Origin: Pseudomonadota bacterium
GTDB taxonomy: Bacteria; Pseudomonadota; Alphaproteobacteria; RF32; CAG-239
Direction of reading: 5' to 3'
Length of the DNA: 38,216 nucleotides
NCBI GenBank assembly: GCA_918234285.1
Contig: CAKJXZ020000007.1
Span: forward strand, 1 to 38,216
The notes under the pieces are model-generated. The model did not search any database, was not told the DNA's origin, and was given only the letters and a program-made list of their open reading frames with translations. Every line of letters starts with the position of its first letter. Position 1 is the stretch's first letter. Below are positions 1 through 38,216 of this stretch, one piece after another. Made by a program: the position numbers and the translations under genes.

Positions 1-1
1 A

Positions 2-226
2 AGTCAGTTGATTATTGTTGCACGAAAAATATGCGCCGACTTTTTGCGGTGCCCCTTGCAAAGATGTCAATTGATTATTTTCGCACCGAAAATCTCCGCC
101 GACTTTTTGCGGTGCCCCTTGCAAAGATGTCAATTGATTATTTTCGCACCGAAAACTTCCCTCCACGATAACTTTGGATAAATCCGGTAACTTGGTCAAT
201 CCTTTATCACTTAAATCCAAATCTCC
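2..226 (-). CDS. Partial LRR protein frame (21-aa repeats) running off the left edge; no convincing start, so possibly a 5'-truncated or silent cassette
   Basis: Manual translation 226->2: GDLDLSDKGLTKLPDLSKVIVEGSFRCENNQLTSLQGAPQKVGGDFRCENNQLTSLQGAPQKVGAYFSCNNNQLT, which fits the LRR LxxLxLxxNxL-type pattern. No in-frame ATG. The upstream GTG (262-260) lies inside the lon terminator stem and an in-frame TAA is at 268-266. Confidence 0.8.
3..155. repeat. 63-bp-period tandem repeat (about 2.4 copies) encoding the LRR units
   Basis: Units start at 3, 66 and 129; 34-92 and 97-155 form an exact 59-bp direct repeat. Confidence 0.95.
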
Positions 227-249
227 AAAATTTATATTTTTTTTGATAC

Positions 250-281
250 AAAAAAGACTCACCCGTTATGAGTGAGTCTTT
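250..281 (-). terminator. Intrinsic terminator of lon
   Basis: Minus strand AAAGACTCAC-(9 nt)-GTGAGTCTTT running into a T tract, about 20 nt after the lon stop. Confidence 0.85.
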
Positions 282-299
282 CTCAACAACAAAATATGA

Positions 300-2663
300 T
301 TATTTTTTCGTCTTTTTGGAGCCTTTTTTACGCAAGGCAATTTCCAAAACTTCCGAAGCTGACGAAACCGGAACAATCTTCATTCCCGATTTCACATTGT
401 CCGGAATTTCCGCCAAATCCTTCATATTTTCCTTAGGGATTATCACGGTTTTGATACCACCGCGCAATGCCGCCAACAGCTTTTCCTTGAGGCCGCCAAT
501 CGGCAACACCCTGCCCTGCAACGTAATCTCTCCGGTCATCGCCACATCGCTCTTCACCGGCGTTTTAGTAAACACCGACACCAGCGTGGTATACATGGCA
601 ATACCGGCCGACGGTCCGTCTTTCGGGGTCGCGCCCTCCGGCACATGAACGTGAATATCTGTTTTATCGAACACTTCCGGCTTAATCCCCAGTTCCTTGG
701 AATGCGAACGCACCACCGAATACGCGGTTTCTATCGATTCTTTCATCACATCGCCGAGCTTACCGGTTTGCGTAACTTTGCCTTTGCCCGGCATATCCAC
801 CGCCTCGATAAACAGAATATCGCCGCCGACTTCAGTCCAAGCCAAACCGGTCGTAACTCCGATATGGTCTTGCTTTTCCGCTTCGCCGTAACTGAAACGA
901 CGTACCCCGAGATATTTATCCAAATTCTTCGGCGTCACCTCCACCTTGATGCACTTGCCTTTTTCCAGCAAAATTTCTTTGGTGGCCTTGCGGGCGATGG
1001 TTGCCAGTTCGCGCTCCAAATTACGCACACCGGCCTCCCGCGTATAATAACGAATAATATCGCGGATAGTATCGTCGGTTATCACCAACTCCGAGCACTG
1101 CACCGCATTTTCATCAAACACTTTGCCGATGAGGTGCCGCTTGGCGATTTCAACCTTTTCATCTTCGGTATAGCCCGACAGCTGAATAATTTCCATACGG
1201 TCCAAAAGCGGCCGCGGCATATCAAGCGAATTGGCCGTGGTCACAAACATCACGTCAGACAAATCATAGTCAACATCGAGATAATGGTCTTCAAACGTGT
1301 TGTTCTGCTCCGGGTCCAATACCTCCAGCAGCGCCGAACTCGGATCGCCGCGCCAATCGTTGCCGAGTTTATCTATCTCGTCCAGCAAAAACAGCGGATT
1401 GGAAACACCGGCTTTTTTCATAGATTGCACGATTTTTCCCGGCATGGCTCCGATATAGGTACGACGGTGTCCTCTGATTTCCGCCTCGTCACGCATACCG
1501 CCGAGTGATGCCCGCACAAAATTACGGTTGGTGGCACGAGCTATCGACTTGCCGAGCGAAGTTTTGCCCACTCCCGGAGGTCCCACTAAGCACAAAATCG
1601 GTGCCTTCAAATTTTTAGAACGTGACTGCACCGCCAAATACTCGACTATGCGCTCTTTAACTTTTTCCAGTCCGTAATGGTCTTCTTCCAACACCGCGAT
1701 GGCCTTTTCCAAATCACGATTGAGTTTGGTTTTCTTATCCCACGGCAAATCCAAAAGCCAATCCAAATAATTGCGAACAATTGAGCTTTCCGGTGTATTC
1801 GGTCCCATGCTCCGCAATTTTTTGAGTTCGGAGAGCGCCTTTTCTCGCGCTTCTTTAGTAAATTTAGTAGCATTGATACGCTTCAGATAATTACTGTTTT
1901 CATCATCTTCGTCACCGTCATGCAATTCTTTCTGAATTGCCTTCATCTGCTCGTTCAAATAATATTCTTTTTGGCTTTTTTCCATCTGTTTTTTAACGCG
2001 GTGCTTAATCTTATCTTCTACTTCCAGCACCATCATCTCGGTATCAATCAGCTGCAGAATTTTATTCAGCCTGTCTTGCAGATTGTTGGCCTCGAGCAAA
2101 AACTGTTTATCTTCGGTTTTGAGTGACAAATGCGATGCCACCGTATCTGCCAGCTTATCATACTCGCTGATTTGCTTGATTGATTGAATTACATCATACG
2201 GAATTTTTTTATTGAGTTTTACATATTCTTCAAATTGGCTGACAACGGCGCGCGCCCACGATTCCAGCGACTTTTTATCCGGTTCTTCCTGCGGATAACT
2301 CTCGATAGCGGCGGTAATATAGGTTTTATTATCACGAAATGCCGTGATTTTCACGCGTTCCAAACCTTCAACCAGCAACTTAACCGTACCGTCCGGCAAT
2401 TTGAGCATCTGCAAAACATTACACAAGGTCCCGACTTTATACAAATCTTTGGCACCCGGAACCTCGATATCGCCTTTTTTCTGCATAACCAGAACCATCT
2501 CCGAACCCTTATCGTTCGCTTTTTGCACGGCTTCAATAGATTTTTCCCGCCCCACAAAAATCGGCACAATCATTTTCGGATACACCACAACGTCACGCAA
2601 CGGCAAAACCGGCAGAACTTGTTCTTTTTCCGCTGTTTTTTCCTCCGTTTTCTTTTCCTTCAT
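300..2663 (-). CDS. lon: ATP-dependent Lon protease (endopeptidase La)
   Basis: 787 aa; N-domain LPVLPLRDVVVYP, Walker A GPPGVGKT, Walker B LLDEIDK, catalytic PKDGPSAG Ser and GGLKEK Lys. Confidence 0.98.
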   Translation of the reverse strand: MKEKKTEEKTAEKEQVLPVLPLRDVVVYPKMIVPIFVGREKSIEAVQKANDKGSEMVLVMQKKGDIEVPGAKDLYKVGTLCNVLQMLKLPDGTVKLLVEGLERVKITAFRDNKTYITAAIESYPQEEPDKKSLESWARAVVSQFEEYVKLNKKIPYDVIQSIKQISEYDKLADTVASHLSLKTEDKQFLLEANNLQDRLNKILQLIDTEMMVLEVEDKIKHRVKKQMEKSQKEYYLNEQMKAIQKELHDGDEDDENSNYLKRINATKFTKEAREKALSELKKLRSMGPNTPESSIVRNYLDWLLDLPWDKKTKLNRDLEKAIAVLEEDHYGLEKVKERIVEYLAVQSRSKNLKAPILCLVGPPGVGKTSLGKSIARATNRNFVRASLGGMRDEAEIRGHRRTYIGAMPGKIVQSMKKAGVSNPLFLLDEIDKLGNDWRGDPSSALLEVLDPEQNNTFEDHYLDVDYDLSDVMFVTTANSLDMPRPLLDRMEIIQLSGYTEDEKVEIAKRHLIGKVFDENAVQCSELVITDDTIRDIIRYYTREAGVRNLERELATIARKATKEILLEKGKCIKVEVTPKNLDKYLGVRRFSYGEAEKQDHIGVTTGLAWTEVGGDILFIEAVDMPGKGKVTQTGKLGDVMKESIETAYSVVRSHSKELGIKPEVFDKTDIHVHVPEGATPKDGPSAGIAMYTTLVSVFTKTPVKSDVAMTGEITLQGRVLPIGGLKEKLLAALRGGIKTVIIPKENMKDLAEIPDNVKSGMKIVPVSSASEVLEIALRKKGSKKTKK

Positions 2664-2771
2664 CTTGATTTCATCCTATTTTAAAAAACATTCTTTTCTA
2701 TATATAGGACGGCTTTTAATCTTCTACAATAGGACAAACGGATTTTTCCCAAAAATTATTTCGGTAGTCGG

Positions 2772-3686
2772 TTATTTACCTGACCTGATTGATTTTTCAA
2801 GTTGCGACGCTTCAAATTTATTGATTTTGGCTCCGGCCTCTTCCGCCGCTTTTGCCAACAATTTGCGCAGCAACGTATCGGCTATCTCTTGTTCATCTTT
2901 ATCGGCGGCAAATAAAATAAAGTGTGTCTGCTTAATATTTGTCGGCAAAAAGTCATCTATTTTGTCGGAAAAAACATCAAGTTCAACCTGCATATGCATT
3001 TTATGATGTTCGGTATCGATTTCATCCACTTCAGCTTTGAGCAAACGCGGAACAACTTCGTAATCGGCCAATTTGGCATCGTCGGTAACGAAAAAATACT
3101 CACTATGCGAAAACAATCCGGTCAATAAATCCTGATAATGATTGGTTTCTTCACCATTCCAAAAAACCATTTTGCGAATATAAAGCAAGCGCTTTTCCGC
3201 AAGTTTTCGCGGCCTGAACGCGGTTTCTTCATTGACCTGTTTTGCCACTTCCTCAATTTGTTCTTCCGGAGCATCGCTGTCATGATATTCTTGTACCAGC
3301 GCATCCAACTGTTCTCCGGTCATAACTATGTCGGCATGCAAATTCACACACACCCGGTTACCGTCGGCGAGTGTAACCTCATGCCGACTGTCAGACATAT
3401 ATTCATCAATAATTCTGTAGGATATGATATCCAATGCGTTGGCACTCAAATTCGGATAATATTTTTGAATAATACCGGAAAGTTTTACCGCCGCCAATCC
3501 GGCTTTATCCACCGCACGATTCTCCGCTGTTTGTTTATCATCATTAGGGCTGCGCTCATCGCAGGCATCGGCCGTTACCGCTTCGTTTATAACCGTATTA
3601 TCCGCGGATACTGCCGTACCGCAACCGAGCACTCCCCACGTTGCCAACAATGCACTGATGAAAACAATATCCTGTTTTTTTACCAC
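2772..3686 (-). CDS. Exported hypothetical protein (weak FlgT/LPP20-like N-terminus)
   Basis: Long ORF. Likely start is GTG at 3686, overlapping the upstream stop, with GGAG upstream. Hydrophobic signal-like N-terminus; AENRAVDKAGLAAV helix pattern. Family call is tentative. Confidence 0.7.
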   Translation of the reverse strand: MVKKQDIVFISALLATWGVLGCGTAVSADNTVINEAVTADACDERSPNDDKQTAENRAVDKAGLAAVKLSGIIQKYYPNLSANALDIISYRIIDEYMSDSRHEVTLADGNRVCVNLHADIVMTGEQLDALVQEYHDSDAPEEQIEEVAKQVNEETAFRPRKLAEKRLLYIRKMVFWNGEETNHYQDLLTGLFSHSEYFFVTDDAKLADYEVVPRLLKAEVDEIDTEHHKMHMQVELDVFSDKIDDFLPTNIKQTHFILFAADKDEQEIADTLLRKLLAKAAEEAGAKINKFEASQLEKSIRSGK

Positions 3687-4360
3687 CAACTTCTGTCTCC
3701 CTGAGCCTGATGGATAATCTCGCTCCATTCACCGACAATCTGTCCGTCCGGTGCTTTCAAAAACAAGTCATATTTAATTGCCGGCACGGTTTTTGTTGCC
3801 GTATCATACCAATCGGCGCGGCTGCTGACCACATAGTCGGCATTTTTCTTTTTATCTACCACGCTGACTTTATCCATTTGCTCGAAGCGCGATTTGAGAG
3901 TTTGTGTCCCTTTATCCATACCGCCCGGCAAATCGGCTGATTTCGGCTCGGCATCGTCGATATACACTTTCATCGGCCCCACTTGCTTAAAGAACGCGGC
4001 CGCTTCCGATTGCATGGAGTTCACTGTTCTATTGGCGGAAATCACATAAATCTCCGGCGCATCCGGCACATAATACTCTTCTTTGCCGTCAGTATTTTCA
4101 ACCCCATTATCACAGCAACGCCGCTTTTGCTTCGGCTGAACTTTTTCCAAAACCCGCGGCTTAAGCACCATCGGCTCCGTTCTACCCACGCAATCCGGTT
4201 GCGCACACGTTGTGCACGGCATGGCCGCCGGCACTACCGCAACATTATTTACTGCCTGTTCCTGAGGTTGCTTTGCCGCAGACTTACCGCAATCCGGCGA
4301 AGTACACACAGTGCAACCGGTCAAAAGTGCAACCGCACCAAACAAAAATGTTTTTTTCAT
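3680..4360 (-). CDS. Lipoprotein with Cys-rich N-terminus and possible LpoB/CsgG-like domain
   Basis: MKK start, lipobox LLTGC, AAGGAG SD. C-terminal ADYVVSS...YDLFLK..DGQIVGEW resembles the LpoB/CsgG fold (inference). Confidence 0.75.
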   Translation of the reverse strand: MKKTFLFGAVALLTGCTVCTSPDCGKSAAKQPQEQAVNNVAVVPAAMPCTTCAQPDCVGRTEPMVLKPRVLEKVQPKQKRRCCDNGVENTDGKEEYYVPDAPEIYVISANRTVNSMQSEAAAFFKQVGPMKVYIDDAEPKSADLPGGMDKGTQTLKSRFEQMDKVSVVDKKKNADYVVSSRADWYDTATKTVPAIKYDLFLKAPDGQIVGEWSEIIHQAQGDRSWW

Positions 4361-4409
4361 TACCGTCTCCTTTATCGACTCTCATACAATACCTTATGAC
4401 ACATTTACC

Positions 4410-4424
4410 TTAAAAATACCTTAA
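4410..4424. promoter_or_regulatory. CtrA-type box TTAA-N7-TTAA
   Basis: TTAA aaatacc TTAA in the divergent intergenic region 4361-4496. Confidence 0.55.
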
Positions 4425-4441
4425 TATTTAAGAAGTATAAC

Positions 4442-4469
4442 TTGAAATATCTTGCAACCGCGCTATACT
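4442..4469 (+). promoter_or_regulatory. Putative sigma70 promoter for the DUF1294/DUF4139 genes
   Basis: TTGAAA-16 nt-TATACT, followed by GGAG SD and ATG at 4497. Confidence 0.5.
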
Positions 4470-4496
4470 GGCGATTATTAAACGGAGAACAATAAA

Positions 4497-4940
4497 ATGT
4501 TTATAACGTTTTTAGCAATTATGACGCCTTTTTTAATTTTGATACGCCCGTTGCAACGCAATATTTTCTTTGTTTTATATTATGCAGCGATGGTTTTGGC
4601 GGCTTATGTGACGGAAAAATATTATTTTCGCCTTCCTGATTTCTCGCATAAGGTTTTTTTAATCTTTATAGTTTATCATCTTATCTGCATAAATGTGACA
4701 ACTTTTTTGGCTTACGGTGTTGATAAGCGCGCCGCGGTCAACGGTTCGTGGCGTATTCCCGAGGCACATCTGCACACTCTCGAATTCTTGGGAGGCTGGC
4801 TCGGAGCGTATATAGCGCAAAAAGTGTTCCGCCACAAAACCAAAAAGAAAAGTTTCCGCATAATGTTTTGGCTGATGCTTGTTTTGCAACTCGCCGCCGT
4901 TTATATTATTTTGAAATATTTGGGATTTATCAATTTTTAA
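4497..4940 (+). CDS. DUF1294 family membrane protein
   Basis: YGVDKRAA..WRIPEAHLH..GGWLGA..FRHKTKK signature. Confidence 0.9.
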   Translation: MFITFLAIMTPFLILIRPLQRNIFFVLYYAAMVLAAYVTEKYYFRLPDFSHKVFLIFIVYHLICINVTTFLAYGVDKRAAVNGSWRIPEAHLHTLEFLGGWLGAYIAQKVFRHKTKKKSFRIMFWLMLVLQLAAVYIILKYLGFINF

Positions 4941-4951
4941 GGGAGATAAAT

Positions 4952-6409
4952 ATGCGTTACGGTTTACTGTTTTTGTTATGTACGGCTTTGACCGGCGCGG
5001 CTCAGGCCGAACCATTGCTCTTAAAGAATGAGGACAACTCTCTGTCTTTGAGCATATACAACAAAAATCTGGCCCTGGTTAAAGATATCAGACCTGCCGC
5101 CATCCAATCAGGCAACAACGAAATAGTTTTTGACGGTGTGGCCAGCCGCATTCAGGCAGAAACCGCAATTATTTACGGTGATGGCATTGCGGTTACGGAA
5201 CAAAATTACAGTTACAATCTGATGTCTTACAATAACTTCATCAAGCAATCTATCGGCAAAAAGGTCAAAACTGTCCGCATAAATCCGACCACCGGCGATA
5301 ATATTTATGAAACGGCCACCTTAATCGGTGAAGCCGGCGGACGCCCGATTCTGGAATTTGCTTACGGTATCGATTCCGACTTTCCGGGACGCGTCGTTTT
5401 CAACAACATTCCGGCCGGAATGAGCAACCAACCGACCTTAACCGCCAAAATCAACGCCAAGCAAGGCGGAGAAAAAAATCTGTATTTGGCATACTTAACC
5501 GGCGGCCTGAGCTGGAAAACCGATTATGTAGCCAATGTCCGCTCCAAAGATTCGCTTGACCTGACCGGTTGGGTTACCATCAACAACGAGTCCGGTATTG
5601 ATTATAACCAGGCCAAAATCCAGCTGATAGCCGGCGACGTCAATATCGTGCGTCCGATGATGGCGCGCTCGTTCAACATGGCCAAGGGTATGGTGGCGAT
5701 GGCCGCTTACGATACGAACGAAGCCATCAATATCGAGCCGGAAAGCATCAACAGTTACGAACTGTATACGCTGCCGAATATGACTACGATTAAGGATAAG
5801 CAAACCAAACAAATTGCCTTAATTGAAAAGCACGATGTCAAATACTTAAAAGAATTTAACTTGCGTACGCCTTTTTATTTCGGCGACGACAACAACGAAT
5901 TCGAAAAGCTGCACCCGTCAATCACCTATGTAGTTGAAAATAATGCCGATTCGCATTTGGGTATTTCGTTGCCGGCCGGTACCGTGCGTTTTTATGAAAA
6001 CGATAAAAGCGGCAATTTGCAATTTATCGGCTCGGATAACATAAACCACACCGCCAAAGAAGATACTCTGCGCCTGCATTTGGGCGATGCGTTCAATATT
6101 TCGGTCAAGGGCAAAGTAACTAAGGCCAAAGAAAGAGAAATCGACCGCCAACCGAACCGTTTATGCTATAATATCAAACTGCTCAAAACCTATGAGGTGG
6201 AAGTTACGGTCAACAATGCCGAAGGCGAAGACAATACCGTGATTTTGAGCCAACATTTCCCGGAAGACTATAAAATAGTTAAGGAAAGCATTAAGGGCGA
6301 GGAGAAAAATGCCACCGTTCGGCAGTGGAAGGTTCCGGTTGACCACGATAGCAAAAAAACTCTCAATTACACTGTGGAAATCAAATCGCAAGAAAGAATT
6401 TGCGACTGA
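4952..6409 (+). CDS. DUF4139 domain-containing exported protein
   Basis: Start refined to ATG 4952 (GGGAG SD; signal peptide ending AQA). Motifs LSIYNKNLALVKD, YLTGGLSWKTDY, LGISLPAGTVRFY. Confidence 0.85.
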   Translation: MRYGLLFLLCTALTGAAQAEPLLLKNEDNSLSLSIYNKNLALVKDIRPAAIQSGNNEIVFDGVASRIQAETAIIYGDGIAVTEQNYSYNLMSYNNFIKQSIGKKVKTVRINPTTGDNIYETATLIGEAGGRPILEFAYGIDSDFPGRVVFNNIPAGMSNQPTLTAKINAKQGGEKNLYLAYLTGGLSWKTDYVANVRSKDSLDLTGWVTINNESGIDYNQAKIQLIAGDVNIVRPMMARSFNMAKGMVAMAAYDTNEAINIEPESINSYELYTLPNMTTIKDKQTKQIALIEKHDVKYLKEFNLRTPFYFGDDNNEFEKLHPSITYVVENNADSHLGISLPAGTVRFYENDKSGNLQFIGSDNINHTAKEDTLRLHLGDAFNISVKGKVTKAKEREIDRQPNRLCYNIKLLKTYEVEVTVNNAEGEDNTVILSQHFPEDYKIVKESIKGEEKNATVRQWKVPVDHDSKKTLNYTVEIKSQERICD

Positions 6410-6487
6410 TAAATACCCAGAAAAGAGCATTGACAAAGCATAAAAATATATGATAGTGTGTTTTTAATTTTGAATAGGAGAAAAAAT

Positions 6488-6916
6488 ATGGATGATGAAT
6501 ACATACAAACTTTAAGTTATGACGAGAAACTCATATTCTTAAAGGTTTTCTGTCGCTTAGTGCGTGCCGACGGTAATATTGATGCCGATGAGATTGCTTT
6601 CTTGAAGAGCATTGCGGCTCGTTACGGCATTGACAACAATACCATGCTCAGCATTATTAAAGATCCGAACATTGATTTTGTGGCCGAAGCCCAAAAAATT
6701 CATGACCGCGCTCATGCTTTGCAGCTTGTTAAAGAGATGTGCGTTCTCGCCAACATTGACAACGATTTGGCCGATGCCGAATTGGATATTGTTATCGACA
6801 GCGCCCGTGCCATGGGTATTGAGGACGAAAAAATAATCTTAATCAACCGTTGGGTTTTGGATAGCTTGATTTTAAGCAAGACCGGACAAATCATCATGGA
6901 ACAAAACAATGGATAG
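6488..6916 (+). CDS. TerB family protein
   Basis: ADGNIDADE..L..IA..YGI plus a second ANIDNDLADAE..SARAMGI half-repeat; AGGAG SD before ATG 6488; TTGACA at 6430. Confidence 0.8.
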   Translation: MDDEYIQTLSYDEKLIFLKVFCRLVRADGNIDADEIAFLKSIAARYGIDNNTMLSIIKDPNIDFVAEAQKIHDRAHALQLVKEMCVLANIDNDLADAELDIVIDSARAMGIEDEKIILINRWVLDSLILSKTGQIIMEQNNG

Positions 6917-7286
6917 AAACGAATTAAAAAATACTTTGCACGAACAATTCGCTCCGATGGATGAAGCGGTCCAGAAAAAGCTGGACTATCTGCAAAGTGA
7001 CGATGTTTTCACGGACAACCCGTATATGCCGGAAGACAACGAAAATGAAGCCATAGCCGGAGGCGACTCTTTGATGAGCGCATTCGGCGCAACCGGTAAT
7101 TCCGCAGCACCGCGAACCATGAAGCAACCGCCGATAGCCGGATATACTCCGAGTCCGGCAGCTGCGCCTCAACAGTCTTCCGCAGGGCAGACAACAACAG
7201 CTTCAAGCAGTCAGAGTATGGCAGCCAGAATTGCCGCTCTGCGCGGTATTTCAATGCCGGGAGATTATATAAAACGCAAAAATTAA
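6909..7286 (+). CDS. Hypothetical low-complexity protein, translationally coupled to the TerB-like gene
   Basis: 8-nt overlap with the upstream gene; ends before a terminator; A/S/Q/P-rich with a C-terminal ARIAALRG. Confidence 0.7.
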   Translation: MDRNELKNTLHEQFAPMDEAVQKKLDYLQSDDVFTDNPYMPEDNENEAIAGGDSLMSAFGATGNSAAPRTMKQPPIAGYTPSPAAAPQQSSAGQTTTASSSQSMAARIAALRGISMPGDYIKRKN

Positions 7287-7300
7287 ATTCATCATACCAT

Positions 7301-7337
7301 AAATTAAAGGCCCGAATGACTTTCGGGCCTTTAATTT
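7301..7337. terminator. Bidirectional intrinsic terminator
   Basis: Perfect 16-bp inverted repeat AAATTAAAGGCCCGAA-tgact-TTCGGGCCTTTAATTT between convergent genes. Confidence 0.9.
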
Positions 7338-8371
7338 TACTTTTCTTTTAATTTGTAAATTTCACGACATTTTTCCGCGGTTTTTCGCACATTGCGATAG
7401 GCTTTTTCCGCATATTCCGGAAATTCGCTCGCTACCCATGCACAAAAATACGGCGTAACGTCATCACGTGACAGCACCTCGGGTATAACCTTACGAACCT
7501 TATCTTTCTCCATTTCTACGGACTTAAGAATAAAGTCGCTTTCCTTTATAGAGGGTGCTTCCACTCCGAAAAAGCCGATTTCGCGTTCCAACTTACGCAA
7601 CGGCTTGCGCAATCTCGAAATTTCGTAGGCCCAGCGTAAATCGGGAAAACGTCCCAGAATTTTTCGCGACAATTCGTCGGATACCACAAAAGTGTTGAAC
7701 AACAGCTCATTCAATACCTCGCGACTGCCGCTTTCCGCCAACTGTTGCATCGTAGGGATAAACAGGATGTTGGTCTCCATCGAACAATTTTTGACCAGTT
7801 CAATGGTGATTTCATCATCGTTTAGCGCTAACAGCGACAGCTGCAGAGCCGGTGTCTGAAACTTATTCTTCTGCAAAGAAGACACATAAGTCCACAATGC
7901 CATGTGATAACTGTTGCCAAACGGCCTATCGTTTCCCTCTTTTGCACATAAATCAATCAAGAGATGTTCCAAATCGGGAGGCAACACAAAACCGTGCACA
8001 TAGGCAATAAGTTTCGGCAAAGCCGATTTTTCAAACAACATTTTCTGATGCACCTTATCCAAGGCCGCCGGAAAACGCGAAAAACGACTTATCGGCATTT
8101 TCTGAACAAGCCACTCCTGCTCATACGGCATCAGCCTACGGCCGCGGCGAATGTTCTCAAAATACAGGTATTTCAGCTCATCCGAACCGTCATAAACGTG
8201 TTTCAACCACTGTTTTTCCGGTGTATGAGAGTTAAAGTACGCTTTCAGGGCGTACTCTGCAATTTTTGACTTTTTACGGTCAAACATATTGCACAAGGCA
8301 AAGAAATCCTCCGTGCTGAGTCCGACTGCGCGAACTTTAAGCCAGCACCACAACATACTAATAATATTCAT
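7337..8371 (-). CDS. Orphan hypothetical protein (Leu-rich, probably helical)
   Basis: Long ORF filling the gap between the terminator and the GT2 gene. Start placed at ATG 8371, downstream of a TTGACT -35; start uncertain. Confidence 0.7.
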   Translation of the reverse strand: MNIISMLWCWLKVRAVGLSTEDFFALCNMFDRKKSKIAEYALKAYFNSHTPEKQWLKHVYDGSDELKYLYFENIRRGRRLMPYEQEWLVQKMPISRFSRFPAALDKVHQKMLFEKSALPKLIAYVHGFVLPPDLEHLLIDLCAKEGNDRPFGNSYHMALWTYVSSLQKNKFQTPALQLSLLALNDDEITIELVKNCSMETNILFIPTMQQLAESGSREVLNELLFNTFVVSDELSRKILGRFPDLRWAYEISRLRKPLRKLEREIGFFGVEAPSIKESDFILKSVEMEKDKVRKVIPEVLSRDDVTPYFCAWVASEFPEYAEKAYRNVRKTAEKCREIYKLKEK

Positions 8372-8470
8372 GATGTAAATAATATGATTTTGTTCTCTTG
8401 TAACATTTTTTTGTACAAAAGTCAAGCCGTGAATTGTTATAAATTGACAAAAAATCCGGTGCAAATAAAA

Positions 8471-9241
8471 TTATTTATCGGCTTGAGTTGCCTTCCACTC
8501 AAACCATTTGGCGATTTTCAAAAAGCGGAAATAAGCCAGCGTTACCGCCGAAACAAAGCCCCAACGCCCGTTCAAAAACTGACGCTTAATAATGTAATAG
8601 CAGAAAAACTGCCGGAAAAATTCCGTAACCAGACGTATCCGCGAATAATGTTTGCCCTCGGACAGCGCCGTTTCCAACACCTGATTGGTAAAGCGGTTCA
8701 ATTTATTGATTTGATTCTCGAGCGTAAGGTACGAATAGTGATAGACCAGCCCCTTGAGCTGCCCTACCCGCACATCTTCAGTCAGCGCAATCCGGTCTTT
8801 AGTCAGCAAATCCGGATGCATGGTGGCATAGTTGCGATGATACAGCCGCTCCAAATTATACATTTTAGTAAACGGACGTGGATGTTTAAATCCCGGAAAC
8901 ATATCGCCGATTCGCACTTTATACACCATATAAAGCGGGTCTTTTTTAATCTCGTTGATTTCGGCAATCAATTCGTCGGAGAGCACTTCATCGGCATCAA
9001 TCGAAAGCAACCATTCGTTTTGGCACTGATTCTGCGCAAAGTTTTTCTGGTTGGCATAGCTTATCCAATCGCGGTGCATAAATCTGACTTTTGCGTGTTT
9101 TTTGGCGACTTCTTCGGTTTTATCGGTACTACCGCTGTCCACCACCACGATTTCATCGGCAACCCGGTCCAGCGCATCCAAAGTCTTACCGAGGCGCTTT
9201 TCTTCATTAAAAGTAATCACATAAGCCGATATCTTTACCAT
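8471..9241 (-). CDS. Glycosyltransferase family 2 (KdtX/WaaE/LgtF-like LPS core glucosyltransferase)
   Basis: ISAYVITFNEE, VVVDSGSTDKT, QKNFA, DADE and HYSY motifs. Confidence 0.92.
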   Translation of the reverse strand: MVKISAYVITFNEEKRLGKTLDALDRVADEIVVVDSGSTDKTEEVAKKHAKVRFMHRDWISYANQKNFAQNQCQNEWLLSIDADEVLSDELIAEINEIKKDPLYMVYKVRIGDMFPGFKHPRPFTKMYNLERLYHRNYATMHPDLLTKDRIALTEDVRVGQLKGLVYHYSYLTLENQINKLNRFTNQVLETALSEGKHYSRIRLVTEFFRQFFCYYIIKRQFLNGRWGFVSAVTLAYFRFLKIAKWFEWKATQADK

Positions 9242-9329
9242 ATACCAAGTCTCCTATTGTGCAATAATACACATATTTTCGCGGCTTGCAACAGAAAACC
9301 GCTATTTTTTGAACAAAAATATATAAAGC

Positions 9330-9370
9330 AAAAAAATCCGCCCGAGGTATGGTACCTCAAGCGGATTCTT
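9330..9370 (-). terminator. Intrinsic terminator of the 9436-10203 gene
   Basis: Minus strand AATCCGC-TT-GAGGTA-cca-TACCTC-GG-GCGGATT followed by a T run (two G-U pairs). Confidence 0.8.
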
Positions 9371-9435
9371 CAAGAGTCATGCTTTACAGCCTGTCTTATC
9401 CGGCTTATTCAAGCGGCCAAACCGCTTTCCGCCGT

Positions 9436-10203
9436 TTAGTACAGCCCCTCAAGCAGCAGATTATACATTTTCAGCGTAGCGGGCGTCGGAACGCCATACT
9501 TGCCCACCTTACCGATAAAGTCTATGCCCTTGCGCAGGCGCGCTACTGCACAGACCGACGGCTTTACCCTTTTCCCCGGAGTGTACGGACGACAATACGG
9601 GGTACCGGAGCGGTTGATACCGAGACGAACGGCCGTCTTGTCGGGAGCATCGGCATCGGGAGCGATCCACATGTCGGGAATCTGGTTGACCCCGGAGTAA
9701 TGCAGATGAATCTCGGCTCCTTCCGGCAGCTCCACATCGGGAATCTCAGCAGCGGCATCCTCCATCGTGGCGAGGCAATTCTCCAGCCAGTTCTTGGCAA
9801 AGCAAGAGAATATCTTACCTGCCTCCTCCGCCGTCGGAAGACGGAATTCGATTTCCGGAACGTCATCATCGGCAACGCCGACCATCGTCTGCTTCAGGTC
9901 TTCTTTGATGCTCTGCAGGTAGCCCTCGACATCATCCTTCTTGACCTTTTCAGACACAACCGCACCGAAAACGATGTCACCGATAGCGTAACCGACCAGT
10001 TTGCCCTTTTCGTTCAGGGTATCAATCGGGAACGGCGAAGATACCAACATACCACCCAGAGAATACACCCAGTTGTACGGGCTCTTCTCCTCGATCGGAC
10101 AGGTAAGCCAGGTCGTGTAGGCCTTGGCAATCTCATTTACCTCTCTTGCGGAAACGCCGAAATGACGTAACGCACGGTAAATTCCATAGACATTTTTTCT
10201 CAT
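9436..10203 (-). CDS. Orphan hypothetical protein
   Basis: 255-aa ORF with natural composition, its own promoter-like element and a terminator; visibly more GC-rich than its neighbours. The antisense ORF 9349-10170 is a shadow. Confidence 0.8.
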   Translation of the reverse strand: MRKNVYGIYRALRHFGVSAREVNEIAKAYTTWLTCPIEEKSPYNWVYSLGGMLVSSPFPIDTLNEKGKLVGYAIGDIVFGAVVSEKVKKDDVEGYLQSIKEDLKQTMVGVADDDVPEIEFRLPTAEEAGKIFSCFAKNWLENCLATMEDAAAEIPDVELPEGAEIHLHYSGVNQIPDMWIAPDADAPDKTAVRLGINRSGTPYCRPYTPGKRVKPSVCAVARLRKGIDFIGKVGKYGVPTPATLKMYNLLLEGLY

Positions 10204-10334
10204 ACGCTGATTTTCTCGGCTTTAACGAGCGTAGGTTCTCTACGGCTTACATTTGTTGAACATGTATATGTATTCCCTGCCAGCGCAAGGAAACATTTTT
10301 CTAATGATATACTCATAATTCGATTGTATTGCCA

Positions 10335-10377
10335 TAAATACAACAAAAATAAACAAAAGTCAAGTTTTTTTGTTTAT
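10335..10377 (-). promoter_or_regulatory. Putative promoter with an operator-like inverted repeat around the -35
   Basis: Minus strand TTGACT-17 nt-TATTTA; 10-bp inverted repeat ATAAACAAAA (10349-10358)/TTTTGTTTAT (10368-10377). Confidence 0.45.
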
Positions 10378-10386
10378 ACCCACGCC

Positions 10387-10415
10387 AAAAAGCCGACTTG
10401 CAAAGAAGTCGGCTT
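10387..10415 (-). terminator. Intrinsic terminator of fabI
   Basis: AAGCCGACTT-6 nt-AAGTCGGCTT plus a T run on the minus strand. Confidence 0.85.
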
Positions 10416-10438
10416 ACAAATTCTGATTTTATTTATTA

Positions 10439-11263
10439 TTATTTGAATTCACTCAAAACATCAGAACTTTCGCCGGCTTTATCAATGTTAACCATGGCTA
10501 TTTTGTTATAACCGCAGTCCACGTGAACCACTTCGCCGGTTACGGCCGCGCCCAAATCCGAAAGCAGGCTCAAAGCCATATTGCCGACTTGAGTTTGCGA
10601 AACATTGTGTTGCAGCGGCGCATTCAATTCGTTCCAGCGCAAAATCGTGCGGAAATCACCGATACCGGAAGCGGCCAGTGTCTTAATCGGGCCGGCGGAA
10701 ATCGCGTTAACGCGTACGCCCTGTTTGCCCATATCCACCGCGGCATAACGCACCGAAGCTTCCAATGCGGCCTTAGCCACGCCCATAATGTTATAGTTCG
10801 GCAACACGCGCTCGGCACCCAAATAGGTCAGCGTCACAATCGAACCGTTTTCGTTCATAATCGGCGAAGCGCAACGGCAGGCCTCCAAAAACGAGTAGCA
10901 CGAAATATGCATGGTGTTCAAAAAGTTATCCAGCGTGGTATCAATGGTACGACCGCGCAATTGATCCTTGTCGGAAAAAGCAATGGCGTGAACCACAAAA
11001 TCTATCTTGCCCCATTTTTCGCCGAGTTCCTTAAAGCATTGTTCCACCGAAGCGCTGTCGGAAACATCGCACTTTATCAGCAGCGGATTATTGAGCTGTT
11101 CGGCGAGCGGACGCACCCGTTTTTCCAGCATATCGTTCTGATACGAAATTGCAATCTGCGCGCCATGCTCGTTTAAGGCCTGCGCAATTCCCCACGCGAT
11201 AGATTTATCGTTTGCCAAACCCATGATAATGCCTTTTTTACCGGCCATAAGCTGTTCTGCCAT
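10439..11263 (-). CDS. fabI: Enoyl-ACP reductase FabI
   Basis: GLANDKSIAWGIA, catalytic YNIMGVAK (Y-x6-K), NAISAGPIKTLA. Confidence 0.97.
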   Translation of the reverse strand: MAEQLMAGKKGIIMGLANDKSIAWGIAQALNEHGAQIAISYQNDMLEKRVRPLAEQLNNPLLIKCDVSDSASVEQCFKELGEKWGKIDFVVHAIAFSDKDQLRGRTIDTTLDNFLNTMHISCYSFLEACRCASPIMNENGSIVTLTYLGAERVLPNYNIMGVAKAALEASVRYAAVDMGKQGVRVNAISAGPIKTLAASGIGDFRTILRWNELNAPLQHNVSQTQVGNMALSLLSDLGAAVTGEVVHVDCGYNKIAMVNIDKAGESSDVLSEFK

Positions 11264-11364
11264 CTTCTTATCCTTTTTTTAAGTTATTGGTTATATATTA
11301 GTTACCGTTGAGATACTTATACAGAATTAATCTCGTTTGTAAATCTTTTTTTGAAAGTTGTACG

Positions 11365-12270
11365 ATGTCAAAATTGCAATTATCCGGTAAAACGCGCAAA
11401 ACCGTCTGGCTGTTTGCCAAATACCTGTTTTATCGGGTACAGGATGCCATGATTCTGCGTTCGGCCGCCGCGCTCAGCTATACCACTCTGTTGGCGGTTG
11501 TGCCGTTTATGGCCGTTGTGTTGTCGGTATTTGCCCTTTTCCCGATGTTTGCCGATATGCGGGCGCAAGTACAGGAAATGCTGATACGCTATGTGATGCC
11601 GGATATGATTCAAAACGTGCAACACTATATCAATGTGTTTATCGGTGCCGCCGGCAAATTGACCACCATCGGTCTGGCCGGTATCGCCTTAACCGCGGTG
11701 TTTATGCTCTCCACCATTGAAGACAGCTTCAACTTTATTTTTCAGATTAAACGCCGCCGCAAAATCACCACTAAAATCTACGGCTATGCCTTCATCATTA
11801 TTGTTTGCCCTCTGCTTATCGGCTCTGCCCTGTATTTGAAGGGATACCTGTTTACCATTCGTTACCTCAACCCGGAAAACATTATCGGCTACAACTGGTT
11901 CGCCACTTATATTCTACCGCACTTGCCGACACTGTTGTGCCTGATGTTTGCCTATGTTTTGGTACCAAACAAAAAAGTCAGCTACAAAAATGCTTTTTAT
12001 GGGGCGCTGTTTGCGTCGGTTGCCATGTTTATTCTGCGCATCGGCTTCGGTTATTTTCTGCAATTAAATGTTACGTATCGCACCATTTACGGCGCATTGG
12101 CCGCCGTGCCGGTTTTACTGGTTTGGATGTATTTATGGTGGAACGTGGTGCTTTCCGGCGCCATTTTAACCGCCGCTCTCGAAGATTTCAGCCACAAAAA
12201 AAATATGTGGCGCAAAACGACGAACCAAACCGTCAAAGCCGCACAAAATCATATTGACTCCGCCGCCTGA
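11365..12270 (+). CDS. YihY/BrkB family inner membrane protein
   Basis: SAAALSYTTLLAVVP and YRTIYGALAAVPVLLVWMYLWW motifs; start probably ATG 11365. Confidence 0.93.
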   Translation: MSKLQLSGKTRKTVWLFAKYLFYRVQDAMILRSAAALSYTTLLAVVPFMAVVLSVFALFPMFADMRAQVQEMLIRYVMPDMIQNVQHYINVFIGAAGKLTTIGLAGIALTAVFMLSTIEDSFNFIFQIKRRRKITTKIYGYAFIIIVCPLLIGSALYLKGYLFTIRYLNPENIIGYNWFATYILPHLPTLLCLMFAYVLVPNKKVSYKNAFYGALFASVAMFILRIGFGYFLQLNVTYRTIYGALAAVPVLLVWMYLWWNVVLSGAILTAALEDFSHKKNMWRKTTNQTVKAAQNHIDSAA

Positions 12271-12282
12271 ATCCGCTAAAAT
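12254..12282 (+). promoter_or_regulatory. Putative sigma70 promoter for 12313-13284
   Basis: TTGACT-17 nt-TAAAAT, then GAGGGGG SD. Confidence 0.6.
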
Positions 12283-12312
12283 ATAATTAGAAAGTCTGAG
12301 GGGGGCAGTAAT

Positions 12313-13284
12313 ATGAGCAATAAACAGAGATTAATGAGTAACAGATTCGGATTACCCGACTATTTCCCGTTTAGTACACCTACAGGCGCGGCGGCAATTC
12401 AAGATGCTGCCCAGACCATAGATATGATAGTCAACGGCTACAATCAGGACATCAAGCCGATTACCAAGCGTACCCCGATGCCGCCGAAAGATGAAAAACC
12501 GATTTATATTTACAAATACCACTCTGGCGGTGTCGGTCACGTCGGTATGTATTATGACGGCGAGCGCGTGGACCTTTACCCGAGCGACGTGTATAATGCG
12601 CAAAAAAACGATGACATTCTGGCTCAAGCCGGAGCCGTATTATATTCGACAGCAGGTGCTTCCAATCCGGTCGTTTTCCGCACGGAAGCCAATATCCCCG
12701 AAGATGCCGAAGATATTTCCTGTTATGCCATATATCCGAGCCAACTGCCGGGTAACGTAACTCCGGACAAGATAAAAACTTCCATGCAACAGGTCAAAAA
12801 AGAATGCAATCCGTATCAGTTATATAACAATAACTGCGCCGACCAGGTCATCAAGGTATTCAAAAAACTGGGGATTGATATGTCGGAAACCAAACCGGAC
12901 GGAATAGTGGCACTGCCTTCCTCGGTTGAAAATTTTGCCAAAGCTAACGGGTATGATGTTCCGTTTGAGGGAATTCCTTTTAAAAACAACCACAAAAAAG
13001 ACCAGGTTTATTCTTTGTATGAAGAACGTGATCAATCACGCAGAAGAGCCCAAATATATCAGGAAAGCATCCAACAATACAATGCTTCGCGGTTAGCGGC
13101 GGCACAACAGCAAAATCCGCTGTCGGCACAAGAATCAACGTGGATTCAGCTCAATCCGCGCGAGCTAGCTCAACAATTTGAACAAGGGGTACACAATCGG
13201 CCGAAATTACAACTGCCAAAAACAAAGCAAAGCGTCGGGAAAGGAACGATAGTTGCCAAACGTAAATCCAAACAAAACGACTGA
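12313..13284 (+). CDS. Permuted papain-fold (PPPDE/DUF4105/LRAT-like) cysteine hydrolase with a low-complexity tail
   Basis: GHVGMYY (His) precedes YQLYNNNCAD (Cys), the His-before-Cys order of permuted NlpC/P60-type enzymes. Confidence 0.7.
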   Translation: MSNKQRLMSNRFGLPDYFPFSTPTGAAAIQDAAQTIDMIVNGYNQDIKPITKRTPMPPKDEKPIYIYKYHSGGVGHVGMYYDGERVDLYPSDVYNAQKNDDILAQAGAVLYSTAGASNPVVFRTEANIPEDAEDISCYAIYPSQLPGNVTPDKIKTSMQQVKKECNPYQLYNNNCADQVIKVFKKLGIDMSETKPDGIVALPSSVENFAKANGYDVPFEGIPFKNNHKKDQVYSLYEERDQSRRRAQIYQESIQQYNASRLAAAQQQNPLSAQESTWIQLNPRELAQQFEQGVHNRPKLQLPKTKQSVGKGTIVAKRKSKQND

Positions 13285-13303
13285 CATATCCCATAAAAAT
13301 AAC

Positions 13304-13337
13304 AAAAATGCCGGCTTAATCACAAATAAGCCGGCAT
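13304..13337 (-). terminator. Intrinsic terminator between convergent genes
   Basis: ATGCCGGCTTA-8 nt-TAAGCCGGCAT, with a T run on the minus strand. Confidence 0.8.
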
Positions 13338-13355
13338 AACTGTATAAAATAGGTC

Positions 13356-14333
13356 TTATTCTTTTGCTTCCAAAAGTCGGCAATATCCGGCCGTCTGCAA
13401 TTCATACATCAATTTAGCGTCCACATGTTGCGTTTTATCATTAGAAACAGAAGTGCGCGAACTAATAGAACCGTCCGAATTGACGATTTCTTTGGCCCCG
13501 TATAAATCAATCAAATCACGATACGGCTCCAACAACTGAGCAATTTTTTCATTAGGAACTTCACATACTACGGTGTAGTTCATAAACTTATTATCGACGG
13601 TGATTTCGTTCACGAATGCCAATTCACAGATATCTTCCTTAAGCTGAGCGGTCATATCAGTTACCGTCGTAACGTTAACAAAAGTATATTCCGTTGTTGC
13701 CCGACCGTTATGATGTAAATATTTATATTCTTCGCATTTATTCAACTCCGACATCAAATTGGCATAATTGTACCTGTCAGTATATACCAAAGTGCTTATT
13801 AACGGATTTTTGCAAAGCTTTTCCAAATCCTCATAAGTCCCTATTTGCACTAAATCTTCCATTGGAATACTCATATCGAAAACCGCAAGTTTTATTTCGC
13901 AATTTTCACCCTCAAGCCCCTTAATTTCGATATTTTCCAACTGATTATTCACATTTCTCGATGTTTTGGCCGGAGCGCAGTCGTCCAATTTTTCCTTAAA
14001 ATCTTCCGGCAGAGCTTCCGGTGCTTTTTCCGCCGTGGCAGACGTTTCCTCCGATGTTTCGGTTGCTTTCAACAGATCAACTTTTTCCTCGACCACGTCT
14101 GTTGGCATATCTTCTTCCGATGTTTCGGTAGCCTGCAACAAATCAACCTTTTCCTCGACCGCATCGACGGCTTCCTCAACCTCATTCGCGGTCGCTTCCG
14201 TACTTTCCGCAGCTTCATCGGAAGTTGCAACAACACTTTCCGTCTCGGTTTCCGGCGCAGATAGAATATCATCCTCGGCATAAGCCGGTACGGCCAACAA
14301 TCCGGATAAAAACAGTAAATAAAACACTTTCAT
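13356..14333 (-). CDS. Secreted acidic hypothetical protein with a Cys-containing C-terminal region
   Basis: Signal peptide MKVFYLLFLSGLLAVPAYA; GAGG SD before ATG 14333; E/T/A-rich N-terminus. Confidence 0.8.
   Translation of the reverse strand: MKVFYLLFLSGLLAVPAYAEDDILSAPETETESVVATSDEAAESTEATANEVEEAVDAVEEKVDLLQATETSEEDMPTDVVEEKVDLLKATETSEETSATAEKAPEALPEDFKEKLDDCAPAKTSRNVNNQLENIEIKGLEGENCEIKLAVFDMSIPMEDLVQIGTYEDLEKLCKNPLISTLVYTDRYNYANLMSELNKCEEYKYLHHNGRATTEYTFVNVTTVTDMTAQLKEDICELAFVNEITVDNKFMNYTVVCEVPNEKIAQLLEPYRDLIDLYGAKEIVNSDGSISSRTSVSNDKTQHVDAKLMYELQTAGYCRLLEAKE
14046..14160. repeat. Intragenic 66-bp-period duplication (VEEKVDLLxATETSEE twice)
   Basis: CCGATGTTTCGGT at 14051 and 14117; TTCCTCGACC ends at 14094 and 14160. 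Confidence 0.9.
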
Positions 14334-14493
14334 TTTAGCACCTCTCAATAATATACCCTTATATATGAAAAATTTTAAGCTGTTTGTAAAGATAAAAATA
14401 TCACATATTTAAAAAATATCTTGATTTTCTGATTAAATCGGATAAACTGCGCCTTACAACTGATGAACATAAACCATTTTAAGGAGATTAGAA

Positions 14494-14733
14494 ATGCCTT
14501 CAGTAATTAACGATTCTTGTATTAAATGCGGAACTTGCGCTTCCATTTGTCCGGTCAGCGCCATGCACGATGCCGGTTCTCAGCTGGTTATCGATCCGGA
14601 TACCTGCATTGACTGCGGTGCTTGTATTGCCGAATGTCCGCAAGGTGCAATTTGCAACGATGCCGAAGCAAGCGCTGAAGCCGTCAAGTTCAATGCGGAA
14701 CAAGCTGCGGTAAGCCCTAACGCAAACGATTAA
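14494..14733 (+). CDS. 2[4Fe-4S] ferredoxin (clostridial type)
   Basis: Two CxxCxxCxxxCP motifs (CIKCGTCASICP, CIDCGACIAECP); AAGGAG SD. Confidence 0.96.
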   Translation: MPSVINDSCIKCGTCASICPVSAMHDAGSQLVIDPDTCIDCGACIAECPQGAICNDAEASAEAVKFNAEQAAVSPNAND

Positions 14734-14747
14734 TTGCTTAGTTTACT

Positions 14748-14778
14748 AAAAACTCAGGATGGTTTCCTGAGTTTTTTT
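14748..14778 (+). terminator. Intrinsic terminator after the ferredoxin gene
   Basis: AAAAACTCAGGA-tggtt-TCCTGAGTTTTTTT. Confidence 0.85.
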
Positions 14779-14780
14779 AT

Positions 14781-15551
14781 ATGGAAAAAACAATGCCGAC
14801 CGAATACACCGACGATTATTTGCTGGATAAAAAAGTCAAAATATTCCAGCCGGTTAACGGATACCGCGCCTCAAGCGATGCGGTGTTGCTTTCGGCTATG
14901 GCGGATAATATCAAGCCGGGCAGCCGGATTCTGGACGTCGGTTCCGGTACCGGCGCAATCTCGCTTTGTTTGGCGCAACGTTTGCAAAATCAAGAAGTAG
15001 AAATTCATGGTCTGGAACTGCAGGACGAATTGGCGGAACTGGCCAACCTGAGCGCCGTCGCCAACGGCTTTTCTTTTGTGCGCTTTCATCAAACGGATAT
15101 ACGGCAAAAGATAACCTCGGCAGATATTTTACCCTGCTCTTTTGATATTGTAATTTCCAACCCGCCGTACAGCGAACACGATATGCCTTCTCCAAACCAA
15201 AGCAAGGCAACGGCACATAATCAGCTTGATTTCAGTCTTGAAAAGTGGGTATCATTTTGCTTAAAAATGGCTAAACCTTTCGGCCGTATATATTTTGTGC
15301 ACAGAGCCGAAGCGCTCTCGCAAATATGTACGGCTCTGCACGACAAAGCCGGCAATCTTACCATTTTGCCGCTCTATTCCAAAACCGCACAGAATGCCAA
15401 ACGGGTTATTGTATCGGCACAAAAAGATTCCAAAGCCCCGTGCCGAATTCTGCCACCCTTTATCATTCACGACGATGTCGGCAAATATACACCGGCGGCC
15501 GAGAGTATTTTGCGGCAGGGAAAAACCTTTGCCGATATCTTTCGTATTTAA
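14781..15551 (+). CDS. tRNA1(Val) A37 N6-methyltransferase (TrmN6/YfiC family)
   Basis: QPVNGYRASSDAVLL, SAM motif LDVGSGTG, NPPY; start could be ATG 14793. Confidence 0.88.
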   Translation: MEKTMPTEYTDDYLLDKKVKIFQPVNGYRASSDAVLLSAMADNIKPGSRILDVGSGTGAISLCLAQRLQNQEVEIHGLELQDELAELANLSAVANGFSFVRFHQTDIRQKITSADILPCSFDIVISNPPYSEHDMPSPNQSKATAHNQLDFSLEKWVSFCLKMAKPFGRIYFVHRAEALSQICTALHDKAGNLTILPLYSKTAQNAKRVIVSAQKDSKAPCRILPPFIIHDDVGKYTPAAESILRQGKTFADIFRI

Positions 15552-15606
15552 TTGTATTTTTACTTTTTTATAGTACCATATTTCAAAATTGTGAGCGGAG
15601 TTTATT

Positions 15607-16728
15607 ATGAATAAATATACATTTATGGCAACAGCATTAATAAGTGTTGTATGCGGCTTAAAGTCTGTTCGGGCTGATATGCCGTATTATGATGATGACG
15701 ATGAATATAAACATTGTGCGCAAGCCACCGGTAAATTGGATAAATGCGCTCATGAGGAAATGTTGCGAACGCTTGAAACGGTAAAACGCGACTATCGTGA
15801 CATTCTGAAGGACCCGACTATTCTTAAATGGCACGGAAAGTTAGAGGAAAACACGGAAATTCTGCGCGACATGTATGAAAGTTGGAGCGCATTCCGCAAC
15901 CGTATGTGTATGCTTGCTTATGTCTCCTCTTTGCACATGAAACCTACCACCGACGAGAGATACTCCTGCAATTTATATTACACTTTTCAGCACAAAGCGC
16001 AGGTTGAGGGTGTTTTACAGTTGATGAAAATAGGGGAAAACAAGAAACCGACGGACGAAGAAACAACCGATCCGGCAGCCGAAGTTGATAAACAGACCAT
16101 TGCTAATTTGAATAAACTGATTGAAATTACCCACGATGAGCAATTTAAAACCTGTAATGAAAAAGAACCTCTCGAAGATTGCATTCAAGATGAAATCAAC
16201 CGCTCATCGCAAGAAGTCAAGGATATGTATAAAATATTTATAGCCGATCCGTATGTCGGTAAATGGAACAACGGCCCGAGCTTGCAACACGGCAACTATC
16301 GCGATATGTATGACAGTTGGCTTGCTTATCGCAACCGCATTTGCCAATTATTAAGTTGGTCGATGAACTATGCGCTCGGCAGCGATGTTCCGGCAAGATT
16401 CGAAATGTGCCTGATAATGAACAACCGTACAAAAACCGAAGTTATGAAAAACTTGTATGCGGTTATTCATTCCCTGAAGCAAGAAGATTTAGATAATTTT
16501 GATGAAACGGTTAAAAAACTGAAAGATGCTAAATTAACCCGCCATACCGACGGCAGCGAAGAAATAGGCAAAGCTATCACACCGTTGAAACGGCAGATTT
16601 CTTCAGGAGAAGATCGCGCCGATGATGAATTGGTCCCTACTTATTCGCAACAAAATAGTCAGCAGCAACAACAGCCTCAGACGGAAAATCGCAACAAAGA
16701 AATTCCGGCTTGGGCACAGCAAAAGTAA
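15607..16728 (+). CDS. Secreted protein with two tandem LprI/DUF1311-like domains
   Basis: Signal peptide; repeated RDMYESWSAFRNRMC and RDMYDSWLAYRNRIC with flanking Cys; Q-rich tail. Confidence 0.75.
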   Translation: MNKYTFMATALISVVCGLKSVRADMPYYDDDDEYKHCAQATGKLDKCAHEEMLRTLETVKRDYRDILKDPTILKWHGKLEENTEILRDMYESWSAFRNRMCMLAYVSSLHMKPTTDERYSCNLYYTFQHKAQVEGVLQLMKIGENKKPTDEETTDPAAEVDKQTIANLNKLIEITHDEQFKTCNEKEPLEDCIQDEINRSSQEVKDMYKIFIADPYVGKWNNGPSLQHGNYRDMYDSWLAYRNRICQLLSWSMNYALGSDVPARFEMCLIMNNRTKTEVMKNLYAVIHSLKQEDLDNFDETVKKLKDAKLTRHTDGSEEIGKAITPLKRQISSGEDRADDELVPTYSQQNSQQQQQPQTENRNKEIPAWAQQK

Positions 16729-16801
16729 TTATACATACCAAAAAGTATAAAAAATATGTTGCATTTGCATTTTTTCGTTTTATACATACGATATAGTATA
16801 A
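16729..16801. promoter_or_regulatory. Two putative TetR operators (TTATACATAC-N6-GTATAA) overlapping the efflux operon promoter
   Basis: Copies at 16729-16750 and 16780-16801, each a TTATAC-N10-GTATAA palindrome; the second overlaps TATAAT at 16797-16802. Confidence 0.75.
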
Positions 16802-16819
16802 TTAACCAGAGGTAACGTC

Positions 16820-17446
16820 ATGCGCAGAACCAAAGAAGATGCCGAACAGACCAGACTGTCGATTCTAGCCTCGGCCATGGATATCTTTTATGAAAAGGGT
16901 TATTCCAAAACAACTTTCGATGAAATCGCCAAACGAATTAATTTAACCAAAGGCGCCGTTTATTGGTATTTCCGTAACAAACCGGATATTGTTGCGGCCC
17001 TGATTAACGATTTTGCCGACCGCTATATCAACTTATTGCACATTTTCTTGGAGCAAAATCCGATTCCGAGTTTTGAGCGGATTATTAAAATGCAGCTTTT
17101 TATCAACAAAAAGATTCGCGAAGACATTTTGTTCTACAAGTTTTTGTTCTTCATTACCTGTCAGATGGAATGGAGTGAAGCCATCATCCACAAAATTCAG
17201 CCGTCTATTGAACAAACCAAGCAGGTTACCCGCCGGCTGTTTCTTGATGCATTGGAGGCTTTGCAGCAACAAAAACAGATTCGTGACGATGTGGATATTG
17301 CCATGATTTGCGAGATTCTGATGACTCTCTACGGCGGATTATTGGAGGCGGAATTTACTCATCGCCTCACCCACGATTTTGACTCTGCGGTTACGACCGG
17401 TTTCAACTTAATTTTTAACAGCATAAAAACGGAAGGTACAAAATAA
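16820..17446 (+). CDS. TetR/AcrR family transcriptional regulator
   Basis: MRRTKEDAEQTR..IL..A..F..KGY..TT..IA....TKGAVYWYF HTH. Confidence 0.95.
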   Translation: MRRTKEDAEQTRLSILASAMDIFYEKGYSKTTFDEIAKRINLTKGAVYWYFRNKPDIVAALINDFADRYINLLHIFLEQNPIPSFERIIKMQLFINKKIREDILFYKFLFFITCQMEWSEAIIHKIQPSIEQTKQVTRRLFLDALEALQQQKQIRDDVDIAMICEILMTLYGGLLEAEFTHRLTHDFDSAVTTGFNLIFNSIKTEGTK

Positions 17447-18621
17447 TGAAAATAAAATATCCTGATTTAAAACTTATCAGCAAATATCTCTTAATCGGCA
17501 TTTTACTGATTTCTGTGGGTTGGTATCTGAAAGGTCGCTTATCACCTTCCGGCGGTATGGGTATGTACGGAATGGGTGAAGTATATGTTTTGGCGCAAAA
17601 AGCACAAAACAAGGATATTTCTTCTTTTAACAGCAAAATTTCGTATGTTGAATCAATTAATGAAGTGAGCTTGTTGCCGCAAGTAACCGGCACGGTTGAA
17701 AATATTTTGTTCAAAGAAGGAAGCCTTGTTAAAGAAGGTGATATTTTATTTGAAATCGATCCGTCAAAATATCAGGCAGCATTTGATTTGGCACAAGCTC
17801 GTCTTGATGCCGCCCAAGCTAATCTGGTAAAAGCCGAACGTGATTATAACCGTCAAGTTAAATTAAGCGATCAAAAATTTGCCTCGAAAGCCACTTTTGA
17901 TATGGCGGAAAGCGCTTATCTGCAAGCCAAAGCGTCGGTAGAAGAAGCCAAGGCAAATCTTGATGTTGCCACCATTGACTTGGATAATACTCAGGTTCGT
18001 GCGCCAATCAACGGCAAGGTCGGCAAAGCGTTGGTAACCAAAGGGAACTATGTGGTTGCCTCGCAAGCGGCTCTGGTTAAAATCGTTCAGGTAAATCCGG
18101 TACGTATCAGTTTTTCCATGACTGATAAGGAATTTGCCAATGTGCAAAAACGCGGCTATAACAAAGAAGATTTAATGGCCAAAATTATGTTGGCCAACGG
18201 TGATGTAATTACCGAAAAAGTCGTTGATACGTTTCTGGATAACCAAGTTAATCCGACCACGGCAACCTTATCTGTTTATGCCGATATCGCCAACGATTCG
18301 GATAAATTAATTCCGGGCAACTATGTTCAATCCGCACTCTATGACGGCAAACCTTTATTTGCGATTACGGTGCCGCAAACCGCCATCAACTACGATAAAG
18401 ACGGTGCCTTTGTTTATGTAGCCAAAATCGATAAAGAAAAGAGCAAAGAAAATGATTTGCACGGTGTGGCCGAACAGCGTCGCGTCGTTTTGGGAAATAC
18501 CGTAAACGGTTCGGCACAGGCCGTGAGCAACGGTCTGACCGAAGACGATTTGGTTGTGGTTCAGGGCAACATCAAAATCCAGAACAATTCGCCGATTAAA
18601 GTCGGAATATTAGAGCAATAA
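17446..18621 (+). CDS. RND efflux periplasmic adaptor (AcrA-like MFP)
   Basis: PQVTG...FKEGSLVKEGDILFEIDP, helical hairpin, VRAPINGKVG, LIPGNYV. Confidence 0.95.
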   Translation: MKIKYPDLKLISKYLLIGILLISVGWYLKGRLSPSGGMGMYGMGEVYVLAQKAQNKDISSFNSKISYVESINEVSLLPQVTGTVENILFKEGSLVKEGDILFEIDPSKYQAAFDLAQARLDAAQANLVKAERDYNRQVKLSDQKFASKATFDMAESAYLQAKASVEEAKANLDVATIDLDNTQVRAPINGKVGKALVTKGNYVVASQAALVKIVQVNPVRISFSMTDKEFANVQKRGYNKEDLMAKIMLANGDVITEKVVDTFLDNQVNPTTATLSVYADIANDSDKLIPGNYVQSALYDGKPLFAITVPQTAINYDKDGAFVYVAKIDKEKSKENDLHGVAEQRRVVLGNTVNGSAQAVSNGLTEDDLVVVQGNIKIQNNSPIKVGILEQ

Positions 18622-18638
18622 GCGAAAGGTAAAAAAAT

Positions 18639-21600
18639 ATGTTTTCAAAGTTTTTTATTGAAAGACCTCGTTTTGCCGTAGTAATCGCGATTATTATGGC
18701 TCTTGCCGGTTTTGTGTCGGTGTTTTCAATGCCTATCGGTATGTATCCGGAAATTGCTCCGCCGGAAATTATGGTATCCACCAACTATCCTGGAGCCAGT
18801 GCCGAAACGGTGGCCAACAACGTCGGTATTCCGCTCGAGAAAGCCATTAACGGTATTGAAGATATGCTGTATATGTCGTCAAGCTCGTATAACTCCGGCT
18901 CCTACCAACTTTCCATCGCGTTTGAAACCGGTACCGATCCGGATTTGGATCAGGTTAAGGTACAAAACCGTATTCAACAGGTAGTCAGCACATTGCCGCA
19001 GGAAGTGCAAAGTATCGGCGTAACGGTACGCCGTCGTTCTTCCGATATTTTGGGATTTTTGCAAGTCACTTCGCCAAACGGAACCTACGACAGCAACTAT
19101 CTGAATAACTATGTTGAAAATAATATTAAAGTAGCATTGAGCCGTGCTTACGGTGTGGGCGAAGTTACCGTATTGGGTGCGGCAACCTCCATGCGTGTGT
19201 GGATTGATGCCGACAAAGCCACTGCACTGAATATCCCGCTGGCGACGATTAAAGCCGCCATTCAAAGTCAAAACATCCAACCGTCCCTCGGTTCGGTCGG
19301 TTCGGCTCCGGGCGACGGTCATCAGGTTTTGGTTTATTCGTTGGAAACCCGCGGCCGCTTAAATGACCCGAAAGATTTTGAAAACATTATTGTGCGTACC
19401 GCCGATGAAGGCGGCTTGGTACGCCTTAAGGACATTGCCCGGGTAGAACTCGGATCGGAAAGTTATTTGTTTAACTCGCGAGTTGACGGAAAACCGGCGG
19501 TTGCCATTATCATTAACAAATCCTCGGGTGCCAACGCCGTTAACGCCATGAAGGCAGTAAAGGCCGAATTGAAAAAGCTCGCAAGATTCTACCCGGAAGA
19601 TTTGGAAGTTAACGTCTTTGTAGATACTACCGACTTTATTATTGCCTCAATTGAAGAAGTATTTTTCACTTTGTTTCTGACTTTTGCTCTGGTAGTGTTT
19701 GTCTGCTACATTTTTTTACAAGACTGGCGCGCCACCTTGGTACCGTCAATCGCTATTCCGGTATCAATTCTGGCAACATTTGCCGTTATGAAAGCGCTCG
19801 GTTTCAACCTCAACATTTTAACTCTGTTCGGTCTGGTTCTGGCTATCGGCCTGGTAGTGGACGACGCTATTGTGGTGGTGGAGCGCACTCTGTACCTGAT
19901 GCAGTCGGAAGGGCTCAACTCCAAACAAGCCGCCACCAAAGCCATGGAACAGGTTTCCAGCGCGGTTGTGGCCACAACTCTGGTGTTGCTCGCTATTTTT
20001 GTACCGATTGCGTTTATGGGCGGCATTACCGGTAAAATTTATCAGCAATTTGCCATTACCATCAGTTTTGCCGTATCGTTCTCCGCCGTCAATGCTCTGA
20101 CTTTATCGCCGGCATTGTCAGCCACATTCTTGCGCCCGTTCGAAATAAAGAAAACCGGTTGGCTCGGTTGGTTCAACCGCTTTATTACCGGCGCCACCAA
20201 CAAATATCTGGTAATCGTCGGCTACATCGGACGTAAAATCAGTATTATTGCCTTTATTTTAGGTGTATTGGCCCTACTCATCGGCGTATTCTTCAAAATT
20301 ACCGCAACTTCGTTTTTACCGGACGAAGATCAGGGTTTGATAATGATTAACGTGCAATTGCCGGAAGGTGCATCAAGCGTTCGTACCAAGGCGGTTAACG
20401 ATAAAATTTTGCAGGCAGCACAAACCGAACCTGATGTTAAGTCGGTTATCAATCTTGAAGGCTTCAGTATTATGGCCGGTCAGGGCGAAAACGTCGGTTT
20501 CGGTGTACTTTCTCTGAAAAACTGGGAAAAACGTAAGCGCAAGGATCAATATTCGACCAATATCAAAAACCGCTTATCGGCCATTGTCGGTGCCTTTTCC
20601 GAAGCTAAAGTCCAACTGTTTGAAATGCCTGCCATTCCTGGTCTCGGCTCCACCAATGCCATGGATTTCAAAATTCAATCTGTTGAATCTACAGACATGA
20701 ACGAATTGGAAACTGTTGTAAACAACTTTACACGCGCCGCAATGGCTTTGCCGCAAATTATGTTAGCCTATTCCACTTATAATGCGCAAACTCCGCATGC
20801 TTATATTGATATCGACCGTGAAAAGGCCGAATCTCTGGGAGTTGCGGTCGGCTCTATTTATTCTGCGCTGCAAACCTATATCGGCTCGAGTTACATCAAC
20901 GATATCAATATCGGTACACAGGTTAACAAAGTTAAGATGCAGGCCGATTGGAAATATCGTAAAGATTTAAGCAGTTTGGACAAGATTTACGTGCAGTCAA
21001 ACAAAGGACAGATGGTCCCGCTCGGCAGTTTGATCCACATCAAAACCGTGTTGTTACCGCGCGGTATCAGCCGCTACAATCAATATCCGAGTGCCACGAT
21101 TAACGCCATGGCTTCCGATGGTTTCAGTTCGGGCGAAGCTATGGATGCACTTGAAGATTTAGCAATTCGCACTCTGCCGAAAGGATATACTTACGCTTGG
21201 TCCGGCGCCAGTCTGCAGGAGAAAAATAACCAAGGACAAATCTATTACATTATTGCATTTGCCTGCCTGTTTGCCTATTTATTCATGGTAGCTCAGTACG
21301 AAAGTTGGATGATTCCGCTATCGGTTATGTTGTCGGTAACGGCGGCAACTTTCGGCGCGCTCATCGGCTTATTTATAACCAGGTTACCGTTGAGCATTTA
21401 TGCGCAGTTGGGCTTAGTTTTGTTGGTCGGTTTGGCTGCTAAAAATGCCATTTTGATTGTGGAATTTGCCCGTGAATCCCATAGCAATGGAACCCCTATA
21501 TTAAAGGCCGCTCTTTATGGTACGCGTGAACGTTTCCGCGCCGTTTTGATGACAGCCATGACCTTTATTTTGGGTGTTGCTCCGCTTGTTTGGGCCAGCG

Positions 21601-21752
21601 GTGCCTCGGCCGGCAGCCGTGTAGCCGTGGGTGTTCCGGTATTTTCCGGCATGATTATCGGTACGGCCGGAGGTTTGGTACTCATTCCGTTGATGTATGT
21701 TCTGGTTCAAACCATTACAGACTACAAATTCACGAAAGATAAAAATGGCTAA
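18639..21752 (+). CDS. RND efflux permease (AcrB/HAE1 family)
   Basis: 1037 aa; MFSKFFIERPRFA; proton-relay residues intact (VVDDAIVVVE, AAKNAILIVE, RFRAVLMT). Confidence 0.97.
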   Translation: MFSKFFIERPRFAVVIAIIMALAGFVSVFSMPIGMYPEIAPPEIMVSTNYPGASAETVANNVGIPLEKAINGIEDMLYMSSSSYNSGSYQLSIAFETGTDPDLDQVKVQNRIQQVVSTLPQEVQSIGVTVRRRSSDILGFLQVTSPNGTYDSNYLNNYVENNIKVALSRAYGVGEVTVLGAATSMRVWIDADKATALNIPLATIKAAIQSQNIQPSLGSVGSAPGDGHQVLVYSLETRGRLNDPKDFENIIVRTADEGGLVRLKDIARVELGSESYLFNSRVDGKPAVAIIINKSSGANAVNAMKAVKAELKKLARFYPEDLEVNVFVDTTDFIIASIEEVFFTLFLTFALVVFVCYIFLQDWRATLVPSIAIPVSILATFAVMKALGFNLNILTLFGLVLAIGLVVDDAIVVVERTLYLMQSEGLNSKQAATKAMEQVSSAVVATTLVLLAIFVPIAFMGGITGKIYQQFAITISFAVSFSAVNALTLSPALSATFLRPFEIKKTGWLGWFNRFITGATNKYLVIVGYIGRKISIIAFILGVLALLIGVFFKITATSFLPDEDQGLIMINVQLPEGASSVRTKAVNDKILQAAQTEPDVKSVINLEGFSIMAGQGENVGFGVLSLKNWEKRKRKDQYSTNIKNRLSAIVGAFSEAKVQLFEMPAIPGLGSTNAMDFKIQSVESTDMNELETVVNNFTRAAMALPQIMLAYSTYNAQTPHAYIDIDREKAESLGVAVGSIYSALQTYIGSSYINDINIGTQVNKVKMQADWKYRKDLSSLDKIYVQSNKGQMVPLGSLIHIKTVLLPRGISRYNQYPSATINAMASDGFSSGEAMDALEDLAIRTLPKGYTYAWSGASLQEKNNQGQIYYIIAFACLFAYLFMVAQYESWMIPLSVMLSVTAATFGALIGLFITRLPLSIYAQLGLVLLVGLAAKNAILIVEFARESHSNGTPILKAALYGTRERFRAVLMTAMTFILGVAPLVWASGASAGSRVAVGVPVFSGMIIGTAGGLVLIPLMYVLVQTITDYKFTKDKNG

Positions 21753-23016
21753 TCCGCGACTGATAAGCGCTAAAATCCTTCAAAAGATTTTGGAAGATAA
21801 AATCTTTTTCGGAGATTTAAAAAAACAAATTCCCGAAAATGATTTGCCGTTTTGTAACATGCTGCTTCTTACGGCATTGCGCCGCTTAACCGCGGTCAAA
21901 CAGATTTTGCACGGTTTTCTGCAAAAGAAAATACCAAATAAGCATCGCTTGGCAGAGTATCTGCTTTTAAACGCTATCACCGAGATTCTGTATATGGAAA
22001 CCGCAGAATATGCCATAATCAACGAGACCGTCAAAAATATCCGCAACACCTGCGACAAGTTTCTGGGAGGCTTGGCTAATGCAGTGTTGCGTAAAGTATG
22101 TTTACAAAAAAACAAATTAAGGCAAAAGGCCGATACCATAAGCCCTCTGCCCGATTCGTTTTCAGAAATCCTCAGCGGTTACAATGCAGAACAAATCCAC
22201 CAAATCGGTGCCGCTGCGCTCAATGTACCGGCGCTGGATATCACGGCTAAGGACAATCCGCGGGCATGGGCGGAAAAACTCAATGCCGAACTGTTACCCA
22301 ACGGCAGTTTACGCCTTTATAACGCGCCCAAAATACAGCAACTTCCCGAATATACTTCCGGCAACTGGTGGGTGCAGGATATTGCCGCGGCATTACCGGT
22401 TGCGGCCATGGGCAACATCGCCGGCAAAAAAGTGATTGATTTATGCGCCGCTCCGGGGGGCAAAACCGCTCAACTCCGTGCCAAAGGCGCAAAAGTTACC
22501 GCGCTTGATATTTCCGCCTCTCGCCTCGAAACCCTGCGGCAAAATATGCACCGGCTCGGTTATACGGATATCACCACACAGTGCATTGACGCCCTTGACT
22601 ATCTGCAAAACGGCTCAGAACAATTCGATGCTGTTTTATTGGACGCTCCATGTTCGGCCACCGGCACTTTCCGTCGCCATCCCGAAGTATTGCACATAAA
22701 GACGGCACAAGACGTAGTCGAACAGGCGGCATTACAAAAAAAATTGCTCGAAGCATGTCCGAATATTCTGAAAGTCGGCGGAATTCTGGTATACAGCGTA
22801 TGCTCAATCGCTCAGGCCGAAGGTGAACAACAAATCGCTGACCTTTTGCAAAATAATCCGCATTTCAAACTCATTCCGCTAACCGCCGCCGAAATTGCAC
22901 CTTATGATGATTTTGCCGACAATCTCATAAACGATAACGGCACAATTCGCACTTTGCCGTATTATCAAAACGGTATGGACGCTTTCTTTATTTGTAAATT
23001 GCAAAGAATAATTTAA
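21745..23016 (+). CDS. rsmB: 16S rRNA m5C methyltransferase RsmB/Sun with NusB-like N-domain
   Basis: DLCAAPGGKT, DAPCSATG, YSVCS and GLANAVLRK; start ATG 21745 overlaps the RND stop. Confidence 0.88.
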   Translation: MANPRLISAKILQKILEDKIFFGDLKKQIPENDLPFCNMLLLTALRRLTAVKQILHGFLQKKIPNKHRLAEYLLLNAITEILYMETAEYAIINETVKNIRNTCDKFLGGLANAVLRKVCLQKNKLRQKADTISPLPDSFSEILSGYNAEQIHQIGAAALNVPALDITAKDNPRAWAEKLNAELLPNGSLRLYNAPKIQQLPEYTSGNWWVQDIAAALPVAAMGNIAGKKVIDLCAAPGGKTAQLRAKGAKVTALDISASRLETLRQNMHRLGYTDITTQCIDALDYLQNGSEQFDAVLLDAPCSATGTFRRHPEVLHIKTAQDVVEQAALQKKLLEACPNILKVGGILVYSVCSIAQAEGEQQIADLLQNNPHFKLIPLTAAEIAPYDDFADNLINDNGTIRTLPYYQNGMDAFFICKLQRII

Positions 23017-23057
23017 TAATTTGGCCTTATACTGATTCCCAAATTAAGGAGACAGTC

Positions 23058-24131
23058 ATGGGTTATATGCTTTCAAACATTGCCGTTTTTATGCTTCTGA
23101 GCTTTTTAGCGATGTATTTCATCTATAAACCGGCCATAAACAAATATATGCAAACATTGGAAATAAAGCTATCTTCACTGGTTTTTCCGTATGTATTGGC
23201 AGTTTATACGGTGTGCGCCGTTGCGGCATATTTCACACTTGAAACCGATGACTTTATCGAACCGATTACGCTTATTCGTATGGCAGCTCCGCCTGTCTTG
23301 GCCGCCGCTATTTATGCCGCAGTCATGTTGTTCTCCCAAAAAATAATCTACGCAATTGTCGCCGTTGCAGTCGGCATTACGGTATGGTTGCAACCGATAG
23401 ATATCGGCAATGCCTTTCCGTATGACCCGCTCTGGGTGCGTTTGGGCCTGTTTGTTTGGGCTCTGATTTTCTGCCTCGGCTCCCGTATTATGAACATTTT
23501 GCCACACACATTTATTTTCCCGAACATTGTTATTTTGGGAGGCTTGATTATGTTGGCGCTAATCGGAGCATCACCGCTGTATATTGCCGTATGCGCAGCA
23601 GTTTTAATCGGTATTTTGGCCGCTTATATGAGTATGAACTATTATAGTGTTTCCATTGATTTGGATGACGGTTCATGCGTGGCAATCAGTTACTTGATAT
23701 GCGCCTTATTGCTGATGAACGCGGGAGAGTTTTGTTTTCCGTCGTGCGTTATTCTCACACTCATTTTCTGGGCAGAAATTCTTGCCGCGCTTTACAATCG
23801 TTTCATCATCACCCATCTCGGCACTTTGAGCGAAAATACCAATTACTTTTTCGCAGCTCAACGTCATACTTTGCAAACGCTGAGTTCGGCCGTTTTCAAA
23901 ATCGGCATTATCTTACTGCTGTTGGCGTGGTTCCAACTATTTTCGGTTAATCCGTATTCGTTACCGCTTATCGCATTGTTTATCGTACTTTGGCTCGACG
24001 GTTCACTCGGGCGCAGAGAAAACACACCGCATACTTTGGCCGACATAAATCGCCAATTTATCAGCGATATCAAACAAAACATCAACGATTTCAAGAAACT
24101 GTTCAATTCCGAAACAAAGGATAAAGAATAA
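23058..24131 (+). CDS. Polytopic membrane protein, divergent MraY/WecA (Glycos_transf_4)-like
   Basis: About 10-11 hydrophobic segments; AAYMSMNYYSVSIDLDDGSCVAISYL aligns by eye with the GFLxxNxxPAxIFMGDxGSxxLG motif; AAGGAG SD. Confidence 0.6.
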   Translation: MGYMLSNIAVFMLLSFLAMYFIYKPAINKYMQTLEIKLSSLVFPYVLAVYTVCAVAAYFTLETDDFIEPITLIRMAAPPVLAAAIYAAVMLFSQKIIYAIVAVAVGITVWLQPIDIGNAFPYDPLWVRLGLFVWALIFCLGSRIMNILPHTFIFPNIVILGGLIMLALIGASPLYIAVCAAVLIGILAAYMSMNYYSVSIDLDDGSCVAISYLICALLLMNAGEFCFPSCVILTLIFWAEILAALYNRFIITHLGTLSENTNYFFAAQRHTLQTLSSAVFKIGIILLLLAWFQLFSVNPYSLPLIALFIVLWLDGSLGRRENTPHTLADINRQFISDIKQNINDFKKLFNSETKDKE

Positions 24132-24132
24132 A

Positions 24133-25470
24133 ATGCCTATAAACAACTGCTTAGAAAATATAAAACGCTTTTTATCCGCCGACAAAGAAGAACCTTCTGC
24201 CGCACTGTTTCGGGTTACGGTGGTAGCTTTTGAAGATAAATGCAACTTAAATTGCGGTCGTCGTTTTGCCGATATATTGCAAAAAAATCCGTTGTTCGAC
24301 GTGCATTTTTTCGCCGAAACATTTCCCAAAGGTTTTCTTAATCTGCAAGGGCGAAACTTTTTTGATTTCATCGACCGTGGCAACCAGATTCTGAACTCTA
24401 CGCACTCGGATATTTTGATTTGGGGCTATGAAGAAAATGCCAAAATTCGGCTGAATTTCCAGATTGCTAACCAATATGCTCTCGATAACAATTTATCCCA
24501 TTCGCTGTTGGACAGTTTGTTTGTGCCGCTCAATTTTTTCACTTCTCCGGAAACTTTTTCCGCCTCGTTGTTATTGGTTATCTGCGGCATCATTATTGCC
24601 GCGGTTCCTCCGGTAACCAACGACCAGAAAGATAACCGTGAAAAATTACTGACCGATATCATTGCTCTTTTGGCCGCCGACACTTCGCCCAAAGAAATAT
24701 CACGCGAATTTATGCCATATATTATGAATATGCTCGGCAAAATTTACCTGAGCAACGCGCAAAAAAATCTGAGCGAAACCGACGTGGAAATTATCCGCAA
24801 TTTGTTTGACAGCGCGCTCAAAAACAAACAGTTTATGCGCTTACCGATTTATTATGGTTGCGTATACGACAATATGGCTCAACTGTATGAAACAATGTAC
24901 AAACAGGCGCAAACGGACGGTTCTCCCTATTTGCGTGAAGCCATCTCATTTTATCAGGAAGCCCACAAATACTTAAACAAAAACTACCCTTATGATTACG
25001 GCCTGATTGCCTATCATCTGGCACTGCTGTATTTTGATTTTTGGAAATACACCACCGATTTACAGGCTCTGCGCGATGCGGTAACTCAATTGCGCGAAGC
25101 CGAAAAGGTTTATACTCTGGCACAATTCCCGCAATCCTGGTGCCATATCGAGGGACTGCTCGGATACTATTTGACCTCACTCGGAATGACCACCGCCAGC
25201 AACGAGATTATGCAACTTGCCATTAACAGCTATCATAATCAGCAAAAAATCTACGAGCAACGTGTATATCCGTTGGAATGGGCCGGAATTCAGGAAGAAA
25301 TCGGTAACATTTATTATCTGCTCGGCAAGCAAAACGATGACGATAATTTTATGATTGAAGCGCGCAACTATTTCAATTCCGCGCTTGAAGTATATCAGCA
25401 ATTAAAGGCCAAAGACCATATCACCGAGACAAAACGTCGCCTGGCCAAGGTTCATAACTATATCGATTAG
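24133..25470 (+). CDS. TPR-repeat protein
   Basis: Repeats YPYDYGLIAYHLA, FPQSWCHIEGLLG and YPLEWAGIQEEIG with A...Y/F..AL helices. Confidence 0.85.
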   Translation: MPINNCLENIKRFLSADKEEPSAALFRVTVVAFEDKCNLNCGRRFADILQKNPLFDVHFFAETFPKGFLNLQGRNFFDFIDRGNQILNSTHSDILIWGYEENAKIRLNFQIANQYALDNNLSHSLLDSLFVPLNFFTSPETFSASLLLVICGIIIAAVPPVTNDQKDNREKLLTDIIALLAADTSPKEISREFMPYIMNMLGKIYLSNAQKNLSETDVEIIRNLFDSALKNKQFMRLPIYYGCVYDNMAQLYETMYKQAQTDGSPYLREAISFYQEAHKYLNKNYPYDYGLIAYHLALLYFDFWKYTTDLQALRDAVTQLREAEKVYTLAQFPQSWCHIEGLLGYYLTSLGMTTASNEIMQLAINSYHNQQKIYEQRVYPLEWAGIQEEIGNIYYLLGKQNDDDNFMIEARNYFNSALEVYQQLKAKDHITETKRRLAKVHNYID

Positions 25471-25520
25471 TGTTGAAAACGGCTACATCGAGATTATTTT
25501 TTACCCAAAGGAGAAAAAAT

Positions 25521-26120
25521 ATGCGTTGCATTGAACAAGACAGTTTAAACCGTCGCCGCTCGGTTTACGGCTTAAGCGGAGTTTTACCGATTTCGGAAAA
25601 TTGCTTCATCGACACCGTTGAAGCATGCCTTTTGCATTGCCCCACACCGTTCAATGTCCAATCGGCTCGCGTGGTGGTTCTGTTCGGCAAAAAGCATCTG
25701 CAACTGTGGCAAGAAGTCTGGCAAGAATTGCACAATGTAATTACCGATAAACAGGCTGTCTCTACCAAAAAGAAAATCGATGCCTTTGCCCGCGCTTATG
25801 GCACCATCTTGTTTTTTGAAGACCGCAAAGCCTTGATGAATTTGAAAAAACAATTCCCGCAATACGCCAAAAATATGCGCATCTGGACGCAGCAGGCCAA
25901 CGGTATGCTACAGTATATGATTTGGCAGACGCTGGCCGAAAACGAGGTCGGCGCCTCGCTGCAACACTACAACGAGCTGATTGATAAATCGGTAAATAAA
26001 ATGTTTGACTTACCGAAAACCTGGGAACTGGTAGCGCAAATGCCTTTCGGAAGCATAGAAACCGAGCCGACGGAAAAAACTTTTCTGCCGCTGGAACAAC
26101 GCCTGAAAATTTTGCGATAA
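25521..26120 (+). CDS. Nitroreductase family protein (Frm2/Hbn1-like)
   Basis: RRRSVY, PTPFNVQSARVVVLFG, GASLQHYN, AQMPFG; AAGGAG SD before ATG 25521. Confidence 0.92.
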   Translation: MRCIEQDSLNRRRSVYGLSGVLPISENCFIDTVEACLLHCPTPFNVQSARVVVLFGKKHLQLWQEVWQELHNVITDKQAVSTKKKIDAFARAYGTILFFEDRKALMNLKKQFPQYAKNMRIWTQQANGMLQYMIWQTLAENEVGASLQHYNELIDKSVNKMFDLPKTWELVAQMPFGSIETEPTEKTFLPLEQRLKILR

Positions 26121-26121
26121 A

Positions 26122-26700
26122 TTATCTTTTAGCCAGTTTCATACCGAGTTGATTGGAAAATTCGGCCACACCTTTTGTAACCATAATCCCGATTAAATCG
26201 GCCACAATGTCAATATCTGTTTCTATGTTTTCTTTATCTGCCTTAGAAAAACCGGAAAGCACGTGATTGACCACGCTGTCTTCATTTTTTCCGGCCGGAT
26301 GCCCTACCCCGATACGGATTCGATTATAGTTGGGTGTAATGTGAGAATCGATGCTTTTAATACCGTTATGTCCGCCCGAGCCGCCGCCCAGTTTGGCCTT
26401 GATTTTATCGGTCGGCAAATCCATATCATCGTGGATAACCACAATATTCTGCGGCAAAATCTTATAAAAATTCGCCGCTTGCACCACACTGTTGCCGGAA
26501 AGGTTCATAAAAGTCTGCGGCTTTAGCAAATAAACTTTTTCGCCCTCGATATTTCCCTCGGCAATCAGCCCGTTGAATTTGGATTTAAACGGCGAAAAAT
26601 TATAGCGGCGATGAATTTCATCAGCCGCCATAAATCCGACGTTATGGCGGGTAGTCGCATATTCCGCTCCCGGATTGCCGAGACCAACCACCAAAAACAT
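26122..26700 (-). CDS. pth: Peptidyl-tRNA hydrolase
   Basis: GLGNPG..Y..TRHNVGF, KPQTFMNLSG, HDDMD, GGHNG. Confidence 0.98.
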   Translation of the reverse strand: MFLVVGLGNPGAEYATTRHNVGFMAADEIHRRYNFSPFKSKFNGLIAEGNIEGEKVYLLKPQTFMNLSGNSVVQAANFYKILPQNIVVIHDDMDLPTDKIKAKLGGGSGGHNGIKSIDSHITPNYNRIRIGVGHPAGKNEDSVVNHVLSGFSKADKENIETDIDIVADLIGIMVTKGVAEFSNQLGMKLAKR

Positions 26701-26709
26701 ATTCGCCTC

Positions 26710-27000
26710 TTATTTACGCATAAAATCAACGTGAATCGGTTGATCGGAAACAGGGTGGAATTGAACATCCTGACAAACAACCTTAGTTTTTTTGCCGTCA
26801 AGGTCAATGGTAATTTCGGATTGATATAAATCTTCCAAATCCAAAGCTTTTGCAACTTCAACCGGATCCAGACTGATTAATACCACGTCTTTCTTACCAC
26901 CGTAAATCACTGCAGGAATACGGCCCTCACGACGACAAGCACGAGCTGCCCCCTTACCTGCTTTTTCACGCTTTTTAGCATTAAAAGTATATTCTGTCAT
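26710..27000 (-). CDS. rplY: 50S ribosomal protein L25, short single-domain form (96 aa)
   Basis: GKGAARACRREGRIPAVIYG...QDVQFHPVSDQPIHVDF; GAGG SD before ATG 27000; adjacent to pth. Confidence 0.95.
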   Translation of the reverse strand: MTEYTFNAKKREKAGKGAARACRREGRIPAVIYGGKKDVVLISLDPVEVAKALDLEDLYQSEITIDLDGKKTKVVCQDVQFHPVSDQPIHVDFMRK

Positions 27001-27027
27001 TTTATTTTCCTCTATTAAAATTAACAC

Positions 27028-27055
27028 ACTTTCAGCCTCCAGGGGTGCCGAAAGT
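27028..27055 (-). promoter_or_regulatory. rplY 5' leader hairpin (candidate cis-regulatory RNA)
   Basis: ACTTTCGGC-ACCCCTGGAG-GCTGAAAGT (9-bp stem, one G-U), just downstream of TTGCAT-17 nt-TAAAAC (27090-27062). Confidence 0.55.
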
Positions 27056-27142
27056 AAATGCGTTTTACACCAAAAATATTTGATATGCAAGCATTTTTTT
27101 CATCTTTGCAAAGAACAAAGAAAATAATCCTGCAATAACATA

Positions 27143-27172
27143 TTGACAACACTATCAAGCCGTCGGTATAAT
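27143..27172 (+). promoter_or_regulatory. Consensus sigma70 promoter for 27199-28134
   Basis: TTGACA-18 nt-TATAAT. Confidence 0.75.
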
Positions 27173-27198
27173 AGCGTCGGATTAAAACTTATTTATAT

Positions 27199-27816
27199 AT
27201 GGATATAAAAGAAAAACTTGCGAGATTTAAGCTACATCTTAACTCTTGCGCTCTTACCGAGAGCGAAAAAGAAAATTATCTGAACATCGAGCGCAAGATT
27301 CTCGATTCGGAACAGTTACCGGTATCGCAACTGCTGGAACGAGCCCGACGTATCAAACCTCTGGTGCGCGTACAGGCCGGCGATCTTTCTGCCCGCAAAA
27401 AAACCTCCGGTGAGTTCAGTGACACCGATTTGCTGTGTTTTTGCACCCCGTGCGACATTCGCAGGCGAAGTTATCTCTACGACTTCACTCCGAAAAAAAT
27501 CGTCAGATGCAAAGGCAGACCGCTACAGGTTCCCCCGCGTGAAAAAGTCGGCGAGTTTACCTGCTACCACGACACCGGTTCCTTCTATGGTATCCTGATG
27601 CCGAGCGTAGACGAGGTATTGCAGCAAATTCCGAGCGAAATCGATTGGCTTGAGGTTGATGCGTTTGAGCTCACGTTCCCCTCCATGAACTTCCGCGAAG
27701 TTTATGACGGAGTGCTGGACCGCCATGTTTCAAACGTCATCCTCTATCGCTTTCCCAACCGTTTGTCGTCAAGACTGCGCGGTCAAGATGTGATTTTTGA
27801 AGGCAGACGCTACTAA
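27199..27816 (+). CDS. Hypothetical protein
   Basis: 205-aa ORF downstream of a consensus promoter; motif TCYHDTGSFYGILMPSVDEVLQQIP. Confidence 0.8.
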   Translation: MDIKEKLARFKLHLNSCALTESEKENYLNIERKILDSEQLPVSQLLERARRIKPLVRVQAGDLSARKKTSGEFSDTDLLCFCTPCDIRRRSYLYDFTPKKIVRCKGRPLQVPPREKVGEFTCYHDTGSFYGILMPSVDEVLQQIPSEIDWLEVDAFELTFPSMNFREVYDGVLDRHVSNVILYRFPNRLSSRLRGQDVIFEGRRY

Positions 27817-27828
27817 AATCCGTCGGTT

Positions 27829-28134
27829 ATGGCAGATATCAAAGCAATCGCCGAAAAACTCGTCTTTATTGCCGACGACGCTTTGCAAGAGATTGTACAA
27901 ATGCTCCGTGACGAGTACGGTATTGATGTTATTACTCTCATCTTTGATGAGAAAAACGAGAAAAACATCTCCGCCGAAAATTTTAAAAGCGAAGTTCTCC
28001 GCCTGAAAGACCAAGCGCAGAAACAGCATGTCATGGTTGAAAAAGCGCAAGCCGATGCCAGAAGCAAACCCTATGCGCCGCGCAAAATCGGAAATCCGCG
28101 CGGATTTCCTCCCAATATGCGTCGCCGCAAATAA
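27829..28134 (+). CDS. Hypothetical protein with a basic C-terminus
   Basis: 101-aa ORF 12 nt after the previous stop, ending at a terminator. Confidence 0.7.
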   Translation: MADIKAIAEKLVFIADDALQEIVQMLRDEYGIDVITLIFDEKNEKNISAENFKSEVLRLKDQAQKQHVMVEKAQADARSKPYAPRKIGNPRGFPPNMRRRK

Positions 28135-28172
28135 AGAAAAAGCCGTCTTAAACCGACGGCTTTTTCTTTATT
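28130..28172. terminator. Bidirectional intrinsic terminator containing both stop codons
   Basis: Perfect 18-bp inverted repeat AATAAAGAAAAAGCCGTC-ttaaacc-GACGGCTTTTTCTTTATT. Confidence 0.92.
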
Positions 28173-28527
28173 CATATTCCTTGGCATATTTATCAAGGAG
28201 TGTGCCGTCATCCGGCCCCCACCCCATAATATACTGTTTACCGAAGCAAATCAGCGGCGTACCGGCAATCTGTCCGATACCATAACTTCTGACGGCTTGC
28301 TCAAACAAACGCCGATTCCCTGGCATTTTTATATCCAACGGCTTTATCCGCAAATTCGGGTGATTGGCCTTGATATAATCTGCCGCTTCATGACAATGTG
28401 AACAGGTTTCCTGATAGAAAAAATACACTTCATCTTTGCTCAAAGAGGCAACATCATCTCCCCTGCCGCACGCAGTCAACAACAGCGCACCGCACGTCAG
28501 CATACAAACAAAAATCTTACGCCACAT
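28168..28527 (-). CDS. Glutaredoxin/thioredoxin-fold lipoprotein
   Basis: Lipobox LLTAC, CSHC active site, GTP cis-Pro motif, YIMGW. Confidence 0.85.
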   Translation of the reverse strand: MWRKIFVCMLTCGALLLTACGRGDDVASLSKDEVYFFYQETCSHCHEAADYIKANHPNLRIKPLDIKMPGNRRLFEQAVRSYGIGQIAGTPLICFGKQYIMGWGPDDGTLLDKYAKEYE

Positions 28528-28532
28528 TTTTA

Positions 28533-29144
28533 TTACTCAATACAACAATTAACGGCTTTACGTACCAAATTTTTCATCTTAGCTAAAGCGCCGCCGCTTT
28601 CCGCAACCGGTTCAGGTTCCGCAGCCGCTGCCGGAGCCGATTCGCTGACCGCAACATCTTTCAATGTTTCATTAGCCTTAGCTGTAATCTTTTTCAGTTC
28701 CTCCACTTCCGGCTCAACCCATTTCAGATTTTTGGTTTCAATCATGCCCATATTCAAACCCCAAAACAGGCAATACATATCATAAGCGGAATTGAACAAC
28801 TTATAAGCTTCTTCATCTCTGCCGAGTGATTGTTGCTTGGTGCCGACCTCCATCAAACGCATTGAAGTTGCCAGCAGGTGCTTAGAAATACACCAAACTT
28901 CACCCTCATAACTCGGAATGATTTTTTGCAACAGGTTTTTGCGCGTTTCTCTGATATCTTTAATCAGGTCATAATACGAATTTTTGCCGGTTTTGGCGCC
29001 GGAAAACACTAAATGTTCCTCAATTGAAATCAGATTCATAATCGCGATACTCAAATCCTGATCCGAAGACAAATCTTTCGGATTCATCTTTTTGGAAGCA
29101 TCAATTCTTTCAACAAATTCTTTAACATTTTCTGCTTTTTTCAT
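28533..29144 (-). CDS. Hypothetical protein with a WCISKH motif and C-terminal CCIE
   Basis: AAGGAG SD before ATG 29144; motifs NLISIEEH and EVWCISKHLL; terminal vicinal Cys. Confidence 0.85.
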   Translation of the reverse strand: MKKAENVKEFVERIDASKKMNPKDLSSDQDLSIAIMNLISIEEHLVFSGAKTGKNSYYDLIKDIRETRKNLLQKIIPSYEGEVWCISKHLLATSMRLMEVGTKQQSLGRDEEAYKLFNSAYDMYCLFWGLNMGMIETKNLKWVEPEVEELKKITAKANETLKDVAVSESAPAAAAEPEPVAESGGALAKMKNLVRKAVNCCIE

Positions 29145-29174
29145 TAATCTGCTCCTTATGATTATTATGCCCAA

Positions 29175-29203
29175 AAGATAATGATTCTATCACCGATTGT
29201 CAA
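29175..29203 (-). promoter_or_regulatory. Putative sigma70 promoter for the CCIE/glutaredoxin pair
   Basis: Minus strand TTGACA-17 nt-TATCTT. Confidence 0.6.
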
Positions 29204-29334
29204 GTAAATAGTAACATCGGTGCAATCATAAAAACTTTTTGCACTCCGGCGGCCTTTGTCGTAAATCCCCGCCGCCTTAAAATTATTATTGATTTTTCAG
29301 CGGCTTTTTTTTACATTGATAGCGGAGAAAGATT

Positions 29335-29733
29335 ATGAACATTTTATCATCAATACCGTTTTTATCTGCCGGCGGCACCATTTTAGGTTCATCGATATCT
29401 TTGCTGACCACCGCCGCTATTTTTGCCGGATGGGCGCTTATTTTGTTGGTTTTGCACCCGTTGCATGCCACGCTTTTTATTCTTGCGGCCTTGTTTGAAT
29501 ATGCTTTGATATCGTTCTTCGGCTTTCATCTCTGGTTTAATTTTTTCAGCTTTTTTATATGCTATATTTTGCTGTTTGTGATTTACACTCTGTTTTTGCG
29601 TAAACTGTTACCGTTGCCGCAAAGCGATGTTGAGCGGCTGATTAAACTGAGCGAACTCAAAAAAGAAAATCTCTTAACCGACGAAGAATATACCGCTGCC
29701 AAAAAACGCCTGCTTAAACTGCGCCATCATTAA
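29335..29733 (+). CDS. Membrane protein with a C-terminal SHOCT domain
   Basis: Hydrophobic helices, then ERLIKLSELKKENLLTDEEYTAAKKRLL; GGAG SD. Confidence 0.88.
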   Translation: MNILSSIPFLSAGGTILGSSISLLTTAAIFAGWALILLVLHPLHATLFILAALFEYALISFFGFHLWFNFFSFFICYILLFVIYTLFLRKLLPLPQSDVERLIKLSELKKENLLTDEEYTAAKKRLLKLRHH

Positions 29734-30383
29734 TCATCGGATATTGTCGAATCAATCCACAGCGAATTCATAAAAGCTCTCTGTTGATCATGCACCACAT
29801 CGCATGAAATTGTGCCTTCTATATCGCTCAGACATTGTACTCCGATATCGGCTCTTTCATAATTGCCGTATTTAGAGTATATATCCAAAATCTTCGGCAA
29901 CATTTCCTCCGTATCTTCCACCGCATCGGCGCAGAAAGAAGAATCATAACTCAGATGCGAAGTATTTTTACGCCCTATTTTCAGCGTAAAACAGGTCTTA
30001 TCTTTATCCACCTTCACATTGGCATTACCCGAATAATCCAGAGTGCTGCCGTCGGTAGCATCGGTAAACAACGGCGCATCGTTTTCCGTATTGTTGTAGG
30101 TGGTATTGATGTAGGTACCGCCGTCAGCATAAAACGTTTCTACGTCAAAAATTGCAATAAAGTCGGCATTTTCGGCCGAGGTAGCCGTCTGCATCCCGAT
30201 TTCACCGAATTTTTTACCCAAAACACGCCGAATTTGTGCCGCATACGTACTGCGCATATTGCTTCTGAAATAAATGCTTTGCCCGTGTTCGTTGCCCATG
30301 GCACTGTTTACTTTCAAGCGATACGGACTCTGCGCGCAGGCCGCCAACAACATACTTAAACCGATTAATAAAACTTTTTTCAT
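29730..30383 (-). CDS. Lipoprotein (possible DUF4136-like)
   Basis: MKKVLL..LLAAC lipobox, GAGG SD before ATG 30383; ENADFIAIFD motif. Family call is tentative. Confidence 0.75.
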   Translation of the reverse strand: MKKVLLIGLSMLLAACAQSPYRLKVNSAMGNEHGQSIYFRSNMRSTYAAQIRRVLGKKFGEIGMQTATSAENADFIAIFDVETFYADGGTYINTTYNNTENDAPLFTDATDGSTLDYSGNANVKVDKDKTCFTLKIGRKNTSHLSYDSSFCADAVEDTEEMLPKILDIYSKYGNYERADIGVQCLSDIEGTISCDVVHDQQRAFMNSLWIDSTISDD

Positions 30384-30493
30384 TTTTTTCGCCTCTAAAA
30401 TATTTATACCCAATATATAGCGCGTTATTTTTAATTTTTTATTGATAAACCGCAAAAAATATGTATGTTTGTACACATCAAAAGAAAACGGCC

Positions 30494-31963
30494 ATGAATA
30501 AACGCGGAAAAATAGATATTTTTGCCTTAACCGACTGCCATCAGGAAGCCAGAAAACTCGGCTGTCTGCTCAGCGGTATTATGTGCCGCGCGCCGCAAAA
30601 CGGCAAAAACACCCTTATTTGCGACGGCGGTGATTTATTCAAGGGAATTTACGACCGCAAATTGTGCATTTCGGAATATCTTTTATTGCGACAGCAACTG
30701 CCTGAGGCCAAAATTGTATTGGCACTCGGCAACAACGATTTCGGTTTTGACAGCAAAGATATCGAATTTTTACGGCAAACAGCCGACAGCTTCAATCAAG
30801 CCGATATTCACTTTTTGTGCGCGAATCTGAAAGATACCGCAACCGGAGAGTGTCCGGAGTGGGTAAATCCTTACATCTTGCTTGAAATCTGCGGCAAAAA
30901 AATTATGGTTACCGCTTTTTGCATCAACTATATCCGCTTGCAAAAATATAACCTGCGCTTGGATAATATTGCCGAAACTTTCGTTTCCATGATTGATACC
31001 ATCAAGCGAATCAATCCCGACGCGCTGGTCATTCTCAACCATGCCCTGCGCAACAGCAGCGAAAATTTGTGGAATCTCGCCGTACAAAACAATTTGCGGG
31101 TTGATTTAATCATCGGCGGACACGAACATTCTCCGGTAGAACCTATACCGGAACAAAAAACTTATTATCCGGCCGCATTCAGCCGCAATATGTTGCATTT
31201 CGAAATGTCTTTTATCAAACCTGAACCTGATATTGAATTGCTTGAAACAATCAGCAGCCGGAGCGAACCTCTTAACCGATTGTTTGAACCGATGCTCGAT
31301 TCGTACGAAGAATCCAGCGGCTTAAATATTCCGGTTGCTCCAAGCATCTTGGACTTGCCGCGTTCTTATTCTGATTTTTGTTCCATCGGCTCATTTACCG
31401 CCGATCAAATGCGCTCGGCCGCCAAAGCCGATTTGGCTTTACTCTCCACCGGTTATCTGACACATTCTCTGCGCTATGAAAAAGATAAAATTCTGACCGT
31501 ATACAATCTGGAGCGTGTTTTTTCGGCGCCAACCCCGGTACAAACCGTGCTCTTATCTCCGAAAATTATCAAAGAAATATTCAACAATGCCGTGCATAAC
31601 CGCTACATTCAGCGCTATGGCAATACCCGCTTTTTACAGTGTTCGCAAAACGTGTGTCTTGTCTGTGGTAAAAACTCCGACGGCTTCGGTGAAGTCAAAC
31701 AAATAACTATCAACAACGTACCGCTCTTGGATGATGACGGTAATCCGTTGCACCCTGAAGATGAGTACCTCTGCGCACTCGATCCGTTCATCGGCGCCGG
31801 CGAAATCGGCTATGATATGTTGCGACCGCTCGCCAAAGAAACGCTTATGAAAAATAATCGATTGATACGTATAAAAGATTTAATCTATGCGGCCGTCAAA
31901 GAAGCTGAACACAAATATCCGGCAGGTACCGTATACCCTGCAGCACACCTGATTGACCTGTAA
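30494..31963 (+). CDS. Metallophosphoesterase/5'-nucleotidase (UshA-like, no signal peptide)
   Basis: TDCH, DGGDLF, LGNNDF, LCANL, ILNH and IIGGHEH motifs, plus a C-terminal 5'-nucleotidase domain (IGSFTADQMR). Confidence 0.85.
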   Translation: MNKRGKIDIFALTDCHQEARKLGCLLSGIMCRAPQNGKNTLICDGGDLFKGIYDRKLCISEYLLLRQQLPEAKIVLALGNNDFGFDSKDIEFLRQTADSFNQADIHFLCANLKDTATGECPEWVNPYILLEICGKKIMVTAFCINYIRLQKYNLRLDNIAETFVSMIDTIKRINPDALVILNHALRNSSENLWNLAVQNNLRVDLIIGGHEHSPVEPIPEQKTYYPAAFSRNMLHFEMSFIKPEPDIELLETISSRSEPLNRLFEPMLDSYEESSGLNIPVAPSILDLPRSYSDFCSIGSFTADQMRSAAKADLALLSTGYLTHSLRYEKDKILTVYNLERVFSAPTPVQTVLLSPKIIKEIFNNAVHNRYIQRYGNTRFLQCSQNVCLVCGKNSDGFGEVKQITINNVPLLDDDGNPLHPEDEYLCALDPFIGAGEIGYDMLRPLAKETLMKNNRLIRIKDLIYAAVKEAEHKYPAGTVYPAAHLIDL

Positions 31964-31970
31964 AAATGCA

Positions 31971-32801
31971 TTAATTAAACAGCGTACGATATAAAATAGC
32001 CGAATGTTTCAGCAAACCTAGTTTCGGCTTCGGTGATATAATTTCCCAACCGCGACGTTTCATAATATCAAACATTCCTCGAGCATTATTCATAATCAAC
32101 CGCAGCGACAGTGTATCGGTCTTGTTCATCTTAGAAAGCAGGCGCTCGGCCTTATTAAATCCGCTTTCGGCAATCTTTGCCAATTCACTGCGGGCATACA
32201 TCAAATTTTTATCTTCCGTAATGTTCCGCGGCAAGTTTCCCTGCACTCCGGCTTTCTGCAAGAGTTCTGCCGGCAGATACACCCGGTTGCGCTTGGCATC
32301 ACTTTTAACCGAACGCAAGATATAAGTTATCATCACCGCCTGTCCCAGCGACTTAGCCAATTCCTGATTGGCGCTCGGATGTCCCGAATTCAGCACGGCC
32401 AAAGCCAAACTCAGCGGCATAATCGACACGCCGGAAATATATGCGTCAAATTCTTCCTGCGTCGGAGCCGTACCGTTATTTTCCGCATCCCACGATGCCG
32501 CATCCAAAATACTCAGCCACGCCGATTTCGGTAAATCAAAACGAATGCAATTCTTATATATTTTGCGGCCGATATTGGTAACCGGAACTTTTTTATCATA
32601 AATATTATCCAGCTCCTCGCGCCAGGTTTTCAAAATATCCCGTTTCTCGGCAATATCCATATCCGAAAGCAAAATTCCGTTTAAATGACGGCAAAAAGCA
32701 AACACCGTAAACACCGCCTCGCGCTGTGCCTTGCTGATCCCCAGCATGCACCAAAACAGCGACGGTTGCGAACGTTTAACCATATCTCCCAGCGACAGCA
32801 T
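31971..32801 (-). CDS. HpnD/phytoene synthase-like protein with degenerate Asp motifs
   Basis: Retains REAVFTVFAFCR, W..EL..IY and RVYLP; DDxxD is replaced by NGILL and NILRDxxED by YILRSVKSD. Confidence 0.8.
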   Translation of the reverse strand: MLSLGDMVKRSQPSLFWCMLGISKAQREAVFTVFAFCRHLNGILLSDMDIAEKRDILKTWREELDNIYDKKVPVTNIGRKIYKNCIRFDLPKSAWLSILDAASWDAENNGTAPTQEEFDAYISGVSIMPLSLALAVLNSGHPSANQELAKSLGQAVMITYILRSVKSDAKRNRVYLPAELLQKAGVQGNLPRNITEDKNLMYARSELAKIAESGFNKAERLLSKMNKTDTLSLRLIMNNARGMFDIMKRRGWEIISPKPKLGLLKHSAILYRTLFN

Positions 32802-33521
32802 TTAAACTCCTTTTGTTTGTGTAGTGCGCTTTCTTATCGTCATAAACTGATAGCAACTGTACAAAAAAATCTTTATTCGGTCAAGCCCTTCCGGCCGCGG
32901 CTGTTTATTATTCTGCAATTTATCGGTCATCATTGCCAACGTATTAAGCTCTTTTGCCAATTTGAATTTCAGTTTTTTTGCTTTTACCACGGCCAATATC
33001 ACAAAGGCATTTTTTAATAAACCGCGCAACTTCCCGAACCAAAAGCGCCGCGTTTTCTTAACCTTGGATAACAATTCCGATTTATGTTCCAACTCACCCA
33101 GCAACCAGCGCGCCGTCAATAGCGACGTCATCGGCAGATAAGTACTCGGATTCTCATCGCTCAGCACCATCATCATCCGCGCTGCCGGCGACACCAGACG
33201 TCCCATAATTTCCGAAACTCTGGCCTCCGTTTCCGTTTTTCCGATAGCCGCCGCCCACTGCCAAGCTTGCAGCGGTTCAAGCAACAAATAAAGCGATAAA
33301 TTTTCGGCCACAAATGCCCTCTGCAAACGCCCCAACAAGGTATCTTTAAGCGGAAAATCCTTACGTATCGCCCGTTCCAACAGCTTAATTTGCTCAGATT
33401 TGACCGCAGCCGATTCGTCGTTATTAAAAAAATGCTCCCACCCGAGTTGCAAATAACGGCAGTAATCGTGCCATAAAGGACGATATTGCGGCTTCAGTAT
33501 TTTATCAAAATTTTCAAACAT
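32802..33521 (-). CDS. Highly degenerate HpnC/squalene synthase-like protein
   Basis: MFENF start (HpnC-type ENF) overlapping the trmFO stop; lies directly upstream of the hpnD-like gene; YCRYLQLGWEH where FARxADDxAD is expected. Confidence 0.6.
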   Translation of the reverse strand: MFENFDKILKPQYRPLWHDYCRYLQLGWEHFFNNDESAAVKSEQIKLLERAIRKDFPLKDTLLGRLQRAFVAENLSLYLLLEPLQAWQWAAAIGKTETEARVSEIMGRLVSPAARMMMVLSDENPSTYLPMTSLLTARWLLGELEHKSELLSKVKKTRRFWFGKLRGLLKNAFVILAVVKAKKLKFKLAKELNTLAMMTDKLQNNKQPRPEGLDRIKIFLYSCYQFMTIRKRTTQTKGV

Positions 33522-34860
33522 TGATTTGCGCCTGCCACGCGGCAAAATCATCCAACGCACGGCGGCAATAAGCCTCTTTGCGGTCCGCGCCTTTGATTTT
33601 GCGGAATTTTCCGTTTGCGGTAATCTCACCTTGTATCGTCGGGAAAATGCCGAAGTTAATATTCATCGGCTGATATTCCGCCGTCGTATCGCACAAATGT
33701 TCCAACATTGCACCGCTGGCTGTGGTTTTCGGCGGCCTTATCGGTGTTATGCTCTGCAATAAACACGCCGCAAAATAGCCGGCACACATTCCGACATCAG
33801 CACTTTCCACATACCCTTCGCAACCGCTGATTTGACCGGCAAACATCACATTCGGTTGTGCTTTAAGCCGCAAAAATTCATCCAGCAAAATCGGAGAATT
33901 TATGAACGTATTTTTATGAATCCCGCCCAAACGGGCAAACTCGGCCTTTTCCAATCCCGGAATCATCCTAAAAATTCTTTCCTGCTCTCCGTGTTTCAAC
34001 TTGGTTTGAAAACCGACGATATTACGCAACGTATCTTCTTTGTTATCTTGCCGCAACTGCACCACCGCATAAGGCTTTTCCGCGCTGTGCGGATTCGTAA
34101 GTCCAACCGGTTTCATCGGCCCGAATAAAAGCGTATCCTTTCCGCGTTCCGCCATAACTTCAATCGGCAGACAACCGTCAAAATAGTGCGGTTCCTCAAA
34201 ATCATGGAACGGCATTTTTTCCGCCGCCAAAATTGCCTCAACAAAATTATAATATTCTTCTTTATTCATCGGGCAATTGATATAATCAAACTTATCGCCC
34301 TTGTCGTAGCGCGATTGATACCACGCTTTATCAAAATCAATGCTTTCCTTATACACAACCGGCGCAATCGCATCATAAAACGATAGCGAGCGATTATTGA
34401 TTTTTTGCAAAATCGCCGCCGTAAAATCCGGACTTGTCAGCGGACCGGTGGCAATAATCGTCAGCGGGGCATTTTCTGCCGGAAATTCGGTAATTTCTCC
34501 CTCGATAATTTCGATATTCGGGTGTTGCCGCAAAGTAACGGTAATCATCTCCGCAAAACGTTCGCGATCAACCGCTAACGCGCCTCCGGCCGGAACTTTA
34601 CACTCATCGGCACAACGCATAACGAGCGAACCGAAGCGGCGCATTTCTTCATGCATCAAACCGACTGCATTGTGCTCATAATCGTCTGAACGCAACGAAT
34701 TGGAGCATACCAGTTCCCCAAAATGTGAATTTTTATGCGCCGGCGAAAATTTCTGCGGTTTCATTTCGAAAAGTTTTACGCTTATACCTCGTTCGGCCGC
34801 CTGCCAAGCCGCCTCGGAACCTGCCAGACCGGCACCGATAATATGCAAAGTTTTATTCAT
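33514..34860 (-). CDS. trmFO: Folate/FAD-dependent tRNA m5U54 methyltransferase TrmFO
   Basis: IIGAGLAGSEAAWQ, ELVCSNS, GGALAVDR, FAGQISGCEGYVES, YQPMNINFG. Confidence 0.97.
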   Translation of the reverse strand: MNKTLHIIGAGLAGSEAAWQAAERGISVKLFEMKPQKFSPAHKNSHFGELVCSNSLRSDDYEHNAVGLMHEEMRRFGSLVMRCADECKVPAGGALAVDRERFAEMITVTLRQHPNIEIIEGEITEFPAENAPLTIIATGPLTSPDFTAAILQKINNRSLSFYDAIAPVVYKESIDFDKAWYQSRYDKGDKFDYINCPMNKEEYYNFVEAILAAEKMPFHDFEEPHYFDGCLPIEVMAERGKDTLLFGPMKPVGLTNPHSAEKPYAVVQLRQDNKEDTLRNIVGFQTKLKHGEQERIFRMIPGLEKAEFARLGGIHKNTFINSPILLDEFLRLKAQPNVMFAGQISGCEGYVESADVGMCAGYFAACLLQSITPIRPPKTTASGAMLEHLCDTTAEYQPMNINFGIFPTIQGEITANGKFRKIKGADRKEAYCRRALDDFAAWQAQINV

Positions 34861-34897
34861 GCTTTCCTCTTATTATTATGCCTAATTTATATACATT

Positions 34898-34935
34898 TTA
34901 AGCAGTTGTAAACAACAAAATTAAGTCTTTTTTAA
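34898..34935. promoter_or_regulatory. Tandem CtrA-type boxes upstream of the hypothetical-chpT operon
   Basis: Exact TTAA-gtctttt-TTAA at 34921-34935 and near match TTAA-gcagttg-TAAAC at 34898-34913. Confidence 0.55.
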
Positions 34936-34980
34936 ATCAAAACATATATAATCATCGCAAACAGCAAAGCGGAAACTAAT

Positions 34981-35871
34981 ATGAATCGTAAAACATTTTT
35001 TATATTGGCTTTATTATACGGAGTGTGTTTCGGCAGCATCGCACGCGCCGATAAGTCTACTTCCGACTCGACCGATCTTGCCGATTTTATGGATCAGGAA
35101 AATGACTCTGCCCCATCCCAATTGCAGCAGAAACAAGAAGACAAAACAGCGACCACTGAAAAACAAGAACCAAAAGCAGAGGGATTCGGTGATAAGATTG
35201 TCAACGTTCTGAAAGGGACTACCAAAAAAGTTTTCCCTTCAGATACAACAGAGGTTGTGCCGGTAAAACGTTCCAATGCTTCGGTATTTGATATTGCCGG
35301 AGTTATGTTGCACATGAATCGCCAACAAGCGGAAGACGCTATCAGCAAACACGGATACCGCCGTATCAGTGCCGATTTGAGGATTCCTAATTTTATACGT
35401 TGGCGCTATGAAGAAATGTGCCGCAATAAAAACGTTACCGGTTATGAACGCATAAACAGCTGCGTTGTCAAACTGGCGCAAAAGAATAATTATCAGTACG
35501 TCGAACGTCTTACGTTCAACAATTTTCAAACCAAGGAAATAGTTCGCGTCAAATTTACCAGTAACTTTACCGGCAATAAAGCTTATGTAATCGAATATAA
35601 ATCCATAGCTGCAGACGTCAAGGGCAGCGGTGCCAAGGCAAAATATCTGCGCAATATAAAAATTCTTGAGTTCTGGAAGAAAATCAGCCAGAAATACGGC
35701 GCTCCCGATAACAAGGAACAAGTAACCTGGGGACTCGGTTTCAATAAGCCGAGCTTGCACGCCGAAACCGGATACCTGATTTTACAGGACCCTATTTTGT
35801 TGAATTTGGATCATGCCAGAATGGCTCGTGAAGATCAAAAATTTATTCACTCGGCTGTTTATACTTTTTAG
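34981..35871 (+). CDS. Secreted hypothetical protein upstream of chpT
   Basis: Signal peptide ending ARA; 296 aa; 9 nt from the chpT start. Confidence 0.8.
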   Translation: MNRKTFFILALLYGVCFGSIARADKSTSDSTDLADFMDQENDSAPSQLQQKQEDKTATTEKQEPKAEGFGDKIVNVLKGTTKKVFPSDTTEVVPVKRSNASVFDIAGVMLHMNRQQAEDAISKHGYRRISADLRIPNFIRWRYEEMCRNKNVTGYERINSCVVKLAQKNNYQYVERLTFNNFQTKEIVRVKFTSNFTGNKAYVIEYKSIAADVKGSGAKAKYLRNIKILEFWKKISQKYGAPDNKEQVTWGLGFNKPSLHAETGYLILQDPILLNLDHARMAREDQKFIHSAVYTF

Positions 35872-35880
35872 GAGCTGAAA

Positions 35881-36486
35881 ATGTTTTACGAAAAAACCGA
35901 ATTGGCGGAAATTATATTAACCAGAACCTGCCATGACCTAATCGGCAATATCGGTACCTTGCAGAACGTATTGGAATTTATCGGTCCCGATGGTAATATG
36001 GACACCGAAACCCGTAAGCTCTTAGAAACAGCCTCATTCTTATTGAATGCGCGACAAAAATTCTTCCGCGTGGCATTCGGTATGACCACCGTAGCACACA
36101 GCACCGAAGAATTGAAAGAACTGTGTGAGCGCTATGTATCAACCGTAGGCACCCGTAATTATCCGATTGCCTTGGATTTTCAAGGTGTATCACCGCAACT
36201 GTCCAAAATGGTATGCCTGTGCGTAATGACTGCCGCCGATATCTTCATCAAAGGCGGTCAAATCAATATCGGAATTAACAAAGATAACATTACCGTTAAA
36301 GCAACCACCGATTACAAATTCCAAGAAGCGGAAATCAATGCTTATAAAACCGTAATCAGCGGGCAAAAACCGAACGACAACATTTCACAATATGCGCAAC
36401 TCATTTATTTGCGCGAACTTTTGGGCGAAGACGTACCGATGAAACTCGACGCTTCCGCCACCGAGTTTTCGCTTGTTATCGGTTAA
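35881..36486 (+). CDS. chpT: Histidine phosphotransferase ChpT (DUF2076/HPTransfase)
   Basis: LAEIILTRTCHDLIGNIG (phospho-acceptor His) and ARQKFFRVAFG; about 200 aa; AGGAG SD. Confidence 0.88.
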   Translation: MFYEKTELAEIILTRTCHDLIGNIGTLQNVLEFIGPDGNMDTETRKLLETASFLLNARQKFFRVAFGMTTVAHSTEELKELCERYVSTVGTRNYPIALDFQGVSPQLSKMVCLCVMTAADIFIKGGQINIGINKDNITVKATTDYKFQEAEINAYKTVISGQKPNDNISQYAQLIYLRELLGEDVPMKLDASATEFSLVIG

Positions 36487-36498
36487 TTCATTCCGTTT

Positions 36499-37920
36499 TT
36501 ATATCTCTACCGTATGCAACAAATTGGTCATTCCGGCTTCTCCAACCGGATATCCGGCGGTTACCACCAGATAATCGCCTTTTTTGCCGATTTTATTCTG
36601 CTTGGCGGCATCCAGTGCCGTTTCTCTTATGCGGTTAAAATCCTTAAACATTTCACCGCAAACGGTCGCTTTTACGCCCCAAACAATACCCAGACGCTGT
36701 GCCACAATCGGCGATGACGTAACCGAGAGAATCGGGGTTGTCGGCCGCTCACGTGCCATCGATAATGCCGTCAGACCCGAACTCGTATAAGTTACCACAC
36801 CGGCAATATTCGGCAAAATTTGCGACATTTCCGCCGCGGCATAAGTAATGGCATCAGCCACATCGTCGCAATCCGATAAATCCAAATCCCGTTGCAAATG
36901 AGAATAATATCCTTCGCCTTCTTCCACCTGCTTGATAATCTGGTGCATCATTTCTACCGCCTCGGCCGGATAATTTCCCGCGGCCGTTTCTGCCGACAGC
37001 ATTACGGCATCGGCGCCGTCATATACTGCGGTTGCCACATCCGAAACCTCAGCTCTGGTCGGGGTCGGATTCACAATCATCGATTCTAACATTTGCGTTG
37101 CCACAATCACCGGACGCGCATATTTACGGCAAGCCTTAACAATGCGTTTTTGCAACACCGGCACCGTCTGAATCGGGCACTCAACCCCCAAATCGCCACG
37201 CGCCACCATAATTCCGTCGGATTCTTTAATAATGTCATCCAGTTCTTCAATCGCACTCGGTTTTTCGAGTTTAGAAATAATCCACGCTTTTTTGCCGATT
37301 AATTTGCGCGCCATCCGTACATCGGAAATACTTTGCACAAACGACAGACAAACCCAGTCAACTCCCTGTTCCAACGCAAACTTCAAATCGTTTTTATCCT
37401 TGGCGGTAATGGCATCAATCGGTAGCTTGACATTCGGTAAATTAACTCCCTTATGCGCCGATAAAACACCTCCGGTTTTAACTTTGGTTTGCGCCACGCA
37501 ATTTTTGTTTGCAATCACTTCAAGCTCGATATTGCCATCGTTGAGCAACAATTTATCGCCGGCTTTCAGCACCGCAAAAATTTCTTTATGCGGCAAAGTA
37601 ACACGGGTTTCATCGCCGGCTTCGTCTTTCATATCCAGCGTGAACGTCTGCCCCTTTTTCAGGGTAACTTTTCCGTCTTTAAATGTCCCGACACGCAATT
37701 TCGGCCCTTGTAAATCGGCAATAACCGTCAGATGTCTTTTATATTTTTCGCTCAAATCGCGAACCGTTTGCAAGCGTTCGGCATGCTCTTCGTGAGTGCC
37801 GTGGCTGAAATTGAAACGAAAAGCATCAACCCCGGCTTTAACCAACTTTTCAATCATAACTTTGGAAGCGGTAGAAGGTCCGATGGTTGCTAAAATTTTA
37901 GTGTGCGTATCTATTGGCAT
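36499..37920 (-). CDS. pyk: Pyruvate kinase
   Basis: TKILATIGP, RFNFSHG, DLQGPKLR, DGIMVARGDLGVE, ATQMLESM, DAVMLSAETA. Confidence 0.98.
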   Translation of the reverse strand: MPIDTHTKILATIGPSTASKVMIEKLVKAGVDAFRFNFSHGTHEEHAERLQTVRDLSEKYKRHLTVIADLQGPKLRVGTFKDGKVTLKKGQTFTLDMKDEAGDETRVTLPHKEIFAVLKAGDKLLLNDGNIELEVIANKNCVAQTKVKTGGVLSAHKGVNLPNVKLPIDAITAKDKNDLKFALEQGVDWVCLSFVQSISDVRMARKLIGKKAWIISKLEKPSAIEELDDIIKESDGIMVARGDLGVECPIQTVPVLQKRIVKACRKYARPVIVATQMLESMIVNPTPTRAEVSDVATAVYDGADAVMLSAETAAGNYPAEAVEMMHQIIKQVEEGEGYYSHLQRDLDLSDCDDVADAITYAAAEMSQILPNIAGVVTYTSSGLTALSMARERPTTPILSVTSSPIVAQRLGIVWGVKATVCGEMFKDFNRIRETALDAAKQNKIGKKGDYLVVTAGYPVGEAGMTNLLHTVEI

Positions 37921-38028
37921 GGAAAATTCCTCTTTTATAAGTTTAACTTGCTTATATTTTATAAAGCAAAAGTTCTTAATTTCAAGTTTTACTTTAATAA
38001 TATGATATGTTTATCTTTTGCCGCGATA

Positions 38029-38216
38029 CGGAGAATGCGGTAAATACGAAGGATGATTTTTTCGCCGTAAACAATACAGCAACTAAAAATCCGGAGAATG
38101 TGGTAAATACGAAGGATGATTTTTTCGCCGTAAACAATACAGCAACTAAAAATCCGGAGAATGTGGTAAATACGAAGGAGGATTTTTTCGCCGTAAACAA
38201 TACAGCAACTAAAAAT
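38029..38216. repeat. 63-bp tandem repeat, at least 3 near-identical copies, running off the right edge
   Basis: Units start at 38029, 38092 and 38155 (CGGAGAATGYGGTAAATACGAAGGAKGATTTTTTCGCCGTAAACAATACAGCAACTAAAAATC); only 2 variable positions. Confidence 0.97.

What the first reader, a model, noticed from the sequence alone, without database searches (positions are those of the whole stretch)
2..281. Start-less LRR frame directly after the lon terminator: candidate silent cassette of a variable-LRR system
Seen: the 63-bp repeat at the left edge encodes, on the minus strand, a cap-like GDLDLSDKGLTKLPDLSKVIV followed by 21-aa LRR units (xxFxCxNNQLTSLQGAPQKVG); the ORF track missed it. LRR-like sequence begins abruptly at 226, about 24 nt after the lon terminator. 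There is no ATG and little room for a promoter. The upstream GTG is inside the terminator stem, and the nearby TTG codons are too close to their GGAG/AGGA. The visible frame is nevertheless stop-free. Inference: this is either a decayed gene or an unexpressed donor copy that feeds LRR modules into an expressed locus by recombination or gene conversion, by analogy with lamprey VLR assembly or Neisseria pilS and Borrelia vls cassettes.
Basis: partly seen in the sequence, partly recalled or inferred. Interest (0 to 1): 0.75.

Follow-up and report, generated by a model that had tools for sequence, protein, structure and literature searches.

The report
Promoter-deleted leucine-rich-repeat pseudogene
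This is an ordinary broken gene: a leucine-rich-repeat gene that is complete in three sister species has lost its promoter and its start here through a small deletion, and nothing suggests that it is a stored spare part for an antibody-like system.

Summary
In detail: a stop-free, ATG-less 21-residue LRR frame starts at 226, 24 nt after the lon terminator. The cause is a deletion. Three sister species carry the same gene behind lon with promoter, ribosome site, ATG and a 29-codon leader; the window lacks exactly these 165-166 nt, without microhomology, and 15 nt more just upstream. Contigs of two runs bridge the junction. The 3' half most likely lies on contig C71.
The donor-cassette idea fails its tests: 32 of 33 family copies with a visible 5' end have an ATG, no other locus is over 77% identical across the cap and repeats, and no second copy of this subfamily was found. 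The genome's DGR targets other genes.
The context is livelier than the finding: about 35 paralogous VxGxFxCxxNxL LRR genes with hypervariable strand positions; this one gene seems to move between species and sits behind a poly-G promoter. The scan found similar recombining LRR arrays before, in phages. Verdict: young pseudogene, low interest.

The parts
300..2663 (-). lon protease gene, the upstream neighbour
   Evidence: ORF of 787 aa; Pfam LON_substr_bdg, AAA, Lon_lid, Lon_C above cut-off
250..284 (-). intrinsic-terminator-like hairpin of lon (15 pairs, 5-nt loop, U run); holds GTG262 in its 3' arm
   Evidence: fold, z -3.86; same hairpin in G009 and G050; not listed by the pattern scan
240..249 (-). 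first, smaller lesion: the stretch between terminator and A-rich tract is 15 nt shorter than in the intact orthologs
   Evidence: 34 nt against 49 nt in G009 and G007 and 51 nt in G050, measured from the 3' arm of the stem (alignment)
227..244 (-). A/T-rich tract that lies upstream of the -35 box in the intact orthologs; left flank of the deletion
   Evidence: alignment with G009 and G007
226..227 (-). deletion junction: 165-166 nt missing (promoter with poly-G spacer, ribosome site, ATG, codons 1-29); no microhomology
   Evidence: bridged without a difference by one contig each in runs X1 (126-790) and X2 (127-579)
167..226 (-). remaining part of the N-terminal cap (GDLDL...LPDLSKVI)
   Evidence: translation; 55-60 of 60 nt identical to the three intact orthologs
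2..166 (-). 2.6 LRR units of 21 aa, VxGxFxCxxNxLTSLxGAPxx; the gene runs off the contig and most likely continues at the end of contig C71 (about 7 more units, 89-aa C-terminal domain, stop)
   Evidence: C71 is 92% identical in the repeats and carries the C-terminal domain and downstream genes seen on one contig with lon in G007

Best explanation
A young pseudogene. The ancestor is a single-copy accessory gene inserted between lon and a lipoprotein-recA block, with its own sigma-70-type promoter (TTGACA, a poly-G spacer, TAAACT), ribosome site and ATG, coding for an LRR solenoid of about 350 aa or more. In this strain an illegitimate (homology-free) deletion of 165-166 nt took out the promoter, ribosome site, start and 29-codon leader and fused the A/T-rich upstream tract to codon 30; a second 15-nt loss lies just upstream. 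Transcripts from lon should stop at the terminator, so the remnant should be neither transcribed nor translated. The frame is still open because the lesion is recent. Shown: the deletion, its content, its presence in contigs of two runs, the intact orthologs, the uniqueness of the start-less state. Inferred: silence, recency, the join to C71, and that loss is favoured or tolerated because the gene is dispensable (absent at this site in the closest relative).
For: Intact orthologs behind lon in G009, G007 and G050, 3 of 3 with promoter-like boxes, GGAG and ATG. Deletion 165/166/166 nt, microhomology 0, longest direct or inverted repeat at the breakpoints 4-5 nt. The missing promoter and start were not found elsewhere in G000: only paralog leaders at 71-90% over 24-61 nt and short A-rich hits; pattern search 0 sites in G000. 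Junction bridged in X1 and X2. 32 of 33 scored copies in G000 and 44 of 44 in chosen regions of six relatives have an in-frame Met upstream. C-terminal domain has one strong match in G000. G001, nearest in lon (93.0%) and recA (93.5%), has lon followed directly by the lipoprotein gene.
Against: No stop or frameshift in the visible 75 + 234 codons, so decay has not spread. Silence is not measured. X1 and X2 come from one study and one may be the source sample, so the allele may be local; the bridging contig in X1 has depth 5.7 against 10.4 for the next lon contig, and contigs drop variants, so a co-existing intact allele is not excluded. C7 and C71 do not overlap; the join rests on synteny and likeness. 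The assembly has 71 contigs and many break inside LRR genes, so a collapsed near-identical copy could be hidden.
Confidence: 0.85

Rival explanations
1. Silent donor cassette: the start-less copy is kept to feed LRR modules into an expressed locus by gene conversion, as vls silent cassettes or pilS do.
For: Open frame without start. The family does recombine or duplicate: distinct intact paralogs share exact tracts of 78-105 nt, and repeat units of this gene differ in order and content among four species.
Against: 1 start-less of 33 copies, the reverse of a cassette system; 3 of 3 orthologs are complete; best other locus 77% identical over 226 nt and longest exact tract with another gene 32 nt, against about 90% for vls cassettes (PMC11499132 abstract); no second copy of the C-terminal domain above E 4e-6; it retains its C-terminal domain and stop.
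Confidence: 0.04
2. Still an expressed gene: read-through from lon and translation from GTG262, TTG220 or TTG199 give a shortened LRR protein.
Against: Strong hairpin upstream with GTG262 inside it; no usable spacing for the TTGs; no promoter match in 1-700; the lost leader forms a confidently predicted beta-hairpin cap in a paralog model (residues 9-18, pLDDT about 94) and is present in nearly all relatives.
Confidence: 0.05
3. The deletion is one of two alleles in a mixed population, or an assembly slip, and most cells hold the complete gene.
For: Lower depth of the bridging contig in X1 (5.7 against 10.4); in X3 one 146-nt contig matches 120-226 and goes on for 39 unlike letters past 226, which could be a leader-bearing copy.
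Against: Two samples give the same junction with no differing letter and no loose end listed at 226/227 (31 loose-end rows were not shown); the missing piece is not in the assembly; the X3 contig differs at the TKLP codons and may be a paralog. Even if true, the window allele is still a promoter-less remnant.
Confidence: 0.06

Closest known systems
LRR class with the highly conserved segment VxGxLxLxxNxL (Miyashita et al. 2014, as cited in PMC8181103)
   Same: Units read V-x-G-x-F-x-C-x-x-N-x-L, which fits the motif with F and C at the two L places as the review allows; 195 units in G000.
   Different: The variable segment (TSLxGAPxx), the QDGKTYNLYDLP-type leader and the C-terminal domains were not compared with the four classes of the original paper, which I could not read.
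Listeria internalin J (PDB 3bz5) and the LRR domains of SspH1/SspH2, YopM and IpaH
   Same: Short-repeat bacterial LRR solenoid; sequence hits of a paralog at E 5e-15 to 1e-3, NCBIfam hits far below cut-off, Foldseek E 3e-4 and weaker; InlJ shares 21-aa units with a cysteine ladder (entry title).
   Different: Likeness is limited to the repeats; query TM-scores are 0.46 or lower; no ligase domain, no cell-wall anchor seen; none of the curated cut-offs is approached.
Borrelia vls and Neisseria pilS/pilE silent-cassette systems
   Same: A start-less stretch of a variable-repeat gene.
   Different: One start-less copy among many complete genes, no contiguous cassette array, no near-identical expression site, and the start-less state is a strain-level deletion.
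Lamprey variable lymphocyte receptors
   Same: LRR modules whose strand positions are hypervariable on a fixed scaffold.
   Different: Genes are complete in the genome and several are inherited nearly unchanged between species (6 of 25 with 85-98% identity and equal length in G001); no incomplete germline gene with donor cassettes.
Neisseria porA-type phase-variable promoter (poly-G between -35 and -10; PMC7864442 discussion)
   Same: The intact orthologs have 7-8 G between TTGACA and TAAACT; the same promoter form occurs at 15 sites in 9 of 50 genomes with spacers of 13-16 nt.
   Different: Switching is not shown; the window has lost this promoter, so its allele cannot switch back by slippage.

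Membership tests
vls/pilS-type silent cassette system | One expression site and many silent copies | tested here: not met
   32 of 33 scored copies in G000 have an in-frame ATG; only the window copy lacks one; 44 of 44 in chosen regions of six relatives
vls/pilS-type silent cassette system | Cassette about 90% identical to the expressed gene | tested here: not met
   Best other locus 77% over 226 nt; the only hits near 90% are on C71, its own likely 3' half; longest exact tract with another gene 32 nt
vls/pilS-type silent cassette system | Cassettes in contiguous arrays, architecture conserved among relatives | tested here: not met
   Single gene between lon and a lipoprotein gene; complete in 3 of 3 orthologs
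vls/pilS-type silent cassette system | Unidirectional segmental conversion seen within a clone | not testable with these tools
   Only assembled contigs were available for the runs that hold the locus
Lamprey VLR-type assembly | Incomplete germline gene completed from flanking LRR donor cassettes | tested here: not met
   Family genes with both ends on a contig are complete, with leader, repeats and C-terminal domain
Diversity-generating retroelement target | Template repeat matching the variable region except at adenines | tested here: not met
   The DGR on C27 matches two regions of C27 (86-88%); best non-adenine identity to this gene 48% and 56%; adenines at silent positions of the repeats are not randomised, e.g. 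CAA in 34 of 36 units and no CAG
Site-specific or repeat-mediated promoter excision | Direct or inverted repeats at the breakpoints | tested here: not met
   Microhomology 0; longest shared word 4-5 nt within 25 nt of the breakpoints
VxGxLxLxxNxL-type LRR | Twelve-residue conserved segment with Gly after the first Val | tested here: met
   Consensus of 40 homologs; Gly at the third place in 165 of 195 units; motif definition from PMC8181103
VxGxLxLxxNxL-type LRR | Solenoid fold with parallel strands | tested here: met
   Model of a complete paralog, pLDDT 95.9, pTM 0.88, strands at 21-residue period; nearest solved structures are LRR proteins. The window gene itself was not folded
Pseudogene | Disabling lesion relative to an intact ortholog | tested here: met
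   165-166-nt deletion of promoter, ribosome site, start and leader
Pseudogene | Secondary stops or frameshifts | tested here: not met
   None in the visible 75 + 234 codons; fits a recent lesion
Pseudogene | No transcript or protein | not testable with these tools
   Needs RNA or ribosome data from a sample that holds the strain
porA-type poly-G phase-variable promoter (intact orthologs) | Homopolymer between -35 and -10 | tested here: met
   G7, G8, G8 in the three orthologs; TTGACA with TAAACT at 16-17 nt spacing occurs before three long ORFs in G000
porA-type poly-G phase-variable promoter (intact orthologs) | Tract length varies within a population and changes expression | tested here: inconclusive
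   Lengths of 6-9 G among 15 sites of different genes and species; none reaches a 17-nt spacer; no within-population or expression data

The most novel reading that the evidence does not exclude
The lon-linked gene is a population-level contingency locus for a variable LRR binder: switched by slippage of a poly-G promoter spacer, diversified on its strand face by shuffling of its own 63-bp repeats, and traded between species of the genus at a lon-recA exchange hotspot. The window allele is a locked-off state whose still open repeats can be recycled when recombination brings in or meets a complete allele from another cell. It belongs to a repertoire of about 35 LRR genes with a shared basic C-terminal tail that may be an export signal.
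Probability: 0.2. Interest if true: 0.55.

Novelty: new member of a known kind. Interest (0 to 1): 0.2.

Why it matters
The finding itself matters little: it is a promoter deletion in an accessory gene. It is a useful caution that a start-less open LRR frame at a contig edge can look like a donor cassette until orthologs are aligned. The surroundings could matter more. Two species of an uncultured alphaproteobacterial genus hold 30 or more LRR genes with hypervariable strand positions while most of the 50 genomes searched show none by DNA likeness, one member appears to move between species, and a shared poly-G promoter sits before unrelated accessory genes in 9 of 50 genomes. If these are exported binders under phase variation they would point to an unknown partner (host cell, protist or phage) and give a first handle on how these bacteria live.

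Tried and rejected
DGR as source of the repeat variation: first suggested by NNT/NNG codon patterns and by a DGR on C27; rejected. Repeat-mediated excision of the promoter: no repeats at the breakpoints. Search for more strains with a 19-nt cap pattern: 0 of 15 metagenome loci held this gene; 3 of 8 genome loci did, all complete, and they are not counted on top of the three orthologs because both tools draw one genome per species from the same release. Expression: no RNA holder listed. Run X5 did not cover the locus; X3 is ambiguous; contig depth was not used as a measure. The terminator pattern scan found nothing; the fold was used instead. Pfam gave only a sub-threshold LRR_4 hit for the window peptide (E 0.0012); PHROGs gave two families of unknown function. 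Atlas look-alikes are hypothetical proteins, several from tailed phages, with a recognition value below the tool's threshold: a lead only. Literature: searches found no paper on this family in this genus (the taxon terms were my guess from memory, not a result); PMC3765393 was opened and not useful. In one search the output was cut, so the DNA after lon was not seen for several of the 20 loci. Long shared tracts that are only contig-end overlaps (C20/C69, C24/C70, C50/C14/C39, C38/C69) were dropped from the exchange argument.

Full report
Observation. The window is the whole of contig C7 of a 2.0-Mb, 71-contig assembly. On the minus strand lon ends at 300. A 15-pair hairpin with a U run follows at 284..250 (z -3.86; the pattern scan missed it). 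From 226 to the contig edge a frame of 75 codons reads as a cap and 2.6 units of 21 aa; the 63-bp repeat is real (92% matches). There is no in-frame ATG; GTG262 is in the stem, TTG220 is 2 nt behind a GGAG and TTG199 abuts an AGGA.

The family in this genome. A six-frame scan gave 38 cap motifs. I dropped one false hit (C23) and one second cap inside a long C3 protein; three more are cut by a contig start. Of the 33 left, 32 have an in-frame ATG and a leader ending in a QDGKTYNLYDLPDGFVI-like motif; 31 of the 33 also passed a simple ribosome-site pattern (C44 has the ATG but failed the pattern). The window copy is the only one without start and leader. In 20 regions chosen from hit lists of six relatives, 44 of 44 caps had a Met upstream in frame and 40 matched the leader pattern (a lenient test, not an exhaustive search). 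Most genes lie in short tandem arrays and end in a basic helical tail such as AGYAAFKKKQAEERE. The repeat fits the published segment VxGxLxLxxNxL (PMC8181103, two passages read; the original paper, Miyashita et al. 2014, was seen only as a reference line). A complete paralog models as a regular solenoid (pLDDT 95.9, pTM 0.88) with the leader as a beta-hairpin cap; nearest solved structures are LRR domains at weak scores. A homolog search returned 4503 proteins among 8000 candidates scored; the few names shown are 'hypothetical protein'.

What happened at 226/227. Searching relatives with lon plus the remnant showed two genomes (G009, G007) with the same LRR gene beginning at the same boundary; a search of 50 genomes of the genus added G050. 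In all three the gene is complete at its 5' end: A/T-rich tract, TTGACA, a run of 7-8 G, TAAACT, a GGAG site, ATG and 29 codons, then the cap. The window joins the A/T-rich tract directly to codon 30: 165 nt are missing against G009, 166 against G007 and G050, with no microhomology and no repeat above 5 nt at the breakpoints; a further 15 nt are missing just behind the terminator. The missing promoter and start were not found elsewhere in the assembly. One contig each from runs X1 and X2 bridges the junction without a difference. These two runs belong to one study and one may be the source; X3 is ambiguous and X5 does not cover the place.

The rest of the gene. The end of contig C71 carries about seven more units, 92% identical in DNA to those of the window, then an 89-aa C-terminal domain and a stop. 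G007 has lon, the gene, this domain, a lipoprotein-like gene and recA on one contig; C71 continues with the same two genes; G001 has lon followed directly by them. So C7 and C71 are most likely neighbours broken in the repeats, though they do not overlap. The domain has one strong match in each of four genomes of 50 (88-100%) and only weak ones elsewhere. The names lipoprotein and recA are my reading of the translations and come from no family search.

Test of the cassette idea. A vls system has one expression site and contiguous silent cassettes about 90% identical to it (PMC11499132, abstract and outline read); VLRs are assembled from donor cassettes (PMC12264053, start of abstract in a listing); pilS donors feed pilE (PMC13321361, start of abstract in a listing). 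Here the ratio is reversed (1 start-less of 33), the orthologs are complete, the best other locus is 77% identical over 226 nt, and the longest exact tract between this gene (either half) and any of the other 39 gene pieces is 32 nt. Intact paralogs share much longer tracts with each other (for example 102, 97, 90, 89, 81 and 78 nt after removing contig-end overlaps), so the main family does recombine or duplicate, but this gene stands outside that pool. Six of 25 G000 genes have a counterpart of equal length and 85-98% identity among 28 genes of G001, the others 46-81%: an inherited family with uneven turnover, not a programmed assembly. The genome holds a DGR on C27, but its template matches two places on C27 and not this gene.

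How the intact gene behaves. Among 36 units from the four orthologs, the F, C and N codons are invariant, while the places before and after F and the two after C take 7, 7, 8 and 5 residues; 29 distinct six-codon combinations occur and the order differs between species (one unit is cut by an assembly gap). The same four places have 3.1-3.6 bits of entropy in 195 units of the genome. From general LRR structure these should line the concave face; I did not compute that. The promoter and leader are 99.5-100% identical over about 203 nt among three species whose lon genes are 88-91% identical; the C-terminal domain differs at 2-7 of 89 codons silently, lon at 55-90 of 300; the nearest relative lacks the gene, and the next gene downstream ranges from 58 to 89% identity in a pattern unlike lon. 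I infer recent transfer at an exchange hotspot; no tree test was run. The poly-G promoter form occurs at 15 sites in 9 of 50 genomes, none in G000, with spacers of 13-16 nt, mostly before unrelated accessory genes. It resembles the porA promoter, where tract length sets the spacing (PMC7864442, passages read). Switching is not shown.

Setting. Earlier notes on phage arrays of similar 21-aa LRR genes reached the same kind of verdict, an inherited recombining family and no assembly machine; they are not independent support. Searches found no paper on this family in this genus; the library lacks most subscription papers and no supplements were read.

Verdict. Observation confirmed; interpretation half right. 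Best explanation: recent promoter-and-start deletion in a dispensable LRR gene (0.85). Rivals: mixed alleles or assembly slip (0.06), residual expression (0.05), donor cassette (0.04). Interest 0.2; new member of a known kind. The bolder reading, a phase-variable, repeat-shuffling binder gene traded between species and locked off in this strain, is not excluded (0.2; interest 0.55 if true).

Noticed in passing
window 38029-38216: A second, unrelated 63-bp tandem repeat (3.0 copies, 98% matches) at the right contig end, upstream of pyruvate kinase; one frame is open on each strand (units such as ENVVNTKDDFFAVNNTATKNP on +); not an LRR.
   Followed up: no
L065 (G000 C27:8233-11841) and C27:32119-32229: A diversity-generating retroelement: reverse transcriptase of 343 aa, a 178-aa gene at the place of the accessory gene, a template repeat and two variable regions on the same low-GC contig (86-88% identity, mismatches mostly at template adenines).
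   Followed up: partly
L050-L064 (nine genomes of the genus): A shared promoter form, TTGACA - poly-G spacer - TAAACT, at 15 sites before LRR and other accessory genes, spacer 13-16 nt; candidate phase-variable promoters; none in G000.
   Followed up: partly
L068 (G000 C71:20000-24255), L021, L022, L024, L044: The lipoprotein-like gene between the LRR gene and recA is 58-89% identical among five species in a pattern that does not follow lon or recA: the lon-recA interval looks like an exchange hotspot.
   Followed up: partly
L066, L067, L069 and L094-L103: Most LRR paralogs of G000 and G001 end in a conserved basic helical tail (AG[YF]AAFKK...ERE); G003 has another tail; possible export signal, untested.
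   Followed up: no
G000 contigs C36, C38, C70, C21, C69, C44, C46: Distinct intact paralogs share exact tracts of 78-105 nt in cap or C-terminal parts; many contigs break inside these genes.
   Followed up: partly
L021 (G007 C37), between lon and the LRR gene: G007 has another terminator and about 140 extra nt before the shared upstream sequence, which resumes inside the hairpin found in the window: a trace of how the gene came in.
   Followed up: no
proteins P0007, P0009, P0010, P0024, P0030, P0032, P0049, P0068, P0102: The same repeat is fused to the C-terminus of 490-550-aa proteins with varied N-terminal parts; Atlas look-alike clusters are largely from tailed phages.
   Followed up: no
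L111 (G042 C36:11000-14500): A more distant member of the same subfamily (47% identity in the C-terminal domain) lies complete at another locus, with no lon in the stretch fetched.
   Followed up: no
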